DNA from: Candidatus Collierbacteria bacterium RIFCSPLOWO2_01_FULL_50_23
GTDB taxonomy: Bacteria > Patescibacteriota > Microgenomatia > UBA1400 > MFAQ01
Length of the DNA: 64,000 nt
Direction of reading: 5' to 3'
Assembly: GCA_001774555.1 (NCBI GenBank)
Contig: MFAI01000036.1
Span: 1,488 to 65,487, forward strand
The notes under the pieces were generated by a model. That model was given only the letters and a program-made list of their open reading frames with translations, was not told the DNA's origin and did no database searches. A program made the position numbers and the translations under genes. This document shows positions 1 to 64,000 of this stretch, piece after piece (within the stretch, counting starts at the first letter, position 1; every line of letters begins with the position of its first letter).

Positions 1-120
1 GCGCCGGTGTTTCCGAGATTGCTAGCGGTTTTCTGGAAACAAGAGCAATCCAACCTCCATTCACCCCCCACTTTGGTTCCCTCCTCAACCAGAGCCTCGC
101 CACACTCCCCACCATCGGCT

Positions 121-160
121 AAAAAACAAAAAATCCCGCTATTTGGGCGGGATTTTCTGT
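121..160 (-). terminator. Rho-independent terminator downstream of pilin gene 179..718 (hairpin atcccgc-cccaaatag-gcgggat followed by T-run on the minus strand)
   Basis: Read on the minus strand: cagaaaATCCCGCccaaatagCGGGATtttttgtttttt. GC stem plus U-tract immediately 3' of the pilin stop. Confidence 0.5.
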
Positions 161-178
161 TTCTTTGACCAAAAAATC

Positions 179-718
179 TTATGGACTGATCAAGTTTAGA
201 CCCGGATCGGTTCCAATTTCATACACGGTCGCGGAAGTTCCACCATCGTTGCTCACAACTGGGGCGTTATCGGTCGATTCCAAATAGCCATTGAGCTCAT
301 AAGTGCTACCGTTGCTCACGAAGGAGTAAACCATGCCTCCAGCCGCAATACTGGTCGTTCCGTCGGACAGCAAAGTGGCATCGGTTGCCGACTGACGGGG
401 ATCAACGGGCAATACTGACAGGAACTTGCTGACATCCACACCAATATAGTTAGCTATATTGCTGGTGTCGCGGGTTCCGGTCGAGTCTCCCGCGAAAGGA
501 ACAGCGACAGTCCCCGACAAATTCTTACCGTCAGCAATTGCAAGATCGATCGCCTTACGGATCGTAGCTAGATCAGATAGGCGGGTTGCATCCCGACCTT
601 TCTTCTGTATCTCAGTCGGATTAATAGCGAGAACGATCAGCGTAGCCAAGATTCCCAAAATTGCGATTACGACCAATAGTTCGATAAGCGTAAATCCTTT
701 AGTTGTTATTTTCCTCAT
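179..718 (-). CDS. Type IV pilin (candidate major pilin of cluster 1)
   Basis: N-terminus MRKITTKGFTLIELLVVIAILGILA is a class III prepilin leader with G|FTLIE cleavage/methylation motif and a hydrophobic alpha1 helix. Sits in an operon with PilO/PilMN/PilC/PilB. Confidence 0.8.
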   Translation of the reverse strand: MRKITTKGFTLIELLVVIAILGILATLIVLAINPTEIQKKGRDATRLSDLATIRKAIDLAIADGKNLSGTVAVPFAGDSTGTRDTSNIANYIGVDVSKFLSVLPVDPRQSATDATLLSDGTTSIAAGGMVYSFVSNGSTYELNGYLESTDNAPVVSNDGGTSATVYEIGTDPGLNLISP

Positions 719-773
719 TCATTCTCACCTCCTTTCCGATAACTAATTTAGTTATAGCATTTTTGACATAGTT

Positions 774-1037
774 TCAATCAAACGGCTCAGATCTGACTAC
801 CGGAATAACGGATACCGGGCTGGCGACCTTGATTGACTGTTGCAAAGTCCGAAAATTTTCCAATTTCAATACTGGCACAGAGGTATTGGCAGTGACCTCC
901 GAGATGTCAGGAACTCTGCTTGTTTCAATAAGTCTATAAGCCATAAAACCAGCGAGAACCAGGAATGCAACCATGCTGACCATGATCCGCAAATTGAGTT
1001 TCAAGGAAAGTTGACTTTCCTGTTCTTTGATATTCAT
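774..1037 (-). CDS. Hypothetical small membrane protein within the pilus operon (PilP-like position)
   Basis: 87 aa with a single TM segment (MVSMVAFLVLAGFMAY), lying between the pilin and PilO. No recognisable motif. Confidence 0.35.
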   Translation of the reverse strand: MNIKEQESQLSLKLNLRIMVSMVAFLVLAGFMAYRLIETSRVPDISEVTANTSVPVLKLENFRTLQQSIKVASPVSVIPVVRSEPFD

Positions 1038-1568
1038 TTATAGTTTTTGATTCATCATTAAAGCTCCAATAAAAACTGCCCTTACGCCGACTTTCGTTTC
1101 AGGTTTCATTACTGTCATTTTATCGATTTTGAAAAAATAGGGTAAATTAGATAGACCAGCCAAGAAACTTGTCACACCGGCATAATTTCCCTCCAGAGTT
1201 ATCTCTGACCCGAGACCGGCAATGTAATGCCCGAGAACGTCAACCGGACCGGGAAAGTCATCAAAACCTAGAGCGATCGTCAAGTTTTGTGCCTTGGCAA
1301 GTCCTTCGACGGCGGTCGCGAAAGCGGCTACGTCTTTCTCATTTGCCGGCAAAGTCCGTAACCAAGAATTTCCCAAAACAGAATAGGTGGGAAGATTTGA
1401 ATCCAAATTATCCAACTTTATCTGATTATTCCTCAAATTATCTACTCTGGCCTGTGTTTTGGAAAACAACATCAGTTGTCGCTGTGTTAGATAAAACAAC
1501 AGCAACGCACCGGCCAGAAAAAAGCCGAGAATAATAATGTGGACGACGGGCTGGTCGGTTTGTTTCAT
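1038..1568 (-). CDS. pilO: Type IV pilus assembly protein PilO-like
   Basis: 176 aa with N-terminal TM (IIILGFFLAGALLLFY) followed by a coiled-coil region. Overlaps the PilM/N stop by 4 nt (ATGA coupling). Confidence 0.5.
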   Translation of the reverse strand: MKQTDQPVVHIIILGFFLAGALLLFYLTQRQLMLFSKTQARVDNLRNNQIKLDNLDSNLPTYSVLGNSWLRTLPANEKDVAAFATAVEGLAKAQNLTIALGFDDFPGPVDVLGHYIAGLGSEITLEGNYAGVTSFLAGLSNLPYFFKIDKMTVMKPETKVGVRAVFIGALMMNQKL

Positions 1569-3019
1569 GGAGTTATTTGATTCGCAATACGAAAAGTAAC
1601 TGAAGACTCCCTTTCAAGACTGCCAAAATATAGTTTGCCATTGGAAAAATTCGATTGCGTCAATAGTCGGTTATAAAAATCCAAAACCAGTTGGCGCGAA
1701 CCGGCAACACCGGTCATCGCCCAGGTACTTTTGGAATCGGCCAATCTTACTGAACCAGGTCCCCTTGAAAAAACCAAACTCGTCAAGAATAGATCGGTTG
1801 GAGTAATGCTGGAAAGCTGACGCAGGATCACATTTTCACCACCGGTACTCTCACGTAACCAGATCAACTGATCAGACAATAGATTCAATTCATTGGCGGA
1901 AAAAATTTGGACTTGATTTTGCGGTTGGATCAACCGCTCCCGGTACGATTCTCCGACTACCTCCACCTGCTGTTGGCGCACCCGTGTCGATGTGTAAATA
2001 TAGAATAAGCCGGCAATACCGATAATCGTCAAGAAAATCAAAAGATTCAATCCCGCCTTCCAATTACCGATCAGCCTTTCCCGAATCACCGCCAGCCTAA
2101 ATTCGAGCGGTAAAAGGTTGAAAGATGCCGCCGTGTCGAATGTCTTCAGGGACAAACCATAAGCAGTGTGTAATAAGCTGTGATTCTTTACCTCGGCAGA
2201 GGACAAACGGCTATCCGCCAAATAGGCCGCCACATTTTGTGCCTTAAAATTATCGACCAAAGCTTGTATTTGAGGATTGGACCCGGAGATAACGATCTCC
2301 CTCACCGGCCGGTTTGGATGCTTCGAATTCGAAAAAACGACATAGTCGCGGATCGCATTACTGATGCCGCCTTTTTTGGTAATTTCTGAATCGGACAAGT
2401 AGTCTGAAAAGCGGGGGTTGCCGTTAGTAATATAGGTAAATTCGGCAAAATTATCTCCCAGATAGATCAAAAGCTGATCCTTTCCTTTGAATTGAGACGG
2501 GACAACGATCCGAATATTGGCAAAAACCGCCGGCTCGATCGCAACCACAACCAAACCGGTTGCCGAAACGACAGACAGATAAGACTGGATCACCGTTTTG
2601 GGGATTGCGGCCAGCAGTACCTCGATTTGACCCTCAACGTCATGGCCGATGATCTGCCAATCGGTTTCCACTCCGGAAGGCAGTAATGGCAATAGTGATC
2701 GGACCTGATAATTAATGGCCTCCTCGATTTCCTTGCCGGCGAACTTTGACAGGGTGAACTCTCGCAAAAAAACGCGGTTATCCGAAACCCCAACGACAAC
2801 TTTTTCTCCATAACTGATCGGGTGGGGTTGAGTCGAGATCAGTAGTTGATTCAACACCTTTATCAGACCGGCAGAGTCCTTTATCTCTCCATTGACGATA
2901 AAGCCGGAAGGCAGGGGCAGCTGTCCGAAACAAGCCAGTCTGGACCCATCAGAAGAAATTTGAGAAACTTCAGCAAAACGATCCGTAAAATACAAACCAA
3001 TGGCAGGCTTGGCAGGCAT
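1565..3019 (-). CDS. pilM: Type IV pilus assembly PilM-PilN fusion protein (actin-like ATPase domain fused to a PilN-like TM/periplasmic segment)
   Basis: N-terminal ~330 aa resemble PilM/FtsA-like actin-fold proteins. An internal TM segment (LNLLIFLTIIGIAGLFYIY) and a C-terminal ~130 aa resemble PilN. Operon context supports the call. Confidence 0.7.
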   Translation of the reverse strand: MPAKPAIGLYFTDRFAEVSQISSDGSRLACFGQLPLPSGFIVNGEIKDSAGLIKVLNQLLISTQPHPISYGEKVVVGVSDNRVFLREFTLSKFAGKEIEEAINYQVRSLLPLLPSGVETDWQIIGHDVEGQIEVLLAAIPKTVIQSYLSVVSATGLVVVAIEPAVFANIRIVVPSQFKGKDQLLIYLGDNFAEFTYITNGNPRFSDYLSDSEITKKGGISNAIRDYVVFSNSKHPNRPVREIVISGSNPQIQALVDNFKAQNVAAYLADSRLSSAEVKNHSLLHTAYGLSLKTFDTAASFNLLPLEFRLAVIRERLIGNWKAGLNLLIFLTIIGIAGLFYIYTSTRVRQQQVEVVGESYRERLIQPQNQVQIFSANELNLLSDQLIWLRESTGGENVILRQLSSITPTDLFLTSLVFSRGPGSVRLADSKSTWAMTGVAGSRQLVLDFYNRLLTQSNFSNGKLYFGSLERESSVTFRIANQITP

Positions 3020-3033
3020 AACCCTATTCTAAC

Positions 3034-4365
3034 TCATATTTCCTTAATACTCACCACCGCCCAACCACCACTTCCCGGTTCGACAATAGCGCGGGCCATG
3101 CTCGGATCAAACTCGATCGTGGCGTTATTTTCCACAAAGATCTCCTTCGCCAAAATACCCGATAAAATCGAGTTGCTATTTACATAGACACAACCGTTAA
3201 GAGCTACGAAAACCACCGTCGCCGTATTCGAAGATGTCTTGATCGATGGATTACTACACTGATCAAAAGTATTTTCCGAGATAAAAACCAACCCAGCCCC
3301 GAACGAATTACGAAAAAACTCAACATTACTGCTCGTGACAATGCGGCCCTGGCCCGCCGGATTGTCCGGGCTACTGACCACAACCACAATCGAGTTGCCA
3401 CCAACGGTCTCGGCGGTATAAAAATCATTATTTGAGTCAATTGTGAAGTCTTTTGTGATCCAAACAGGACCGGTAAAGGTTAAGTTCGTACCACTCGGAA
3501 CGGTCAAGTTCCCAACGATCTTGATACCACCCAAGTAGTTCGATCCGGAAGTACAATCTAGCGAGGAGCCGTCAACGACACAGTCGCCATTCCATATGCT
3601 CGCCCCCTGCGCTTGGTTTTTCCAATAATTAGCATCTACGCTGCCCAGCGGTGTAGCCGGAGGACCGGCGGCAAGAGAAAAGGTTCCGGAATAGGGACAG
3701 TTGCTTGGCGGTTGGGGCGCCATGACATCCTCACCGACCCAGCAGGCGGTCAGAGAACTTGCCCATGCATCTTTTTGAACATAAACCCCGCCCGACGACG
3801 GGCTATCCAGACCTCCAATATAGTCCACAGCCCAGACACTTCCAAGAATTCTGGAGCCACTATTGCCGGAAGAGATCGACTTTCCCCTGATGGCTCCATT
3901 GGAGTAGATGTTGCCGCTGGTATTATTTGAGCCTCGAACCACGGTTTGACCTTCCAGACTAATACCCCCGACTCCGGCCTGAAGCGCAAAGGTGAAACTG
4001 GCCTTGCTTGAAGAAGGGGCCACAACGACCTCCAAATTTTTTATGATTCCGGCGGCATACCCTGTGGCCCTGATTGTTTTTTGATTGCTATCACCGCCAA
4101 CCTCTGCCGAAACAGTCGCGTTTCCCCCAATCGCCAGTTCGAGAGAATATGAAGGGCCGAAATCCTGTCTGGCCCGTAAGCGCAGCATCACCTCATCAAC
4201 CCCCGCCCAGGCGGCATACCATGCCTGGTCCGAAGCATGAATCGTTTCTTCGATTTGAATGTTCGCAACAGACAAGCTGCTGCTGGCAATAGCACTGGTG
4301 ATCGCCACCATACCGATTAGGAGAATCATCACCAGACTGGCCTGCCCAAAGTTATTTCTTTTCAT
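3034..4365 (-). CDS. PilX_N-like minor pilus component with a large Gly/Ser/Thr-rich beta-type C-terminal domain (putative pilus tip or adhesin protein)
   Basis: N-terminus MKRNNFGQASLVMILLIGMVAITSAIAS matches PilX N-terminal family architecture. The rest is low-complexity G/S/N/T-rich. Located inside the pilus operon. Confidence 0.45.
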   Translation of the reverse strand: MKRNNFGQASLVMILLIGMVAITSAIASSSLSVANIQIEETIHASDQAWYAAWAGVDEVMLRLRARQDFGPSYSLELAIGGNATVSAEVGGDSNQKTIRATGYAAGIIKNLEVVVAPSSSKASFTFALQAGVGGISLEGQTVVRGSNNTSGNIYSNGAIRGKSISSGNSGSRILGSVWAVDYIGGLDSPSSGGVYVQKDAWASSLTACWVGEDVMAPQPPSNCPYSGTFSLAAGPPATPLGSVDANYWKNQAQGASIWNGDCVVDGSSLDCTSGSNYLGGIKIVGNLTVPSGTNLTFTGPVWITKDFTIDSNNDFYTAETVGGNSIVVVVSSPDNPAGQGRIVTSSNVEFFRNSFGAGLVFISENTFDQCSNPSIKTSSNTATVVFVALNGCVYVNSNSILSGILAKEIFVENNATIEFDPSMARAIVEPGSGGWAVVSIKEI

Positions 4366-4910
4366 CAGTCGATTACATTAGTAAACGTATCCGAAAAACT
4401 AGTTTGATAGTTTTCAAAGGGGAAAATTGTGTTAATTACACCCGAAACGGTGACCTGTCTTCCTCCGGTTGCCAGAGAGGCAACAGAAAAGTTGAACGCA
4501 GAAATTTCAGAATAACTGGGAAAAAATAATATGGTCGGATCAGGATTGGGGGTGCAGCCACTGGCCAACGTCTGGCTATAACGTACATTCTTACTTATCG
4601 AGTCATAGACGAAGCTCCAGCACTCGGCCGCCGATGTAAGCAATAGGGAACTCGAGCTGCCGCCAACCACCGAGGTGTTTTGAATCGCTCTCGTCAGAGT
4701 CCGGGAGAAGACCCGCAAAGATTCCGTCGTTGTCGTCGTCGCCAAGACCTGATCCCGAAGCGAAAGAGTGGTAAAGACCAGCCAAACCGAGGCCACACTA
4801 ATTACGGACATGATACTCAGGGTGATGATCACTTCGAGCATTGAAGTTCCGGCCTGCCCGACTGAATGAGTATTTTTCGACGCGGACTGATAGTTGATTC
4901 GCATTTTCAT
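4365..4910 (-). CDS. Pseudopilin / minor pilin
   Basis: Prepilin-like N-terminus GTSMLEVIITLSIMSVISVAS with Glu at +5. ATGA overlap with the upstream gene. Confidence 0.55.
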   Translation of the reverse strand: MKMRINYQSASKNTHSVGQAGTSMLEVIITLSIMSVISVASVWLVFTTLSLRDQVLATTTTTESLRVFSRTLTRAIQNTSVVGGSSSSLLLTSAAECWSFVYDSISKNVRYSQTLASGCTPNPDPTILFFPSYSEISAFNFSVASLATGGRQVTVSGVINTIFPFENYQTSFSDTFTNVID

Positions 4911-5455
4911 CTCCAGTAAGTAACGAGGGTGTTTAGCTGATAATCTTTGTCTTGATTATTTTCCTTCCAAGTTACTTTTACCAAAGCATAAAAAGAGAGT
5001 CGGTCGATCAACCCTCCCGCCTCCACCACACCGCATACCGGAGTATCACAGACCATATCTCTCATCACCGGTGACAAAGTGATCGTTCTGGTAAACTGAC
5101 CGACGGTTTCAGATCCGGAAACCAACGTCCACAATCCGGAATTCATCACCGGATGAAAGTCGCCTAACCCCAAAGAATTAAAGTCCCCCGCGCGGACACT
5201 CAAAAGAGCCTCCATTCCTTCCTTTGCCAACAAGTTCGCCCGGCTTCTGAGTTTATTCAAACCAACACTGTTGCTGGCCAAACTATTTGCGGACAGGCTT
5301 CCCACCACAATTACCATCATCAGCGAGATCGATACCAATATTTCCACCAAAGAAAAACCCTGCCCGCCTGCTTGCCAGCCCGCAGAGCTGTGCTCAGCAT
5401 TGCTGGCGGGCAAAGCTTGCGGCGTGTCCTGATTTGACTTAGTTGACAATGCCAT
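4907..5455 (-). CDS. Pseudopilin / minor pilin
   Basis: GFSLVEILVSISLMMVIVVG prepilin methylation motif after a ~30 aa leader. Confidence 0.65.
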   Translation of the reverse strand: MALSTKSNQDTPQALPASNAEHSSAGWQAGGQGFSLVEILVSISLMMVIVVGSLSANSLASNSVGLNKLRSRANLLAKEGMEALLSVRAGDFNSLGLGDFHPVMNSGLWTLVSGSETVGQFTRTITLSPVMRDMVCDTPVCGVVEAGGLIDRLSFYALVKVTWKENNQDKDYQLNTLVTYWR

Positions 5456-5855
5456 TTTGTTGGAAAATTACCAATTCGGTATTACCCGTTGAGGTAAGTG
5501 TTAATTGACAAGACAGGACGCAACCGGTGAGTTGACCGGTCAGGGGAGTAAAACCCCAGTTAAATGAGCTGGGACTATAAGTGATACCGGCGGGTGATTG
5601 AAAACGAGCGATCTCTCCCAAGTTTGATCTCAAGATCACTATGCCGGAAACCAGACTTATTTCATAACTCAGCTGATCTTTATTAGCGATTGCCAGTTCC
5701 CTTCCATACTGAAGTTGGCTCCTGATCTCGTCACCGGCGCTCCGAAGCTTAAAAACCGCCTGAAGTTGAGATAGGCCGGCAACACCTGCGGCCGTAACTG
5801 CAACCGTGATCGCCACGACCAATACCACCTCGAGGAAGGTGAAGCCTTTGTTCAC
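5439..5855 (-). CDS. Pseudopilin / minor pilin (GspH/FimT-like size)
   Basis: MNKGFTFLEVVLVVAITVAV class III prepilin N-terminus. Confidence 0.7.
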   Translation of the reverse strand: MNKGFTFLEVVLVVAITVAVTAAGVAGLSQLQAVFKLRSAGDEIRSQLQYGRELAIANKDQLSYEISLVSGIVILRSNLGEIARFQSPAGITYSPSSFNWGFTPLTGQLTGCVLSCQLTLTSTGNTELVIFQQNGIVN

Positions 5856-7084
5856 TTCAGAGTCGAGGTAATTTTGTAAATAGGAACAATCACTATCAAA
5901 GCCAATCCCAAAACTCCGAAGCCCAAAACAAAAATCATCGCCGGCTCGATCAACGACAAAAGATTGCGTAGGGCCACTTCAAGTTCTTCCTCGTAATAGG
6001 CCGCCAGCCTGTCAAGTGTATTACCAAGGTTTCCGGTTTTTTCGGCACCCCTGATCAATCTAGTCATGATCGAGGGAAAAAGTTCTTTTTCGAAAAAAAC
6101 TGCATCGGCCAAACTTTTTCCGGCAGTCAAATGGTCGTTGATGCGAATGCAGGCATCGCGATAAAGCGGGTTACCCAAACTCGCCGCCAAAATATCGAAT
6201 GATGAAACAACTTCCACGCCATAAATATAAAATCCACCCAAAACCCGCGAAAAACGGGCCAGGTTGTAACGAATCACCAACGGCCCCACCACGGGAAGTC
6301 TCAAACTCAACCGGCCGAGAAGCCGATCCCCGTAAGAACTTCGCGAAAAACCGATCAGCGCAACAACCGAAAGCCCGACCAGTACCAGCATCAAATACCA
6401 ATACTCGGCAAAAAAGGCAACCGTACTTGCCAGCGCCAAGGTATATCCAGGTAGTTTTTGTCCCGAACTCTGGGCAAAAAGTAAAATTTTCGGAACAATA
6501 GACACACTAATAAAAATCATCACTGCAGCCATCGCGGTGACGACAACAATCGGATAGATCAAAGCTGATCGGACCTTGCTGGCAAGTTCGTTTTCCCGCC
6601 GCAACTGCATGGCCAAATAACCCAAGCTCTCAGCCAAGGTACCACTACCTTCACCCGCACGGACGACCGCCAGATACGCTGGGGGAAAAATTTTTGGAAA
6701 ACGGGCAAAGGCCTCAGAAAGTTTCACCCCCGACTGTACTTCCAAAATAATTTTACTGATCACTCTGCCGGAACCGGTGGCGCTTTTCTGATCAACAAAG
6801 GTAGACAGGGCGTCCAAAATCGGCAAACCGGCTTTGATCATCGAAGAAAGCTGATTGGTGAAAAGGATCTTCTCCGCAACTGACATTCTTTCGTTCAACT
6901 CCCGGTCCAGCCGAATGAAAAAATTTGTCAGGATCCCAATTTCCAGGGGGTTTCGAACTCGCAGGCTAACCACCGTCAATCCCTGTTCAGAGAGCATTGT
7001 TTGGGCCTCAAGCTCCGAGCCCGCCTGCAATCGCCCGCTTTTATATTCATCACGGCTGACGGCTTTGTATTCAAATTCTGGCAT
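5852..7084 (-). CDS. pilC: Type IV pilus inner-membrane platform protein PilC (GspF family)
   Basis: 410 aa with two GspF-type repeats and three TM regions, adjacent to PilB. Sequence resembles the T2SS F-domain family. Confidence 0.88.
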   Translation of the reverse strand: MPEFEYKAVSRDEYKSGRLQAGSELEAQTMLSEQGLTVVSLRVRNPLEIGILTNFFIRLDRELNERMSVAEKILFTNQLSSMIKAGLPILDALSTFVDQKSATGSGRVISKIILEVQSGVKLSEAFARFPKIFPPAYLAVVRAGEGSGTLAESLGYLAMQLRRENELASKVRSALIYPIVVVTAMAAVMIFISVSIVPKILLFAQSSGQKLPGYTLALASTVAFFAEYWYLMLVLVGLSVVALIGFSRSSYGDRLLGRLSLRLPVVGPLVIRYNLARFSRVLGGFYIYGVEVVSSFDILAASLGNPLYRDACIRINDHLTAGKSLADAVFFEKELFPSIMTRLIRGAEKTGNLGNTLDRLAAYYEEELEVALRNLLSLIEPAMIFVLGFGVLGLALIVIVPIYKITSTLK

Positions 7085-7092
7085 ATTTTATA

Positions 7093-8796
7093 TTAGTCAA
7101 AAGTAACTCTGAGCACTTCCTCGACCGTGGTCACTCCGGCGACGACTTTCGCCGCACCGTCAAACAGCATCGTATGCATCCCATTCCTGATCGCCGCGTC
7201 CTTTATTTTTTTGGCCGTCGACCTGTCCAAAATTAACTGGCGGATTTCATCATTAATCGTAAAAAGCTCATAAAGACCGGTCCTTCCCGAGAAACCGCTG
7301 TAGTTACAAAAATTACATCCCGGCGCCACCCTCGTCTCGGCCGGAATGATCTTGGCCAACAGTTCTTTCTCGGCTGGTTCGCTGACGCTGGCCACCAGGT
7401 AATTAACGACGTTCGGATCGGTCGCTTTTGAAACAGAGCAGTGGGTACACAGCTTCCGGACCAACCTTTGGGCGATCACCAATTCAAGCGTAGACGCCAC
7501 CAAGAAAGGTTCCGCGCCCAGATCAATTAACCTGGGGATGGCTCCCGAAGCATCATTGGTGTGCAAAGTCGAAAGCACCAGGTGACCCGTCATCGCCGCA
7601 TTTGTCGAAATGCCGGCGGTATCGGCGTCACGAATTTCTCCAACCATAACAATATCAGGGTCTTGCCGCAACAAAGAACGCAAACCCTCAGCGAAAGAGA
7701 AGTTAATTTGCGGGTTAACCTGAGTCTGATTGATTCTTCTGATGTGATTCTCGACCGGATCTTCGACTGTTGAGATATTCACCTCACCGGTATTTAACAG
7801 ATTAAGCATGGTATAAAGACTGGTCGTCTTGCCTGAGCCCGTTGGCCCCGTCAGCAGGATCAATCCATGCGGTCGTGTCAAAATGCGCTTGATCGTTACG
7901 ACACTGGCCGAGTCATAGCCCAGATTTTCCAAAGAAAATTCCGGTTCGCCGCTCTCCAACAAACGGAGGACTACTTTTTCACCCTCAACGGTCGGTAGTA
8001 CCGAAACACGCAAGGAAACAACGTCCCTCTCTTCCGACTCGAACTTGAACCGGCCGTCCTGGGGTAGCCGGCTCTCATCAAGTTTCAGGGTCGACAGGAT
8101 TTTGATGCGGGCCACGATCGCCGCGTGGAGATCCTTGGGTAAAGAAATCATGTCATGCAGGACGCCGTCAATACGGTAACGGACCAAAACCAGATCTGGT
8201 AAGGCTTCGATGTGGATATCAGACGCCTCCTGGATTACCGAATACTCGAGCATTTGGTTAACCGCCTCGACGACAGAAACATCCTCAGCCAATTCCTGAA
8301 GCGTCACGTGTCCGTGCCTTTTCTTGGCTTGTTCCAGTAACTTGGTAAAGGTATCCGCCAAACTGGATTTGTATTGATGTAATCCGAATTTTATGTCTCT
8401 TTCAAATGCCAGAAAGGGGATCACCGTCAAACCGGTAACCTTGCGGATAAAGTTGATCGTCTCCAGATCTTTCGGGTCCTGCATCGCCAGACGAAGCGCG
8501 CCGCCTTCGTGGGCAAAGGGGATCACCCGTCGTTCTCTGGCCAGCTCCTCTTTTACCAAAGTGAGGATCTCCTTTGGCACCATGATCCTTTTCAGGTCAA
8601 TGTACTCGATCCCCATTGACTTGGCCATCAAATTACCCAAAACATCCTTCGCGATCAGCCTCCTGCCAATCAAGACGTCGTGCAAAGGAACGGCGAGATG
8701 AACCGCTGTTTTTTGGGCATCGTCCAGATCCTTCTCTGGGGTCAGGTTGGCCGAACGCACCAGATTGTAGATGTCAAAAAACATAGGGGCAGCCAT
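7093..8796 (-). CDS. pilB: Type IV pilus assembly ATPase PilB (GspE family)
   Basis: 567 aa with Walker A LLTGPTGSGKTTSLYT, Asp box, Walker B, His box and the tetracysteine CTHC...CNFC motif typical of PilB/GspE. Confidence 0.9.
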   Translation of the reverse strand: MAAPMFFDIYNLVRSANLTPEKDLDDAQKTAVHLAVPLHDVLIGRRLIAKDVLGNLMAKSMGIEYIDLKRIMVPKEILTLVKEELARERRVIPFAHEGGALRLAMQDPKDLETINFIRKVTGLTVIPFLAFERDIKFGLHQYKSSLADTFTKLLEQAKKRHGHVTLQELAEDVSVVEAVNQMLEYSVIQEASDIHIEALPDLVLVRYRIDGVLHDMISLPKDLHAAIVARIKILSTLKLDESRLPQDGRFKFESEERDVVSLRVSVLPTVEGEKVVLRLLESGEPEFSLENLGYDSASVVTIKRILTRPHGLILLTGPTGSGKTTSLYTMLNLLNTGEVNISTVEDPVENHIRRINQTQVNPQINFSFAEGLRSLLRQDPDIVMVGEIRDADTAGISTNAAMTGHLVLSTLHTNDASGAIPRLIDLGAEPFLVASTLELVIAQRLVRKLCTHCSVSKATDPNVVNYLVASVSEPAEKELLAKIIPAETRVAPGCNFCNYSGFSGRTGLYELFTINDEIRQLILDRSTAKKIKDAAIRNGMHTMLFDGAAKVVAGVTTVEEVLRVTFD

Positions 8797-8876
8797 ATAG
8801 TTTAACTTTACTATATTTAGATGAGGCCCGCCTGCAACGCTATGCGTAGCATTGCGGGCAGGTAAAATATAATGAC

Positions 8877-9113
8877 GTGTACTACACTTACGTTTTGAAG
8901 AGCCAGTTTGATAACGAAATTTACATCGGTTGGACAGATAATCTCAGACATAGAATCGCCCAGCATAATTGTGGACAAGTTGAAGCTACCAAAAACCGAA
9001 GACCACTTAAGTTAATATATTACGAAGCCTGCTCAACAAGAGAAAAAGCAATTTTGAGGGAAAAACAGTTAAAGTCAGGATATGGTCGGGCGTATTTGAA
9101 GCGTAGGTTGTAA
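8877..9113 (+). CDS. GIY-YIG nuclease superfamily small protein (UPF0213-like)
   Basis: YTYVLKSQFDNEIYIGWTDNLRHRIAQHN matches the GIY-x10-YIG ... R ... H/N core of standalone GIY-YIG proteins. Confidence 0.7.
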   Translation: MYYTYVLKSQFDNEIYIGWTDNLRHRIAQHNCGQVEATKNRRPLKLIYYEACSTREKAILREKQLKSGYGRAYLKRRL

Positions 9114-9149
9114 AATATATCCCGAAGGGACCCCATTTGGGGCCCGCAT

Positions 9150-9221
9150 TGCCGAGTCGTCTAATGGTAGGACGTCTCCCTTTGGAGGAGAATATTCCTG
9201 GTTCGAATCCAGGCTCGGCAA
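9150..9221 (+). tRNA. tRNA-Gln (anticodon TTG)
   Basis: Manual cloverleaf fold: acceptor TGCCGAG/CTCGGCA, D-arm GTCT..GGAC, anticodon stem TCTCC/GGAGA with loop CTTTGGA, T-arm CCTGG-TTCGAAT-CCAGG. No encoded CCA. Confidence 0.8.
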
Positions 9222-9433
9222 CTCGAGGCTCGCAAGAATATCCTATAGTTGAATAATTTCCCGTTCTATGGTAAAGTATCCCCGTTGCACTTTAAGAAAT
9301 GCGTCGGCAGAACTCAGTCGCCTCATGGCTATTGACCTCTGCTGACATCAAGTTCACTTACTTCCTTTCGCCGGAGACGGAAGGAAACGTCGGCAGCCCA
9401 ATTCGCATTCACCCTTCAGAAAGAGGTTAAAAC

Positions 9434-10426
9434 ATGTCAGTGCTACTCACATCGGGATGGATCCAGCTCCTGCTGGTCCTCCTGGGCATCGTCGCCCTGG
9501 TTGCCACCCTCTGGGCGATCTTCAGCGACACGTTCAACCGGGGCGAAAAGGCCGTCGCTGTCATCCCGAGCCTCGTCCTCGTCCTCTCCGCTTCAGGCGT
9601 TTTATGGGGCCAGACGCACATCGTCGTCCGACCTAACCAGTACGTCCTGGTGATCGACCGCCAGACGGGCGAACCGATCATTCCCCTGCGCGGCGCCGGC
9701 GTCACCGAAGTTCCGCTCTGGACCTGGACACGCTACGAGTACCCGGCGCAGAAGGACTACCAGTGGTGCCCGACGTTCACCCCGTCGTCGAAAAACGGGG
9801 CGTCGCTAACCGTGGTGGTCTGCTTCACCACCGATGCCAGCGCGATCGACTGGACAGCCCAGTTTCGCAGTTTCAACGGCGACCAGGACGTGGTCATGGC
9901 CGGCTGGCAAAACGCCGTCCAGACGGACGTCGCTTCAGCCTTTTCGAAGTTCGACCCTCGCGACTTGACCAACAAACGCTCAGATGTCGAAACCGGGATT
10001 TTCCAGGCCACCTTCGAGTGGTTCAAGTCCCACGGCATCAGCGTCACCATGGTGGGGCTCAAGAACTGGCAGTTTGCGTCACAGGCGATCAACGACGCCT
10101 ACGACCAAGCCCAGCTCTCCCAAACCAAGGTGGACGTGGCCAACGCCGAAAAGGCAGCCGCACAGGTCGAGCAGGAGACTGCATTGATCCGCGCTGAAAC
10201 CCAGGTCAAGGTGGTCACTACCTTGGCCGCAGGTCAGCGAGCGGCCTGCAATACCGCCGGCATGGTCAGCGAAACTGCCTGCCTGGAATACCTCCAGCTC
10301 GTCTGGCTCAGTCAGGGCGGCATCGACCCCAGCGTGGTCGTGATCACCGGCGGCGGCGATGCCGCTCCCGTGATCGCCCTGCCCGCCGAAAACGTGCCGG
10401 CAAACTCGCCGACGCAATCACCGTAA
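9434..10426 (+). CDS. SPFH / band-7 (stomatin-prohibitin-HflK/C-like) domain membrane protein
   Basis: N-terminal TM, then a region with the SPFH pattern (VVRPNQYVLVIDRQTGE ... LTVVVCF ... a long Ala/Gln/Glu-rich coiled-coil tail). Unusually high GC (~60%+) compared with flanks. Confidence 0.55.
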   Translation: MSVLLTSGWIQLLLVLLGIVALVATLWAIFSDTFNRGEKAVAVIPSLVLVLSASGVLWGQTHIVVRPNQYVLVIDRQTGEPIIPLRGAGVTEVPLWTWTRYEYPAQKDYQWCPTFTPSSKNGASLTVVVCFTTDASAIDWTAQFRSFNGDQDVVMAGWQNAVQTDVASAFSKFDPRDLTNKRSDVETGIFQATFEWFKSHGISVTMVGLKNWQFASQAINDAYDQAQLSQTKVDVANAEKAAAQVEQETALIRAETQVKVVTTLAAGQRAACNTAGMVSETACLEYLQLVWLSQGGIDPSVVVITGGGDAAPVIALPAENVPANSPTQSP

Positions 10427-10558
10427 GTCACCGGCGCGTGGCCATCTGGCCTCTCCGACACGCGCAGGTGCAAAAATCCCCACCGGAGGTGGCATCAGAT
10501 GATGCTGCCCGAGGTGGGGTTTTACGTTCGCCAGCTGGGTAGGGGATATAATAGATAC

Positions 10559-11068
10559 ATGAGCCGACCAATCGCTATTTTTGGTTTACCGGAGGAGAAA
10601 TTTGTCAACAAAGTTTTCTCTCTGCGCCAGAAACTCCTCGAGGAGAAAAAACTGGAAGAGGCCGAGTCCACCACCCTTCCGCACCTCACCATTCTCGTCA
10701 ACACCACTCTCGACGATCTGGTCAGCAACGACTTCCTCATCCAAAAACTAACCCCCCTGGTTTCAGTCCTAAAACATTTCTCCCTCACTGTCACCGGTTT
10801 CGAGAAACTGGACACCAGTATCATCGCCAAATTCGATACCGGCCTCACCCGGAAACTGGTCTACCAAACGTCATCCGTCCTGCCCGGTTTCCGCGCCATC
10901 ACCACCGATTTTCTCAAGATCCTCCGCCGCACGGTTCCAACCGCAACCGACGAAGCCCTTGAAACGGTAAAGACTGAATTCAAAAGTGAAATTACTATCG
11001 ACCGCATTTGTATCGCCGGCGGCAGTCTCCGCCGGGAGGATGTTATCTGGACCGGCAAACTGGGTTAG
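10559..11068 (+). CDS. Hypothetical protein, weak 2H-phosphoesterase (LigT-like) resemblance
   Basis: Start chosen at MSRPIAIFGLPEE (internal ATG of the track ORF). IAIFGLP and PHLTILV (H-x-T-x) resemble LigT motif 1, but the second H-x-T/S-x motif is not in the expected position. Confidence 0.3.
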   Translation: MSRPIAIFGLPEEKFVNKVFSLRQKLLEEKKLEEAESTTLPHLTILVNTTLDDLVSNDFLIQKLTPLVSVLKHFSLTVTGFEKLDTSIIAKFDTGLTRKLVYQTSSVLPGFRAITTDFLKILRRTVPTATDEALETVKTEFKSEITIDRICIAGGSLRREDVIWTGKLG

Positions 11069-11082
11069 GATATATTAGAGTG

Positions 11083-11742
11083 ATGAAATCAACTAAGTTT
11101 GCCATCGTCATGCTGGCAGCTTTTTTTATTTTCTCTCTCCTGGTGCTCTCCGGAGTCCTCGCCCAAATTGACCAAGATATAACCGTCGTAATTCAAAGTC
11201 GCCTAACCAAAACACTCGACACCCCTCTTTCCTTCCTTAGTCTACTGGGAGCCGCCGAGATCACCACTTTTTTTCTCTTGATTGCCCTATTTTTCATGAA
11301 ACTCCACCGCAGCCTGATCACTCTACTAATGTTTGCCTTGGGTACCGGTATCGAGTTACTTGGAAAAACCTTTCTCTATCATCCCGGCCCCCCGAACATA
11401 TTCTTTCGTTACAACCTGGAGGTTCTCTTCCCTTCCGCCTATGTCCAAACCGGCCACTCATATCCCTCGGGCCACAGCTTCCGTACTGCCTTTCTGACCG
11501 TCCTGGTCGGCTATCTGATCTTCCAATCCAAAAAGTTATCACAAAGGAGCAAAAAGAGCCTCTCTCTTCTCTGCTATCTCTTCCTGTTTTTGATGTTGCT
11601 TTCCCGCGTCTCTCTAGGAGAACACTGGACCACCGACGTCATCGGCGGACTACTCCTGGGCGCCGGTCTGGCCGGCCTCTCCATTTCTCTGATTACTCCA
11701 GGCACAAACAGTGGCAATTTTGACTCAAAACTGGTAAAATAG
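11083..11742 (+). CDS. PAP2-family membrane phosphatase (phosphatidic acid / undecaprenyl-PP phosphatase type)
   Basis: Start at MKSTKF. Multi-TM protein with PAP2 signature motifs PSGHS and SRVSLGEHWTTDV (SR-x5-H-x3-D). Confidence 0.7.
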   Translation: MKSTKFAIVMLAAFFIFSLLVLSGVLAQIDQDITVVIQSRLTKTLDTPLSFLSLLGAAEITTFFLLIALFFMKLHRSLITLLMFALGTGIELLGKTFLYHPGPPNIFFRYNLEVLFPSAYVQTGHSYPSGHSFRTAFLTVLVGYLIFQSKKLSQRSKKSLSLLCYLFLFLMLLSRVSLGEHWTTDVIGGLLLGAGLAGLSISLITPGTNSGNFDSKLVK

Positions 11743-11823
11743 GGCCACTCGTTAACGCCTGCTCGGGCTGAATTAACCTGGCAACAGGTTTTTTTGTGCC
11801 AGAGAACGTAGACCCATAATAAT

Positions 11824-13656
11824 ATGACAGACAGAAAGATCAGAAACATCGCCGTCATTGCCCACGTTGACCACGGCAAAACGACCCTAATTGACGCCCT
11901 CTTGAAGCAGAGTCATATTTTTCGTGACAATCAGGCGGAAATGAGCCAGACCACCATCCTCGACAGCAACGACCTTGAACGGGAGAAGGGGATTACCATC
12001 CTGGCCAAAAACACCGCCATTTCCTACCACGACGTCAAGATCAACGTCATCGATACCCCGGGACACGCCGATTTTTCCGGCGAGGTCGAACGGACTCTCG
12101 GTATGGCCGACGGCGCCCTCCTGATCATCGACGCCCAGGAAGGACCGATGCCCCAGACCCGTTTTGTGCTAAAAAAAGCCTTTGAACTCAACCTGAAGAT
12201 CATCGTGGTCATAAATAAGATCGATAAACCCTACGCCCGCGTTCCTGAAGTGATCGACAAAACCGACAATCTCTTTCTCGAATTGGCCACCCGAGACGAA
12301 CAGCTCGATTTTCCGATTCTCTACGCAGTCGGCCGCGACGGCAAAGCCTTCAAAGAACTACCAACCGACTTCAACCAGCCGGGAGACATCACCCCGCTGA
12401 TGGACGCCATCCTGGAATACATTCCCTCACCGGAAAACTCACTCGAGGGCAGCTTCAAAATGCTCGTTTCTAGCCTCGATTACGACTCCCACAAAGGCCG
12501 TTACATCATCGGTAAAATTTTCCGCGGCAGCATCAAACCCGGCGACAAAGTTGTCCTAAGCGGAAACAATCGAAGTTACACCATTGAGACCGTCCAGCTT
12601 TCCCGCGGTCTTTCTCGCTACGAAACAAACGAGGCTTTTGCCGGGGATATTGTTGCCCTGACCGGAGTATCCGATGCTAAGATCGGTGACACTATTGCCA
12701 ATGCCGCGGATACCGAGCCCCTAGCCGCCCCCAAGCTCACCGAGCCAACTCTTCATATGACCATCGCCGCCAACACCTCGCCTTTCTCTGCCCGCGAAGG
12801 CCAGTTCACCACCAGCCGTCAGCTGGAAGACCGCCTCTACAAAGAGCTTGAAACCAATCTTTCCCTCAAACTCGAAAAGCTCGAAAGCGGTAAGTTCCAG
12901 ATCTCCGGCAAAGGCGAACTCCACCTGGCTATTCTTCTCGAAACCCTTCGTCGTCAGGGCTATGAAATGGAAGTCGGTAAACCCGAGGTCATCGTCAGGA
13001 CCATCGATGGCATCAGTCAGGAGCCGGTCGAAGAGGTCAGTATCATCGTCCCCAGTGAGTATCTGGGCACTATCACCCAGGAGATCGGCAAGCGTCTTGG
13101 GGTGATGGTCAAAATGGAGCCCATTTACGGCGTCGAGACCGAGTTCACCTATACCATCCCAACCAGGAACATCATCGGCCTAAGGAGCCTGCTTCTGACG
13201 GCTACCAAGGGCACCGCCGTGTTCAGTTCCCAGGTGACCGGCTACCAGCCTGTAGGCAACCCTCTGCCCAAGCTCCGCCGTGGAGTACTTATCTCCTCAG
13301 AAACCGGTGAGGCTCTGGCTTATGGCCTCCAAAACGCCCAGGGTCGTGGTATCACCTTCGTCGGGCCGGGAACGGAGGTCTACGAGGGCATGATCATCGG
13401 CGTCAACGCCAAGGAAGAGGATATTGAGATCAACGTCACCAAAGGCAAGAAGCTCACCAACATGCGCTCCCAAGCCTCAGATGGTGTCATCCAACTTACT
13501 CCGGCTACCGTCATGAGTTTGGAGCAGTCTTTGGACTTCCTCGAGGGCGATGAGCTCCTGGAGATCACCCCGGTCTCCCTCCGCTTACGCAAGAAGTATC
13601 TGACCGAGATCGATCGCAGACGTACCAACCGCGGACAATCGGCCATTTCCCAATAA
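11824..13656 (+). CDS. typA: Translational GTPase TypA/BipA
   Basis: 610 aa. G1 [10 protein letters not shown]3 DTPGH, G4 NKID. Domain order and length match BipA rather than EF-G or LepA. Confidence 0.9.
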
Positions 13657-13702
13657 TCAAGTTTTCAATCGTTTGGTAGCCGTGAGATAATACCCATGTA
13701 TC

Positions 13703-13789
13703 GCCGAGGTGGTGAAATGGTAGCCACGCGGGACTTAAAATCCCGTTCCCTTCAAAGGAGTGCGGGTTCGAGTCCCGCCCTCGGCACCA
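13703..13789 (+). tRNA. tRNA-Leu (anticodon TAA)
   Basis: Acceptor GCCGAGG/CCTCGGC with discriminator A and encoded CCA. Anticodon loop CTTAAAA. Long variable arm. T-arm GCGGG-TTCGAGT-CCCGC. Confidence 0.85.
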
Positions 13790-13790
13790 T

Positions 13791-13864
<74 letters not shown>

Positions 13865-13960
13865 CTAATCCATTCCACTCCCATACCAATCTGCCAAATT
13901 TCCGCTATCCATTGGTGGTGGGGGGTCATCAGGTCCAAACTAGTTCTTTTTTTCACTCAC

Positions 13961-14033
13961 GGAGCGGGTGAGGGGAGTCGGACCCCTGTCATCAGCTTGG
14001 AAAGCTGAGGTAATACCGTTATACGACACCCGC
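13961..14033 (-). tRNA. tRNA-Gly (anticodon TCC)
   Basis: Reverse complement reads GCGGGTG-TC-GTAT-AACGGTA-TTAC-C-TCAGC-TTTCCAA-GCTGA-TGAC-AGGGG-TCCGACT-CCCCT-CACCCGC-T-CC. Very close to canonical bacterial tRNA-Gly(UCC). T-loop TCCGACT is atypical. Confidence 0.8.
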
Positions 14034-14270
14034 TAATTCACTCGTATTTTACCAAATTTCGAGGGCAAAAAATTCGAAATAGCACTCTCGGGTTTTCTAA
14101 ACCATCTTGCCGCCACCAATCAGGAATGTTCTGTCGAGCTTCACCACCGGAAGAAAACGGTCCAAACCAACCAAGGATTTTTATATCCCTATCGCATTGA
14201 TACCTTCCGAGATAGAGATAAATACCAGGCTGAAACTTCTCGATATCAAATGCAGACTTCAGAACTTCCA

Positions 14271-14347
14271 TGGTCGGGGTGAGAGGACTCGAACCTCCGG
14301 CCTCTGCGTCCCAAACGCAGCGCTCTAGCCATCTGAGCTACACCCCG
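14271..14347 (-). tRNA. tRNA-Pro (anticodon TGG)
   Basis: Reverse complement: CGGGGTG-TA-GCTC-AGATGGCTA-GAGC-G-CTGCG-TTTGGGA-CGCAG-AGGCC-GGAGG-TTCGAGT-CCTCT-CACCCCG-A-CCA. Confidence 0.85.
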
Positions 14348-14399
14348 ATACGCCTATTTTAGCAAAGTCAGCCATGAATAGGTTAAAATATAAGGGTAT

Positions 14400-14477
14400 G
14401 GTGGGTGTAGCTTAGTTGGTTCAAAGCGCCTCCCTGTGGAGGAGGAGATCGCGGGTTCGACTCCCGTCACTCACCCA
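14400..14477 (+). tRNA. tRNA-His (anticodon GTG) with encoded G-1
   Basis: G(-1) precedes acceptor GTGGGTG, pairing with discriminator C73. Anticodon loop CTGTGGA. T-arm GCGGG-TTCGACT-CCCGT. Confidence 0.8.
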
Positions 14478-14564
14478 AAAAGGTGATATAGATTGATATA
14501 TCGGTATATACATGTCATTACACCTTGCTCGTCCAAAAAGTATGAATATATTAAGATAAATACT

Positions 14565-15368
14565 ATGAATGAAAAAGAAATTATAGGGATCATTAAAAGC
14601 ACGGTCTCTGTAGGTGTTACTGAGTCAATTGGACACAGAAGCTCAATGGAGGACACTCATCTTACAGTTACAAAACTCAATACCTCAAAAAACGATGGTG
14701 TGGAAAAATCCTTTTTTGCAGTGTTTGATGGTCACGGTGGGTCAGATGGCTCAAACCTGGCGAGAGAAACTGTTGAGGAAATAGTAATTGAAAATCTTAA
14801 CTTAGACAAACAGCCTGAGGAAGCACTGCGAGACACGTTTCACCAAATTGATAAAGGAATAGAAGATTCTGGTTTTCCATATGGATGCACCGCAGCCTCA
14901 GTTTTGTTAGAAGGAAACTCGCTAACGGTCGCAAATGTCGGTGACACCAGAGTTCTATTGATTAAACTCGGTGAAGGCGAAGAAACAGCTCAAAGGATTT
15001 CAAAAGATCATACCCTTAGTGATGAAGAAGAAGTGGAACGCGTTAAAGCTACAGGTGCTCAAATTGCAAGAGGAAGAATTATGGTTGGAAATGTCGGAAT
15101 AAACGTTGTTAGAGCTTTGGGGGATAAGTTTTTTGGTGAAGCAGTATCTGCTGACCCAACAGTATCAAAACAAATATTGGCTCCTGGTAAATACCGCGTA
15201 GTATTAGAATGCGATGGTGTTTGGCAGGCAGTCCCAGATGAAGACTTGGCGAAACTGATCACAGGAAAGAACCCTAAGGATGCAACCGAAGCACTTGTAA
15301 AAAAAGCAAATGACGATTGGGTGAATGACAACTTTACAGCGATTGTTGTAGATATTGAGATATTTTAG
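14565..15368 (+). CDS. PP2C-family (PPM) Ser/Thr protein phosphatase
   Basis: Start at MNEKEI. PPM motifs GHRSSMEDTH, FFAVFDGHGGSDGS, a later DG ... GD metal-binding region and a C-terminal D-x-DN. Low-GC (~38-40%) gene. Confidence 0.75.
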   Translation: MNEKEIIGIIKSTVSVGVTESIGHRSSMEDTHLTVTKLNTSKNDGVEKSFFAVFDGHGGSDGSNLARETVEEIVIENLNLDKQPEEALRDTFHQIDKGIEDSGFPYGCTAASVLLEGNSLTVANVGDTRVLLIKLGEGEETAQRISKDHTLSDEEEVERVKATGAQIARGRIMVGNVGINVVRALGDKFFGEAVSADPTVSKQILAPGKYRVVLECDGVWQAVPDEDLAKLITGKNPKDATEALVKKANDDWVNDNFTAIVVDIEIF

Positions 15369-15422
15369 GAATAACGGTCACATATATCTCCATCATTCTC
15401 TTTATCGCTGGCGTCGAGAAAA

Positions 15423-15505
15423 CCTCGGCCTTTCAGGCCGAGGATGAAAGACGCACTAAGGATATTTCTTCCTTGGCGAGAAACCCACGGCCTTTCAGGC
15501 CGGGG
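15423..15505. repeat. Tandem pair of near-identical GC hairpins (cctcggcc-tttc-aggccgagg and ccacggcc-tttc-aggccgggg) about 62 nt apart
   Basis: Direct inspection: two copies of a ~60 nt unit, each containing a GGCC-TTTC-GGCC hairpin, between the PP2C gene and the next ORF. No downstream U-tract. Confidence 0.45.
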
Positions 15506-15511
15506 AGTTTC

Positions 15512-15563
15512 ATTTGCGCACAAATCGGTTCCAAGAACTCATCATCAAGAACCCCAAAACACC
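15512..15563. repeat. Copy 1 of a ~52 bp direct repeat (atttgcgcacaaatcggttccaagaactcatc...gaaccccaaaacac), spanning the TTG start of ORF 15514..16290
   Basis: About 88% identical to copy 2 at 16984..17034, same orientation. Confidence 0.55.
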
Positions 15564-16290
15564 CCATAACCTTGTAGGGAGCTCCAAAAATGGTATCATT
15601 TCGAGCATGGGGAAACCAAAAGAAGCCCAAGGCACACCCGAGCAAACCACTTTCGAAAATACCCTTCAATTAAGATTCAGAGGATTAGTGCTCGACATGC
15701 TTTTTACTCGATGGCACTCGGAGGAGCTTGATCGACTGCTTGATTTATATCAAAAAGGGGATCTTGATGCTTGTTATATTCTCGGCTTCGTATCAACTCA
15801 CCATGAGGCAAAGGTATGTCCTGAGCACTATGGTGCTGGCCGAAACCTTTGGGACTACGTTACCAAAGAGATGTATCCACTACTACAAGCTAAATATGGA
15901 AACCAGGTTGGCTCGGACATATACCGGCAACTGTTCGGCTTCCTTTTTGAAAACCAAGACCTAGTAGCAGATGGAGAGCTAAACCAAACCTTGGTCCTAT
16001 CCTGGCTAAGTAGTCTCGAGGCTGCACTCGGACACATTGAACAGACTATTTTCATTTCAGCGGGTAATTCGACCAAGACTTATCTTGAATCCAAAATCCA
16101 AGAAACTGAGGCTAACGTTCAAGTCTTTAGAATCGCTCTCGTAGAAAACGGTGGGGAATTGAAAAATGGCAGAAGGGTCGATCAAGAATACATTGATGGT
16201 CTAGAAAAGAAAATTAGGTCCTACAATGAGGCGTTAAACCGTCTGAAAGACTTTCAAACAAGCGTCGGGAAAATCATTTTGGAAAGCTAA
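15514..16290 (+). CDS. Hypothetical protein (no recognisable domain)
   Basis: 258 aa ORF with a TTG start in the track; alternative ATG starts lie downstream. Low GC. No motif recognised. Confidence 0.35.
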   Translation: MRTNRFQELIIKNPKTPHNLVGSSKNGIISSMGKPKEAQGTPEQTTFENTLQLRFRGLVLDMLFTRWHSEELDRLLDLYQKGDLDACYILGFVSTHHEAKVCPEHYGAGRNLWDYVTKEMYPLLQAKYGNQVGSDIYRQLFGFLFENQDLVADGELNQTLVLSWLSSLEAALGHIEQTIFISAGNSTKTYLESKIQETEANVQVFRIALVENGGELKNGRRVDQEYIDGLEKKIRSYNEALNRLKDFQTSVGKIILES

Positions 16291-16367
16291 ATAAATTCTA
16301 CACTCATCCAGCCAGTGACCCAATAATATGATATATATTGATATATCAATGTATATCCAAATGTAAA

Positions 16368-16898
16368 TTAATTTAATTTCTTTGAGTAAAATACAGCGTC
16401 ACCGTTGCCGTAGTATTCTTTCAAAATCCCAATCTTGACGAAACCCAATTTTTCATAAAACTTATGATCTGCCGTTAGAAGAACATGGGTACTAAGGATC
16501 AGGCTTTTTGCCCCCATTTCTCTTGCAGCATTTTCGGCCATTTCTACAAGCTTCGAACCGATTCCAAGTCCGCGAGTGGAAGAGTCAACTGCTAGTACGA
16601 ACATCTCAGCTTTATTACCATCTGGCCAACTAATAGGATTTTGTTTCCCAAATAAGACAATACCTAATAACTTTCCGTCCTCATTTCTTGCTTCAAGCAA
16701 AAAACCATGCTTCAAATAATCCTTAACCTGATCGATGTCAAGCCACTCCTTAAGAGTTTGGCCTTTATTCTCCACATCGAAACTAGCCTGATCTCCAGGA
16801 GTCAATGCGTTAAAAGCGTTCTCCAAGAAACAACTTAGTTCTGTAAGACTTGGATTCTCTTGAATCTCATATTTCACCTCTTCGTTTGTAGTAGCCAT
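16368..16898 (-). CDS. GNAT-family N-acetyltransferase
   Basis: 176 aa. Acetyl-CoA binding motif A VDSSTRGLGIGSKLVEMAENAARE (R-x-x-G-x-G/A) and a GNAT-length fold. Confidence 0.75.
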   Translation of the reverse strand: MATTNEEVKYEIQENPSLTELSCFLENAFNALTPGDQASFDVENKGQTLKEWLDIDQVKDYLKHGFLLEARNEDGKLLGIVLFGKQNPISWPDGNKAEMFVLAVDSSTRGLGIGSKLVEMAENAAREMGAKSLILSTHVLLTADHKFYEKLGFVKIGILKEYYGNGDAVFYSKKLN

Positions 16899-16983
16899 TA
16901 CAACGATTATACAAGTTCAATATGTCGCTAGGCCACGTTATCCTGAAACATATGAGGGCGTAAATAACTCTCGTAATTTTGCA

Positions 16984-17034
16984 ATTTGCGCACAAACCGG
17001 TTCTAAGATCTCATCGGGAAGAACCCCAAAACAC
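16984..17034. repeat. Copy 2 of the ~52 bp direct repeat (atttgcgcacaaaccggttctaagatctcatcgggaagaaccccaaaacac)
   Basis: Intergenic between the GNAT start and the HExxH gene stop. The in-frame reading hits a stop after 6 codons, so this is a remnant or boundary copy. Confidence 0.55.
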
Positions 17035-17072
17035 TTGGCAAGGTTTAATAAATCAACTGAGGCCTGAATAAA

Positions 17073-18056
17073 CTATCGTTTTGCGGCAATAATAGTTTTC
17101 AACAAAGAGGCCTCTTGGGTACCGCTTTCCAGTAACATCGCCAGAATATCTTTGTTGAAGTGAAGAATAATCTCCTTGGCTAACTTGTTCCTAGCACCGG
17201 TTTTACCAATTCGTACATCAGCGAAAATTTCAAGCAAATTGGGGATTTCATCCCGCAAAAGAAAAAATATTTGCAGAATATGGGTGTACTCTGTAGTTTT
17301 AAAAACCGCGCTGTCATCAACCCTCAAAAAAGTCGTAATTAGCTTTGGGTCAAGACCTTGCTTAATCGCGTTAGCGGTGACAAACTTTATGCTTTCAGCG
17401 ACAAATGGATTATCAATATTCTTGATGTTTGTTGCCGTATATCCTTCGGTATATATCTCTTCTAATAGATCTTTCGACGATGACATGCTCATCTTATCCA
17501 TACCCGCCAAAACATCAATACTGTCATACTCCAATTCATCGGTTGAATTAGCTGTTTGATCAGGTTTTATCCGTATAACACCCCTCTGTCTTGAAACAGC
17601 ATGACGACATTCGTGGAACAGAACCGTCGAAACTTGAAAAATGCCAAATTGATCCAGATTCTCAGGATAAAGAACCACAACCATTCTTTCCAATGGGAAA
17701 TAATAGCCTTTTACAGTATCTTCGTCAGGAAAGAAACCTTTGCGCACGAATAACACTTTTAATTCGAACTGTCCTTCTTCGATCAATCCTTCCCCTGAAG
17801 CTTGGTGTCTAAAATATTGGACGACATCGTTACGTATGGATTGAATTTTGGGGTCAATACCATTTTCCGGAACAGCGAATTTCTCTATGTTATCTTTAAT
17901 TTCTTCTGAAATTACACGGGGCTCATGTTTGCCTACCGGTACCAACAGTCCACGCAATTCATCTCGCAACTTCGTTTCTTTGATAGCTTTATCTTTTATT
18001 TGAGGCAAGACGCCCTTATTTTGCAGTACCACATCAGCTTCAATTACAGGTTCCAT
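17073..18056 (-). CDS. Hypothetical protein with HExxH motif (putative zinc-dependent metallopeptidase)
   Basis: 327 aa with FHECRHAV (HExxH). No signal peptide. Low GC. Confidence 0.4.
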   Translation of the reverse strand: MEPVIEADVVLQNKGVLPQIKDKAIKETKLRDELRGLLVPVGKHEPRVISEEIKDNIEKFAVPENGIDPKIQSIRNDVVQYFRHQASGEGLIEEGQFELKVLFVRKGFFPDEDTVKGYYFPLERMVVVLYPENLDQFGIFQVSTVLFHECRHAVSRQRGVIRIKPDQTANSTDELEYDSIDVLAGMDKMSMSSSKDLLEEIYTEGYTATNIKNIDNPFVAESIKFVTANAIKQGLDPKLITTFLRVDDSAVFKTTEYTHILQIFFLLRDEIPNLLEIFADVRIGKTGARNKLAKEIILHFNKDILAMLLESGTQEASLLKTIIAAKR

Positions 18057-18113
18057 AATACTTAGTATATCCTCCGATTTACGTAAACCACAGGAAGAAC
18101 CCCAAAAAGCCCG

Positions 18114-18755
18114 TCAGGAAAAATCTGCCTCGACCAGACGGTTAAGAACAGCGGAATCAAGATCCGCCTTATTTACTATTTCGCCCGCATTTAACCTCAT
18201 CAGCTTCCTCCAGTTACTAACATGGGTAACCAATTTGACCCTTAGCTTTTCCATAACCAACTCCTGATTTGGCATGGCTTTCCGCGATTCCTCCGCACTA
18301 GCTCTTATGCCGGTAATCAAATGTATCCTGGCCCGGGCATTTCTACTCGTTTGCCGGCCACTACCGCCGGCATGAACACTGGCCGTGAACTGCTCCCATT
18401 TTCCGCACTCGTCATTTGTAATCCGCATTGAATCCGGATTATTTATGTATTGCATCAGCCAGTCCAGGTATTTTGTCAGCCCTGGGACTGACGGATTCTC
18501 TCCGTCCTGCTCCGATAAGTATCTCAAGATACTATCGACTTCGTCAGCTGGGGACTTTTCGTCGTTCTCTCTTCTGTCCATGGCATTATCCACTTGACCA
18601 AGACGCGCCTCTGATCCCTTGTGGATCCTTCTCCCTTTACTCCCCCAAGATTCAGCTTTCTTCTTTTTTCCACCACCGCCAGATCCGCCCCTGCCATGAA
18701 TCTTCTCATCAATAACATCAGCCAACTCATCCTCCGAAAGGCTTCTTTCTATCAT
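18114..18755 (-). CDS. Hypothetical protein with Gly-rich/Lys-rich N-terminal tract
   Basis: 213 aa. GRGGSGGGGKKKKAESWGSKGRR low-complexity segment. No recognised domain. Confidence 0.3.
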   Translation of the reverse strand: MIERSLSEDELADVIDEKIHGRGGSGGGGKKKKAESWGSKGRRIHKGSEARLGQVDNAMDRRENDEKSPADEVDSILRYLSEQDGENPSVPGLTKYLDWLMQYINNPDSMRITNDECGKWEQFTASVHAGGSGRQTSRNARARIHLITGIRASAEESRKAMPNQELVMEKLRVKLVTHVSNWRKLMRLNAGEIVNKADLDSAVLNRLVEADFS

Positions 18756-18785
18756 CTTGCTATTTTACCCCACAAAAGAACCCGT

Positions 18786-19499
18786 CTACCGTCTTTCTTT
18801 TCTTGCCCAATAGGCATTAACTTCGGCAAGCGTTTCAAAAGATCCCGCGTCGGACCAATATCCCTCAAGCATCGACCACCGAAGTTGACCTTCTTCCAAA
18901 TATTGATTATTCAAATCCGTAATTTCGAGTTCGCCCCTTGGCGAAGGTTTAATTTTGTCTATTTTGTCAAAAACCGTGGGGTCATAAATATAGACACCGG
19001 TAACGGCCAGATTACTCTCCGGCACTTGTGGCTTCTCGACTATCCTCTTTACTATTCCACCTTCAATGGTGGCCACCCCAAATCTCTCCGGATCGTCAAT
19101 TTCCTTTAAGAAAATCATTGCCCCTCCCCTGAATTCTCGTACCGCCTCACTAATATCAGCGTTAGTACAATTGTCACCCAAAATTACCGTAACATTGTCA
19201 TTATCAGCAAAACTCCTAGCCAGTCTAAGTGCGTCAGCAATACCCCCTTCACCTTCTTGATATGCATACTCAAGATGTTTTAGACCAAAAGCCTCTCCGT
19301 TTTTGAGTACTCTAATGAAATCTCCGGCAAAAGGACCGCCCACTATCAACATAATCTCGTCGATCCCGGCCCTGACCAAAGTCTCGATCGGACGGTAGAT
19401 CATCGGCTTGTCGTAAACAGGCAATAAATGTTTATTGGTTACATACGTCAGCGGCCTCAACCTGGTTCCAAGTCCGCCTGCGGTTATTACTCCCTTCAT
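18786..19499 (-). CDS. Sugar-phosphate nucleotidyltransferase (glucose-1-phosphate thymidylyl/uridylyltransferase, RmlA-like)
   Basis: Start at MKGVITAGGLGTRLRPLT (G-x-G-T-R-x-x-P-x-T nucleotide-binding loop) and a later EKP motif. The track ORF extends further 5' but overlaps the neighbouring gene. Confidence 0.7.
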   Translation of the reverse strand: MKGVITAGGLGTRLRPLTYVTNKHLLPVYDKPMIYRPIETLVRAGIDEIMLIVGGPFAGDFIRVLKNGEAFGLKHLEYAYQEGEGGIADALRLARSFADNDNVTVILGDNCTNADISEAVREFRGGAMIFLKEIDDPERFGVATIEGGIVKRIVEKPQVPESNLAVTGVYIYDPTVFDKIDKIKPSPRGELEITDLNNQYLEEGQLRWSMLEGYWSDAGSFETLAEVNAYWARKERR

Positions 19500-19573
19500 G
19501 GGCAAAATTCTAACACAAGCAGCAATAAAAAACCCGTCCTTTTGGGGGACGGGTTCATTTCGATGACCGAGGG

Positions 19574-20383
19574 TCAGGCCTGGGGATGCCCCTGAGGGCA
19601 CATCGCCGCGCCCCTCTCGATCGGCAAGCTGCAGTACTGGCAGTGAGTCGCGACAAACTCCTTCTGCGCCTCGTCTCTGGCATCTTTTGCCAGATCGGCT
19701 TTCAGGTCGGCAAGCGCATTTTCAACCTGCACGCCATAGGTTTCGACCGTGTCCACCACGGCATTCATCTCAGCGAGTTCCCCAGCCGTCTCAATGGCTG
19801 TGGAGATAACCTTCTTGCCGAGGTTCAGCAGGTTTTCCAGGCCGAAGCCACCGGGGTTGGTCATCCGGCGCAGGGTTTCATCGGCCACATCGGCCGCGGT
19901 GCCTTTTGCCTTGTCCGTGTTCGGCCGGCTGATCACCACGCTGGTGTCCTCGGCTTCAACACTGAGGCGAACTTCGCAAAGGCGCGAGCCGTCGGCAAGC
20001 GAGGTCAGGACGATCGAGTCGCCGGATCGCGTCACACGGAATTTGTCTCCGAGACGCGTCTGGAGACGCCCAGCGAGTTCGTTCAGGGACAGCGGCGCCT
20101 CATAACGCATTTGCTTCCCCTTGAGAAGCTCCATGACGCGGGTAACGACCATCGCCGTCCCCACTCCACCGGGCCCGAGCGCTGCCAGGCCGGCATCAAG
20201 GGCGTCATTCTGCGCCGGCCGCGACGCCACGATGCGCATTCCAGCAATCTCTGCCTTCAGCAACGCTTCGTCTGCCATCGAGAGATTCATCGCGTTGATG
20301 GTAGTCTTCGCATCCGCCTCAGACAATGCCGCCAGAAGTTCTTTCTCCGATTTTGCGACTTCGGAAAGTCTCAACTTGGCCAT
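19574..20383 (-). CDS. Hypothetical Ala-rich protein with C-terminal zinc-ribbon-like CxxC...CPxG
   Basis: 269 aa in a high-GC (~58-60%) block. C-terminus CQYCSLPIERGAAMCPQGH. No other motif recognised. Confidence 0.35.
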   Translation of the reverse strand: MAKLRLSEVAKSEKELLAALSEADAKTTINAMNLSMADEALLKAEIAGMRIVASRPAQNDALDAGLAALGPGGVGTAMVVTRVMELLKGKQMRYEAPLSLNELAGRLQTRLGDKFRVTRSGDSIVLTSLADGSRLCEVRLSVEAEDTSVVISRPNTDKAKGTAADVADETLRRMTNPGGFGLENLLNLGKKVISTAIETAGELAEMNAVVDTVETYGVQVENALADLKADLAKDARDEAQKEFVATHCQYCSLPIERGAAMCPQGHPQA

Positions 20384-20568
20384 ATTTACCTCCTATGGGT
20401 TTTGGCCGAACTATTATGTGCAATTTCGTATGTTCAATACGACTGAGGATATTTTAGATTATCTTGCCAGGAAATTCAACCTATAGCATATGGTGGGTGA
20501 ACGAAGGTGTGGGGGCGAGCGAGTTGACGAAAAGAGTCAAAAACCTAAAGAGTATATAATTTCAAAAA

Positions 20569-22420
20569 GTGAGATTTGAAAGAACCGCAGAACGAATGTG
20601 GGTGCGCGTCGAACAGGCCGCCACCAAAACTACCGTCAAAGTCAACCAACAAGTAATCGGCGAACACCTCGGTGCCTGGACTCCTTTTGAATTCGAAATT
20701 ACCAAGGCCCTCGGGAACGAGAACGAGCTTGAAGTCATCTGTGAAGATGTCAGTCACGTCACCGGTGGCTTTTTGCCGGCAGTCGGCATCCACTGGACCG
20801 GCGCCCGCCGGGTTGTGGTAAAGGATTGTCCCACCATTCTCCGCCCATCCGTCGCATCCCGAGCCTCCGTCGAAGGCACCAAACTCTTGGTTGACGGCGA
20901 ACCTTTCCGAACCCGCGGTATTCTCCACTGGGGTCTGTATCCGGAGCATGGGGGCAAACCCTGGCCGACCGAGGAACAAATGCGTCAGGAGATCAGAGAC
21001 GTCAAGGCGCTGGGGTTTAATCTGATCAAATTCTGTCTTTGGGTCCCCCCCGGAGCGTTATTACCAGCTCTGCGACGAAATGGGAATGTTTGTCTGGCAG
21101 GAATACCCCGTCTGGGACAAACCAATTCACGACAGAAGTCTGATCAAAGAATTCGAGGAACTTTTCCGCCACGACGGACCCTACGACTCGGTCATTCTGC
21201 GAACATTAACCTGTGAAAACACTCAAACCGACCCCGCACTCATCCAGGAAATAATGGACCTCGGCCACCGTCTCATTCCGGGCGCACTGATTCTGGACAA
21301 CAGCAGTTGGGTCGGCGACGAGCGTGCCGGCGACTTTCACGATGAGCATCCCTATCTTCACAATGCCCAATGGATTTATTACCCCAAAAGGATGAAGGAC
21401 CTTAATCTCCAAAAACCACTCCTTCTGGGAGAAACCATGGCCGTTGATACCCCGCCGGGCGGGCCGCACACTCAAGGCATAGAGGTGCGCCGCTTCCAGA
21501 TCGAAACCCTGGCACAAGCCCTACCTGACACCGGCTACGTCCTAAACTCAATTCGCGACCTTGACAGCGTTCCTCTGGGGCTCTTTACCTACAGCGGAGA
21601 GCCAAAGTATAGTCCCGAGGACTGGGCGTGGCACACTGACCATCTGGGGGCGCCCACCCGCCGCATTCCCGAAGCCGATCCGAGTCTTGGCCATATTATT
21701 GGTCCAAGGAAGGGTGAATGGAAATGCCCTGAACACACCTGGTGGAGTCCGTGGATAAAAATCTACGATCAGGACTTGCCGGAAGATCTGATTCAGCGGG
21801 AGTGTGTCTTTGAACTGCTATCCGGACGGGTGCTTAGTCAGACCGAAGGCACCCGCGTGCTTGTGGAAATGTGGGACCTCCACCCGGGTGAAGTAATAAA
21901 ACACCCCCTGGTGGTCGAGTTCACCACCCAGGGCGAACGTCGGGTCGTTTCCGCCTTCCGTCACGATACTCCTGCCGGACAGCTATTGTGGCAAGTCCTA
22001 CAGGCACGCACCGGTCCGGCTCCGGAAATCGGCCCTCTTATTGGCGACGCCATTGTTCTGGGCGACTGGGAAATGAGTACCGACGGAGAAAACTGGACTC
22101 CTACCGTCTGCGATACACCCCTGGTCAATCACGGCGCGAACGTCTACGAAGGCTGGGCCACCTTCCGCACCGGCTTTGACTATCCGGGCGGCGAGATGAC
22201 CCTTCGTGCCGAGGCAGTGGGGGACCAATACCGCATTGAAATCGACGGTCAGCCGGTGGGGACGGGCGGCAAGGGCATCCGCGACATTCCCAAAAACTTT
22301 CCGGTCAATCTCAGTCAAGGTAGACACAATATTGTCTTCGAAGTCAGAGATTGGAGAGCGGCCGGCGGCATGGTCGGCCCGGTTTACTTCACGAAAAATC
22401 TAGGCCTGCGCATCTTCTAG
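20569..22420 (+). pseudogene. Glycoside hydrolase family 2-like (beta-galactosidase/mannosidase-type) gene remnant, 5'-truncated and frameshifted at a poly-C tract
   Basis: Two track ORFs (20569..21216 and 21080..22420) in different frames join across the C-run at ~21046-21054. Frame 1 ends ...NLIKFCLWVPP and frame 2 continues YQLCDEMGMFVWQEYP, matching the GH2 TIM-barrel entry motif (N-x-V-R-x-S-H-Y-P ... L-C-D-x-x-G-x-x-V-W-x-E). The N-terminus starts mid sugar-binding domain (TPFEFEIT). Confidence 0.5.
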
Positions 22421-22473
22421 CCATATCTTCGCAAAAATCGTACGGCCCATAACATTGACATAATAATTTTTCC

Positions 22474-22508
22474 GTGTTAAGATATTCCCGTTCTTTGACA
22501 ACTCTTGT
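22474..22508 (+). promoter_or_regulatory. Candidate sigma70-type promoter (TTGACA-17nt-TAAGAT) upstream of ORF 22632..23312
   Basis: cattgacataataatttttccgtgttaagatattc has a consensus -35 and a near-consensus -10 with 17 nt spacing, leaving a ~120 nt leader. Confidence 0.35.
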
Positions 22509-22631
22509 AGGGAGTTAAGTGGACACAAGCCAAAGCTGACCAATGGGTCGGCGCTTTCTTGTGTTTGCTTCGTCTCCCTGCAGCTACTTTTCCGGGAGAA
22601 ACTTTTTTGATGCCCCTAAGGAGGCTCGTCT

Positions 22632-23312
22632 ATGTCACAAACATTCGCAGTTTACGGCTCCACCATGAGAGTGGAGATCCTGGTCGGGGAAATGCCCCAG
22701 CCGATCTACCGGCGCAAAGATGACGACATGCCGTTCGTCGAGGCCCTGTTGGGCCGCCCGTACGTCATCCGCGTCACCCCCACGTTCGTGAACGGCCGGC
22801 TGGAGGTCATCTCCAGCGTTGACGGCCGCAACACCCTCAAGAACGAGGTCGCCAACCCGATCGAAAACCATGGCATGGTCATCTCCAGCCCCTGGGAAAT
22901 CACCGGCTTCCGCCTCAACCAGGTAGAGACGGCTCAGTTCGTTTTCGGCGGCACGGCAGGATCGGTGGTCGAGCAGGCTACCGGCAGCACGGTGAACGCC
23001 GGCGTCATTGGCCTGGCGAGCTACCGCGAATTCCAGCAGTTCAACCAGCGCGAAGGCCCAATAAACTATGGCCTCACGCGCTCCAAAGGCGGCGAAGGTG
23101 CCGACGCCGGCACCCATGCGGGCGAGGCGCGCTTCGACCCCGTCGGCACGACCACATTCCGGCGCGCGACCCTCAGGCCTGTGGAAATGCTCGAAATCCA
23201 ATACCGCACTCGGGATTGGCTCGTCCGGAACGGCATCATCGCGTCCGACGATCCCAGCCCCTGGCCGGGCTTCCGCTCAAACAACACAGGGTACGACATC
23301 CTCCGCAAGTAG
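22632..23312 (+). CDS. Hypothetical protein (high GC)
   Basis: 226 aa with a good ATG plus GGAGG RBS (ctaaggaggctcgtctatg). No recognised motif. Followed by a strong terminator. Confidence 0.4.
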   Translation: MSQTFAVYGSTMRVEILVGEMPQPIYRRKDDDMPFVEALLGRPYVIRVTPTFVNGRLEVISSVDGRNTLKNEVANPIENHGMVISSPWEITGFRLNQVETAQFVFGGTAGSVVEQATGSTVNAGVIGLASYREFQQFNQREGPINYGLTRSKGGEGADAGTHAGEARFDPVGTTTFRRATLRPVEMLEIQYRTRDWLVRNGIIASDDPSPWPGFRSNNTGYDILRK

Positions 23313-23339
23313 TAGTAGCCTCGCCCTTCCGGGCAGGAG

Positions 23340-23376
23340 ACGAAAGGACAAGCCATCGGCTTGTCCTTTTTTTTTG
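23340..23376. terminator. Bidirectional rho-independent terminator (aaaggacaagcc-atcg-gcttgtccttttttttt)
   Basis: Perfect 12 bp stem and a 9-T tract, between convergent genes 22632..23312 (+) and 23385..24086 (-). Confidence 0.7.
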
Positions 23377-23384
23377 GGAAAAAG

Positions 23385-24086
23385 CTAATTTTTCGGAGTT
23401 TCCCCATAAATCCGCACTTCCGTGCCTGGATTGTTGGCCTCTGCCCGAGTGCCATTCTTCTCACCCACGGTCGGCTGACTCCAGTAGAAGAGCACTTCGG
23501 CATCCTCAGTGCGCATGTTGACACAGCCATGGCTCATGGGGCGGCCAAAGTTGTTGTGCCAGTAGGTTCCGTGGAGACTGAAGCCCCTAGAGGCTGATAT
23601 CTTCGAGTTGCCAAAGAACATGACGTAGGGAACGTTCGGCAGGTAGTAATAGGTACCAAGCGTAGGGTTACCGCCGGACATCTTGGTATAACGGAACTTC
23701 CCCCAAATGGTGAACGTGCCCGTAGGCGTGGGGTACCACTTTCCCGTAGAGACCAAGAACTCATAAATCTTCTGATTACCCTCAAAAGCATAGACTTTCT
23801 GGTTGGTCAGATCGACCTCGATCCGCTTCGGACCGGAATTCTCGCCGAGGACCCGGGCCAGCCTCCCGGGATAGACCTCAGTCGAATCGGCAAAATGGCC
23901 GTGGAACGTAGCCCGGGTGTCTCCCGAATCGTACTCACCGGTCAGACTATCAGGCACGATTGGGTTCTGCTCTGCCAGGTAGCGAGAAACTAACCGAAAG
24001 CCACCAAAAGCACCCACCAAAACCAGCAAAGACAGCCCCAAAGCCAGTTCTCCGAGACGGTGATACAGAAGCTTCATAGAGCCCAT
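23385..24086 (-). CDS. L,D-transpeptidase (YkuD domain) with N-terminal membrane anchor
   Basis: Catalytic motif HGTYWHNNFGRPMSHGCVNM (His ... Ser-His-Gly-Cys). N-terminal TM LALGLSLLVLVGAF. Confidence 0.8.
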   Translation of the reverse strand: MGSMKLLYHRLGELALGLSLLVLVGAFGGFRLVSRYLAEQNPIVPDSLTGEYDSGDTRATFHGHFADSTEVYPGRLARVLGENSGPKRIEVDLTNQKVYAFEGNQKIYEFLVSTGKWYPTPTGTFTIWGKFRYTKMSGGNPTLGTYYYLPNVPYVMFFGNSKISASRGFSLHGTYWHNNFGRPMSHGCVNMRTEDAEVLFYWSQPTVGEKNGTRAEANNPGTEVRIYGETPKN

Positions 24087-24231
24087 TATGAGGTAAAAAA
24101 ACGATTAATGTCAACCGATTTTGTCAAAGAAGATATTAGGTGGATGTATCAGACTTTCCGGTATAGCCCAAACTTGCTTTATGGCCTATATTATGCTATA
24201 ATACACCCCTATAGGTTGAATAAACCAAACT

Positions 24232-24891
24232 ATGATAGGAGATTTTGCCACCACCATCGCTACCGTCGTGATCATGGCCATGTCCAGCCCCTCAGCCATG
24301 CTTAAGCCCGAAACCTTCACCGATAAGGTTATCGGTGAAAAACAGTTCTCGCTTGAGAACCGATACGCCGTCAAAAGCGTCAACGAGGTCATGAAGAAAA
24401 ATATTCTTCTAAACCTTGCTTACCTTAACGGTACTGTCACCAAAAGATCAGAAATTGACTGGACCAAGGTTACCTCTACTTTCCACTTTGAGAAGACCCT
24501 CAAGGCCGGAGAGACCTTCGCCTACCACGAAATCGTTCGTCCTGAGTATAAGGGAAGTCTTGCCTTTACCACTAAGGCTCGCTTTAATGCCTCTGACGGC
24601 TTCCTTTCCGACGGCTACCTTTATGGAGATGGCGTCTGCCACCTTGCCTCCTTGATCAACTGGGCGGCCCTCGATGCCGGTCTTACGACCGTTGTGCCCA
24701 AGGACCACAGAAGTGTCGCTCATATCCCCGACGTCCCTGATGACTTTGGTGTCTCTATCTACATGAACGCCAGTACGGGTACCGGCGCCAACAACAACCT
24801 CTACATCACCAACACCAGGGACAAACCCATTACCTTCCACTTCGACTATAACGGTACCAATCTAAAGGTTTATGTGACCGAATTAATCTAA
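24232..24891 (+). CDS. VanW-family protein (putative)
   Basis: YGDGVCHLASLINWAALDAGL resembles the conserved GGGVCQVSTTLYNAAL segment of VanW (PF04294). Upstream GETFAYHEIV fits the preceding family block. Confidence 0.45.
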   Translation: MIGDFATTIATVVIMAMSSPSAMLKPETFTDKVIGEKQFSLENRYAVKSVNEVMKKNILLNLAYLNGTVTKRSEIDWTKVTSTFHFEKTLKAGETFAYHEIVRPEYKGSLAFTTKARFNASDGFLSDGYLYGDGVCHLASLINWAALDAGLTTVVPKDHRSVAHIPDVPDDFGVSIYMNASTGTGANNNLYITNTRDKPITFHFDYNGTNLKVYVTELI

Positions 24892-24914
24892 CTCTAGGTT
24901 TGTTATAATACGCT

Positions 24915-25958
24915 ATGGCTGGATACATGAGTCGGCGTGAATTTCTCAAGCATACATGGCGTACTCTCTCAGCTCTTCCTTTCATTGATAAAATGGACCG
25001 GCTTTTTCGGGTCAAACGTTACGACCTCACCACCGGTATCGAGATTGACTCTGATGACGAGCACGTCAGCTTTGCCGAAGCAGCTCAGCTGTGTCGTCAT
25101 CTTGGCGATTCTTTCCGCCGACTCGACCTTGACCACTGGCGGGAAGAATTAACCGTCGAAAGACTGAAAAAATGGACTGAAATCGTTGTCTTGCAAATGA
25201 ACGCAGAGGATTTTATTGACTGGCCAGATATCAATCGAGCCAATGATGAGCCGGATGAATCAAAGTTGTTCTATGTACCCAAAGACGGGAGTGATGCCAA
25301 CCACGTCTTGGGCGTGTCCGACTGCCAGACAACCGCCAAACTCACCGGACTTTTTATTAATCCATATAGCGATCTTTACAACTCTCCCGATTGGCTTGGA
25401 ATCAGAATTCACGAATTAGTTCACAAGTTAGCCCAAGAAACGACAATCTGTAAGGGTACTCCCCCTGACCAGATGGAAGCCAGCGCCAATATCATCATGC
25501 TACTTACTTTGGCCGCCATGGCCAACCGGGGTATGGCTACCGCCTTCAAGTCCTTCGTTTTCGAATTTACCGATGTCTGTCTCGGGGCCACCAGATATCT
25601 AGTATCCAACGAGGAGGAGTTAAGAGAGTATGAAGAAATCAGGACCACCATACGCCCAGGTATTATCTCTCAAACCCGCTATGAAAAATTAAATCGCGAA
25701 TACTCCGGCAACCAATATGAGCGTCTCGAAATTCTGAAAAAGTATTCCTATTTACCTCTGGAAAAAATCATGAGGGCTCATTTGAAAAGTCACGACCTTC
25801 TGAAAGATCTGACACTTCAACCACGGTTTGTTTATCCCAAAGGAAGCAGCTTCAATGTCGCCCCCCATTATGAACCGAGAATAGTCAACCTCCATAACTG
25901 GTCTTGGATCATGTTCCACCTAGAGGAACTAACCGATTCTTTTTTGACCTTCAAATAA
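24915..25958 (+). CDS. Tat-signal secreted protein with HExxH motif (putative metallopeptidase)
   Basis: N-terminus MAGYMSRREFLKHTWRTLSALPF has an S-R-R-x-F-L-K twin-arginine motif. Internal IHELVHKL is an HExxH motif. Confidence 0.4.
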   Translation: MAGYMSRREFLKHTWRTLSALPFIDKMDRLFRVKRYDLTTGIEIDSDDEHVSFAEAAQLCRHLGDSFRRLDLDHWREELTVERLKKWTEIVVLQMNAEDFIDWPDINRANDEPDESKLFYVPKDGSDANHVLGVSDCQTTAKLTGLFINPYSDLYNSPDWLGIRIHELVHKLAQETTICKGTPPDQMEASANIIMLLTLAAMANRGMATAFKSFVFEFTDVCLGATRYLVSNEEELREYEEIRTTIRPGIISQTRYEKLNREYSGNQYERLEILKKYSYLPLEKIMRAHLKSHDLLKDLTLQPRFVYPKGSSFNVAPHYEPRIVNLHNWSWIMFHLEELTDSFLTFK

Positions 25959-26004
25959 TTTACCTCTTGCTTCAGACAAATCCGGGTGTTAGAACAAATA
26001 GATT

Positions 26005-26433
26005 ATGGATAATCAACAAACTCTCAAAACCATCACCAATTTAACCTCGCTCATCAATGGCCACATTGCCGGCCTGGACCGGGAACGCGAAAATCTCGGC
26101 AAACTCTCTGAGATGTTAAACGATATCCTCGCCAACGACCCAGCTTACAAAGAGGCGAGTGACAAGGCCAAAGAAGTCATCAAGGAGAAATCAAAAGCCA
26201 AGGCCAATGTTCTCCAACAGACCCATCCTCACGATATTTCGTTCAAAATCAAGGATAGCCGTATTGAGATCAGACAGCTATCCCTGGAACTGTCCAATTT
26301 TCTGACCGAGTACCAAAAGCTAACCGGCAGCAGCGAGTTCGAAGGCGAGGACGGTGAGATGCGCCAGATCATCACCACCGCCAGAATCGTCGGCAAAACC
26401 GACTTCAACGACAAACCCAAGCACGAAGCTTAG
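26005..26433 (+). CDS. Hypothetical protein
   Basis: 142 aa, charged and coiled-coil-like. No motif recognised. Confidence 0.3.
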   Translation: MDNQQTLKTITNLTSLINGHIAGLDRERENLGKLSEMLNDILANDPAYKEASDKAKEVIKEKSKAKANVLQQTHPHDISFKIKDSRIEIRQLSLELSNFLTEYQKLTGSSEFEGEDGEMRQIITTARIVGKTDFNDKPKHEA

Positions 26434-26488
26434 AAAAGTCAGCTTCAACCTGATAAAATATACCTGTCCGCCTTTGGCGGAGCCACTT

Positions 26489-26562
26489 GGGTCCGTAGCT
26501 CAATGGTAGAGCAATTCCCTCTTAAGGAAGCGGTTGTGGGTTCGAGCCCCACCGGGCCCACC
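26489..26562 (+). tRNA. tRNA-Lys (anticodon CTT)
   Basis: GGGTCCG-TA-GCTC-AATGGTA-GAGC-A-ATTCC-CTCTTAA-GGAAG-CGGTT-GTGGG-TTCGAGC-CCCAC-CGGGCCC-A-CC. Confidence 0.85.
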
Positions 26563-26568
26563 CCTTAC

Positions 26569-26645
26569 GCGCCTGTGGCCTAATGGATAGGGCACCAGTC
26601 TTCGGAACTGGGTTTGTGGGGGTTCGATTCCCTCCAGGCGCACCA
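26569..26645 (+). tRNA. tRNA-Arg (anticodon TCG)
   Basis: Acceptor GCGCCTG/CAGGCGC with discriminator A and encoded CCA. Anticodon stem CCAGT/ACTGG with loop CTTCGGA. T-arm GGGGG-TTCGATT-CCCTC. Confidence 0.78.
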
Positions 26646-26689
26646 GACAGTTAACCTGCTATAATTAAACATTATTAATCAACAAAACT

Positions 26690-27430
26690 ATGCCAAAACG
26701 ACCTGAGGATGACGTAGCGCCAAAAGAGAAAAAAGGAAAGATTAAGACTCCTGTAGTGTCAGTCCATCTTTCGTTTCTAAAGGAGAATGCGTTGCGATAT
26801 AAAAATTTAACTGCCGAAGGCCAGTCTGAGATTGAGAGATACTTTAAGGAAGCTTTCAATAGATTGCCAGAGGAGGAACAGAGGGCTATTTCACTTGAGC
26901 TCCAGGCCTTGGATCTTGAAATGGGTTTAGTTAGTAATCAGAATGAAGGAATTGCAATAGTTCGACAGATAGAGATAGTAAATCGCATTAGAGAAGTTAT
27001 GGAGCGTGGTGGCGTCATTGCCAGCGCAAAAGAGGGTGGCTTGGGTCGTACTCGGGATCGACTTGGGGAAGATGGCGGGAAAGCATTTGCGTACTTGAGT
27101 GAATATGAAACATTTGCTCGAAGTGTTAAGGATAAATCTGAAGATATACGAGAAAATGCAGAATATTTACTCGCACTCGTATCTGGCATTAAACAAGAGC
27201 TAAGCAGATTAGATCTTGTAAACGTCGCCTTATCACGATCACAAGGCGAACTACGAGCAGAACGAAAGGCTCGCTCGCCTCTGGACACAAGCGTTTCGCA
27301 ATTCGGAAGACAATTAGATCATACTATTGAATTAGAAGGCCTCATTGGATTTTCTACTCTTAATAACCTCATAAAAGAATTTCACTCTGCTAAAAGATAT
27401 TTGGAAGATTCTGTTTTACGATCGGACTAA
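26690..27430 (+). CDS. Hypothetical protein (lower GC, directly after the tRNA pair)
   Basis: 246 aa, charged and helical. No motif recognised. Confidence 0.3.
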   Translation: MPKRPEDDVAPKEKKGKIKTPVVSVHLSFLKENALRYKNLTAEGQSEIERYFKEAFNRLPEEEQRAISLELQALDLEMGLVSNQNEGIAIVRQIEIVNRIREVMERGGVIASAKEGGLGRTRDRLGEDGGKAFAYLSEYETFARSVKDKSEDIRENAEYLLALVSGIKQELSRLDLVNVALSRSQGELRAERKARSPLDTSVSQFGRQLDHTIELEGLIGFSTLNNLIKEFHSAKRYLEDSVLRSD

Positions 27431-27503
27431 TTCAAGAATACTGCACCACCCGGTCCCTTGACACTCTTTGGCGGTTATGTCACCATACTGCTAGTAGCCT
27501 GCT

Positions 27504-28103
27504 ATGTTTACAAGCATCATCAAGAAGATCTCTATCTTTGCCTCTTTGTTCCTGATCACGCTGGTCCTCCTTGAATACGTCGACGTCACCAACAGACGAG
27601 TCCCCCAGGTTGCCGGAGCCAGTAGCACCCTCCCGAACATCGCTGTCCCGGATTACACCACCGTCTTCTCCGCTCTGCCAAACAGAAAAATTGACATCGT
27701 CACCTCGGTCAAGACCGCCGACGCTCGGGCTGAAATACTGCGCCAGTATCTAGCCCATTACAATTCAGTCTTGGAACAATACGCCGGCCTGATTGTCGAG
27801 GTGTCTGACCAAAATGATTTCGATTATCGCTGGTTGGTGGCCATCGCCATGCAGGAAAGCACCCTCTGTAAGTTCATCCCCGAAAATTCATACAACTGTT
27901 GGGGGTGGGGGATTTACGGCGACAAAGTCACCCGTTTCGACAGTTACGAGGAAGCCATCAGGAGGATCGCTCCCCAGTTTAAGAGGATCTTCCTTCAAGA
28001 CAAACATTACAAAGATCCGATGCAGGTTATGAGAACCTACACTCCGCCATCGGATGGTTCCTGGGCAGAGGGGGTGCTCCAATTCTTCGACAAGCTCCAA
28101 TAG
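27504..28103 (+). CDS. Hypothetical membrane-anchored or secreted protein, possible lysozyme-like / glucosaminidase-like cell-wall hydrolase
   Basis: N-terminal TM. The segment WLVAIAMQESTLCKFIPENSYNCWGWGIYG weakly resembles glucosaminidase/SLT-type motifs. Confidence 0.25.
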   Translation: MFTSIIKKISIFASLFLITLVLLEYVDVTNRRVPQVAGASSTLPNIAVPDYTTVFSALPNRKIDIVTSVKTADARAEILRQYLAHYNSVLEQYAGLIVEVSDQNDFDYRWLVAIAMQESTLCKFIPENSYNCWGWGIYGDKVTRFDSYEEAIRRIAPQFKRIFLQDKHYKDPMQVMRTYTPPSDGSWAEGVLQFFDKLQ

Positions 28104-28116
28104 ACTGTGCTCTGTA

Positions 28117-30894
28117 TCACGAGCAAGCCGCCGGATTATTGTTAGCTACACAAATAGGGATCTTGATTTCGCTTGCCAACTGTTTACCGTCGCGAGGAAA
28201 AGGGTTCTGGTGGTCGATAATATGCGCGTGCCAACTAAGAATATGCCACCCGTCTGCCACTTTTCTAGTATCCAAAGTCATCGCCTGCCTGCTTTTCCAA
28301 GTCGAACCTATTCCCCCCAATTCAGTGGCGGGAACAAATAGTCTTTGCACCGTATAGTCATCCCCATTTTGATCTATGCGCAACTCAATATGATGCACTG
28401 TCGACAACCTATCCGTACTTGTCGAGGTTCCTCTCGATCCAAACCCATATACGGTCAGATTGCCTTTGACTGTTCCCCCCAAAAGCTGTATCGGGCTCAA
28501 GTTCCCCCTCCCCTCGTCCCTAGCCCCATCTATTGTGGCATACGCGTACCCCAGCTTCTCGTACCAAGCATGGGCATCCAAAATGTCATATGCGGTCGCG
28601 GGTAACACCGGATGATGGGCCGCCCCCGTGCCGCCAGTCCCAGGATCTCGGTTGAACCATATCACCTGATTTATATTCACCTGCAAGCCATCGCCGCTTG
28701 CCGCCGACCCGTCTCCGAAATTGTTTGTCGATCCCTCTTTTGCCAAACACCTTGTCCGCAGTTCATACGAGTCGGCCCCCCCCTCGGCCGTAAGCGTCAT
28801 ATTCACAAAATTCTCTACCGTATTTTGGCTCAAAGAACGATAAGAACCTCCACTCCTTTGAATCACCAAGTTGTGACTGCCGCTCAAAGTATTTTTTGCT
28901 GTTCCTTTGGCCGGGTATTTGCCCGGCTTCAAACAAGTCATACTTTGCGTTATCACGTCTCCGGAATTAAATCTCTTTCTTTCTGGAAATATGCTCCTAT
29001 TCACAACCCACACCTGGTTTTCATAAAACTTATCTGTGGGGCCCCACCACGCCCCTCCAGCGGCAATATTTCGGTTTCCAGCTCGCACCTGGTTTAATAT
29101 AAATTCATTCGTATAATTGTCCGAATCAGTGAGAGAGTCAAAACCTCCACAATCCACTCGAGCAAAGCCATTTAAAAAGCATGTTCCATCTCCGATTGGC
29201 GGCTGTGTCGGAGGGGGAGTAGCAGTTGACACCAATGGCGTAGGCGTAGGAGTTCGCGTTGGCGACGGAGATGCATTTGGACTAGACGACGGTGCAATTG
29301 CAAAAGAATCTGAAAAGTTACCCCCTCCGCCGTTTGCCGCAGTCACCGGCGCCTTGATAAAATCTACTTGTAAACGATTGGATGTCACGTTGATTTTCGC
29401 AAACCCGTGTGTGGGGTTAAAACTCGACCCCGACCATCTGGCAAAATAGACCTGTTCGGGATCGGACAAGTCAAAAGACGTTAGCGACGCTCCCCCAGAT
29501 CCCACCATGTAAAAAATTGTACCTTGGCCTTTAGTGTAAGTTCTTCCGGAACTAGTAGTAGAGTTGACTATACAAACACTGGGATAAAAAGAAGGACTGC
29601 TAACACAGTTACTACTTCCTGCCTTTCCCAACAGCTTGCTTATCTGGACACCATGTTTATGCCCTTCCAGCACCAAGTCCACCTTTTTTTCTAAAAGCAA
29701 GTTCATTACCTCTGTCCCCGAATCACAGCCCAAGCCCATAACTATACATGGGTAGTGTTTGCCCACGATGATCCACCCAATACCAGCGGCCCTGGCCGAA
29801 TCAATGGCGTTCACCAACCACGTTCGGTGAACACCGCTTGAGTAAGAATAATATCCTTCACTGTCATCAGAAAAGTCCAAGCCCGGGGAAATCATGATAA
29901 ACCTAGCCAGAGGCAAAGACTGGGGGTAGTCAAAGTAAAATTCCCGGGCATACTTGCCCACCATGCCGGATATTCGGTTCGGCAAACAGTTGGCAAAATT
30001 AATAATGTTCCCATCTGGACCACTGTCTTCGTGATTACCCGCCACCAGCTCAAAAGGGAAACTACTTCCCACATAACCTTTAACAAAATCGCACCAGGCC
30101 GATTCTGGCGTCACGTGGTTGTAACTTAAATCTCCCAAAGCCAGAAAGAAATTCAAGTTATTTTTGGCCACTTCAGTCAGCACTACACCACCACGATAGG
30201 TCCGGCCACCAATATCACCCGCCGCCCCAAAGGTAAAGCTACCAGGCGCGTTGGTGGGAATAGGGGTAGCGGTTGACACCAATGGCGCAGGCGTAGGAGT
30301 CCGCGTTGGCGTCGGTGAATTAGTTGGCAAAACCGGATTCAAAGTCAATATTGACCCCCCACTCTCAAACAGCAATTCTCTCGCTTCTATGTCTACCACC
30401 TGCACCCCATTTATCCCAACAACCGTCGAGGTGTCGCTTTGAGACGTATTCGAGTCGAATTTCAAAGACGCTATCAATATCTCTCCTACTACGGGATTGG
30501 CTCTTGTCAGCGGATCCAGCCCCACCGCCACTCTGATCTTGCCAGTCGAGTTAGCCTCACCCTTTTCTGTCTTCACAATTACTCGGTTTAAAACCGGTCC
30601 CAATTCAACCTCGTTTTTCAGTTGCACCTTACTGGCATCAAATTCCACCACTAGGTCTGCAAAAACTACTTTTTTTCCTTTGGTATCTAGTCTCACCGTC
30701 AAGCTCTGATCGGGAGGCAATGTGGTCGCTTCGGGGGACACAAAAACACGCACTTTCTCACTAGTTGCAGCTCTCAGAGAAAACCTCACTTCACGCTGTA
30801 CCAATATCAATACTATTCCAAATCCCGCCAGCAACAATCCCGCCAGCAACAATCTTACCATCGAAACCCGCCCAACTAGTTTCCTTATCACCAT
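28117..30894 (-). CDS. Large membrane-anchored surface protein: cohesin-like N-terminal beta domain, Thr/Pro linker, calcineurin-like metallophosphoesterase domain, second Thr/Pro linker, C-terminal domain
   Basis: 925 aa with N-terminal TM. Metallophosphoesterase motifs GDLSY, GNHE and GHKH are present. Linkers PTPTRTPTPAPLVSTATP and SPSPTRTPTPTPLVSTATPPPT. The N-terminal region VVFADLVVEFDASKVQLKN...GEILIASLKF resembles a cohesin module. Confidence 0.55.
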   Translation of the reverse strand: MVIRKLVGRVSMVRLLLAGLLLAGFGIVLILVQREVRFSLRAATSEKVRVFVSPEATTLPPDQSLTVRLDTKGKKVVFADLVVEFDASKVQLKNEVELGPVLNRVIVKTEKGEANSTGKIRVAVGLDPLTRANPVVGEILIASLKFDSNTSQSDTSTVVGINGVQVVDIEARELLFESGGSILTLNPVLPTNSPTPTRTPTPAPLVSTATPIPTNAPGSFTFGAAGDIGGRTYRGGVVLTEVAKNNLNFFLALGDLSYNHVTPESAWCDFVKGYVGSSFPFELVAGNHEDSGPDGNIINFANCLPNRISGMVGKYAREFYFDYPQSLPLARFIMISPGLDFSDDSEGYYSYSSGVHRTWLVNAIDSARAAGIGWIIVGKHYPCIVMGLGCDSGTEVMNLLLEKKVDLVLEGHKHGVQISKLLGKAGSSNCVSSPSFYPSVCIVNSTTSSGRTYTKGQGTIFYMVGSGGASLTSFDLSDPEQVYFARWSGSSFNPTHGFAKINVTSNRLQVDFIKAPVTAANGGGGNFSDSFAIAPSSSPNASPSPTRTPTPTPLVSTATPPPTQPPIGDGTCFLNGFARVDCGGFDSLTDSDNYTNEFILNQVRAGNRNIAAGGAWWGPTDKFYENQVWVVNRSIFPERKRFNSGDVITQSMTCLKPGKYPAKGTAKNTLSGSHNLVIQRSGGSYRSLSQNTVENFVNMTLTAEGGADSYELRTRCLAKEGSTNNFGDGSAASGDGLQVNINQVIWFNRDPGTGGTGAAHHPVLPATAYDILDAHAWYEKLGYAYATIDGARDEGRGNLSPIQLLGGTVKGNLTVYGFGSRGTSTSTDRLSTVHHIELRIDQNGDDYTVQRLFVPATELGGIGSTWKSRQAMTLDTRKVADGWHILSWHAHIIDHQNPFPRDGKQLASEIKIPICVANNNPAACS

Positions 30895-33800
30895 TATCGT
30901 TCAATATATTTGATAACTAGTTTCGGCGCAGTCTCTGACTTACCGTCCCAAGATACCACAAACTTTCTTCCCCACTGTCTACCAACACCCTTCAATATCA
31001 CCGCCATACTGTTTCCCCTCACCCAATCATCCCTATTTATCACTTCTTGAATAACTGCCGCCATATCGTCCAACTCATACCAAGCATTAGACGACCAGCT
31101 GACATTTGAGCTATGGTTCACTCTGGCCTTGGTCAACTGCCTCCCCGAAGGTACACTAGAATCAGAAAAAGTAAGGCTATTCCCACTCGCCTCCGCCGCT
31201 ATATTCATATCCATGTTTATCCACTGACCCTTGGCCGAAAAAAACTTCAGCTTTGCCGATACAATACTCGCTTTAGCCGGAACATCGACATTCGTAAATC
31301 TTAGACCAGCATAGCCCCTCCCGACCGCCCCTCCGTCTCCCAGCCACAGTTGTCCATAGTTGGAAGGATAGTAAGTGTCCAAAACTCCCTTTTCCTCATT
31401 TACGTCGTCAGCCGATGATCCGATCTGCGACTCAACCATCAACTCAACTCCCACCCCCGCCCCAGTATCCACTCTTGTGAGCGCAGGACTTGTCTGCACG
31501 TTTGTCTCAAATGTTCTCAGCCAAATCGCAAAATCCACTCCGTCCACTACATTGTCATCGTTGAAATCAGCATCGGCCGGACAGGCCCCACCTGGTTTAC
31601 CAAATTGACCTATAAGTATCTCGAGATCCATCTCATTCACCGCCCCATCACAATCAGCGTCTCCCACAAAGTCAGCCGGGGGGAGGATCTCCGCATCTCG
31701 AGTCCTAGTCGGCACTGCCGTCGATGTGGGAACGAAAGTAGGAACCCGAGTCGCAGTCGGCACTGCCGTCGATGTGGGAACGAAAGTAGGAACCCGAGTC
31801 GCAGTCGGCACTGCCGTCGATGTAAATTCGTGAGCACCAATATCAAACTTACCCCCTTGAGGTCTTGGGGTATTCCAATAGTCAACATTAGTTGCCGTTG
31901 CTATCCCGCCATCAATTGCAGGTGAACCAGAAGTTAGTTTATAATTTTCGGCGGTGGCGGAGGAAGCATTAATATTCACCAGTTTTGGATCCTGAGTCAG
32001 GTTATTCGCGGAGCTGATGCCCGAAAATGAGGAGGAACTTCCAGAATTTCTTGGGTAAAGAATGTTATTCCTAATAGAGCTGCCTGAATGACTACCGGAA
32101 TTTATAAGGATGGCTTGCTCCCGGGTGTCGACAATCGTGTTGTGTTCAATAACCGTATTTTTAATCCCGGAACAGCCGGGTTGATAGTTGAAGAAAGAGA
32201 TGCCTCTACGAGTACCGGCAATAATATTATTTCTGATGGCATTGTTAGAGGAGGGACAGCCCCGGCCATAGTTCTCGTCTGCTATGGAAATGCCGTTGGC
32301 TATTTTTTGCTTTTGGCCGCCATCGCTAGCGTCTAATTCAGAGACAAGATTTCGTTCGACAATCGAGTTTTTAGCGTTGTCAAGGTAAATATCTACACTC
32401 CAGTTGTCAACGACTCTATTACCGACGATTTGAGAGGAGTCGCTCCCTCTCCACGAAGCAATTCCTTCCCCCCAGTTTCCACGAACATAATTATCAATAA
32501 CTTTGATGTGGTCAGCATTAGTTACTCCGATGTTAATCGGCCAAGTGGGAGCATTGTTACACCCACGTTTGCCGTTTTCGTTGCACAAAACGTTGTTGGT
32601 AATTTCGCTCTTTTGCAACGTAGAATAGCTGGAGTTATCAAAGTCTATAGCTCGCGCGTGAGAGCGGGTAACTTTCATCTTATCCAAAACATTGTAGTTT
32701 CCCCTAATATTAATGCCAGCAGCAGGAGAGTTTTGCACAACAAAACCCGAGAGGGTCACGTAATTGGTGCGCGAAGAATTACTACCAATAGTCACCAGAG
32801 CGCCATAGTAGCTGATGCTCAATCCTCCTCCGTCAATCACCGGGGTCTCGTTTGGGTAGTTCTTGAAGGTAATTCTTCCAGTCGCCGTCCCGCTTTTAGT
32901 AATCCGCCAGGCTTGGTTGTACACCCCGGAGCGAACCCAGACCGTATCTCCGGGACCAACAGCATTAGTCGCCTTCTGCAGCGTTTTAAATGGCTGAGAC
33001 AGCGTGCCCGGGCTTGAATCCGATCCCTGTGGTGATACATAATAGTTACCAGAGCTGCCCGAAACCGGGGCGGGGGTTGCAGCCGCAGTTCCGGTCGGAC
33101 TAGAAACTACAGCGCCCGTAACGCAATTTCCACTCCCAGAGTCTAGTACTGTATGACTGGCATTATCACTTATAAACTGCCATTCGTAACTGGTAGGACG
33201 CAAGGTTAGTTTTAAAATCCCAAATCCGGAATTAAAACGAAACTCGCTATTTGATACAGCAGTGCCAAAAGAGTACAGGCTCTTCCCCCCAGTTCCCACT
33301 ACAAACTGCCTAATACCACCGCCAAAATCCGACAGGCCGGAGGGACCTTGAGGAGCAAATCTTTCATAGTCGTGATCGTGACCAGACAAAACTACGTCCG
33401 CCTTATAATCGTAAAGCGCCTGCCAAAAAGGCCGAACCGAAGTGTCACTCCCATGATTGCCGGAACTGAATCTTGGCTTATGCCAGTAGGCCAAGGTACA
33501 CGTCCTAGGGTTGGCAGCCAGATCACTCCTCAACCATTGTTCTTGAACCGAGCCGGTGCTGCGAGCTATTTCGGAATTAAGAGCGATGATGTGCCAACTA
33601 CCAATATTATAACTGTAGTACCCCTTATTCGGATCACCGGCTGCACTTCCAAAATATCCATAGTATCCCGCAGCTCCACTCGTGTTATATTCATGATTTC
33701 CCGGCACCGGCCGAGTAATACGCTTCAGTCGACCCCAGCTAGGCTCGTAATAAGTATTAAATGTCGACAAGGTCCCGTCCGGATATTGGTTGTCCCCCAG

Positions 33801-34028
33801 AGTCAATACCGCGATAGGATTAATCCACAGTGCCAAATCTGAGGTCTTCATTTGATGACAGAACGTAGTTCCAACCGTACTTGACGAGCAAGAAATATCC
33901 CCGGCAGTCACAATCACCGGATCACTGGACTGAGCCATTGCCCTCGCTGGACCAAACAAGCCCAACACAAACAACCACACTAAGAACAGATACTTATTCA
34001 TACACTTGTCCCAAAATTGATTCAACAA
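30894..34028 (-). CDS. Giant secreted protein: N-terminal purple-acid-phosphatase-like metallophosphoesterase, parallel beta-helix (pectin-lyase fold) repeats, 16-aa Thr/Pro tandem repeats, dockerin-like Ca-binding repeats, C-terminal domain
   Basis: 1044 aa with signal peptide. Metallophosphoesterase motifs GDNQY, GNHEY and GHDHDYER. Beta-helix repeats such as IRNNIIAGTRRGISFFN and TVIEHNTIVDTRE. Repeats TSTAVPTATRVPTFVP x3. DADCDGAVNEMDLEIL and DFNDDNVVDGVDFAIW look like dockerin/EF-hand-like loops. Confidence 0.55.
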   Translation of the reverse strand: MLNQFWDKCMNKYLFLVWLFVLGLFGPARAMAQSSDPVIVTAGDISCSSSTVGTTFCHQMKTSDLALWINPIAVLTLGDNQYPDGTLSTFNTYYEPSWGRLKRITRPVPGNHEYNTSGAAGYYGYFGSAAGDPNKGYYSYNIGSWHIIALNSEIARSTGSVQEQWLRSDLAANPRTCTLAYWHKPRFSSGNHGSDTSVRPFWQALYDYKADVVLSGHDHDYERFAPQGPSGLSDFGGGIRQFVVGTGGKSLYSFGTAVSNSEFRFNSGFGILKLTLRPTSYEWQFISDNASHTVLDSGSGNCVTGAVVSSPTGTAAATPAPVSGSSGNYYVSPQGSDSSPGTLSQPFKTLQKATNAVGPGDTVWVRSGVYNQAWRITKSGTATGRITFKNYPNETPVIDGGGLSISYYGALVTIGSNSSRTNYVTLSGFVVQNSPAAGINIRGNYNVLDKMKVTRSHARAIDFDNSSYSTLQKSEITNNVLCNENGKRGCNNAPTWPINIGVTNADHIKVIDNYVRGNWGEGIASWRGSDSSQIVGNRVVDNWSVDIYLDNAKNSIVERNLVSELDASDGGQKQKIANGISIADENYGRGCPSSNNAIRNNIIAGTRRGISFFNYQPGCSGIKNTVIEHNTIVDTREQAILINSGSHSGSSIRNNILYPRNSGSSSSFSGISSANNLTQDPKLVNINASSATAENYKLTSGSPAIDGGIATATNVDYWNTPRPQGGKFDIGAHEFTSTAVPTATRVPTFVPTSTAVPTATRVPTFVPTSTAVPTRTRDAEILPPADFVGDADCDGAVNEMDLEILIGQFGKPGGACPADADFNDDNVVDGVDFAIWLRTFETNVQTSPALTRVDTGAGVGVELMVESQIGSSADDVNEEKGVLDTYYPSNYGQLWLGDGGAVGRGYAGLRFTNVDVPAKASIVSAKLKFFSAKGQWINMDMNIAAEASGNSLTFSDSSVPSGRQLTKARVNHSSNVSWSSNAWYELDDMAAVIQEVINRDDWVRGNSMAVILKGVGRQWGRKFVVSWDGKSETAPKLVIKYIER
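31707..31820. repeat. Perfect 48 bp tandem repeat (~2.4 copies) inside CDS 30894..34028, encoding TSTAVPTATRVPTFVP
   Basis: gtcggcactgccgtcgatgtgggaacgaaagtaggaacccgagtcgca repeated head-to-tail with no mismatches over two full units. Confidence 0.85.
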
Positions 34029-34458
34029 AAATTAAGGTCATGTCACGCTCTCCGTCATTTTTGATTATGAAATTAAACACTTGCCCTGACTTCCGAATCG
34101 CTAAAACCTGTTCATCTTCCGAGCCTGGCGCATCCGGCCCTTCCACCTCCCAACCTTGGCCGACGAGCTCTTTCACGTACCATCTCGTTACTTCATCCAC
34201 TGCGTCCGTGGCTTCCCAAATCACGGTAAACCCCTCGTTGTTACCAAGAGTTTTCCTATACGATTTCAGAACCTGAATACCGGGATACCGGGGAAATTCA
34301 GGAAAATTCGGGTCGATTCGTCCTCCCAAATCTACCACTCCCTCTTGTAAACCCATCCGAGGTTCGACTACCTTTCCGTTTTTACCAATCATTAACCAGG
34401 TGCCAACCACAACCAAAAAAACCAACACTAAAGAAGCTAACACCCACAAAGACCTCAT
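33994..34458 (-). CDS. Hypothetical membrane-anchored protein
   Basis: 154 aa with N-terminal TM LWVLASLVLVFLVVVGTWLMI. No motif recognised. Confidence 0.35.
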   Translation of the reverse strand: MRSLWVLASLVLVFLVVVGTWLMIGKNGKVVEPRMGLQEGVVDLGGRIDPNFPEFPRYPGIQVLKSYRKTLGNNEGFTVIWEATDAVDEVTRWYVKELVGQGWEVEGPDAPGSEDEQVLAIRKSGQVFNFIIKNDGERDMTLIFVESILGQVYE

Positions 34459-34469
34459 CTACCTAGACT

Positions 34470-35160
34470 AACACATTGATCGGTACCCTAGCAAACAAGG
34501 GGCTCCAAATGTGCTCGTTTTTGGAAAAATTCGAACGCATTTCAAACAGAATTTTAAGGATCATTTTATTCAAACTTTGCAAATACCTCGCATCTTGATG
34601 CGAGGATAAAGTTTATTTGCAGCAGATGATGCTCCGCAAGCTTACGCATGCGGTTTCTCTTAGAGTGCAAGCTTTGCTTGTCCCAAGTCTTCTTGTTGCT
34701 GGTATTTGATGTATCTTCTGATGGTCTCCTCGCCTGCGCTCACGGTCACAGCAAAATAGCCGGTTGACCAAACAGACCTGAGGTTACGGTATTTCTGTTT
34801 TAGGAAATCAAATTTCTGCATTAGTGCACCACCGGTATTTTGTTTGAGTATTCCTACCACCTTGGAGATACTGTACTTGGGTGGAAAAGATAAAAGCAGG
34901 TGGACGTGGCCAACCTGGATACTAGTTTCCAGGAATTGGATCTCGGGGTAATACTTTCTGACTTCATGAAATTTGATTTCTAAGTACTCGGCTACCCCCT
35001 TGACGAGAACCTTGTACCGAAACTTGGGTATCCAGACCAGATGATATTCACAACGGTAGACACAGTGGGCTTGACGGGATAGTTTCACCACCACATTCTA
35101 CCCGTCAATCAGAAGACTTGGGAAGAAACTTCATCCCCGGGCTTACGCCCTGGAGGGTTT
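34470..35160 (-). mobile_element. IS200/IS605-family insertion sequence (tnpA only, no tnpB)
   Basis: Y1 HUH transposase ORF flanked on the 3' side by two perfect palindromes (cctcgcatc-ttga-tgcgagg at ~34584-34603 and ccgcaagcttacgcatgcgg at ~34636-34655), typical of IS200 subterminal hairpins. Boundaries are approximate. Confidence 0.55.
34660..35094 (-). CDS. tnpA: IS200/IS605 family transposase TnpA (Y1 HUH tyrosine transposase)
   Basis: 144 aa with CEYHLVWIPKFRYK and HUH motif VGHVHLLLSFPPKYS plus a C-terminal catalytic Tyr region. Confidence 0.8.
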   Translation of the reverse strand: MVVKLSRQAHCVYRCEYHLVWIPKFRYKVLVKGVAEYLEIKFHEVRKYYPEIQFLETSIQVGHVHLLLSFPPKYSISKVVGILKQNTGGALMQKFDFLKQKYRNLRSVWSTGYFAVTVSAGEETIRRYIKYQQQEDLGQAKLAL

Positions 35161-35220
35161 TAAGTAGAGAGGTTATAGTGTGGGGTACAAAAAAAATTAT
35201 ATAGAGAATCTCTGTGCAGA

Positions 35221-35889
35221 TTACCACTTTATTTTATCATACTGCGCGAGTTCATAATAACCTGTTTTTATTGCTAAAGGGCCGATTTCAATTTTAGGGG
35301 AAAATTTATATGCAGCCACAGATTCCAATCCATATTCCCCAAGGTCTTCACCCAAAACTGATCCGTTAATTGAGAAGTTTCTAGGCTTAAATTGAGCAAA
35401 AAAAAGTTTACCATCCCCTTTAAGTATCCTCGTAGTTTCTGCCCAAAATTGTTTTTTTTGGTTGGGGGTAACATATCTGTAACCACCGACGCAAACGATA
35501 GTGTCGAAAGACCTTGTTGCAAATGGTTGACGGGTAAAATCAGCATTTACAATGCTTGCTGAAGCTACCGGCTCTCCTTGATCCCGAACTCTGTTTTTCA
35601 ACAAATCCAATGCTGGCAGTGACAAGTCAAGAAAGGTCACATCTTTTAACCTACTTTTCAATACAGATGAAACTAGTCCAGATCCGGCAGCAAGTTCAAG
35701 AACCCTTCCCGGGTTTACTCCTAATTTAGATACTAAAAAATCGGCAAATTCTTTTCTTTTGGTCAGTATTTCCGCTGCTTCATCATATAAAGCTAATTCA
35801 GAGTTTCCATACTGGGACCTAGAGTCAGCCGCATACCATCTAAGCGCGTTGATGGCTAATGTGAGCGGGTTGGGTGTTTGTTCACTCAT
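35221..35889 (-). CDS. Class I SAM-dependent methyltransferase
   Basis: Motif I VLELAAGSGLVS, acidic residue after beta-2 (FLDLS), motif IV-like IVCVGGY. Confidence 0.65.
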   Translation of the reverse strand: MSEQTPNPLTLAINALRWYAADSRSQYGNSELALYDEAAEILTKRKEFADFLVSKLGVNPGRVLELAAGSGLVSSVLKSRLKDVTFLDLSLPALDLLKNRVRDQGEPVASASIVNADFTRQPFATRSFDTIVCVGGYRYVTPNQKKQFWAETTRILKGDGKLFFAQFKPRNFSINGSVLGEDLGEYGLESVAAYKFSPKIEIGPLAIKTGYYELAQYDKIKW

Positions 35890-36001
35890 GATATTTTATT
35901 ATCTGAGATCATCCATAATTTGTCAAAAGCCACAAGGTCAACTTTATCCCCGCGAAAGATGTGGTTGCCGCTCCGCAAGTACGAACAAAACCGCAGAAGT
36001 G

Positions 36002-36085
36002 TGCCGGAGAGAGGACTCGAACCTCCAAGCCCTTACGGGCAATAGGTCCTAAACCTATCGCGGCTACCAATTTCGCCACCCCGGC
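36002..36085 (-). tRNA. tRNA-Leu (anticodon TAG)
   Basis: Reverse complement: GCCGGGG-TG-GCG-AAATTGGTAG-CCGC-G-ATAGG-TTTAGGA-CCTAT-long variable arm TGCCCGTAAGGGCTTG-GAGGTTCGAGTCCTC-TCTCCGGC-A. Confidence 0.82.
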
Positions 36086-36129
36086 ATATAAGCTTATTTT
36101 ACATCGGTCGATGGTATAATTCAGCCCAA

Positions 36130-36921
36130 ATGGAAATCAAACTGGAAAAGCAGGAAAAAAGCACGGCTGTGGTAAACGTCGTCGTCACCCCCAAAGAGGT
36201 CGCCACCGAGGAACAACACACCCTGGAACATCTGGCCGAAGAAACTACCATCAAGGGTTTCCGAAAAGGCAAGGCGCCCCTAAACCTCGTCAAAAATAGC
36301 CTCGATCCAGAGAAACTCAAAGAAAGAACCATCATCCATCTTTTAGGACATGCCATCGACCAGGCCGTCAAAGATCTAAAACTCAAGGTGATAAGTAATC
36401 CCCACCTGACCAATGAGGACACCAGTAAGCCCGAGTGGGCATTTATCCTCGAGTTCCCCCTCTATCCGGAATTTGAACTAGGAGACTACCAAAAAAGGAT
36501 CAGGGCGGCGGTAGTCAAGGCCAAACCGGAAAATGACGACAAAAAGTTGAAGGTCATCTTCGATATACTTCTTGACACCGTCAAAATGGATATCCCCGAA
36601 GCTCTCATCGCCGAAGAGGTGAATCGCTCTTTGGGCCGCTTGGTCAGCCAGACCGAATCTCTGAATCTGTCCGTCACTGACTATCTCAAATCGATCAAAA
36701 AGACGCCCGAGCAGATGCGAGAAGAATACCAAAAGACCGCGGGGGAGAGTCTAAGGCTCGATTTTCTGCTCTTTGCCGTCGCAAAGGACCTAAAATTGAC
36801 AGTTTCCGAAGATGAAGTAAAATCATTACAAGGGGTTGCCGATGTCAAACCGGAGAGCCGTCCTTACCTCGAAAGTGTTCTCCTGAAACGCAAGGCGGTT
36901 GACAGCCTCTTAAAACTTTGA
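36130..36921 (+). CDS. tig: Trigger factor-like ribosome-associated chaperone (short form lacking an obvious PPIase domain)
   Basis: N-terminal GFRKGKAPLNLV ribosome-binding signature (GFRxGxxP) and a C-terminal helical arm. Only 263 aa versus ~430 aa for canonical Tig. Confidence 0.5.
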   Translation: MEIKLEKQEKSTAVVNVVVTPKEVATEEQHTLEHLAEETTIKGFRKGKAPLNLVKNSLDPEKLKERTIIHLLGHAIDQAVKDLKLKVISNPHLTNEDTSKPEWAFILEFPLYPEFELGDYQKRIRAAVVKAKPENDDKKLKVIFDILLDTVKMDIPEALIAEEVNRSLGRLVSQTESLNLSVTDYLKSIKKTPEQMREEYQKTAGESLRLDFLLFAVAKDLKLTVSEDEVKSLQGVADVKPESRPYLESVLLKRKAVDSLLKL

Positions 36922-36935
36922 TATTATAGGCTCAC

Positions 36936-37499
36936 ATGAATCAGCTCAGTTCCGCCAAAACCAGTTCAGGCACAAAACCAACATCTCCCAAGATAAATAA
37001 TTTCCTGGAAACTCTCAAAAACAACCAGGCATCCCCGATGGGCGGCCGTTTTGAATCTCCCTTTGGAGAAAATCCTTTTGCCCAGTTCAACCGCCAAAAA
37101 GAGATTGAAAAACAACGGGTGGCTCAATTTCACCAGGCCAGGCTTACTGAATGGGAGCGGGTCTATTCTGCCAAGGACAAACAGGTCGAGAAACAGATCG
37201 AAGAGATCAGACGGGAGCTTCAGGCACTGGCCAAACAGATCGTCAAATACGATCAAAACGTCACTCAGGCTATCCAAACCCAAGTGGTCACCCCAGGCGT
37301 TTACCACATCTCCTTCTTCGAACACATCAAACAGATAATCGCTCTGATCAGGAAAAACGTCACCGAAGCCAACTCCTGGCTTTCCGTTTTCAAAAAGCGA
37401 GGAGCCCAAAAGGGTGGGGCCTTCTGGGCAAACACCAAAAAGGGTGGCACTTCCTACTTGATGAGCGGCGAACACGCCGCCGCCCGCTCCGCCGGCTAA
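36936..37499 (+). CDS. Hypothetical protein
   Basis: 187 aa, Gln/Lys-rich and helical. No motif. Confidence 0.3.
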   Translation: MNQLSSAKTSSGTKPTSPKINNFLETLKNNQASPMGGRFESPFGENPFAQFNRQKEIEKQRVAQFHQARLTEWERVYSAKDKQVEKQIEEIRRELQALAKQIVKYDQNVTQAIQTQVVTPGVYHISFFEHIKQIIALIRKNVTEANSWLSVFKKRGAQKGGAFWANTKKGGTSYLMSGEHAAARSAG

Positions 37500-37562
37500 G
37501 CGAGCTGGTCGAGCGAAGTGTCGATCATCAGATCGACCTAAATTATTAATGACGAAATATTT

Positions 37563-37847
37563 ATGAAAACTACTGAAGCACCAGCAATATCAGATTATGA
37601 GAAAGTTTTGAGTCTCTGTGCTGAACACACGGTCCGATATAGTAAATTTCTTACAGAGTTAACTATGTTGATTGCAGGGCGTGGGGTAACGACAGAAACC
37701 GTCGAGGAACTCCTGGAATGTCTCGGTGGGAGCAAACAAATAATTGATACCGAATTGGTGCCGGACTGGATAAGAACAAAGGAAGAGGCCAATCGTAAAA
37801 AAATGCTTCATATCATTGCCTTAGCCCTTAACCAAGGTCAGGTGTAA
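37563..37847 (+). CDS. Hypothetical small protein
   Basis: 94 aa ORF. No motif. Confidence 0.25.
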   Translation: MKTTEAPAISDYEKVLSLCAEHTVRYSKFLTELTMLIAGRGVTTETVEELLECLGGSKQIIDTELVPDWIRTKEEANRKKMLHIIALALNQGQV

Positions 37848-37900
37848 AGTCCTTAGGCTCATTGGAAAATCACATAACCCATTGTAAAATATAGCTTCGA

Positions 37901-37973
37901 GGGCCCGTGGCGCAGTTGGTAGCGCGTTTCATTGACATTGAAAAGGTCATTGGTTCGAGTCCAATCGGGCCCA
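37901..37973 (+). tRNA. tRNA-Val (anticodon GAC)
   Basis: GGGCCCG-TG-GCGC-AGTTGGTA-GCGC-G-TTTCA-TTGACAT-TGAAA-AGGTC-ATTGG-TTCGAGT-CCAAT-CGGGCCC-A. Confidence 0.85.
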
Positions 37974-38070
37974 CAGAAATGGAGTTCCGCAAATGTGCGG
38001 GCAGGGATGCGAAGGGGCGAAAACGCAAAATTTTTTTTAGGCGTGTCATAATATCTCAATAACTGAAAGT

Positions 38071-39291
38071 GTGGGAAAACTTATGCAACTAATAAAAAGA
38101 ATACTCGGGATAAATAATATTTCGAAGATGGCGATTATTACTTTTTTCGCCAATCTTTATTTCTATAACCACGTCGGAACCTTATATCTTCAAACGCGCG
38201 GGTTGAGTTTGTTGCAAGTCAGTTCCATTTGGTCAATCATTATGGCCGCCAGTCTTCTGTCTGAAGTTCCTACGGGAATCATTGCAGATAAAATTGGTAG
38301 GAAGTGGTCGGTTGTCATCGCCCTTGCCATTCAGGCATTGGGAGAATTTTTATATTTGTTTTCTAGTAACTATCAAGCCTTCGTATTGATCGCCATTTTA
38401 GCCGGCGTTGGTTATGCCTTTTCATCTGGTGCCAGTGAGGCACTCGTTTATGATTCTCTTCCTGAAGAAAACCGTGAATCGCTGATGAAAAAGGCATCAG
38501 GGCACATCGGAGGCTTATATCAAATGGCCTTTTTCGTCGCCCCAATCTTGGGTGGATTAATCGTATCCCAACTAATTCTAAGTAAATTCATGCTCGCCAT
38601 ATTTTTAACAGGCATTTCCGTAACGGTTGCTTTCTTGATATCACTAACACTAGCCGAACCCCACAAGAATTATCATCACCCGGAACAGTCTCCACTTCAA
38701 ATTTTCAAAGGCGGACTAAAACTGCTCCTAACCCACAAGCGTTTACAGTGGATTGTGGCGATCTCTGTTCTCACAGCCTCTTTCTCAGGTTCCCTCTTAA
38801 GTCTATATCAACCATATTTTGTTCAACAAGGTATCAAGTCATCTTTCTGGATTGGTGCTTCGCTCTCTGGTGCCAGTCTAATTGCCTTCATGTTACTTAG
38901 ATATGCTCACAAAATTGAGGAAATTATCGGTGGTGGTTGGGCCTTGCTTCTGGTTAGCCTGTTACCTGGAATTGGCTATGTGCTGCTTTCAGTCACTAAG
39001 GCTCCACTCATCATCCCTCTTTTTATAATGACCTTTGCCCTTACTGACATAAAGAACCCCCTAATTTCTAGTTATCAGAACGCCAATATCGAAAGCCACA
39101 ACCGAGCCACAGTACTGTCGCTGATAAGTATGGTCAGCAAATTTTATGTGGCAATAATGGGTTTGGTATTCGGGAGGATCGCTGATTATTCCATCTCCCT
39201 AGCCCTTTTGAGTATTGGGGTTATGATAGTGGCATTCTCTCTGATACTAAAAACACACAAATATGCATATTCAGGCATCAAAACTTCATAA
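38071..39291 (+). CDS. MFS-family transporter
   Basis: 406 aa with ~12 predicted TM helices. Loop 2-3 motif GIIADKIGRKWS (MFS motif A G-x-x-x-D-R/K-x-G-R-R/K). Confidence 0.7.
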   Translation: MGKLMQLIKRILGINNISKMAIITFFANLYFYNHVGTLYLQTRGLSLLQVSSIWSIIMAASLLSEVPTGIIADKIGRKWSVVIALAIQALGEFLYLFSSNYQAFVLIAILAGVGYAFSSGASEALVYDSLPEENRESLMKKASGHIGGLYQMAFFVAPILGGLIVSQLILSKFMLAIFLTGISVTVAFLISLTLAEPHKNYHHPEQSPLQIFKGGLKLLLTHKRLQWIVAISVLTASFSGSLLSLYQPYFVQQGIKSSFWIGASLSGASLIAFMLLRYAHKIEEIIGGGWALLLVSLLPGIGYVLLSVTKAPLIIPLFIMTFALTDIKNPLISSYQNANIESHNRATVLSLISMVSKFYVAIMGLVFGRIADYSISLALLSIGVMIVAFSLILKTHKYAYSGIKTS

Positions 39292-40783
39292 AACATATTC
39301 AGATCGGGATATATTGGCGGAAGTATCTTTTACCATAAGTGACGGAGAAAAGGTTGGATTAGTTGGAGCAAATGGAAGCGGAAAATCCACTTTGCTTAAA
39401 ATAATAACGGGAATCGTCTCAGCTGATAGTGGATCAATTGTTATTAACCCAAAGAATATTACGGTTGGATACATCCCCCAAGCACCAGATGTATCTCCTA
39501 ACAGTCTGGTAAGGGAACTATTACAGTTACCTGGAATTCAACAGTACCAGATAGACAGGGCTTTGGGGAAAATCGGTATTGGTGATTTAGTTAACAGAGG
39601 CATTGGAAGTTTGTCTAGCGGCCAGAGAACCAAAGTTTTCCTCGCCAGACTTCTAGTAACCGAACCAGACATCTTGCTCTTGGATGAACCCACAAATCAC
39701 TTAGATATTGAGGCCCTGGAGTGGTTAGAGACTTATTTAAACAACTATCCTGGAATCGTAGTTCTTGTTTCACACGACCGCCGTTTCTTGGACAACACAG
39801 TCACAAGAATACTTGAGCTTGAAAACGGACAGATTAAGTCTTACGGTGGAAATTACACTTTTTATAGAAGTCAAAAAGAAATTGAATTGGAAACGCAGGG
39901 TAGAGAATTCAAAAAACAACAACAAACTATCAAGAAACTGGAAAATGAGATAGAGAAAAAGAAGGAGAAGATTCAAAAGCTTGAAAAAAGTGACCGACCA
40001 ACCAGGGATCGGGATAAATACGCTGCCACTTTTTTCGCCAACCGTGCGTCTAGAAAAATGGCCAAGGGGGCACAGTCTATCGAGTCGCGTCTGGAGCAAA
40101 TGGAGCTTGTTAAAAAACCGGAACCAGACTTACAACTTAAGGCATTGTTCGAGCCAAAAATCCGTAGCGGACATTCTGTGCTAGTTGCAGTAAACATATC
40201 TAAATTATTTGACAAAAACAAGATTCTGGACGACATTTATTTTTCGATACAAAGAGGACAACGAATAGCACTGCTTGGATCAAACGGCAGTGGCAAGACA
40301 ACATTATTGAAGATTATTACGGGCGAGCTACTTCCAGACACCGGAAAAATAGAGATGGGAAGCAATGTAAAGATTGGGTATCTAAGCCAGGAACAGGCCG
40401 AACTATCAAGCAAGAACAATGTTCTCGAAGAACTAACCTCACAGTCAGGAGTTGACAGGACAGATGCCTACAGACTTCTAAGAAAATTTTTATTGCCCAT
40501 AGAAAAAATTAACCAACCTGTTGAGACTCTTAGTAGCGGAGAAAAATCGAAATTATTGTTGGCTGAAATCATGGTTTCCGGGGCGAACCTCATTATTCTT
40601 GACGAACCAACCAATCATCTAGATATTCCTTCGCGAGAAGCAATCGAAGACGCCATCGTGAATTATGAGGGGACACTTCTCATTGTCTCACATGATAGAT
40701 ACTTTTTAGATCGAATAGGAATAACCGAATACATCGAGCTGGAAAATGGCAATATCCACCTATCGAAACCCATATCTGATTAA
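39263..40783 (+). CDS. ABC-F family ATPase (tandem ABC domains, no TMD; translation-associated EttA/Uup-like)
   Basis: Two Walker A sites (GANGSGKSTLLK and GSNGSGKTTLLK), two LSGG-type signatures (LSSGQRTKV and LSSGEKSKL) and a charged coiled-coil linker between domains. Confidence 0.8.
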   Translation: MHIQASKLHKTYSDRDILAEVSFTISDGEKVGLVGANGSGKSTLLKIITGIVSADSGSIVINPKNITVGYIPQAPDVSPNSLVRELLQLPGIQQYQIDRALGKIGIGDLVNRGIGSLSSGQRTKVFLARLLVTEPDILLLDEPTNHLDIEALEWLETYLNNYPGIVVLVSHDRRFLDNTVTRILELENGQIKSYGGNYTFYRSQKEIELETQGREFKKQQQTIKKLENEIEKKKEKIQKLEKSDRPTRDRDKYAATFFANRASRKMAKGAQSIESRLEQMELVKKPEPDLQLKALFEPKIRSGHSVLVAVNISKLFDKNKILDDIYFSIQRGQRIALLGSNGSGKTTLLKIITGELLPDTGKIEMGSNVKIGYLSQEQAELSSKNNVLEELTSQSGVDRTDAYRLLRKFLLPIEKINQPVETLSSGEKSKLLLAEIMVSGANLIILDEPTNHLDIPSREAIEDAIVNYEGTLLIVSHDRYFLDRIGITEYIELENGNIHLSKPISD

Positions 40784-40962
40784 AAGTGTTTTAAAATCGC
40801 GCGCAAAGGTCCCGCTAAGCGGGACACCCCCGCCAGTGGCGGGGAAAATACAAATAGTGCGAACTCCGCCAAAGGCGGACAGGCGCGAGGCGGTGAACTC
40901 CTAATTTGATCTAAAATAGGTTAGAATTTCTCTAAAGAAGACCACACAAATAGAGCGTCGTC

Positions 40963-41511
40963 TTATTTAGCTGAAAAGTCGAGGTGAATTCTGCTGGGCG
41001 TGGCGCGGTTTTCACCTTGATACCTTCCTTGGTATAGCTTGGCCTCACCCACAGACTCAAACCAAAATATCTGTCCAAAGCGCATGTTGGGGTAAAGCAT
41101 TGTAGGCATGGTGACGGTAATTTCCAGGGTGATATGGTTATAAAATCCCTGATCGATCAGTCCGGCGCAAACGTGGTTATTGATAAAAAGACGGCCGATC
41201 GAACTTTTACCAGTGACTAGACTGGCAAAATGGTCCGAGCCGAGCTTTTCAATTGTATATCCCAGATAAGCCTGCCCGAGACGCATCAAAAAACCCGACT
41301 TTGGAATTTTTATTTCTTCAAACTTCATATCTTTTTTGGGGTCAAGGCATGAAAATCCACCTCGTTTTGAGTTTGGCAGCAAACGACGCAGATAGGGAGC
41401 CAAACGATAGTCGTAGCTATTGGGATTGAGTTGGTCCTCGTAATACGGATCGATCTTGATCTTGCCGCGTTTTACTTCGATTTCAATTTGTTTTCCTGTG
41501 AGCCAACTCAT
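40963..41511 (-). CDS. dcd: dCTP deaminase
   Basis: Start at MSWLTGKQIE aligns with the Dcd N-terminus. GKSSIGRLFINNHVCAGLIDQGFYNHITLEI matches the dCTP deaminase/dUTPase-fold signature. Confidence 0.8.
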   Translation of the reverse strand: MSWLTGKQIEIEVKRGKIKIDPYYEDQLNPNSYDYRLAPYLRRLLPNSKRGGFSCLDPKKDMKFEEIKIPKSGFLMRLGQAYLGYTIEKLGSDHFASLVTGKSSIGRLFINNHVCAGLIDQGFYNHITLEITVTMPTMLYPNMRFGQIFWFESVGEAKLYQGRYQGENRATPSRIHLDFSAK

Positions 41512-41594
41512 TCCATTATCATGGCAAAAATTGGCAGTATAAATCAAGTGGGAAGTATTAGGGGAATCCTACCAAACCTTGGTATAGTATCCCT

Positions 41595-42458
41595 ATGGCC
41601 AAAGATAAGTATACCGCCACCTGGATCTCTCATTCGTCGCTTTCCGATTTTCTGTCCTGTCCCCGGGCTTACTTTCTCAAAAATGTTTACCGCGACTCAA
41701 GCAATAACCACAAAATTCAGCTGGTCACCCCGCCGCTAACTCTTGGCTCAGCCGTTCACGAAGTGATCGAGTCTTTGTCGGTTTTACCCACCAAAAACCG
41801 CTTCCGCGAATCGCTTCCGGCCAAATTCGAGAGCATTTGGGCCAAACTTTCCGGTCGCCGCGGTGGTTTTTTTGACGTCGAAACCGAGTACCGCTACAAA
41901 CAGAGGGGAATAAAAATGGTAAAGCGGGTCGATGAAAACCCCGGTCCGTTGATGAACTTGGCTGTCAAGATCGATATGGAGCTGCCTTTCTTCTGGCTCT
42001 CCGAAGAAGACAACATCGTCCTTTGCGGCAAAATCGACTGGCTCGAGTATCTGCCCGAAATTGATTCGGTCCATATTATCGATTTTAAGACGAGCAAATC
42101 GGAGGAGGACCCCAAGTCAATGCAGCTTCCCATTTATCATCTTTTGGTCCACCATTGCCAAAAAAGAAAAGTCGCCAAGGCCAGCTACTGGTATCTGGAA
42201 GGTAGCGATACCCCAACCGAACGGACACTTCCCAACCTAAAAGAAGCCGGCGCCAAGATCCTAAAGGTAGCCAAGCAAATCAAGCTCGCCAGACAACTGG
42301 AACGATTCAAATGCGAGACAAACGGCTGCCGCCACTGCGAACCGATGGAGGAGATGATCGCCGGCCGAGGGCAGTTTGTAGGCATTAGCGACTTTGGTCA
42401 AGACATGTACGTTCTTCCCTTCAAGGGAGAGGAAAAACGGGAGGGGATTGTCCTATGA
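41595..42458 (+). CDS. PD-(D/E)xK nuclease family protein with Cas4/RecB-type Fe-S cysteines (orphan, no CRISPR context)
   Basis: N-terminal Cys (FLSCPRAYF). Core motifs GKIDWLE ... IIDFKTSK (D ... D/E-x-K). C-terminal C-x5-C-x2-C (CETNGCRHCEP), a 1+3 cysteine arrangement. Confidence 0.6.
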   Translation: MAKDKYTATWISHSSLSDFLSCPRAYFLKNVYRDSSNNHKIQLVTPPLTLGSAVHEVIESLSVLPTKNRFRESLPAKFESIWAKLSGRRGGFFDVETEYRYKQRGIKMVKRVDENPGPLMNLAVKIDMELPFFWLSEEDNIVLCGKIDWLEYLPEIDSVHIIDFKTSKSEEDPKSMQLPIYHLLVHHCQKRKVAKASYWYLEGSDTPTERTLPNLKEAGAKILKVAKQIKLARQLERFKCETNGCRHCEPMEEMIAGRGQFVGISDFGQDMYVLPFKGEEKREGIVL

Positions 42459-42488
42459 GCCTTTTTTTGCTAAAATCAAGGCTAAATA

Positions 42489-42992
42489 ATGGGTAAATTT
42501 CACCGTATCAATCAATATATTAAGGCCGAATCAGTTCGGGTCATCGGCGAGGACGGCAGTCAGCTCGGCGTCATGTCCCTAAAAGAGGCTCTTGAGCGGG
42601 CTCGTGCCCTCAGCATTGACGTAGTTGAGGTGGCCGAGAGCGCCAACCCCCCTGTGGTCAAGCTGATCGAGTTCTCCAAGTTCAAGTATCAGGAAAACAA
42701 AAAGGACCGCGCCGGAGCAGCCTCTGCCCAGGAAACCAAAGAGGTCCGCCTGACCCCTTTCATGGCCCAAAATGACCTTCAGGTGAAGCTCGTCCGGGCC
42801 CGTCAATTCCTCAAGGGTGGCGATAAAGTCCGCCTCGTGGTAAAATTCACCGGCCGCGAAATTACCAAAAAGGAATTCGGCGAAAGATTGATGGCATCCG
42901 CGCTCGAACAGTTAAGCACTGAGGCGAGCATAGAACAGCTCCCCAAAATGCTCGGCAAACTCCTGATGGCTACCATTAAACCCAAAAAATGA
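42489..42992 (+). CDS. infC: Translation initiation factor IF-3
   Basis: RVIGEDGSQLGVMSLKEALERARALSIDVVEV and a C-terminal domain. Followed by rpmI-rplT. Confidence 0.85.
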   Translation: MGKFHRINQYIKAESVRVIGEDGSQLGVMSLKEALERARALSIDVVEVAESANPPVVKLIEFSKFKYQENKKDRAGAASAQETKEVRLTPFMAQNDLQVKLVRARQFLKGGDKVRLVVKFTGREITKKEFGERLMASALEQLSTEASIEQLPKMLGKLLMATIKPKK

Positions 42993-43189
42993 CCAAGATC
43001 AAAAACAAGACCAGAAAGATCGTCTACAAACGTTTCAAAATTACCGCTACCGGTAAGGTCATGCGCCGCATGCCAACCATGAGGCATTTGCGCCGCAAGA
43101 AAAGTGCCAAGATGATCCGCCGTTACCGCAAATACGTCGAAGTCACCGGAGTGATCGCCAAAAAAATTAAATCCATGCTCCACGTATAA
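42989..43189 (+). CDS. rpmI: 50S ribosomal protein L35
   Basis: 66 aa basic protein, KIKNKTRKIVYKRFKITATGKVMRR. ATGA overlap with infC. Confidence 0.85.
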   Translation: MTKIKNKTRKIVYKRFKITATGKVMRRMPTMRHLRRKKSAKMIRRYRKYVEVTGVIAKKIKSMLHV

Positions 43190-43192
43190 ACT

Positions 43193-43549
43193 ATGCCAAG
43201 AGTAAAAACAGGTGTCGTCAGACGCACCGCCCACAAAAAAGTCCTGACTGCCAACAAGGGCTATCGCATGACCAAGCGCAAGCTCTACAAGGTAGCCAAA
43301 GAAGCATATCTTCACGCCGGTCAGTATGCCTACAATAGCCGCCGCATTAAAAAGCGCGATTTCCGCACCCTTTGGATCGGGAGGATCACCGCCGCCCTGA
43401 AACTTCAGGAAAATCCTGTTTCCTACAGCAAGTTCATCAAGGCAATGGGCGACAAAAAAGTAACTCTCAACCGGAAAAGTCTTTCCGAGTTGGCAGTCAA
43501 ACTCCCGGAGGTCTTTTCCGCGGTCTTCAAATTTACCACCTCAAAGTAA
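43193..43549 (+). CDS. rplT: 50S ribosomal protein L20
   Basis: MPRVKTGVVRRTAHKKVL...GQYAYNSRRIKKRDFRTLWIGRI is the classic L20 sequence. Confidence 0.9.
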   Translation: MPRVKTGVVRRTAHKKVLTANKGYRMTKRKLYKVAKEAYLHAGQYAYNSRRIKKRDFRTLWIGRITAALKLQENPVSYSKFIKAMGDKKVTLNRKSLSELAVKLPEVFSAVFKFTTSK

Positions 43550-43645
43550 TAGATCCCCGATCAAGTCGGGGATGACAGGAGTGTCAAACCCGCCCCCCCT
43601 GTCATTCCCGCGAAAGCGGGAATCTATTTTGATAAGATAAGCAAG

Positions 43646-44632
43646 ATGAACCTAAAAGATATTTCAAAACAGGCAACGGCAGGAACCACTACCGCTGGAA
43701 CAATTTCCGAGCTCAAGGAAATTGAAACCAAGTATCTTGGTAGACATGGTGAATTCAATCAATATTTTGACCAATTACCTAAAGAGGAGAAGCCAAAACA
43801 AGGAGCAACATTCAATCTCGCCAAACAAAAATACTCAGCAGAAGTCCAAAAAAAATCTGATGAGATAATCGGACGAGAATCGGCCAGGGAATTTGACGTC
43901 ACTGTTCCCGGAATCCTCCCTTCCATTGGCCACCTTCACCTCATCACTGGGGCAATCGAGGAAATTACCGGCATTTTTGAAAAAATTGGATTCATCCGCC
44001 GCAGGTATCCCGAAATCGATACCGACTGGTACGCCGCAGAAGGTCTGAACATCCCCAAGGATCATCCAGCCCGTGACGATCAGGAAACCTTTTACGTGTC
44101 AGACAATGTTGTTCTAACCCCACACACCAGCAATGGTCAGCTCCGGGAGATGGAGGCGATGAAGAAGCCTCCAATAAAAATGATCAACATTGGCAAGACT
44201 TATCGCCGGCAGATCGACATCTCTCATACTCCCATGTTTCATCAGTTCGAAGGCTTGCTCATTGATAAGAATATCGATATCACCCACTTGATCGGCGTCG
44301 GTAATTATTTTGTCCAACACTATTTTGGCCGCGATCGCCGCATCAGACTCAGACCCCATCACTTCCAATTCACCGAACCCAGCTTTGAAATAGACATCAC
44401 CTGTGGCGTCTGCGGAGGACTCGACTGCCGTTTGTGCAAGGCCGGCTGGCTGGAGCTCGGAGGAGCTGGGATGGTCCATCCCACGGTGCTCAAAAATGGT
44501 GGCATAGATCCAAAAAAATATTCCGGTTTTGCTTTTGGCTGGGGCGTGGAGCGCGTTCTTGCCATGAAAAACAACTTACCTGACATCAGAAATATTTACT
44601 CCACCGACCTTCGGATATTAAACCAATTTTGA
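43646..44632 (+). CDS. pheS: Phenylalanine--tRNA ligase alpha subunit
   Basis: Class II motifs: HPARDDQETFYV, FRPHHFQFTEPSFEID, GFAFGWGVERV. Confidence 0.9.
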   Translation: MNLKDISKQATAGTTTAGTISELKEIETKYLGRHGEFNQYFDQLPKEEKPKQGATFNLAKQKYSAEVQKKSDEIIGRESAREFDVTVPGILPSIGHLHLITGAIEEITGIFEKIGFIRRRYPEIDTDWYAAEGLNIPKDHPARDDQETFYVSDNVVLTPHTSNGQLREMEAMKKPPIKMINIGKTYRRQIDISHTPMFHQFEGLLIDKNIDITHLIGVGNYFVQHYFGRDRRIRLRPHHFQFTEPSFEIDITCGVCGGLDCRLCKAGWLELGGAGMVHPTVLKNGGIDPKKYSGFAFGWGVERVLAMKNNLPDIRNIYSTDLRILNQF

Positions 44633-46695
44633 GTATGGACATCAAACTACCGGATTCTACCCTAAGAAAATACCTCATCACCAAAGCAACACCCGAAAAG
44701 GTCGCCGAGGCTCTCACCCTTTGCGGACCCTCGGTCGACCGCCTTCATCACAAGAACGGAAACAGCGTCTATGACATCGAAGCCATCACCAATCGCGTCG
44801 ATACCGCCTGCGCCTTTGGTGTCGCCCGAGAAGCGGCCGCGATTCTGCCTCTGTTCGGAATCAAAGCAAAATTAAACAACAGTCCTTACGACATCAAGGC
44901 CACCGACCTACCCGAAAGAACCGCTGTCAAACTGCCCCTTATTGTCGAAATAAAGGACGAGGCTCTCATTCCACGATTTGCGGCCATCGTTTTGTCCGAT
45001 CTCATCGTGGCCGACGCGCCAACCGAAATGAAAGAAGATCTCGAACTGTCCGGGGTCCGCACCCTCAACAATCTTATTGATATCACCAATTACCTGACTC
45101 TTTGTTTCGGCCAACCGGTTCACATTTTTGACTATGACAAAATCAAGGGCCACAAAATGATTCTTCGGGAAAGTAGGGCAGGGGAGAAGCTCACCACTCT
45201 TGACGGCAAAATCCACAAGTTACTCGGGGGTGACATTGTTATCGAAGACGGCGAGGGTAGACTGATCGATCTTTGTGGCATTATGGGCGGAAAGTTGTCC
45301 GAGGTGGATGAAAAAACCCAAAAAGCTGTTCTGTTTGTCCAAACATATCAGCCCAAAAAAATCAGACGCACCTCGCTTTATACTCAGGAGAGGACCCTCG
45401 CTGCCCAGATTTTCGAGAAACAACCCGATACAAAATTAGTGATCCCAACACTGATAGAGGGAGTCAGACTCCTGGTAAAACATGCCCGGGCAAAGGTTGC
45501 TGGAGAATCAATCGACCTTTATTTCCAAAAACCGCAAGCCAAAACTGTCAAACTTGACATCAAGTGGCTCAATCGCTTGATTGGATATGATTTCGATTTC
45601 AAAACAGTTACTGGAATCCTCAAAAACCTTGGTTTTGGAATAAAAAAAATCTCGGCGAGTTCGCTTGCAGCCTCTGTCCCCACCTGGAGACTCCACGACA
45701 TTTCTATTCCCGAAGACCTGGCTGAGGAGGTTGCCCGAATTTATGGCTACTTCAGGTTGGAAGGCAAACTTCCCGTCACTGCCAATCTTTCGGTTGCCAC
45801 AGATCCCTTGCTGGACTGGGAATACGCCGTCAAAAGATATCTTGCTGACTTGGGTTTTACCGAAATATTCAACTACTCCCTGGTCAGCCGGGATATTTTC
45901 CAAAAAGCAAACTTGGACACAGATCACTCCATCCCTCTGACAAATCCACTTGCAAAAGAGTTCGGGTTCATGCGCTGTAGCCTGATTCCCAGCCTTTTGA
46001 TGGACCTGGAGCACAACCAGGGGAAGGTCAACCTGCCGATCCGCATTTTCGAACTCTCAAATATATACCTGCCCGACCAAACTGCGAAGATGTTGTCGGG
46101 TTTGCCAGAAGAAAGATCGATTTTGTGTATGGCGACCCAAGGCATCAGTTACCGGCACTCCAAGGGTTACCTGGAAGCCCTCTTTGGTATGCTTCACATT
46201 CCCAATATCAGCTTCGCGTCCGTGGAAGGGAACGAAGGACCATGGCAAAAGAACCAGACGGCCGAGATCTATTCAGGGAAACACTTTATCGGCATTTTTG
46301 GCGCGATCAAACAGGGTATCAGAACGGCCTTCAGTCTCAATGATGATATTTACTTGACCAACCTCGACTTCCAATCAATTTCCGATTTGGCCAATACCGA
46401 TTTCAGCTATACCCCGATCTCGGACTACCCGGATCTGATCGAAGATATCACCATACAATCGGACCGGCATATTTCCGAACTAATTCAATTAATTAAACAA
46501 GAAAGCGCCCTCGTCAATAAAGTTGGTTACAAGGATTCTTTGAAAAATAAGCACACTTTTACAGTTCACTTCAACGATCCAAAGAGAAACCTTTCCGAAA
46601 GTGAAGTGACCAAAATTCGGGAAAAACTCAAATTGTTGGGGAAAAGGGGGGGGTCGGAATCGGTTCCGGAGTCGGTTCTGCCCAATCCTGGTTGA
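44629..46695 (+). CDS. pheT: Phenylalanine--tRNA ligase beta subunit (short form)
   Basis: Immediately follows pheS with a 4 nt overlap. B3/B4, B5 and catalytic-like domains are present. At 688 aa it lacks the N-terminal tRNA-binding extension of ~800 aa PheT. Confidence 0.8.
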   Translation: MSMDIKLPDSTLRKYLITKATPEKVAEALTLCGPSVDRLHHKNGNSVYDIEAITNRVDTACAFGVAREAAAILPLFGIKAKLNNSPYDIKATDLPERTAVKLPLIVEIKDEALIPRFAAIVLSDLIVADAPTEMKEDLELSGVRTLNNLIDITNYLTLCFGQPVHIFDYDKIKGHKMILRESRAGEKLTTLDGKIHKLLGGDIVIEDGEGRLIDLCGIMGGKLSEVDEKTQKAVLFVQTYQPKKIRRTSLYTQERTLAAQIFEKQPDTKLVIPTLIEGVRLLVKHARAKVAGESIDLYFQKPQAKTVKLDIKWLNRLIGYDFDFKTVTGILKNLGFGIKKISASSLAASVPTWRLHDISIPEDLAEEVARIYGYFRLEGKLPVTANLSVATDPLLDWEYAVKRYLADLGFTEIFNYSLVSRDIFQKANLDTDHSIPLTNPLAKEFGFMRCSLIPSLLMDLEHNQGKVNLPIRIFELSNIYLPDQTAKMLSGLPEERSILCMATQGISYRHSKGYLEALFGMLHIPNISFASVEGNEGPWQKNQTAEIYSGKHFIGIFGAIKQGIRTAFSLNDDIYLTNLDFQSISDLANTDFSYTPISDYPDLIEDITIQSDRHISELIQLIKQESALVNKVGYKDSLKNKHTFTVHFNDPKRNLSESEVTKIREKLKLLGKRGGSESVPESVLPNPG

Positions 46696-49336
46696 TCGCA
46701 AAATCCGTAGTTTGACTGGCTTCTTGACCATCAGAATTGTGCACCGTCACCGAAACAAAATGATTTCCCGTCATTAAACCGTGAAACGACTTCCGGTGGG
46801 GAAGTGAACCAAATCTCTGCTCCATGGTTCCGTCCAAATACAAATCGGCCCACTCAACCTCTTTATCCGAAAAAACATCAAACCTAACCTCCAGATCGCC
46901 GCCGTCGTAGCGAGTGTGGGAGGTCGGATTGGTAATATTGACACTGATCGAACTATTGCCTTCACAGAACTCCGTCGGTACTCTAAATCTCGTGTCTGCC
47001 GACTTTGTCGCTATCCAGCCGTCAATTGCCTTTTGCCACAAATCCCTATCTGTCAAAGAGTCTTTCTCGCGTGCCACAATTACCTCTTTCCAGTCAAAGT
47101 TTCCCGCCGCCACTTGAGCGGCATTAGCCAACTTGTCAGATTGACTCTTGCAAACAGGGGTCATCTTGTGGATTGGGTCTTCACCGGAGGGTAGTGTTCC
47201 GTCAATAAACCACTCTTTGTAACTTTCAAATCCATCATGCACGGGGAACCCGCTGATCTTATCGACCTCCACCTGAGAAACCCCCTTGGGAACGTCCCAG
47301 GGACGATCGGGGGTCTTACTAAGGACTTCAAGGATTTCTCTCCGCCAAATTGGTGCCGCCCCCGAAACACCACTGGCCACATTCCTCATCTGACTATTGT
47401 TGTTATTGCCAACCCAAACACCAACGACCGCGTCCCTGGTCCAGCCCAAAGTCCAGTTATCTTTTTGATCGTTGGTGGTTCCGGTCTTCACCGCTACCGC
47501 CCGGCTTCCAAGATTCAGATAAGAGTTCGGGGCAAAGGTGAGCAGGCGGGCAGTATTATCCGAAAGGACATTGTTGATCAAGAAGGCCACCCTTTCGTCC
47601 AGTACCCGTTCCGATGAAATGGCCCTGTTTTCCAGAAGAACCTTCCCGTTCCTGTCCTCAACCTTAAGGATTGCCACAGGCACAACTTTCATGCCTCCGT
47701 TGGCAAATGCCGCGTAAGCTGCGACCAGGTCCAGAAGGCGGATCTCACCGCCGCCCAAGGCCATCGACAAACCCAACCGAAGCTGGGTTTCTGTCGAGGG
47801 GTCCAGGCTATCGATCCCCATCTTGGCCCCCTGCGCCAGAACATCGCGCACCCCGGTTAGCGCCAGTAGTTTTACGGCGGGAACATTCAGAGAACTTCCC
47901 AAGGCTTCCCGAAGCCTCACTGCCCCTCGTTCTTTTCCGTCATAATTGCGGGGGTTGTAGGGAGTCGCGGCATCTTTTCCGGGAAACTCGGTCACCACAT
48001 CCATAAGCATCGTCGCCGGGGTAAATCCCTTAGCAAAGGCAGTCGCATAAACCAACGGTTTGATCGATGAGCCGGGCTGTCTCAATCGTGTGACTACATT
48101 AACCTGACCGTCAATGTCCTCGTCAAAATATCCTCTGGAACCAACCATCGACAGAATTTCACCATTATTGGGGTTAATAATCACACTGGCACCATTACTG
48201 ATCAGTAGTGACTTTTCCACTTTGGCAATTTCTTCGGCCACAATTTTCTCGGCCGCTTTCTGGAGCGGCAGGTCCAGTGTCGTCGTCACCTTTAACCCTC
48301 CCGCATCCATAATTCCCGGACCGAAAAGGTCATCCAACTGCCCTCTGACATGCATGACAAAGTGGCCCGCCTGTAAACTGGTGGCGCTTGGCTTGAACTC
48401 AACCTTGTCCAGAGCATCAACGACCTGTTTTTCCATCGTTGCATCAATGTAGTCGTCTTCACGCATCCTCCTGGCCACTTCTCGGGATCTGGTGACATAG
48501 GCCTTGGAGTTACTGGAAAGTAAGGGCGAGTAGCGGGAAGGCGCCTGAGGAATGCCGGCAATAATGACACTTTCTACCAAATCAAGATCGCGCACATCCT
48601 TGCCGAAATACATCTGAGCCGCACTAGCCACACCTCGGGCATTGCCACCATAAGGGGCTTCATTAAGGTACATCTGCAGAATCTCATCTTTGGTAAACCT
48701 TCTTTCAATTCGCAGGGCCAGGACAAATTCCCGAACTTTTCTGGTAATCGTTCTTTCATTGGTCAAAAGGACGTTTTTTACCAGCTGCTGGGTTAGGGTC
48801 GATCCTCCGATCAAGCGTTGCTGAACAATCAGATTCTTGGCGATACGGATAAACGCCAGGGGGTCGAATCCTACGTGTTTGTAAAAATCCTTGTCCTCGA
48901 TCGAAATGGTGGCGTTTTTCAGATAGACGGGTACGTCTGAAATCGGAGTGAATTTACGATTTTGGTCTACAAAAAGGTCGTACAAAACTTCTTTACCCGT
49001 TCTATCCAAAATCACCGACGAAAAACCCGTATACCGAACTACTTTATTGGGATCGGGCAGATCCCTGGAAAACCAAAAAACCAATCCGGCAAACAATACC
49101 GACCCCGTCACCACCAGACCAAACAACCACTTTCCCCAGTTGATTCCCAAACTGAGCTTTGTCAAACTAGGAAACCGAAATTTCTTTCTCCGGTATCTAC
49201 TATCAGCCATTGAGTATATCTTAAACCATACAGTCCGCTGGCGCTTAACTATTGGCTGGAATATAATCAAACTAATGTTGTTCTCCAAAAGAAAACGCAA
49301 ACTCTTCACCATCCTGATTTTTATCGGATCCCTCAT
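46628..49336 (-). CDS. Class A penicillin-binding protein (PBP1A-type bifunctional glycosyltransferase/transpeptidase)
   Basis: N-terminal TM. GT51 motifs EDKDFYKH and GGSTLTQQL. Transpeptidase SSIKP (SxxK), SxN and KTGTT. A ~150 aa C-terminal extension ends in a Pro/Thr-rich tail. Confidence 0.85.
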   Translation of the reverse strand: MRDPIKIRMVKSLRFLLENNISLIIFQPIVKRQRTVWFKIYSMADSRYRRKKFRFPSLTKLSLGINWGKWLFGLVVTGSVLFAGLVFWFSRDLPDPNKVVRYTGFSSVILDRTGKEVLYDLFVDQNRKFTPISDVPVYLKNATISIEDKDFYKHVGFDPLAFIRIAKNLIVQQRLIGGSTLTQQLVKNVLLTNERTITRKVREFVLALRIERRFTKDEILQMYLNEAPYGGNARGVASAAQMYFGKDVRDLDLVESVIIAGIPQAPSRYSPLLSSNSKAYVTRSREVARRMREDDYIDATMEKQVVDALDKVEFKPSATSLQAGHFVMHVRGQLDDLFGPGIMDAGGLKVTTTLDLPLQKAAEKIVAEEIAKVEKSLLISNGASVIINPNNGEILSMVGSRGYFDEDIDGQVNVVTRLRQPGSSIKPLVYATAFAKGFTPATMLMDVVTEFPGKDAATPYNPRNYDGKERGAVRLREALGSSLNVPAVKLLALTGVRDVLAQGAKMGIDSLDPSTETQLRLGLSMALGGGEIRLLDLVAAYAAFANGGMKVVPVAILKVEDRNGKVLLENRAISSERVLDERVAFLINNVLSDNTARLLTFAPNSYLNLGSRAVAVKTGTTNDQKDNWTLGWTRDAVVGVWVGNNNNSQMRNVASGVSGAAPIWRREILEVLSKTPDRPWDVPKGVSQVEVDKISGFPVHDGFESYKEWFIDGTLPSGEDPIHKMTPVCKSQSDKLANAAQVAAGNFDWKEVIVAREKDSLTDRDLWQKAIDGWIATKSADTRFRVPTEFCEGNSSISVNITNPTSHTRYDGGDLEVRFDVFSDKEVEWADLYLDGTMEQRFGSLPHRKSFHGLMTGNHFVSVTVHNSDGQEASQTTDFAINQDWAEPTPEPIPTPPFSPTI

Positions 49337-49368
49337 TCTGGTCGTTTCCTCACTGGCTCCCTTATTCT

Positions 49369-51360
49369 ATGGCCAGTAACAAACTCCTGCCCGAAGATAC
49401 CCTTGACCTGATTCCGGGCATTGGACCTGCTTTCCAAAAGACTCTCGCCCGTCTTGACCTTCATTCTCTTCGAGACCTCCTCCATCACTATCCCAGCCGT
49501 TATCTGGACTATCGGATCCACACCCCAATCAAGGATCTGACCGAAAAAAAAGACGTCAGCTTCGTCGCCACTATCGGTGAACCAAACCGATTCGTCAGCC
49601 GCACCGGCAAACTTATTATTCAGGCAATCGCGAGTGATAAAACCGGAAAGATCAAACTCACCTGGTTTAATACCCCCTATATTGCCCGCGTCATTTGCCC
49701 CGGGCAAACCTACCTTGTCGCCGGAAAAACTTCGTTTTGGGGCGAGTCACTGACACTGGTTGCCCCGATCATCGAGCCGAAAGGGGCGGTCTCCCTACAT
49801 ACTCACGGTCTGGTCCCGATTTATCCATTGACTTCCAGACTAACCTCACGTTTCCTTCGTCAAAAAGTCCACCTGGCCCTTACCCGATCACAGATCAAAG
49901 ATCCCCTGTCTGCCCGTCTGGTCAAAGAAAACAATCTGGTAAGCTACCAGGAAAGTCTTACGAATATTCATTTCCCCAAAGGGATGACCGATCAATTAAA
50001 GGCCGATGAACGACTTGCCTTCAACCACCACTTGGCGATCAATCTGAGTAACCAAATTGAGTTTGCCAGACTGCCCCCCGCGCCCGTTATTGCCCTCGAT
50101 CGAAAACTCCATAATAATTTGCTGGGCACCTTACCCTTCGAGCTTACCAAGGGGCAGGTCAAGGCCGTCGAGAACGGTTACGAGGATCTGTCCAAAAATC
50201 ACCTCACCCATCGGCTAATTCAGGGGGAGACCGGTTCGGGAAAAACCGTGGTTGTCTACTTTTACGCCGCTGTGACTATCGCCGCCGGCAACTCGCTTTG
50301 TTTACTGGCCCCGACTGAAATACTGGCTGCCCAACACTATCAATCATTTCTAAAACTAGGACTTTCCAAAGAACAAGTTGTGGAGGTAACCGCAAAAAAA
50401 CCTCTTCGCCATCTCCCTGGGAAACCTGCCGTCTTCATCGGCACACACGCACTCCTCACCCAACTGCCCCAAAAACTGCCTTTCCCCCTTGCCGTCGTTG
50501 TTATCGACGAGCAACACAAATTCGGCGTCGAACAAAGACAAAAGCTAACCCTCCGTGACCCGTCACCCCACTTATTCAATCTTACGGCCACTCCTATCCC
50601 GAGAACTCTCGCTCTGGGCCTCTTCGGAGAGGTCGCGGTCACCACTCTCAAACAAAAACCGAAAAATCGTCTGCCGGTTAAAACTTGGATTGTCACTCCC
50701 AGTCGCTACAAGAACAGCCAAAACTGGATCGAAGAACAAATCCGTTCGGGCAGTAAAATCTTTGTTGTCACTCCCCTGATCCATCACTCGGACAAAATCA
50801 TTGCTGAAAGCGTCGAGAAAACCTTTTTGGAGTATCAAAAGAAATACGGAAAGCTGACGGGGGTTGGTCTGATTCACGGTCAAATGAAACCTGAAAAGAT
50901 CGAGGCCGCCGTCTCCGCCTTCAAAAAAGAGACCGGCGGTATCCTGGTCTCCACCACCATCATCGAGGTGGGCATCGACATTCCCGAAGCCGACGTCATC
51001 ATTGTCCATTCCGCCGAACGTTTCGGCCTGGCCTCGCTCCACCAACTCCGGGGTCGGGTGGGCAGGGGAGCCCGTCAAAGCTACTGCTTATTGATACCGG
51101 GTAGCGACGAGCAGGAAGAAGAAGATCGTCTCCGGTTGCTGGAAAAATATCACTCGGGACTAATTCTTTCCAAAATGGACCTCCGCCTTCGCGGTTCCGG
51201 CGAACTCTTTGGCACCAAACAGCATGGCTGGCTACCGGTCCGGCTAAAAAATTTCTGGAACAAAAATCTCTTCCGTAAGGCCAGGGTCCTTGCCAAAAAA
51301 ATGGTCGAGCAAAACGAAACAGAGGCTGGTGTCATTGCCAACAGACTCATCACTTGGTAA
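49369..51360 (+). CDS. recG: ATP-dependent DNA helicase RecG
   Basis: Wedge/OB N-terminal region, then SF2 helicase motifs GETGSGKTVV (I), DEQHKFGV (II) and QLRGRVGRG (VI). Confidence 0.85.
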   Translation: MASNKLLPEDTLDLIPGIGPAFQKTLARLDLHSLRDLLHHYPSRYLDYRIHTPIKDLTEKKDVSFVATIGEPNRFVSRTGKLIIQAIASDKTGKIKLTWFNTPYIARVICPGQTYLVAGKTSFWGESLTLVAPIIEPKGAVSLHTHGLVPIYPLTSRLTSRFLRQKVHLALTRSQIKDPLSARLVKENNLVSYQESLTNIHFPKGMTDQLKADERLAFNHHLAINLSNQIEFARLPPAPVIALDRKLHNNLLGTLPFELTKGQVKAVENGYEDLSKNHLTHRLIQGETGSGKTVVVYFYAAVTIAAGNSLCLLAPTEILAAQHYQSFLKLGLSKEQVVEVTAKKPLRHLPGKPAVFIGTHALLTQLPQKLPFPLAVVVIDEQHKFGVEQRQKLTLRDPSPHLFNLTATPIPRTLALGLFGEVAVTTLKQKPKNRLPVKTWIVTPSRYKNSQNWIEEQIRSGSKIFVVTPLIHHSDKIIAESVEKTFLEYQKKYGKLTGVGLIHGQMKPEKIEAAVSAFKKETGGILVSTTIIEVGIDIPEADVIIVHSAERFGLASLHQLRGRVGRGARQSYCLLIPGSDEQEEEDRLRLLEKYHSGLILSKMDLRLRGSGELFGTKQHGWLPVRLKNFWNKNLFRKARVLAKKMVEQNETEAGVIANRLITW

Positions 51361-51369
51361 AATAGCCCC

Positions 51370-51519
51370 ATGGCCGCAACACCAAAACGCAAACTTTCCA
51401 CCAGAAGACAGGGCAAGAGGCGATCTCAGATCAAAGTTGAGGCGCTAAAATACATCAAATGCAAGAACTGTGGTCAACCAAAACTCACCCACTTCATCTG
51501 TTCGAACTGCCACAAATAA
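51370..51519 (+). CDS. rpmF: 50S ribosomal protein L32
   Basis: 49 aa ORF below the ORF-track cutoff: MAATPKRKLSTRRQGKRRSQIKVEALKYIKCKNCGQPKLTHFICSNCHK. Basic N-terminus plus a C-x2-C ... C-x2-C zinc ribbon is typical of L32. Confidence 0.8.
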   Translation: MAATPKRKLSTRRQGKRRSQIKVEALKYIKCKNCGQPKLTHFICSNCHK

Positions 51520-51535
51520 TTAGCTCGTTCCTTAA

Positions 51536-51901
51536 GTGAAAACCGCTGCCGATCCGCGTCATCTGAACCGAATAAAGGCATTCAAACAGATCTTTGCCAG
51601 ATCTTTTCTTGATCAGGTGGTTGACAACGACCTGGCTACCAACACCATCAGTCATCAGGACGAGATCGATGAAATCATCAAAAAATGCGCCCCGGAGTGG
51701 CCGCTCTCCCAAATCAATCGGGTTGACCTGTCCGTCTTGCGCCTGGCTGTCTACGAACTGCTATATAAGGCTGATGTTCCTACCAAAGTGGTCCTCGACG
51801 AAGCCGTTGAGATCGCCAAACGCTACGGCGGAGGCAGCAGCAGCAGCTTCGTCAACGGCGCTCTGGCGGCAGCACTAAAACTTACCAACCGAGAAACATG
51901 A
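51536..51901 (+). CDS. nusB: Transcription antitermination factor NusB
   Basis: 121 aa all-helical. RLAVYELLYKADVPTKVVLDEAVEIAKRYGGGSSSSFVNGAL matches the NusB C-terminal signature. Confidence 0.75.
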   Translation: MKTAADPRHLNRIKAFKQIFARSFLDQVVDNDLATNTISHQDEIDEIIKKCAPEWPLSQINRVDLSVLRLAVYELLYKADVPTKVVLDEAVEIAKRYGGGSSSSFVNGALAAALKLTNRET

Positions 51902-52587
51902 CACCAATGAATCCAAATAACCCCACCGTTTTCCAAAGTAGGATCGGCTATTCCTTCAAAAATCAGGCTCTCCTTACCACCGCCCTGACTCACCGTAGTA
52001 GTCTGAATGAACAAGGAGTCAAAGAAAGCAACGAACGGCTGGAGTTCCTGGGAGACGCCGTTCTCGAGCTGTTTATCACCAATTTCCTTTACGAAAATAG
52101 GCCCAACGACCCCGAAGGTTTCCTGACCGCAGCCAGAAGTGCGATTGTCAGAACCGAATCACTTTCCAAAGTCGCTGTAGACATCCAGCTGGGAGAAGAA
52201 CTGCACATGAGCAAGGGCGAAGCCATGGGCGGGGGCCGGGAAAACCCGTCCCTACTCGAAAATTCTCTTGAGGCACTTATTGGTGCCATTTTTAAGGACG
52301 GCGGATTCGAACATGCCGGCCACTTTATTGCCAAATTCATCCTCCCCAAGGCCAAGGAGATACTATCCCAGAAAGAACTCAAAGACCCCAAATCTCTCTA
52401 CCAGGAGAAAATCCAAAGCCGGGGCTTGATCTCACCGGTTTACAAAGTCATTAGCGAACAAGGACCTGATCACAGCAAAACCTTTGAAGTTGCAGTCCAC
52501 GTCGAAGATAAGGAAACCGGCAGGGGAAAGGGGAGGAGCAAACAAGAGGCCGAACAACAGGCCGCCCAAAAAGCCCTGGAATCATAG
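51898..52587 (+). CDS. rnc: Ribonuclease III
   Basis: RNase III signature ERLEFLGDAVLEL plus a C-terminal dsRBD (KSLYQE...GRGKGRSKQEAEQQAAQKAL). Confidence 0.88.
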   Translation: MTPMNPNNPTVFQSRIGYSFKNQALLTTALTHRSSLNEQGVKESNERLEFLGDAVLELFITNFLYENRPNDPEGFLTAARSAIVRTESLSKVAVDIQLGEELHMSKGEAMGGGRENPSLLENSLEALIGAIFKDGGFEHAGHFIAKFILPKAKEILSQKELKDPKSLYQEKIQSRGLISPVYKVISEQGPDHSKTFEVAVHVEDKETGRGKGRSKQEAEQQAAQKALES

Positions 52588-52630
52588 TTCCCGCCTGCCG
52601 GCAGGCAGGTGTGGTAAAATAGACAGCAAT

Positions 52631-52864
52631 ATGCTCAAAATCAAACTATCACCCATCGGCAAGATCAACCACCGTCAGTATCGCGTCGTGGTCGCCGAAG
52701 ACCGCGAAAAACTCACCGGCAATATCATCGAACACCTCGGTTCATATGATCCCCACGCCCCGGCCGATCAGTTCAAGATCAATAAGGATCTTTATCGATC
52801 ATGGCTCACGAAAGGGGCCCAACCTACCGATACCGTCAAAAGTCTGGTAGCCAAAACAAAATGA
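52631..52864 (+). CDS. rpsP: 30S ribosomal protein S16
   Basis: Start at MLKIKLSPIGKINHRQYRVVVAED (cf. MVKIRLAR.G.KKRPFYRIVVAD). The track ORF starts further upstream in an unrelated leader. Confidence 0.85.
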   Translation: MLKIKLSPIGKINHRQYRVVVAEDREKLTGNIIEHLGSYDPHAPADQFKINKDLYRSWLTKGAQPTDTVKSLVAKTK

Positions 52865-53130
52865 AACAACTCCTCGAGTACATTGTTCCCAATATCGTTA
52901 ATCATCCGGAAGATGTTGTCATCAACGAAACCGAAGAAAACGGCCTCATCAGTCTATCTATCAAGGTAAATCCCGAAGACATGGGTCGTGTAATTGGTAA
53001 GTCAGGCAAGGTCATTAAGGCGATCCGTCAAATCGGCCGTATTGTTGCTATCAAAAAAGGTGTCCGCGTCAACATCGATGTCGTTGATGAGGGCAACCGC
53101 ACCATTTCTGAGGAACTAAAGACCGAATAG
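52861..53130 (+). CDS. KH-domain RNA-binding protein (KhpA/YlqC-like)
   Basis: Start ATG overlaps the rpsP stop (ATGA). MGRVIGKSGKVIKAIRQIGRI is a type II KH GxxG loop. The classic rpsP-khpA pairing. Confidence 0.7.
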   Translation: MKQLLEYIVPNIVNHPEDVVINETEENGLISLSIKVNPEDMGRVIGKSGKVIKAIRQIGRIVAIKKGVRVNIDVVDEGNRTISEELKTE

Positions 53131-53883
53131 GTTTTCCTTTCCGACTCCTGCCGGAACTCCTCCCGAAGAGAAGGTCCCCAAACGTTTATAACTCGAAAGC
53201 GAGTTAATATTATCCAAATCCCTTTGTGTCAAAAATTTTCCTGACAGAGAATCGGCCGTGACAATCGAAAGCGGCATATGATAAAAGTTCAGACTCATCG
53301 AAAGTTTTGAATCGGACGCCCCGCTAAGAATCACTTTGGAGATTTCTGAAATTAAAAGTTCCGAAACCGAAGCAATCGGTAAGTACCGGTCAAGAGTATC
53401 AACAAAATTGATCAAATTCAGGGGCGAACCGGAAATTTCCAGTCTCACCGAGTGGGGGATCGCCGCTCCGACGTTCTTCACGATAGTCTCCTTCAGCTCC
53501 CCGCCGGCCAAGTTATATGTCACCAGATTTACCTGATTTTCAGAAGCTAATTTTCGAAGCGACAAGAGAATGTAGCCGGGATCAAACTTGTTTGGAATCG
53601 CCAAGTAGACGCTTTCGCGGGCCAAATCGTTCACATTTTGCTTGAAACTGTCCAAGGCGTCCAGGGTCTTGGCCAAGTTGTTATTTGCCGCTTCGAGATC
53701 AGAAACCTTTTTTGAAGCAGTCACCAGGTCGGCAAAACGAGGAAATACAAAAAGGAAAAGGACGGTCACCAGAAACAAGGCGGTCATTACTGCCACGATC
53801 GACTGTTTTATCAACTCGCCGTTTGATCCAACCGGTATGACGAAACCAAAAACCTTTTCTGTTCCGAGTTGAACTGTTGCCAT
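53116..53883 (-). CDS. PilO-like pilus assembly protein
   Basis: N-terminal TM (AVMTALFLVTVLFLFVF) then coiled-coil, directly downstream of the PilN-like and PilM genes. Confidence 0.45.
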   Translation of the reverse strand: MATVQLGTEKVFGFVIPVGSNGELIKQSIVAVMTALFLVTVLFLFVFPRFADLVTASKKVSDLEAANNNLAKTLDALDSFKQNVNDLARESVYLAIPNKFDPGYILLSLRKLASENQVNLVTYNLAGGELKETIVKNVGAAIPHSVRLEISGSPLNLINFVDTLDRYLPIASVSELLISEISKVILSGASDSKLSMSLNFYHMPLSIVTADSLSGKFLTQRDLDNINSLSSYKRLGTFSSGGVPAGVGKENLFGL

Positions 53884-54422
53884 TACTTTATCTTTAGTTC
53901 TAATATTATCAGATATGAGCCGGTTTTTTCCCTTTGGAGCGCTTTTTGAGCTATCGCTGAAAAAAGAAAATTTTGATCACTCTTGCTGCCGTCAATATTG
54001 CTGATCAGAAGGTCATAGTCAGCCAGGGAAGGCAGTCTAACCGAAACCGAGATAATTCCAGTTTGACCAAAATCTACCGCCGATAACTTTGCCCTGCTGG
54101 GTAACAGTTTATATACTCCGTCCAAAAAAATTTTGTACTTAAATCTTTTGCTTTGGATCAAATCCGCAGTTTCGATAATTTGTTTGACAGCCAGGTACTC
54201 CGCCACGTCGCGACTCCGCGAGGAATAGAGGCCCTGAAGCGTCTTTAACGACTCGGTTAATGAACTTGATCGAAATCCGAGATAGACGAACTGACCTGAC
54301 ATAAAGATGACCGATAGAACAAAAAAGGTCAAGCTTCCGAAGGTAACAATCGCATTGATCTGTCTGATTCTTTGGGCCTGTCGAAACTTCAGGGTATCTT
54401 GACGAACAATATTTATCTTCAT
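53883..54422 (-). CDS. PilN-like pilus assembly protein
   Basis: 179 aa. Short cytoplasmic N-terminus, TM (IVTFGSLTFFVLSVIFM), periplasmic domain. 1 nt overlap with PilM. Confidence 0.5.
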   Translation of the reverse strand: MKINIVRQDTLKFRQAQRIRQINAIVTFGSLTFFVLSVIFMSGQFVYLGFRSSSLTESLKTLQGLYSSRSRDVAEYLAVKQIIETADLIQSKRFKYKIFLDGVYKLLPSRAKLSAVDFGQTGIISVSVRLPSLADYDLLISNIDGSKSDQNFLFSAIAQKALQREKTGSYLIILELKIK

Positions 54423-55432
54423 TACTCCTCCTCGCTCGCTAATCCCGTGGCTACGGCATAGACCGGTCCCAGGTTTCTAATACTCTCGGACACATTAAAA
54501 CCCTCGAAGGCATTCCCGATAGCCACTTCCAGACCGGTTTGTTCCGTCAAGACCGGCACCAAGCCCTTGAGGTAGGCCCCGCCACCGGCCAGTATCAGTC
54601 GATCGATCTTCCTCTCGGGATAGGCAGACAGATAACTCGCGACCACCTTCTTGATGTCACCGATCAATCCTGACAAGACCGGCTCCATTGCCGTATAGAG
54701 CTTGCCCTCAAATTGTGCTTTTTCCAGACCATAGACCCTCTTATACTCCTCCGCCTGGTTTATAGCCAACCTAAAGGAGTCGGCAATAATCCTGGTAAAG
54801 GCCATCCCGCCCAAAGAAGAAAGGTAGTTGGTATAAATCACCGACGGATCTGCCACAACCATCCTGGTGTTGGAAAAACCGATATCAACCGCCAGGCTAA
54901 CACCGGCAACCTTTCTCGCGATAATGAGGCTCCTCACCAAAGAAACTATTTCATTCTCAACCCGATCTACCTCCAAACCAAGTAGGTCCATAAAGTTCAC
55001 ATAGGCACTGGAAATCTTGCTCGGAACAGCTACGACCAAAACCCTCATCTTTTCGGTACCCAGATTGGTCTTTGGTCTAAAAAGCACAACCCAGGATAAC
55101 TCCAATTTATCAATCGGGTAGGGGATCACTTGTTCTGCTTCCCATCTGATTGCCGTCGCCAGTTCAGGAGAAGACATTACCGGGAAGCTCATCACCTTGG
55201 TGAAAACCAGTTGCTCGGGAATCGAAACTACCACCCGATGCTTCTTTACTTTATTTATGGAAAGCATTCCACGGACAGCATCCACCAGACTGCTCTGGTC
55301 GGCGGGAACCAAGTCGACGCCCACCTTTCCGGTTGGATTTGGAGCAATGGCCGCAAGAGAAACGTTCCTCCCCGAAAGTTCAATTAATTTGATCGAACTG
55401 CTTCCGATATCTAGTCCAAAAAAGGCAGGCAT
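54422..55432 (-). CDS. pilM: Type IV pilus assembly ATPase-fold protein PilM
   Basis: N-terminus FFGLDIGSSSIKLIEL (actin/FtsA-like phosphate-1 loop) and PilM-length body. Confidence 0.85.
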   Translation of the reverse strand: MPAFFGLDIGSSSIKLIELSGRNVSLAAIAPNPTGKVGVDLVPADQSSLVDAVRGMLSINKVKKHRVVVSIPEQLVFTKVMSFPVMSSPELATAIRWEAEQVIPYPIDKLELSWVVLFRPKTNLGTEKMRVLVVAVPSKISSAYVNFMDLLGLEVDRVENEIVSLVRSLIIARKVAGVSLAVDIGFSNTRMVVADPSVIYTNYLSSLGGMAFTRIIADSFRLAINQAEEYKRVYGLEKAQFEGKLYTAMEPVLSGLIGDIKKVVASYLSAYPERKIDRLILAGGGAYLKGLVPVLTEQTGLEVAIGNAFEGFNVSESIRNLGPVYAVATGLASEEE

Positions 55433-55437
55433 AGGTC

Positions 55438-56232
55438 TTATTGTGTCAAACTACCATTGGTATACAAAACGTTGTCAAAAATTACCGGTACTCTGTCTGA
55501 AGTTTTCGAAAAAGTCAGATTTGTCACAACGTTGTTTTCGACCGTCCCCACGGCATTAATCGAAACCGTTTGACCACCGGCCAAAGTACCACCCACCGGT
55601 TCAAGCCCGACCGAGGTCTTTGCATACAGCGTCTTCACCCTGACCAACACCGGCGTTTGGGGAGCGGCCAAGTTGATGGGAACGGTCAGCTTGTTGTCAA
55701 AAGATACCGTCTTAAAAGTATAACTTCCCTCCGTGTAAGTGATCGGAGAATCGACTGTGGTTTCAAACTCATTGGTTACCGACCGGCCACTGTCAGGATC
55801 AGCGGTATAGTAGCTTACCGAATACCCGCTTGCCGCATCTCCAAAGAGAATGCTAACCATTATCGCCGTATTGGTGTTCCAGTATAGATTCAGGGCCGTT
55901 ATCCCGAGGGCTCCAACCAAAGAGGCCTGGACCACGTCTCCCTCATCAACTGCGTCCGCAACAAAACCGTTGACAGACTCTGAGGCATCATAGGTTGCCG
56001 AAAAACTACCGCCGCCGGGCAGTAAGGTTGGCGGAACATCCGCCTTGGTGTTCAAAGCCACTTCCAGAGCCGCTTCCGCCGCCTTGAATGACTGGCTGCT
56101 GACGTTTTCGATGCCCTGGCTTCTCAGGTTCTCAACAGACCGGCTGGCCACACCCACCGAAACGGCTCCCACCACCGCCATGATCATGATCAAGATTAGC
56201 GCAGCTTGACCTTTCATCGACTTGCCCGTCAT
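55438..56232 (-). CDS. PilX_N-like minor pilus-associated protein
   Basis: KGQAALILIMIMAVVGAVSVGVAS N-terminal segment as in the PilX N-terminal family. Remainder is Thr/Ser/Val-rich. Confidence 0.4.
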   Translation of the reverse strand: MTGKSMKGQAALILIMIMAVVGAVSVGVASRSVENLRSQGIENVSSQSFKAAEAALEVALNTKADVPPTLLPGGGSFSATYDASESVNGFVADAVDEGDVVQASLVGALGITALNLYWNTNTAIMVSILFGDAASGYSVSYYTADPDSGRSVTNEFETTVDSPITYTEGSYTFKTVSFDNKLTVPINLAAPQTPVLVRVKTLYAKTSVGLEPVGGTLAGGQTVSINAVGTVENNVVTNLTFSKTSDRVPVIFDNVLYTNGSLTQ

Positions 56233-56256
56233 AAATTTATTCTAGCATCAAAAATG

Positions 56257-56784
56257 TCATTGACCACTATTGCGCATCGTCACCTCAATAATATAGTCGT
56301 TGTTCACAATGGAGTCTCCTTGCTGGCTCGTCGAGGTTGCATTAAACTGCATCACCAGCCGGTCCGGTACACCCAAAGAACAATACCAGCTGAAGTAATA
56401 CCCCAAACCGGGTTTGTGGATCACCGTGACACCTTCCGGGTTGATGACGACCGTTTCGGCAGAAACCGAAGAGATCTGGCCGCCACTCTCGGAAATGGTT
56501 GAAAGTAGTTCATCGATCGCCTCAATCACCAGGGAATCGCCATTAAGGGACCCTGCAGTTAGACAGGCGTTACGGGATTGACCATCGAGCGAAATAGCTA
56601 CACCTTCCCGGAAAAAACGTCCAAGACCACTGGTGATCAGCCTGGATCGGTCATCCAGGGTTCTCCGAATCTCGATCTGTGAGGTCCCCCGCAGAGAACG
56701 GGAAAAAATTGCCGCCCCTGTCCCCGCTAATATCGCGATAATTCCTACCGCCACCATTAGCTCGATCAAGGTAAAGCCTCTCAT
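56257..56784 (-). CDS. Pseudopilin / minor pilin
   Basis: Start chosen at internal Met giving MRGFTLIELMVAVGIIAILAG. This ATG overlaps the upstream gene stop (ATGA). The track ORF extends 59 codons further 5'. Confidence 0.65.
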   Translation of the reverse strand: MRGFTLIELMVAVGIIAILAGTGAAIFSRSLRGTSQIEIRRTLDDRSRLITSGLGRFFREGVAISLDGQSRNACLTAGSLNGDSLVIEAIDELLSTISESGGQISSVSAETVVINPEGVTVIHKPGLGYYFSWYCSLGVPDRLVMQFNATSTSQQGDSIVNNDYIIEVTMRNSGQ

Positions 56785-57215
56785 AAGTCGTAAAGAGTTA
56801 GCACCGTCGGAATTGAACTTGAAACTGTGTCTGAACCAACTATCCAAGACATTGTCACGGTGACATCGACCCTGGTTGAGGCTCCTGCAGGTGAAAAAGT
56901 GCAAGTCATCTGGCAAGAATACATATCGTTGATTCCGAAAGTTCCGCAGGGGTCGTTGCACGTCTCGCTGGCAAAAAAAGTCTCCTTGTCCAGGTCCCTG
57001 GTATTTCTGTAGGCCTCAAGTACTTTTTCGATATATTTCGTCGCCTCCAACTTGTTCCTCGAAGCCATTGCCAGCTTGGTAGCATGCGTTATTACCGTCA
57101 GACTCATCACCAATGCCGTCGTGATTACCCCAAGTCCCACCAAGATCTCGATCATCAGTTGACCCGCCCGCCTGCATGCGCAGCTTGCGGCGTGGCCCTT
57201 CATCCTACTAATCAT
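56781..57215 (-). CDS. Pseudopilin-like protein (atypical leader)
   Basis: RRAGQLMIEILVGLGVITTALVMSL has a G|QLMIE site with Glu+5 and a hydrophobic helix. Less canonical than its neighbours. Confidence 0.4.
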   Translation of the reverse strand: MISRMKGHAASCACRRAGQLMIEILVGLGVITTALVMSLTVITHATKLAMASRNKLEATKYIEKVLEAYRNTRDLDKETFFASETCNDPCGTFGINDMYSCQMTCTFSPAGASTRVDVTVTMSWIVGSDTVSSSIPTVLTLYDL

Positions 57216-57223
57216 AATTCAGT

Positions 57224-57754
57224 TTAGCAGGGACCGGCATAGACCGGGCGACTGACATTTGCCGCTTGATAAATTGTCACGGCAAACAGGTATTTATATC
57301 CGCAAATATTCACAGTCGCAGGCGTGGCCGAAATAGTTCTGCTGTCAAAAGTGGTGCCCCCAGCGCTTTGAAAAACACTATTAGCCAAGGTTAAAGAAAG
57401 ATTGGGAATTGGCACAGAACCGACCCCCGGGCAAGTTGCCGATACTGTTAGATCGGCACCGGAAAAACCCACAACGTAGTTGGTCACATTCGTGCAGCCT
57501 GGAGGAATCTCAACCGCAGTTGCCTTGATCTGAATCGTTCGCAGCCAATCGGCCACGGCACTGGCGTCGTCGTTTGTCGATCTTCGTTCCCGATAATTCA
57601 AAAAGGTGACCAGCGACGTCCCCGAAAGCACAATAATAATTGTCGAGGTGATCAGCAGTTCGATCATGGTGAAGCCCCTGCCCGAAATGCCCTGCCCGAA
57701 AAGCTTCGCTTGACGATGCAGGCGGGTACGCATAACGTTGCAGGCGGGTTTCAT
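57224..57754 (-). CDS. Pseudopilin / minor pilin
   Basis: GRGFTMIELLITSTIIIVLSG motif. ATGA-coupled to the upstream gene. Confidence 0.65.
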   Translation of the reverse strand: MKPACNVMRTRLHRQAKLFGQGISGRGFTMIELLITSTIIIVLSGTSLVTFLNYRERRSTNDDASAVADWLRTIQIKATAVEIPPGCTNVTNYVVGFSGADLTVSATCPGVGSVPIPNLSLTLANSVFQSAGGTTFDSRTISATPATVNICGYKYLFAVTIYQAANVSRPVYAGPC

Positions 57755-58155
57755 GGTTGCGTGTATGAGCAGCTTCCGGCCAGCTCCAGGGTACAGGAGA
57801 GGGAGTAGGTTGTCGTGGTCGGACGCGAGTAGGGATAGGCGTTTCCCGTTTGGGGGTCGGTCGGGGTCGCCGAAAGCGTGACCGTCGCATCTGAGCAGGT
57901 CACTGTTCCGGCAATTGACGCGGGATAGATACCGGTATTTGAACGGCAGATCTCCAAAGCAGAACGAATCGTTTGCACATCCGCCTGACGTCTGGCGTCG
58001 CGGCTTCTTTGGTTGGTATTTGAATATGAAACGACCGCCGCCGCCATCATGACTGCCATTATGGTGACTGAAACCAATAGTTCAATAAAGGAAAAACCGG
58101 AGTCCTGCATTGCGGGGCGACGTGGTGAGGTTGACGAATCCACCTTGTTCTTCAT
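57751..58155 (-). CDS. Pseudopilin / minor pilin
   Basis: Start at MKNKVDSS..., ATGA-coupled to the upstream stop. DSGFSFIELLVSVTIMAV motif. Confidence 0.65.
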   Translation of the reverse strand: MKNKVDSSTSPRRPAMQDSGFSFIELLVSVTIMAVMMAAAVVSYSNTNQRSRDARRQADVQTIRSALEICRSNTGIYPASIAGTVTCSDATVTLSATPTDPQTGNAYPYSRPTTTTYSLSCTLELAGSCSYTQP

Positions 58156-58583
58156 TGCAGATTTGCTACACAGAAATAAGCCCCACTGCCCCAAGTACAA
58201 CTGCTATTAGTTGAATTACCGCCACTGCCGGTTTCCATTTGTGCACAAATACAGTACGTTGTAGCAGTACAGGTCTGGGTATAAGTATAAGTCCCCGGAT
58301 CGTTCGGCCAGCTTCCCTTCAAGTTAATATCGGCGGCGTCACAAGTGGTGGGGTAAACGAAACTGGTGGCAGAATAATACTGTTCCAGGGCATCTCTCAT
58401 CGCGTTTAGGTCGACTTTTCTCCGGGTATCGCGAGTTCTCACCTGAGCCGCGTTATACGAAACCGCCGAAAAACTGACCAGGATAGCGATGATTCCGATC
58501 ACGACCAGTAGCTCGAGTAACGTAAAGCCCCGCCCGCCTAAATGCATAGCTTTTGGTGTGGCTTTGTTTTTCATTTTTTCCAT
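58152..58583 (-). CDS. Type IV pilin (paralog A of a tandem pair)
   Basis: MEKMKNKATPKAMHLGGRGFTLLELLVVIGIIAILV. Shares the leader MKNKATPKAMH with the next gene. Exact start is uncertain (58583 or 58574). Confidence 0.65.
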   Translation of the reverse strand: MEKMKNKATPKAMHLGGRGFTLLELLVVIGIIAILVSFSAVSYNAAQVRTRDTRRKVDLNAMRDALEQYYSATSFVYPTTCDAADINLKGSWPNDPGTYTYTQTCTATTYCICAQMETGSGGNSTNSSCTWGSGAYFCVANLQ

Positions 58584-58585
58584 TT

Positions 58586-59056
58586 TCAGGGTTGTGTTAA
58601 TTGATAGATATAACCGGCATTTCCGGCTCCGCAAGTCACTACCGGAGTCAGCTTGTCTGGATCACTGGTATTTTCCAAACAGGTTTGAAGGGCATAAGTC
58701 AACTGGGAGGTCCGATTGTACCCATAATCAAACCAGGTTCCGTCCTCGACCTTCTCTTTCGGGTCAACCGGTAGTCTCTCCATATATGCACTCACCAACG
58801 CGGCGGAAAGGCCGATGGCATTATCGGGATACGACTGCGGGAACTGGTCGTTTTTATAAAGCTCGAGTGCGTTTTGGATTTGTCTCAACTCGCTCTTCCT
58901 TTGGACATCACGGGCTCTGGACCTGGCCTGACCGAAGTTAAAAGCCGCCAAACCAGTGAGGGTGGCGATGATCGCTATCACGACAACCAACTCAATTAAG
59001 GTAAAGCCCTGCCCGTCAAAATGCATAGCTTTTGGTGTGGCTTTATTTTTCATCAT
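58586..59056 (-). CDS. Type IV pilin (paralog B of a tandem pair)
   Basis: MMKNKATPKAMHFDGQGFTLIELVVVIAIIATL. The DNA of the first ~30 nt is nearly identical to paralog A. Confidence 0.7.
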   Translation of the reverse strand: MMKNKATPKAMHFDGQGFTLIELVVVIAIIATLTGLAAFNFGQARSRARDVQRKSELRQIQNALELYKNDQFPQSYPDNAIGLSAALVSAYMERLPVDPKEKVEDGTWFDYGYNRTSQLTYALQTCLENTSDPDKLTPVVTCGAGNAGYIYQLTQP

Positions 59057-59565
59057 TCAACACCTGCTTGACTAACGGTGTAATTACAGTTTACATCACC
59101 ACACGAGGCCGCTACTTCCAAATAGTTTGGATCGGCGGTATTTTCCAACGCCGCAAAAAGTTTGTAACCCGCATTCGTCTTTTCATAATAATAGGTCTGC
59201 CCATTGACAGGGTCGTTTGGCATCTTCGCCAAATAGGTGACTAATGCGCCCTGAAAAAATGCCGCCATCGGGTCTCCAAAGTCACAGTAATCCAAACCGG
59301 TATCGATGTAATCGCACGCCTTCATCTTCCCGGCACCATCGTCATTTGGATAGTCGCCCCGGTCGGTCGCAAAAGCCTCCAATCCTCTGACAATGGTCGC
59401 CAAGTCGCTCTTCCTTCGGGCGTCATGAGACTTCTTCAAGCTGAAAATAAAATTAGAAAAACCCACAGTGGCCAAAATAAGCATGATCGCCACTACGATC
59501 AATAACTCCATCAGGGTGAAGCCCTGCCTGCCGGCAGGCATGGCGCCATGTTGCATTAAACTCAT
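59053..59565 (-). CDS. Type IV pilin / pseudopilin
   Basis: Start at MSLMQHGAMPAGRQGFTLMELLIVVAIMLILA. Its ATG overlaps the pilD stop (TAATG). The long 5' extension in the track ORF overlaps pilD in another frame and is rejected. Confidence 0.7.
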   Translation of the reverse strand: MSLMQHGAMPAGRQGFTLMELLIVVAIMLILATVGFSNFIFSLKKSHDARRKSDLATIVRGLEAFATDRGDYPNDDGAGKMKACDYIDTGLDYCDFGDPMAAFFQGALVTYLAKMPNDPVNGQTYYYEKTNAGYKLFAALENTADPNYLEVAASCGDVNCNYTVSQAGVE

Positions 59566-60365
59566 TATATCAATCCCCAATACCAAGACCAGAGCTGCTG
59601 CCCCCAGAGTAAAGCCGCGACTGTACCCCAGACCAAAAATGGTCCGAATGGAATGGTCTGTCCGAACTTCTTTTTTCCAAGGAGCAACAAAAAGACCGCC
59701 AGTATCGCGCCGGTCAAGAAAGCAATAAACATCCCGGTTAGAGTCCGCGGCCAACCCAGGAGCAAACCAAGGGATGGCGCCAGCTTGACGTCTCCAAAAC
59801 CAAAGCCCCGCCCCTTCGTGAAATACCACAGACCGTAAAAGAACGCCGTCAGCACCAAACCCGAGATCACCGCGGTGACCAGGTCTGGGCTCTGCATCTG
59901 ATTTGTGCTGACCAGGCCCAAGCGATAACCCAGTGCCAATACAAATAAAGATATGTTCACTTGGTCGGGGATCAATCCGAACCTCAGGTCGGCAATAAAA
60001 ATCACCAAAAGCAACATCCCAATGATCAGCCAAAAGACGGGCTGGACGTAGTTCCATGGCTGTCCCCAAAGCAGAAAAAAACTCTTACCCATCAGATACC
60101 ACCAAACAAATAAGATTCCGGTCATGAACTCGACTATCGGATACTGCCAACTTATTCTTGTTTTACAATTCGCACATTTTCCGTGCAGTAGAAAAAAGGA
60201 GATTAGAGGAATATTGTGTTTCCAGGAAATTGTCCTTTTGCATTTGGGACAAACTGACCTACCCGAAAGGGGAGAGGTGCCATGAGTCGTCCTGTAGATC
60301 ACCACATTCAGAAATGACCCCCAAACTAAGCCGAAAATAAAGACAAATAGGATTATCACTGCCAC
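59565..60365 (-). CDS. pilD: Prepilin peptidase PilD (A24 family aspartic peptidase / N-methyltransferase)
   Basis: N-terminal TM then zinc-binding CPKC...CANC tetracysteine, followed by multi-TM A24 peptidase body. Confidence 0.85.
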   Translation of the reverse strand: MAVIILFVFIFGLVWGSFLNVVIYRTTHGTSPLSGRSVCPKCKRTISWKHNIPLISFFLLHGKCANCKTRISWQYPIVEFMTGILFVWWYLMGKSFFLLWGQPWNYVQPVFWLIIGMLLLVIFIADLRFGLIPDQVNISLFVLALGYRLGLVSTNQMQSPDLVTAVISGLVLTAFFYGLWYFTKGRGFGFGDVKLAPSLGLLLGWPRTLTGMFIAFLTGAILAVFLLLLGKKKFGQTIPFGPFLVWGTVAALLWGQQLWSWYWGLI

Positions 60366-60400
60366 CCCACTAATATAACATCAAACCCCGCCAAAGCAGT

Positions 60401-60994
60401 CTATTCGAAGCACTGCAAACATTCCCCTGCATCCTTCTGGGCAGTAGTACAGCCAACAGCTACTGAATTGCCTGCCGCGTTGATACTCCATTGAACTGCT
60501 ACCGTGTCGTTACGAAGCGCCTTGCCTTCAGGCGCATAACAGACAATCGCCGTTGTATTGGACCCGGAGCCAAGGTAAAGTGTCGTCGATAACCCTGAAA
60601 AGAACGCGCTCTTGAGCTCACCATCAGCCAAAACAGAATCGGTGATACAACCATTAACCGCTGCGGTATAGTCGGTACTAGTCGTATTTGCTATCTTCAC
60701 CACCGCGTGAGGATAACCAGACTCCGACACACGAAGAGGGTCGAAGACCGCACCGACACCGCCGGTGATACAAGTGACCACCGTCGACTGCCAGGGCAAG
60801 ACACCGTGAGTGGCATAATAACGCGTCAGAGCATTCAAGGTTTCAACGGATGCGTTTCTGTTGTTCGCGTCACGAGCCTTCTTCAGCTGTTCAAAAGGGT
60901 CAACGGCGGCGAGAAGCCCGGAGGCAAGGATACCCAAAACACCGATCACGATTAATAGCTCGATCAGGGTAAAACCCTGGGACAACTTTCTCAT
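60401..60994 (-). CDS. Type IV pilin (candidate major pilin of cluster 2)
   Basis: MRKLSQGFTLIELLIVIGVLGILASGLLAAV has a short leader and a canonical G|FTLIE site. C-terminal Cys pair (D-region disulfide). Confidence 0.8.
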   Translation of the reverse strand: MRKLSQGFTLIELLIVIGVLGILASGLLAAVDPFEQLKKARDANNRNASVETLNALTRYYATHGVLPWQSTVVTCITGGVGAVFDPLRVSESGYPHAVVKIANTTSTDYTAAVNGCITDSVLADGELKSAFFSGLSTTLYLGSGSNTTAIVCYAPEGKALRNDTVAVQWSINAAGNSVAVGCTTAQKDAGECLQCFE

Positions 60995-61043
60995 TTTATA
61001 TAGACAACTAGTAATATTTGTCTCTCACTCCACTGTAGAGTTT

Positions 61044-62246
61044 TTAGAACTGGTTTGTCAAATTGTAAATCGGCAGGATCACCGCCATGACCAGAAACCC
61101 AACCCCAATACCCATAAACACCATGATGATCGGTTCGATTGCCGTCGTTAATGCCTTCACCTTCAACTCCGACTGAGATTCATAAAACTCAGCCAGCTTA
61201 GACAAAATCTCGTCTACTTTTCCGGTTTGCTCACCGACTGCAATCATCTGCGACAGGATCGGCGGAAAATCAGAAGTGCTCGCGATCGCGTCTGCCAGGG
61301 TGGTCCCTTTTTCTACCTTCACCGCCGCTCGCCTGATTTCATCCCCATAGATCTGACTACCAAGGGTTTCTGAAACAATGCGCAAACCATCCAAAATCGG
61401 GATCGCCGCCGAAGAAAGCAGTCCCATCGTCCTGGCGAACTCGGCCAGGGTAATATCTTTTCGCAATGGCCCCCAAATCGGAATCTTAAACACCATCTGC
61501 TCTATTATCAGTCCTCCAACTTGGGAACGTGCCCAACGCCGGAAAAAAACAAGGCCGATCGCCAAACCTCCAAATAGCAGCCACCAATAATTGACCATGA
61601 AGTCAGAAATACCGATGAGGATCAGGGTGGGTGTCGGTAGCTTCGCCCCAAAATCCTTATACATCTGCGTCATCTTCGGGACGACAAAGATCATCATGAT
61701 CGTCGCCACCACCACCATCCCGATCATTACGATCGCCGGGTATATCAAGGCTCCCTTGGTTTTATTCCGGAATTCGCGCTGTTTGTCGAGCGTGTCCGCC
61801 ATTTTTCGCATGATCTCATCGAGAACTCCGGCCGACTCTCCTGCCTTTACCAGCGCGATGTAGACATTACTAAAAGTCCCCTCGGTCTTTTCCAAGGCCG
61901 ACCCCAAGGAAGAGCCTCCTTCGACCTCTGTCAGAACTTTATCAATTATCACCGCCATTTTGGGCTTGCTCTGATCTTTGAGAATTCTCAATGCGTCAAC
62001 CAGGGGTAATCCCGAAGCGATCATTGTGGACAACTGACGGGTGAAGTTGGTAATCTCTTCGAACTTTGGTTTTCCGATCGAGGAAAAAAGCTCATCAAAA
62101 ACGCTTTCGGATACCTCGCGAAGAGAGACGATGGTCAGTTTCTTACCACGCAATATCGAGGCGGCCTGAGGCAAGTTGTTGGCTTCAACCACTCCGGCAA
62201 CCTGTTTATTGCTCTCGTCTATGACCCGGTAGTTGAACCTTTTCAT
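61044..62246 (-). CDS. pilC: Type IV pilus platform protein PilC (second copy)
   Basis: 400 aa GspF-family protein with two repeats and TM helices, next to PilT. Confidence 0.85.
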   Translation of the reverse strand: MKRFNYRVIDESNKQVAGVVEANNLPQAASILRGKKLTIVSLREVSESVFDELFSSIGKPKFEEITNFTRQLSTMIASGLPLVDALRILKDQSKPKMAVIIDKVLTEVEGGSSLGSALEKTEGTFSNVYIALVKAGESAGVLDEIMRKMADTLDKQREFRNKTKGALIYPAIVMIGMVVVATIMMIFVVPKMTQMYKDFGAKLPTPTLILIGISDFMVNYWWLLFGGLAIGLVFFRRWARSQVGGLIIEQMVFKIPIWGPLRKDITLAEFARTMGLLSSAAIPILDGLRIVSETLGSQIYGDEIRRAAVKVEKGTTLADAIASTSDFPPILSQMIAVGEQTGKVDEILSKLAEFYESQSELKVKALTTAIEPIIMVFMGIGVGFLVMAVILPIYNLTNQF

Positions 62247-63307
62247 TTGATTTCACCGATGAGCCTGGCCAGAACTGCCGGGTGATTGGCATATTTGTAG
62301 GCCACATCTTTGTCCACCACCCCACGGTTAACCAAGTTTGCGATACTGCTCTCCAGCAAGATCATGCCCATTTCTTGGCTGGTCTGGATGACATTGTCGA
62401 TCTGATGGGTCTTTCCTTCACGGATATTACTCTTTATCGCCGGGGTACTGACCATGACTTCAACCGCGACAATACGCTTGCCGTCCTTAGTTGGAATCAG
62501 TCTCTGTGAAAATACCGCTTCAAGAGAGGTGGATAATTGAGATCTGATCTGCTCCTGTTGTTCCTCCGGAAAAGAGTCGATCACGCGATCAACAGTTTGC
62601 GATGCGCTGTTGGTATGCAGGGTAGCAAAAACCAGATGCCCCGTTTCCGCCGTCGTCATCGCCGCGGACATTGTCTCCAGATCACGCATTTCACCAACCA
62701 GAACCACATTTGGGTCTTCGCGGAGACTCGATCTTAGGGCTCTGGCAAAAGATTTGGTGTCATTACCGACTTCACGCTGCGAAATAATCGATTTTTTGTT
62801 TTGGTAGACAAACTCTACCGGGTCTTCAATGGTAATAATATGTTCTGCTCTGGTCACATTGATTTCTTCGATAATGGCCGCCAAAGTCGAGCTTTTGCCC
62901 TGACTCGTCGGACCGGTAACCAATATAAATCCCTGGTGCAGCTGGGCAAAAGTATGACAAATCGTTGGCAGCTTCAGATCATCTATCGATGGAACAATTT
63001 CCGGAATCAAACGAAAGGCCCCGGCGACCGAGCCTTTCTGAGTATAAGCATTGACACGAAAACGGGCCACACCGGGAATTGCATAAGAGTAGTCCCATTC
63101 TTTCTCGGTCAAAAAACGCTCCTTCTGCTCCGGGGTCATTGTCTCGAGCACCATCTGGCTAGTTGTCGCCGCATCAAGAACCGGTTCGCTGGAAATAAAA
63201 CTCAGTCGTCCGTGAGTTCGTAACGACGGCTGTGAACCAACCACTAAATGTAAATCGGAAGAGCCCGAATCAAAAACTGCCTTTAGCAAATCATTTATTT
63301 TGGTCAT
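62243..63307 (-). CDS. pilT: Twitching-motility / retraction ATPase PilT
   Basis: 354 aa. SDLHLVVGSQP, RFRVNAY, Walker A LVTGPTSQGKSST, Asp/His boxes. Lacks the PilB N-terminal domains. Confidence 0.88.
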   Translation of the reverse strand: MTKINDLLKAVFDSGSSDLHLVVGSQPSLRTHGRLSFISSEPVLDAATTSQMVLETMTPEQKERFLTEKEWDYSYAIPGVARFRVNAYTQKGSVAGAFRLIPEIVPSIDDLKLPTICHTFAQLHQGFILVTGPTSQGKSSTLAAIIEEINVTRAEHIITIEDPVEFVYQNKKSIISQREVGNDTKSFARALRSSLREDPNVVLVGEMRDLETMSAAMTTAETGHLVFATLHTNSASQTVDRVIDSFPEEQQEQIRSQLSTSLEAVFSQRLIPTKDGKRIVAVEVMVSTPAIKSNIREGKTHQIDNVIQTSQEMGMILLESSIANLVNRGVVDKDVAYKYANHPAVLARLIGEIK

Positions 63308-64000
63308 TAGATTTGCGCGACTCTCAAAACTTCCTCGATGGTAGTAATTCCTTCGAGAATCTTGATATAACCATCTTGTTTCATCAACATCATCCCTTCT
63401 ACGACAGCCTGTTTTTCGATACTGGCGGCATCGGAGCGCTGCATAATTAGTTTGGCAATATTTGAAGAAACCGGCAAGACCTCAAAAATGGCAATCCGGC
63501 CCAAATAGCCTGTCTGACCACACCGGACGCAGCCCTTGCCCTTATAAAGCAGGAGTTCACCCCCCTGTTTTTGAGCTTCAGTTATTTTTTGCGAATTACC
63601 CTTGATATAACTATCGAAGTACTCACCCAGGACCGACTTGATATCTGATACTATCGCCGGATCAGGAAGATAGGCGATCTTGCAGTCATCACAAATCCGC
63701 CGGAGTACGCGCTGAGCCACTATTGACGTCATCGAACTGGCGAGAAGAAACGGCTCTGACTTCATATCGATCAAACGAGGAAGCGCGCCGGCAGCTGAAT
63801 TCGTGTGAAGAGTAGAAAAAACCAAATGTCCCGTCAACGAAGCCTGGATAGCCAGTTCTGCCGTCTCTTCATCACGGATCTCTCCCACCATAATAATATT
63901 CGGATCCTGCCGTAAAAAAGAACGTAATCCTGAAGCAAAAGTTAATCCCGCCTGCGGATTGATCTGGACCTGATTTACCCCCGGCATGGCGTACTCGATC
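63307..64000 (-). CDS. pilB: Type IV pilus assembly ATPase PilB, second copy (C-terminal part only; N-terminus beyond window end)
   Basis: GspE C-terminal region with His box and tetracysteine CDDC...CVRC. The ORF is open to the window edge. Confidence 0.8.

What the first reader, a model, noticed from the sequence alone, without database searches (positions are those of the whole stretch)
15512..17034. About 52 bp direct repeats bracketing a two-gene cassette (unknown ORF plus GNAT)
atttgcgcacaaatcggttccaagaactcatc…gaaccccaaaacac (15512-15563) recurs at 16984-17034 with ~88% identity in the same orientation. Copy 1 overlaps the TTG start of ORF 15514..16290. Copy 2 is intergenic and hits a stop after 6 codons if read in frame. 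The repeats bracket a 1.5 kb segment carrying the unknown ORF and the convergent GNAT gene. This pattern is expected for a cassette inserted or duplicated by recombination (att-like or target-site duplication, or a duplicated 5' gene end), and marks a possible excisable unit inside the island.
Basis: seen in the sequence. Interest (0 to 1): 0.55.

Follow-up and report, generated by a model that had tools for sequence, protein, structure and literature searches.

The report
Recurring junction repeat beside tRNA-His
The two 51-base repeats are real, but they are two old members of a small repeat family that recurs between unrelated genes next to the tRNA-His gene in a few groundwater CPR bacteria, not fresh scars marking one excisable two-gene cassette.

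Summary
Bases 15512-15562 and 16984-17034 match at 45 of 51 positions in direct orientation, far above chance.

- The repeat (here D1) belongs to a family. There is a third partial copy at 18093-18107, three copies in Candidatus Collierbacteria GW2011_GWB1_44_6, and further copies in two or three other metagenomic lineages.
- Where a tRNA-His is in view, every copy lies downstream of it, between unrelated genes, in one orientation.
- The two window copies are no more alike (86%) than each is to copies in other genomes (84-88%), so they were not made by one recent insertion.
- Copy 1 is not the 5' end of the unknown ORF. Homologues start near the ATG at 15607.
- The only frame open in all copies is on the minus strand (consensus WVLDDEILEPVCAQIxKLRxLF). 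Evidence that it codes is weak.
- A second repeat pair, D2 (14462-14510 and 16307-16355), contains the tRNA-His 3' end plus its flank. It interleaves with D1 and splits the proposed cassette.
- About 45 contigs of this population all show the same gene order, and no recombinase is nearby.

Best reading: D1 is a shared module-end or recombination-junction sequence in a serially accreted island (confidence about 0.4). Interest is modest.

The parts
15512..15562 (-). On the minus strand it reads CFGVLDDEFLEPICAQM. The HMM match spans 15480-15579. The conserved tail is missing, replaced by the hairpin repeats to its left.
16944..17046 (-). D1 copy 2, full-length family member. On the minus strand it reads ...CFGVLPDEILEPVCAQIAKLRELFTPSYVSG*, in frame with ORF327 after that gene's TAG stop. 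There is no ATG, GTG or TTG start.
18093..18107 (-). Partial third D1 copy (GGAAGAACCCCAAAA, identical to copy 2) in the ORF213/ORF327 intergenic gap.
14462..14510 (+). D2 copy a: the last 15 nt of tRNA-His plus its downstream flank, including the AT-rich palindrome GATATAGATTGATATATC.
16307..16355 (+). D2 copy b: matches D2a at 38 of 49 positions. It lies between the stop of the unknown ORF and the stop of the GNAT gene, and begins with a tRNA-His-3'-end-like stretch (CCAGCCAGTGACCCA).
14401..14476 (+). tRNA-His, last gene of a Leu/Arg/Gly/Pro/His tRNA cluster and the left edge of the low-GC block.
14565..15368 (+). PP2C phosphatase gene (module 1).
15415..15506 (.). Two copies of a 62-nt-period hairpin repeat (CGGCCTTTCAGGCCG core). 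They look like terminators when read on the minus strand and abut D1 copy 1.
15607..16290 (+). Unknown ORF (227 aa from the ATG at 15607; the TTG at 15514 is probably not the start). Rare family: 5 remote relatives among 1.8 billion representative proteins.
16368..16898 (-). GNAT acetyltransferase gene.
17073..18056 (-). ORF327, no Pfam family. Contains an HExxH motif (seen by eye).
18114..18755 (-). ORF213, no convincing Pfam family. Last gene of the low-GC block.

Best explanation
The two repeats are paralogous members of a small, lineage-restricted family of intergenic elements about 75-105 nt long (D1). The family recurs at the edges of unrelated gene modules in the variable gene cluster downstream of the tRNA-Gly/Pro/His cluster of Collierbacteria-like CPR bacteria.

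The window's low-GC block (about 14.5-18.8 kb) was most likely built by serial accretion or replacement of small gene modules at the tRNA-His flank. Each D1 copy came with a separately acquired module or marks its edge. Recombination at D1, homologous or site-specific, is what swaps the cargo next to it.

The D2 pair (tRNA-His 3' end plus flank) brackets PP2C, D1 copy 1 and the unknown ORF as one module. The GNAT gene, D1 copy 2, ORF327 and ORF213 belong to older module(s).

Shown here: the family, its genomic distribution, its constant orientation, its sharp recurrent homology breakpoints, and the interleaved D2 pair.

Inferred, not shown: that D1 is the actual recombination substrate, and the order of acquisition.
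For: 1. Family membership. An exact 25-nt consensus hit Candidatus Collierbacteria GW2011_GWB1_44_6 and four metagenome contigs of the same locus. tblastn and nhmmer find three copies there (L017 5420-5522, 6201-6309, 7083-7188), one in L022-L029, one in L030-L032 and one in L038.

2. Location. L017 carries tRNA-Gly/Pro/His syntenic with window 13961-14488 (79-96% identity). It then has a D2 copy and completely different cargo genes separated by D1 copies. L030 has tRNA-His, then one gene, then D1 pointing back at the tRNA, as in the window.

3. Orientation. All copies for which a tRNA-His is in view (window 2 plus 1 partial, L017 3, L030 1) lie on the strand opposite to the tRNA.

4. Age. Copies 1 and 2 are 86% identical. 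Copy 1 against L030 is 88%, and copy 2 against L17b is 84%.

5. Recurrent breakpoint. L038 and L022 are 100% identical over 66 nt up to ...GCTCAAAT. Identity then drops to 17 of 25, and beyond that the cargo is unrelated (His_Phos_1 gene against a 192-aa ORF). The similarity between window copies 1 and 2 ends at the same nucleotide.

6. D2. D2a and D2b match at 38 of 49 positions, against a shuffle maximum of 30. D2 includes the tRNA-His 3' end and interleaves with D1. GC content is 43-44% left of D2b and 39% right of it.

7. Mobile-element links. The closest homologue of the unknown ORF sits directly next to a large serine recombinase that abuts a tRNA-Glu (L033). In L017 an insertion carrying transposase-like ORFs separates tRNA-His from D2 and is flanked by an imperfect duplicate of the tRNA 3' end.
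Against: - No recombinase gene lies in the island or within about 10 kb of it. No homologue of the serine recombinases of the related loci lies anywhere in the window.
- No deletion, inversion or alternative cargo was seen in about 45 contigs of this population.
- D1 has no recognisable att or attC architecture.
- The L038 against L022 breakpoint rests on a 918-nt contig that starts inside the shared stretch. It could be a second paralogue or an assembly edge rather than an allele.
- A minus-strand open frame with some synonymous-type changes fits a coding origin or function.
- The whole source genome could not be scanned, so the copy number outside the window is unknown.
Confidence: 0.4

Rival explanations
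1. D1 is a family of small protein genes of 33-44 aa on the minus strand (consensus xxWVLDDEILEPVCAQIxKLRxLF). The two repeats are simply two paralogous mini-genes, one upstream of the GNAT gene and one next to the unknown ORF. Some copies are decaying.
For: - One minus-strand frame is open in all 7 distinct copies over 17-24 codons.
- Gene callers recorded five of them as proteins of 33-44 aa, P0007-P0011.
- Synonymous-type codon differences are enriched: fraction 0.298 against 0.181 +/- 0.056 in column shuffles, reached by 122 of 5000 shuffles. Examples are Leu TTA/TTG/CTG and Arg CGA/AGA in the K-L-R tail.
- There are no indels in the 72-nt block.
- In L17a and window copy 1 an ATG follows an AAGG(G) stretch.
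Against: - Copy 2, L17c and probably L17b have no ATG, GTG or TTG start.
- In L30 and L17c the 'N-terminus' is a terminator-type hairpin that in L030 also sits at the 3' end of tRNA-His.
- The C-terminus of copy 1 is replaced by hairpin-repeat sequence.
- Changes by codon position are 17/9/20, not the third-position excess expected under strong purifying selection.
- Three of the six frames are open over the core, so openness alone means little.
- There are no matches in Pfam or PHROGs, and no longer protein carries the motif among 5.8 billion sequences.
Confidence: 0.22
2. D1 is a cis-regulatory module, for example an operator or promoter region insulated by an upstream terminator. It was duplicated in front of several island genes transcribed on the minus strand.
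For: - All copies are intergenic.
- In sORF orientation, three copies (copy 2, L17a, L17b) end 5-45 nt before the start of a co-directional gene: GNAT, a polyprenyl-synthetase-like ORF, and ORF232.
- A stable hairpin plus a T-run abuts the 5' edge of the core in L17a and L17c (z about -4) and in L17b and L30 (weaker).
- The core contains imperfect palindromes, TTTGCGCACAAA and GGTTCT...AGAACC.
Against: - No sigma-70-type hexamer pair lies in or next to D1 (also by eye).
- Four copies (copy 1, L17c, L22, L30) have no downstream co-directional gene and run into a terminator or a convergent gene.
- The distance to the next start codon varies from 45 to 86 nt.
- The palindromes are not maintained by compensating changes.
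Confidence: 0.15
3. The two copies are the attL/attR (or duplicated target) of a single insertion, so the 1.47-kb segment carrying the unknown ORF and the GNAT gene is one excisable cassette.
For: - The repeats are direct and bracket two genes of unrelated function inside a low-GC, tRNA-adjacent block.
- In L017, single genes (ORF154, ORF232) are likewise bracketed by D1 copies in direct orientation.
Against: - The copies are only 86-88% identical and no closer to each other than to copies in other genomes.
- D2b, a relic of the tRNA-His 3' end plus flank, lies between the two genes.
- No recombinase is present.
- No empty site or circle junction appears in about 45 contigs.
- The longest identical runs are 13 and 16 nt. 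By general knowledge, that is short for RecA-dependent excision.
Confidence: 0.1
4. D1 copies are functionless relics of the 3' end of a gene that once flanked the integration site. They were copied along with it during successive rearrangements.
For: - There is a coding-like signature without intact starts.
- Copy 2 is in frame with ORF327, separated only by a TAG stop.
- The copies decay to different extents: copy 1 lacks the tail, and the copy at 18093 keeps only 15 nt.
Against: - No full-length parent protein with this C-terminus exists among 5.8 billion proteins.
- The upstream neighbours of the copies are all different genes.
- Core identity of 84-93% between lineages whose flanks are unalignable is hard to reconcile with neutral decay.
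Confidence: 0.1

Closest known systems
Tandem accretion of genomic islands at a tRNA gene, with attL/attR-type direct repeats of the tRNA 3' end
   Same: The block is low in GC and starts at the 3' end of tRNA-His. An imperfect copy of the tRNA 3' end plus flank (D2b) lies 1.8 kb downstream. The syntenic site in a related genome carries other cargo and an insertion flanked by a duplicated tRNA end. A homologue of the unknown ORF sits beside a serine recombinase at a tRNA-Glu in another contig.
   Different: No integrase or recombinase is in or near the island. The modules are tiny (1-2 genes). D2 similarity also extends into the non-tRNA flank. No presence/absence polymorphism was seen.
Integron gene-cassette arrays (attC sites) and CALINs (attC clusters lacking an integrase)
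   Same: A conserved element of 50-100 nt recurs in one orientation between unrelated one- or two-gene units. A sharp homology break at one end of the element coincides with a change of cargo (L038 against L022).
   Different: There is no IntI and no attI. D1 lacks the RYYYAAC/GTTRRRY cores and a long imperfect palindrome. The cargo genes lie on both strands and have their own terminators. Copies are few. A dedicated attC model could not be run here.
REP/BIME- or MITE-type short dispersed intergenic repeats
   Same: D1 is a short, intergenic, multi-copy, lineage-specific sequence, often next to terminator-like hairpins.
   Different: Only 2-3 copies occur per locus, all clustered in one variable region rather than dispersed in the 64 kb examined. 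There are no terminal inverted repeats and no target-site duplication. The core is not a stable palindrome (consensus fold about -7 kcal/mol, no covariation).
Small-ORF (mini-protein) gene families
   Same: An open frame of 33-44 codons is called as a protein in five lineages, with some synonymous-type variation.
   Different: Several copies lack start codons. The N- and C-termini are not conserved. A hairpin is encoded in the 'N-terminus' of two copies. No homologue is known.

Membership tests
Target-site duplication of a transposable element | Short (about 2-15 bp) direct repeats, identical when formed, immediately flanking an element with inverted ends and usually a transposase | tested here: not met
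   The repeat is 51 nt or longer and 88% identical. No inverted repeats flank the segment. No transposase domain occurs in the five island proteins.
attL/attR of an integrative element | A recombinase (tyrosine or serine) encoded inside or next to the bracketed segment | tested here: not met
   Pfam scan of the island proteins. Precomputed Pfam hits on genes within +/-10 kb. tblastn with the serine recombinases of L033 and L023 against the window gave nothing better than E 0.5. Tyrosine recombinases were not searched for in the rest of the 64 kb.
attL/attR of an integrative element | One repeat overlaps the integration target (typically a tRNA 3' end) | tested here: not met
   D1 copies lie 1.0 and 2.5 kb from tRNA-His and gave no tRNA-like Rfam match at E up to 1. 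The other repeat pair, D2, does meet this feature.
attL/attR of an integrative element | The two copies descend from one event, so they are closer to each other than to copies elsewhere | tested here: not met
   Copies 1 and 2 are 86% identical. Copy 1 against L030 is 88%, copy 2 against L17b is 84%, and L17a against L17b is 90%.
attL/attR of an integrative element | Presence/absence or circular forms of the bracketed segment among strains | tested here: inconclusive
   About 45 contigs recovered through four exact-protein look-ups all have the same gene order. All are 99.7% identical or more, so they represent one population. Raw reads could not be examined.
Integron cassette array / attC | IntI integrase with attI, and attC sites with R''/R' cores (RYYYAAC ... 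GTTRRRY) forming an imperfect hairpin | tested here: not met
   No integrase was found. By reading the sequence, D1 has no such cores. The consensus fold is weak, with 0 compensatory pairs. A dedicated attC covariance model was not available.
Small protein gene family | A conserved ORF with start codon and stop in all functional members, and a purifying-selection signature | tested here: inconclusive
   The frame is open in 7 of 7 copies. The synonymous fraction is 0.298 against 0.181 +/- 0.056, reached by 122 of 5000 shuffles. However, 3 of 7 copies lack a canonical start, and changes by codon position are 17/9/20.
Structured non-coding RNA (any Rfam family) | A match to a covariance model, or a conserved structure with covariation | tested here: not met
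   No Rfam match at D1 with E up to 1, nor at gathering score in L017, L022 or L030. RNAalifold on both strands gave -6.9 and -4.6 kcal/mol with 0 compensatory pairs.
REP/MITE-type dispersed repeat | Many copies scattered genome-wide; terminal inverted repeats or a stable palindrome | tested here: inconclusive
   Within the 64 kb there are only copies 1 and 2, the 15-nt remnant, and one weak match at 61036-61075. The rest of the source genome was not in the searchable collections.
Diversity-generating retroelement TR/VR pair | Mismatches confined to adenines of one copy; a reverse transcriptase nearby | tested here: not met
   The six differences are T/C, C/T, A/T and ATC/GGG. No reverse-transcriptase domain occurs in neighbouring proteins.

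The most novel reading that the evidence does not exclude
D1 is the recombination site of an undescribed, integron-like cassette-exchange system of Microgenomates (CPR). One- or two-gene modules would be inserted, stacked and swapped at a conserved site of about 50 nt beside tRNA-His. The recombinase would act in trans, for example one of the large serine recombinases seen near D1 or near the homologue of the unknown ORF in related contigs.
Probability: 0.12. Interest if true: 0.7.

Novelty: new member of a known kind. Interest (0 to 1): 0.35.

Why it matters
If D1 really is a shared module end, it gives a handle on how ultra-small CPR genomes acquire and exchange accessory genes at a tRNA-linked hotspot. 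These genomes rarely show classical mobile elements. D1 would also be a simple sequence tag for locating that hotspot in other Microgenomates. As it stands, the practical value is corrective in three ways:
- The unknown ORF starts at 15607, not at the TTG inside the repeat.
- The ORF+GNAT pair should not be annotated as a cassette.
- The tiny minus-strand ORFs that some pipelines call here should be treated with caution.

Tried and rejected
- Duplicated 5' gene end: rejected. Homologues of the unknown ORF start at about residue 35-39, and the + frames carry stops in other copies.
- Target-site duplication: rejected on length and divergence.
- DGR and CRISPR: rejected on mismatch pattern, copy number and the absence of RT or Cas genes.
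- tRNA-derived fragment: considered because D1 ends in ...ACCCCA followed by an A-run, like a tRNA 3' end, and because in L030 it abuts the same hairpin as tRNA-His. No T-arm can be drawn, and neither ARAGORN nor Rfam matches it, so it is left as speculation.
- Sigma-54 or ECF promoter: the GG of the putative -24 element is absent in most copies.
- Ancient 1.47-kb tandem duplication: a weak 36-nt match has the same offset, but the genes in the two halves are unrelated and on opposite strands.
- Full-length parent protein: two profile searches of 5.8 billion proteins found only ORFs of 33-44 aa.
- Viral contigs: two pattern scans found nothing.
- Pfam and PHROGs on the peptides and on ORF258, ORF327 and ORF213: nothing significant.
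- D1 and D2 in loci of ORF258 homologues (L033-L037): absent.
- Strain-level structural variation: four look-ups found none.
Full report
**Observation**

Bases 15512-15562 and 16984-17034 are direct repeats with 45 of 51 identical positions and a spacing of 1472 nt.
- A degenerate 25-mer built from both copies finds only these two sites in the window, against 0 expected.
- The best match of the 51-mer in 200 dinucleotide shuffles was 32 of 51.
Copy 1 overlaps the TTG of the mechanical ORF 15514-16290. Copy 2 hits TAA after six codons in that frame. The bracketed segment carries that ORF and a convergent GNAT gene.
- The last 15 nt of the repeat recur a third time at 18093-18107, in the next intergenic gap.

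**Setting**

- The repeats lie in a low-GC block (39-46% GC from 14 to 19 kb, against 53-57% on both sides).
- The block begins at tRNA-His (14401-14476), the last gene of a Leu/Arg/Gly/Pro/His cluster.
- It contains these genes:

| Gene | Strand | Pfam result |
|---|---|---|
| PP2C phosphatase | + | PP2C |
| unknown ORF | + | none |
| GNAT | - | Acetyltransf_1 |
| ORF327 | - | none |
| ORF213 | - | none convincing |

- A second repeat pair, D2, matches at 38 of 49 positions (shuffle maximum 30). It lies at 14462-14510 and 16307-16355. D2a is the 3' end of tRNA-His plus its downstream flank, including an AT-rich palindrome. D2b lies between the stops of the unknown ORF and the GNAT gene.
- D1 and D2 interleave in this order: D2a, PP2C, D1 copy 1, unknown ORF, D2b, GNAT, D1 copy 2, ORF327, D1 remnant, ORF213.

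**The repeat is a family, not a pair**

- A scan of one genome per species found the 25-mer in Candidatus Collierbacteria GW2011_GWB1_44_6 (L017). A metagenome scan found four contigs of that same locus.
- L017 starts with tRNA-Gly/Pro/His syntenic with the window (79-96% identity). It continues with an insertion carrying transposase-like ORFs, a D2 copy, and cargo genes with no similarity to the window's.
- L017 holds three D1 copies, at 5420-5522, 6201-6309 and 7083-7188.
- Profile searches of 5.8 billion proteins with the minus-strand translation found only five tiny called ORFs of 33-44 aa, and no longer protein. They led to further lineages:
  - L022-L029: D1 after a Na/Ca-exchanger gene, near a cold-shock gene that is also the right-hand neighbour in L017.
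  - L030-L032: tRNA-His, then one gene, then D1.
  - L038.
- Wherever tRNA-His is in view, D1 lies on the opposite strand to it.
- Core identities: copy 1 against copy 2 is 86%, copy 1 against L030 is 88%, and copy 2 against L17b is 84%. The window's two copies are therefore old paralogues, not products of one recent event.

**What D1 looks like**

- Compared across lineages, the unit has two parts: a 44-51-nt core (minus strand: TTTGGGGTTCTTGATGATGAGATCTTAGAACCGGTTTGTGCGCAAAT) and a less conserved tail of about 25 nt (AAAYTGAGAGA...TTT).
- Copy 2 has both parts. Copy 1 has lost the tail to a 62-nt tandem hairpin repeat at 15415-15506.
- In L17a and L17c a stable hairpin plus a T-run abuts the core (z about -4). 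In L17b and L30 the hairpin is weaker. Window copy 1 has only a weak one, and copy 2 and L22 have none.
- No Rfam family matches.
- Consensus folding of either strand is weak and has no compensatory pairs.

**Coding question**

- One minus-strand frame is open in all seven distinct copies and reads xxWVLDDEILEPVCAQIxKLRxLF.
- Synonymous-type codon differences are enriched: 0.298 against 0.181 +/- 0.056, reached by 122 of 5000 column shuffles.
- Against coding: changes by codon position are 17/9/20, and three of the six frames are open over the core.
- Copy 2, L17c and probably L17b lack a canonical start.
- The 'N-terminus' in L30 and L17c is a terminator-type hairpin. In L030 the same hairpin also follows tRNA-His.
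- Pfam and PHROGs give nothing.
- Coding is therefore possible but weakly supported. Copy 2 is in frame with ORF327 behind its TAG stop. This has a one-in-three chance of being coincidence.

**The unknown ORF**

- It has no close relatives. Five remote ones (33-43% identity) align only from residue about 39 onward.
- Most assemblies call it as 227 aa starting at the ATG at 15607.
- Copy 1 therefore lies upstream of the gene and antisense to it, not in its coding sequence.
- Its best homologue sits immediately upstream of a large serine recombinase that abuts a tRNA-Glu (L033). This hints that the ORF travels with integrative elements.

**Breakpoints**

- L038 and L022 are 100% identical over 66 nt up to ...GCTCAAAT. 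Identity then falls to 17 of 25 in the tail, and beyond that the genes are unrelated.
- The similarity between window copies 1 and 2 ends at the same nucleotide.
- A recurrent sharp break at one end of the core, with a change of neighbouring cargo, is what a recombination junction would give.
- L038 is a 918-nt contig that begins inside the shared stretch, so it may be a paralogue or an assembly edge rather than an allele.

**Mobility tests**

- Exact-protein look-ups with GNAT, the unknown ORF, ORF327 and PP2C recovered about 45 contigs from many samples and two NCBI MAGs. All have the same gene order and are 99.7% identical or more.
- No recombinase lies in the island or within 10 kb. No homologue of the related loci's serine recombinases lies in the window.

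**Conclusion**

- The repeat is real and non-random. It is one pair from a small, lineage-restricted family that marks the edges of unrelated gene modules in a tRNA-His-linked variable region.
- The most economical history is serial accretion or replacement of modules. D2 (tRNA end plus flank) brackets PP2C, D1 copy 1 and the unknown ORF. D1 copy 2 belongs to an older module with GNAT and ORF327.
- Whether D1 acts as a recombination site, encodes a mini-protein or is regulatory remains open.

Noticed in passing
window 14462-14510 and 16307-16355: Second direct-repeat pair (D2), matching at 38 of 49 positions. It consists of the tRNA-His 3' end plus its downstream flank with an AT-rich palindrome. 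It brackets PP2C and the unknown ORF and interleaves with the reported repeat. A third copy lies in the Collierbacteria locus (L017 1833-1897).
   Followed up: partly
window 15415-15506: Two copies of a 62-nt-period hairpin repeat (core CGGCCTTTCAGGCCG, found only here in the window). They look like terminators on the minus strand. Many metagenome contigs of this population begin or end between about 15400 and 15506 (L006, L009/L012, L010, L014, L016, L053), which suggests an assembly break or copy-number variation.
   Followed up: partly
window 16941-17075 (minus strand): The TAG stop of ORF327 is followed in the same frame by 44 sense codons that contain D1 copy 2. No canonical start codon lies in between. 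This could be coincidence (1 in 3) or a former C-terminal extension.
   Followed up: no
window 17073-18056 (minus strand): ORF327 has no Pfam match but contains an HExxH motif (LFHECRHAV), as in zinc metallopeptidases. A strain variant (L002) has 7-nt and 12-nt deletions at 17238-17244 and 18035-18046 that truncate it to 285 aa.
   Followed up: no
L033 698-3049: The closest homologue of the unknown ORF (43% identity in the search) lies directly upstream of a 529-aa large serine recombinase whose 3' end overlaps a tRNA-Glu. This looks like an integrative element at a tRNA.
   Followed up: partly
window 16139-16171 and 17611-17646: A weak 36-nt match (72% identity, E 0.8) has the same 1472-nt offset as the reported repeat. 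It lies inside the unknown ORF (+) and ORF327 (-). It may be coincidence or a trace of an old duplication.
   Followed up: no
window 61036-61075 (+): A D1-like stretch (28 of 32 matches with one 3-nt gap to copy 2; nhmmer E 0.017) lies in the opposite orientation, 44 kb away. It overlaps the last 9 codons of the minus-strand ORF 61044-62246. It may be chance.
   Followed up: partly
L017 915-1845: An insertion of about 0.9 kb carrying transposase-like ORF fragments separates tRNA-His from D2 in the Collierbacteria genome. It is flanked by an imperfect duplicate of about 20 nt of the tRNA 3' end plus flank.
   Followed up: partly
L030 985-1213 and 150-190: A 133-nt tandem duplication includes 22 nt of the tRNA-His 3' end and a terminator-type hairpin (AAATAAAAATCTCCCGACAAGCGAGAGATTTTATTT). 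The same hairpin also abuts the D1 copy 0.9 kb away, and it occurs at L017 copy c.
   Followed up: partly
L023, L027, L029 (about 5.5 kb from their D1 copy): A 517-aa large serine recombinase (Resolvase plus Recombinase domains) lies downstream of the D1-bearing region. A helix-turn-helix gene is present in some of these strains and absent in others.
   Followed up: no

What the first reader, a model, noticed from the sequence alone, without database searches (positions are those of the whole stretch)
19570..24100. Second high-GC block with a truncated, frameshifted GH2-like glycosidase whose sugar-binding jelly-roll sits at the C-terminus
From ~19.57 to ~24.1 kb GC is again high. It contains a 269 aa Ala-rich zinc-ribbon protein, an unknown 226 aa protein with its own promoter and terminator, an L,D-transpeptidase and a GH2-like gene. 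The GH2-like gene is split between two frames at a C-homopolymer (~21046-21054). It starts in the middle of what looks like the GH2 sugar-binding domain (TPFEFEIT…), has a good TIM-barrel entry motif (NLIKFCLWVPP / YQLCDEMGMFVWQE), and ends with a complete jelly-roll resembling the GH2 N-terminal domain (VYEGWATFRTGF…RIEIDGQPVGTGGKG…NIVFEV). It is either a decaying acquired gene (pseudogene) or a sequencing error in a homopolymer. The apparent domain permutation is unusual either way. A glycosidase in a genome-reduced epibiont, located in a foreign-composition block, is a candidate host-derived gene in the process of loss.
Basis: partly seen in the sequence, partly recalled or inferred. Interest (0 to 1): 0.5.

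Follow-up and report, generated by a model that had tools for sequence, protein, structure and literature searches.

The report
Frameshifted, horizontally acquired GH2-like glycosidase
A sugar-cleaving enzyme gene that a tiny groundwater bacterium (Candidatus Collierbacteria) seems to have acquired from planctomycetes is broken by one extra C in a run of Cs; its odd domain layout is normal for its protein family, so this is most likely an ordinary, very young pseudogene.

Summary
Window 19570-24100 has 56.4% GC against 48% elsewhere. A GH2-like gene (20569-22420, + strand) is split between two frames at a C7 run (21045-21051).

Most of the interpretation does not hold.
- Removing one C gives a 616-aa protein that matches intact 616-640-aa homologues end to end, with the same N-terminus. 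The gene is therefore not truncated.
- The half-size N-terminal jelly-roll and the GH2_N-like C-terminal jelly-roll are native to a family found mainly in Planctomycetota. Longer relatives carry a full N-terminal domain and the same C-terminal domain, so this is a second copy, not a permutation.
- C7 is present in eight assemblies, which rules out a sequencing error.
- The nearest relatives outside the candidate phyla radiation (CPR), the group of small-genome bacteria that includes Collierbacteria, are Phycisphaerae and other Planctomycetota, not actinobacteria.

The frameshift is the only lesion found. One in-frame version assembled at the protein level exists in one sample.

Best reading: a recent slip mutation inactivated a gene acquired by horizontal transfer. 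A reversible on/off switch or leaky +1 decoding cannot be excluded without reads. Interest is modest.

The parts
20569..21051 (+). 5' part of the GH2-like gene, frame A. It runs from the GTG start to the C run and covers residues 1-160/161. It encodes the half-size GH2_N-like beta-sandwich (residues ~1-85, 20569-20823), a beta-hairpin, and TIM-barrel strands 1-2.
   Evidence: ORF. The N-terminus aligns with the start of intact P0001. Pfam GH2_N matches residues 8-50 and GH2_C matches residues 101-181, both below threshold. Strand positions come from the model of P0001.
21045..21051 (+). C7 homopolymer, the site of the +1-nt frameshift. In the 0 frame it reads GTC CCC CCC GGA (V-P-P-G). With six C it would read GTC CCC CCG GAG (V-P-P-E).
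   Evidence: C7 is present in L001-L005 and L096-L098. The orthologue in L006 has GTA CCA CCA GAG and no C run.
21052..21216 (+). Out-of-frame tail of the frame-A ORF: 54 codons (GALLPALRRNG...) followed by the TGA stop codon.
21053..22420 (+). 3' part of the GH2-like gene, frame B, residues 162-616 plus the stop. It holds TIM strands 3-8 and the conserved Glu178 (21101-21103). It also holds the putative acid/base Cys215-Glu216 (21212-21217), Asp258-Glu259-His260 (21341-21349) and the putative nucleophile Glu288 (21431-21433). An alpha/beta middle region and the C-terminal domain follow.
21080..22420 (+). The 446-aa ORF that gene callers report, starting from an internal ATG. NCBI reports a 388-aa version as a hypothetical protein.
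22037..22417 (+). C-terminal GH2_N-like jelly-roll (residues 490-616).
20555..20560 (+). TATAAT -10-like hexamer, 8 nt upstream of the GTG start. A -10-like hexamer sits 6-8 nt upstream of the start in the other loci examined (L006, L007/L008, L026). This suggests a leaderless mRNA.
   Evidence: sequence inspection; no experimental support.
20545..20979 (-). Antisense ORF, called as a 134-aa gene in every assembly. It lies opposite the homology-supported 5' part of the GH2-like gene and is most likely a spurious call.
19574..20383 (-). Gene for a 269-aa Ala-rich protein with a conserved C-terminal CxxC...C..C/H motif. It belongs to a small family of unknown function.
   Evidence: no Pfam match; 15 clusters in 1.84 billion representatives; C248, C251 and C262 invariant.
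22632..23312 (+). Gene for a 226-aa near-orphan protein (GC 0.63, GC3 0.83). It has a promoter-like site at 22455-22483 and a terminator-like hairpin at 23342-23370 followed by T9.
   Evidence: only 3 hits, one of them the protein itself.
23385..24086 (-). YkuD-type L,D-transpeptidase gene.
   Evidence: Pfam PF03734, E 2.8e-22.

Best explanation
The window comes from a Candidatus Collierbacteria genome (CPR, Microgenomates). Positions 20569-22420 encode a member of an uncharacterised GH2-related glycosidase family that lives mainly in Planctomycetota. A small Collierbacteria clade appears to have acquired it once by horizontal transfer.

The native protein is ~616 aa and has no signal peptide. 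Its parts, in order, are:
- a reduced GH2_N-like beta-sandwich;
- a clan GH-A (beta/alpha)8 barrel, with no Ig-like domain in between; the barrel carries a Cys-Glu putative acid/base after strand 4 and a Glu putative nucleophile in strand 7;
- an alpha/beta middle region;
- a second, complete GH2_N-like jelly-roll at the C-terminus.

It presumably works as a retaining exo-glycosidase on an imported sugar. The mechanism is inferred from the fold and the conserved residues. The substrate is unknown.

In this population a slipped-strand insertion turned a C6 run (GTC CCC CCG) into C7. This shifts the frame after codon 160, between barrel strand 2 and helix 2. As encoded, the gene yields two products. 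One is a 215-aa fragment with a 54-residue nonsense tail. The other, at best, is a 446-aa fragment that lacks barrel strands 1-2. Neither should be catalytically competent, which is an inference. Because this is the only lesion, the inactivation is recent. The gene is a young pseudogene on its way to loss.
For: The lesion is real.
- C7 is present in eight assemblies: JGI 3300002502, SRR2090153, SRR3989344, ERZ4903125, ERZ4903137, ERZ4903070, ERZ4903055 and ERZ28563641.
- Two longer tracts in the same window, C8 at 28776 and G8 at 46646, are in frame inside long ORFs.

There is a single lesion.
- Deleting one C restores 616 aa with no stop. The junction is then identical to intact orthologues (FCLWVPPERYYQLCDEMGMFVWQE).
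- The window protein departs from consensus at only 4 of 105 columns that are at least 90% conserved. Most intact homologues (68 of 74) show 0-6 departures.

The frameshift is not conserved.
- P0001, P0005 (partial) and P0126-P0128 read through the site in frame.
- L006 has no C run at the site.

Family, fold and mechanism.
- 265 homologues were found, most of them 616-690 aa and covering 100% of the query.
- The family profile hits GH2 structures with E 6.5e-22.
- The AF2 model has pLDDT 95.8 and pTM 0.93, with E216 directly after strand 4 and E288 in strand 7.
- E178, C215, E216, D258, H260 and E288 are invariant across 74 sequences; N217 and E259 are conserved in at least 90%.

Origin.
- Source names identify the organism as Candidatus Collierbacteria RIFCSPLOWO2_01_FULL_50.
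- 157 relatives were found in GTDB species genomes, and almost all of the best 80 are Planctomycetota.
- In a neighbour-joining tree the CPR clade is monophyletic and nested within the short-form clade, whose source-named members are Planctomycetota.
- The gene is 56.4% GC against 48% for the rest of the window. Donor-type loci are 56-69% GC.
Against: - No second degenerative change exists, so nothing shows that selection has been relaxed.
- P0125 is an in-frame 607-aa version, 97% identical to the repaired protein. It was assembled at the protein level (Plass/SRC) from run SRR3989344, the same run that gave a C7 contig. It could be a co-existing intact allele or an ON phase variant. It could also come from reads with an indel error.
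- C/G runs of 7 are known reversible switches, for example glpK in mycobacteria (PMC10334774).
- CCC-C is a known +1-slippery site for tRNA-Pro (PMC7577736). Some full-length enzyme may therefore still be made.
- The strains available are identical across the gene, apart from one 60-bp recombination patch and 3 mismatches in the short contig L096. dN/dS could therefore not be used.
- The tree is a quick neighbour-joining tree without support values.
Confidence: 0.6

Rival explanations
1. Phase-variable (contingency) locus. The C run flips between C6 (ON) and C7 (OFF) by slipped-strand mispairing. The population keeps the glycosidase as a switchable function, and the assemblies simply captured the majority OFF state.
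For: - A C/G homopolymer of 7 lies inside the ORF.
- The gene is otherwise intact.
- An in-frame protein-level assembly, P0125, comes from the same run as a C7 contig.
- There is precedent for 7-nt C/G tracts acting as reversible frameshift switches (PMC10334774).
Against: - All eight nucleotide assemblies show C7, and none shows C6.
- No in-frame nucleotide-derived protein above 90% identity exists among 5.8 billion clusters.
- The tract is not conserved in orthologues. L006 uses GTA CCA CCA.
- P0125 differs at 16 residues in its first 110. It may be a chimera of strains, or bridged by an erroneous read, because Plass merges translated reads at 90% identity or above without consensus correction.
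- A cytoplasmic glycosidase is not a typical contingency gene (general knowledge).
Confidence: 0.15
2. The frameshift is bypassed during expression. Either a ribosome shifts +1 at CCC-CCC-G, with tRNA-Pro slipping while stalled on the Pro-Pro-Gly motif, or RNA polymerase slips on the C run. Either way a useful fraction of full-length enzyme would be made from the C7 allele.
For: - CCC-C is an established +1-slippery context for tRNA-Pro (PMC7577736 and related papers).
- The 0-frame reads V-P-P-G. From general knowledge, this is a strong EF-P-dependent stalling motif.
- A +1 shift yields exactly the conserved sequence WVPPERYY.
- The downstream 455 codons remain open and conserved.
Against: - The shift is not conserved in any orthologue, unlike programmed frameshifts.
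- No stop or obviously rare codon follows the slip site, and no Shine-Dalgarno-like stimulator was seen upstream (inspection only).
- From the literature as I recall it, basal +1 slippage at CCC-C in modified-tRNA backgrounds is around 1%.
- An open downstream frame is equally expected for a very young pseudogene.
Confidence: 0.08
3. Sequencing or assembly artefact. The true genome has C6 and an intact gene.
For: Homopolymers are classic sites of indel error. One in-frame protein-level assembly exists.
Against: - Eight assemblies made by different pipelines (JGI, Logan, ENA MEGAHIT-style k141, and a scaffold from a separate project) all give C7.
- The longer C8 and G8 tracts in the same window are in frame.
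Confidence: 0.03
4. This is an N-terminally truncated, domain-permuted relic of a glycosidase taken from a host, possibly actinobacterial.
For: - The Pfam GH2_N match starts at profile position 82.
- A GH2_N-like jelly-roll lies at the C-terminus.
- GC is elevated.
Against: - Intact homologues have the same N-terminus and length.
- Long relatives have both a full N-terminal domain and the C-terminal domain.
- None of the 80 listed genome hits is titled as actinobacterial; nearly all are Planctomycetota.
- The CPR copies form their own clade with 72-75% identity to one another. The gene has therefore been resident and diverging within Collierbacteria.
Confidence: 0.03

Closest known systems
Glycoside hydrolase family 2 (for example Eisenbergiella tayi beta-galacturonidase 6ncw, Bacteroides GH2 7sf2, Bacteroides uniformis GUS-1 6d1n)
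   Same: - It has a GH2_N-type jelly-roll followed by a clan GH-A (beta/alpha)8 barrel.
- It has the LCDExG..VWQE motif after strand 2/3, and Glu residues after strand 4 and in strand 7.
   Different: - No Ig-like domain (PF00703) lies between the jelly-roll and the barrel.
- The first ~80 positions of the GH2_N profile are missing.
- The acid/base motif is an invariant Cys-Glu, not Asn-Glu.
- About 290 extra C-terminal residues end in a second GH2_N-like domain.
- Pfam GH2 models score below their gathering thresholds.
- No member has been characterised, as far as the sources' names show.
Homopolymer-tract frameshift switches, for example the 7-nt C/G tract of glpK in the Mycobacterium tuberculosis complex (PMC10334774)
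   Same: A 7-nt C/G run inside a metabolic gene gains one base and shifts the frame. The gene is otherwise intact.
   Different: Reversion or within-population length polymorphism has not been shown here. All eight assemblies are C7, and the tract is absent from orthologues.
+1 ribosomal frameshifting by tRNA-Pro at CCC-C (PMC7577736; sufB2/m1G37 literature)
   Same: The site is CCC-CCC-G. A +1 slip on the second Pro codon would restore the conserved protein sequence.
   Different: That literature describes translational error or suppressor tRNAs, not a conserved gene-expression device. There is no evidence of use here.
Young single-lesion pseudogenes in reduced genomes, including poly(A) frameshifts in insect endosymbionts that are partly rescued by transcriptional slippage (recalled from memory: Tamas et al. 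2008; not checked here)
   Same: A reduced genome, a single homopolymer indel, and an otherwise intact ORF.
   Different: The tract is poly(C), not poly(A). No transcript data are available.

Membership tests
Glycoside hydrolase family 2 (GH2) | Sequence matches to the Pfam GH2 domain models (Glyco_hydro_2_N, Glyco_hydro_2, Glyco_hydro_2_C) above their curated thresholds | tested here: not met
   GH2_C scores 19.8 bits against a cut-off of 21. GH2_N scores 20.3 against 28. There is no PF00703 match. NCBIfam GH2 equivalogs score far below their cut-offs. Longer relatives (P0080, P0081, P0110 and others) do carry precomputed GH2_N and GH2_C hits.
Glycoside hydrolase family 2 (GH2) | Clan GH-A (beta/alpha)8 barrel with catalytic Glu residues at the ends of strands 4 and 7 | tested here: met
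   In the model of orthologue P0001, strand 4 spans residues 208-215 and is followed by E216. Strand 7 spans 284-289 and contains E288. Both Glu residues are invariant in 74 sequences and present in the window (21215-21217 and 21431-21433). Catalysis itself was not tested.
Glycoside hydrolase family 2 (GH2) | Asn-Glu (NE) acid/base motif | tested here: not met
   The family has an invariant Cys215-Glu216 (TCEND). In the alignment to 6d89, C aligns with N and E with E of WSIANE.
Glycoside hydrolase family 2 (GH2) | Domain order: full jelly-roll, then Ig-like beta-sandwich, then TIM barrel | tested here: not met
   Profile alignments to 7sf2, 9j6m and 6d89 leave the targets' ~100 residues between the jelly-roll and the barrel unmatched. 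The model has only a hairpin (residues 99-108) there.
Glycoside hydrolase family 2 (GH2) | Overall fold closest to solved GH2 enzymes | tested here: met
Glycoside hydrolase family 2 (GH2) | Demonstrated glycosidase activity and substrate | not testable with these tools
   No characterised member was found. Gene neighbours in Planctomycetota are heterogeneous (GH2+PA14, sulfatase, GH65, AnmK, flagellin). A GH1 gene lies next to one CPR orthologue.
Pseudogene (recent, single lesion) | Reading frame disrupted relative to intact orthologues | tested here: met
Pseudogene (recent, single lesion) | Lesion present in the DNA, not an artefact | tested here: met
   C7 in eight assemblies.
Pseudogene (recent, single lesion) | Further degenerative changes (extra stops or indels, loss of conserved residues) | tested here: not met
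   There is no other stop or indel. The window protein departs at 4 of 105 conserved columns, and three of these are shared with intact CPR orthologues. The one unique change, D218T, is also in the in-frame P0125. The start codon is GTG where orthologues have ATG.
Pseudogene (recent, single lesion) | No functional product made | not testable with these tools
   This needs transcript, proteome or enzyme data.
Phase-variable contingency locus | Homopolymer tract of slippage-prone length inside the ORF | tested here: met
   C7 at 21045-21051.
Phase-variable contingency locus | Tract-length polymorphism within or between populations | tested here: inconclusive
   All 8 nucleotide assemblies are C7. 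One in-frame protein-level assembly, P0125, exists, but its DNA could not be retrieved. A pattern scan for C5-C9 alleles in JGI contigs found nothing, because that collection lacks these samples.
Phase-variable contingency locus | Tract maintained in orthologues | tested here: not met
   L006 reads GTA CCA CCA GAG.
Programmed +1 ribosomal frameshift | Frameshift conserved among orthologues | tested here: not met
   All orthologues read through the site in frame.
Programmed +1 ribosomal frameshift | Slippery site plus a stimulator (a slow or stop codon in the A site, or an upstream SD-like element) | tested here: inconclusive
   The slippery CCC-C is present. The next 0-frame codon is GGA, not a stop. 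No SD-like element was obvious. Codon rarity was not quantified.
Circular or domain permutation of GH2 | The N-terminal domain has moved to the C-terminus, so relatives have one or the other | tested here: not met
   P0076 and P0081 (834-842 aa) have a full N-terminal GH2_N domain and the homologous C-terminal jelly-roll. The short N-terminal domain still forms a 7-strand sandwich.
Horizontally transferred gene (Planctomycetota to Collierbacteria) | Recipient clade nested within the donor phylum's diversity, plus deviant composition | tested here: met
   The neighbour-joining tree supports nesting but has no support values. Among species genomes the relatives are almost all Planctomycetota. 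The gene is 0.564 GC against 0.48 for the rest of the window. The P0001 gene is 0.487 against 0.429 for its upstream neighbour.

The most novel reading that the evidence does not exclude
The C run is a working ON/OFF switch, or a leaky +1 decoding site. It would let a genome-reduced CPR bacterium keep a horizontally acquired glycosidase as a stochastically expressed function. The intact and frameshifted versions seen in the same sample would then be the two phases. A search of the paper library for 'candidate phyla radiation' together with 'phase variation' and 'homopolymeric' found no paper holding all three terms. This would therefore be an early case of contingency-type gene regulation in the candidate phyla radiation. 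It would occur in an uncharacterised GH2-like family that uses a Cys-Glu acid/base motif in place of Asn-Glu.
Probability: 0.12. Interest if true: 0.55.

Novelty: new variant of a known kind. Interest (0 to 1): 0.3.

Why it matters
The importance is modest. Four points are worth keeping.
- It documents one concrete gene that entered a Collierbacteria lineage from Planctomycetota, diverged there, and is now being lost or switched off in one population. This is a snapshot of gene flux in a reduced genome.
- It flags an uncharacterised GH2-related family, with hundreds of members mostly in Phycisphaerae. The family has a trimmed N-terminal domain, no Ig-like domain, a Cys-Glu catalytic motif and a duplicated GH2_N-like C-terminal domain. 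It may be worth biochemical characterisation.
- It is an annotation lesson. Pipelines call a 388-446-aa 'hypothetical protein' plus a spurious antisense ORF. A reader working from Pfam-like memory takes a native architecture for truncation and permutation.
- If read data showed tract-length switching, interest would rise.

Tried and rejected
- A pattern scan of JGI metagenome contigs for C5-C9 alleles of the tract found 0 hits. The pattern itself works on the window and the fetched loci, so the collection simply lacks these samples.
- A protein-based scan of the same collection with P0125 found only homologues at 75% identity or below, and no near-identical intact allele.
- The DNA of the in-frame P0125 is not on record.
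- dN/dS between strains could not be computed. L003, L005 and L098 are identical to the window across the GH2-like gene. The one exception is a 60-bp recombination patch in L005. Other differences cluster at contig ends or in the 269-aa gene.
- Gene neighbourhoods in ten Planctomycetota loci gave no consistent operon or substrate hint.
- I looked for a general homopolymer-frameshift tendency in this genome and rejected it. The other C/G tracts of 7 or more are in frame or intergenic.
- I considered that the whole 4.5-kb block is one foreign island. Only the GH2-like gene has phylogenetic evidence for transfer. The 226-aa and 269-aa genes are near-orphans, and YkuD is uninformative. Orthologues of the GH2-like gene sit in unrelated contexts.

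Full report
**1. What is in the sequence**

Window 19570-24100 is 56.4% GC, against 48.0% for the rest of the window. Per-kb values are 0.53-0.57. Per gene the values are:
- 269-aa gene: 0.589
- GH2-like gene: 0.564 (GC3 0.63)
- 226-aa gene: 0.630 (GC3 0.83)
- YkuD gene: 0.543

The window mean is 0.487 with sd 0.048. The elevation is real but not unique. The ORF at 9434-10426 reaches 0.625. The core gene at 11824-13656 reaches 0.545; it corresponds to the 610-aa GTP_EFTU/BipA_C product called in L001.

- **269-aa ORF, minus strand (19574-20383).** It has no family match. It has only 15 related clusters among 1.84 billion representatives. Its C-terminal CxxC...C..C/H motif is conserved, so 'zinc-ribbon-like' is reasonable.
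- **226-aa ORF (22632-23312).** It is a near-orphan. A promoter-like site at 22455-22483 and a 13-bp-stem terminator at 23342-23370 bracket it.
- **YkuD L,D-transpeptidase (23385-24086).** Pfam E 2.8e-22.
- **GH2-like gene.** Its two frames meet at exactly seven C residues, 21045-21051.

**2. The frameshift is real**

The same C7 is present in eight assemblies from different pipelines and accessions. These are JGI 3300002502, Logan SRR2090153 and SRR3989344, ENA ERZ4903125, ERZ4903137, ERZ4903070 and ERZ4903055, and ERZ28563641.

Two longer tracts in the same window, C8 at 28776 and G8 at 46646, lie in frame inside long ORFs. Homopolymers are therefore not generally miscalled here.

These contigs belong to a nearly clonal population. 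They differ from the window only in short clusters of SNPs. 'Eight assemblies' therefore means eight observations of one population, not eight lineages.

**3. The gene is neither truncated nor permuted**

Deleting one C gives a 616-aa protein with the junction FCLWVPP-ERYYQLCDEMGMFVWQE. A search of 5.8 billion protein clusters returned 265 homologues. Dozens are 616-690 aa long and cover 100% of the query.

The closest intact one is P0001 (616 aa, 75% identity). It begins MKFERIGDRMWVRIEQ where the window has V(M)RFERTAERMWVRVEQ, and it has the identical junction. Its DNA reads GTA CCA CCA GAG at the site, with no C run.

So the 'start in the middle of the GH2 sugar-binding domain' is how this family begins. 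Pfam GH2_N does match only from profile position 82.

Longer relatives of 834-842 aa (P0076, P0081) carry a full N-terminal GH2_N domain and the same C-terminal domain. In a rough neighbour-joining tree they branch below the short forms.

The C-terminal jelly-roll really is GH2_N-like.
- hhalign of the family's C-terminal columns against its own N-terminal columns gives probability 96%.

The correct description is a second copy of the domain plus an ancestral trimming of the first. It is not a permutation.

**4. What the protein is**

The AF2 model of P0001, built from a 74-sequence alignment, is very confident (pLDDT 95.8, pTM 0.93). Its parts are:
- a seven-strand N-terminal sandwich (residues 2-85);
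- a hairpin;
- an eight-stranded (beta/alpha) barrel (strands at 116-120, 152-156, 174-178, 208-215, 241-245, 257-259, 284-289 and 322-325);
- an alpha/beta middle region;
- a nine-strand C-terminal sandwich.

Invariant residues include E178, C215-E216, D258, H260 and E288; N217 and E259 are conserved in at least 90% of sequences. E216 follows strand 4 and aligns with the acid/base Glu of WSIANE in 6d89. E288 lies in strand 7, the nucleophile position of clan GH-A.

I therefore infer a retaining glycosidase with an unusual Cys-Glu in place of Asn-Glu. This rests on fold and conservation only. There is no N-terminal signal sequence, so the enzyme is probably cytoplasmic (inspection).

The substrate is unknown. 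Neighbours in Planctomycetota are heterogeneous. One CPR orthologue sits beside a GH1 gene.

Pfam and NCBIfam GH2 models stay below their thresholds. I therefore call it GH2-like rather than a GH2 member.

**5. Where it came from**

Source names for the identical 388-aa and 226-aa products identify the organism as Candidatus Collierbacteria bacterium RIFCSPLOWO2_01_FULL_50, in the Microgenomates group of the Patescibacteria/CPR.

A scan of one genome per GTDB species found 157 relatives. Almost all of the best 80 are Planctomycetota (Phycisphaerae, Pirellulaceae and others), with a few from Verrucomicrobia, Fimbriimonadaceae and Fermentibacteria.

The CPR copies are the window, P0125, P0001, P0005 (named Collierbacteria), P0126 and P0127. 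They form one clade nested within the short-form clade, whose source-named members are Planctomycetota. They lie in loci of 46-49% GC, whereas Planctomycetota loci are 56-69% GC.

The simplest reading is one transfer from Planctomycetota into a Collierbacteria ancestor, followed by divergence to 72-75% identity. This supports 'foreign origin'. It gives no support for an actinobacterial or host donor. Only this gene in the block has such evidence.

**6. Pseudogene, switch or recoding?**

The frameshift is the only defect found.
- There are no other stops or indels.
- The window protein departs at only 4 of 105 strongly conserved columns. Most intact homologues (68 of 74) show 0-6 departures.
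- Three of the four departures are shared with intact CPR orthologues.
- The unique one is D218T, next to the putative acid/base residue. It also occurs in the in-frame P0125, so it predates the frameshift.

No orthologue shares the frameshift, which argues against a programmed event.

As encoded, the products would be two fragments. One has 215 aa: the sandwich, strands 1-2 and a 54-residue nonsense tail. The other has at most 446 aa and lacks strands 1-2. Neither should fold into a complete barrel (inference).

I therefore favour a recent slip, C6 to C7, that inactivated the gene (confidence 0.6).

Three facts keep the alternatives alive.
- **An in-frame version exists.** The 90% cluster of the 446-aa product contains P0125, an in-frame 607-aa sequence 97% identical to the repaired protein, with the junction intact. 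It comes from the Soil Reference Catalog. That catalogue was assembled at the protein level from translated reads by Plass (10.1101/386110). The source run, SRR3989344, also gave a C7 contig (L004).
  - An in-frame junction needs at least one read with an in-frame tract. That read could come from a real intact strain, since 16 of the 18 differences lie in the first 110 residues. It could come from a minority phase variant. It could also be a read-level indel error, because Plass does not build a consensus. I could not retrieve its DNA.
- **Seven-nucleotide C/G tracts are known reversible frameshift switches** (glpK; PMC10334774).
- **CCC-C is a known +1-slippery site for tRNA-Pro** (PMC7577736). 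A +1 slip here would restore exactly the conserved sequence.

Only read-level, transcript or proteome data can separate these readings.

**7. Verdict**

The more striking parts of the interpretation (truncation, permutation, host origin) are not supported.

What remains is a real, single-lesion frameshift in a horizontally acquired gene. The gene belongs to an uncharacterised GH2-like family and sits in a reduced CPR genome. That is ordinary in kind and mildly interesting in its particulars. The interest score is 0.3.

Noticed in passing
window 19850-20051 (inside the 269-aa gene, minus strand); L098 and the start of L003: A ~200-bp hypervariable patch. L098 differs from the window at 59 positions here (31 synonymous, 28 non-synonymous by codon). 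The flanking kilobases are identical. L003 carries part of the same variant segment. It looks like allelic recombination or diversifying variation in the central region of this unknown protein.
   Followed up: partly
window 21564-21622 (inside the GH2-like gene); L005: L005 differs at 13 nucleotides (6 amino acids) in a 60-bp patch. The rest of the gene is identical and still carries C7. Several of the changes (for example Ser to Thr in KYSP/KYTP, Asp to Gly in LDS/LGS) move towards residues seen in the orthologue P0001. This suggests a small gene-conversion or recombination tract.
   Followed up: partly
window 20553-20571; L006 835-858; L007 ~10005-10027; L026 ~5985-6003: A -10-like hexamer (TATAAT, TATAAT, TACAAT, TATTAT) lies 6-8 nt upstream of the start codon in the CPR-clade loci examined (window, L006, L007/L008, L026). 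This suggests leaderless mRNAs. The window uses GTG where the others use ATG, which might reduce leaderless initiation.
   Followed up: partly
window 20545-20979, minus strand: A 134-144-aa antisense ORF is called as a gene in every public assembly of this locus. It lies opposite the homology-supported 5' part of the GH2-like gene. It is almost certainly a gene-calling artefact caused by the frameshift.
   Followed up: yes
window 22632-23312: The 226-aa protein has the most deviant composition in the window (GC 0.63, GC3 0.83). It has only two distant homologues (45-50% identity) among 5.8 billion clusters. It has its own promoter-like site and a strong terminator. Its function is unknown.
   Followed up: partly
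window 9434-10426: Another strongly GC-rich ORF (330 aa, GC 0.625, GC3 0.82), outside the finding. It was not examined.
   Followed up: no
window 28776-28783 (C8), 46646-46653 (G8), 43593-43599 (C7): These are further long C/G homopolymers. The first two are in frame inside long ORFs (925 aa and 902 aa), and the third is intergenic. They are potential slippage-prone sites and useful error controls for read-level analysis.
   Followed up: partly
window 21221-23 (codon 218 of the repaired protein): There is an Asp-to-Thr change at a column at least 90% conserved (TCEND to TCENT), two residues after the putative acid/base Glu216. It is shared with the in-frame P0125 and absent from all other homologues examined. 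It might already have altered activity before the frameshift.
   Followed up: partly
L007 12583-14007: In another CPR genome, the contig carrying intact P0126, a GH1 glycosidase and a histidine-phosphatase gene lie immediately downstream of the GH2-like orthologue. This is the only hint of a sugar-utilisation context.
   Followed up: no
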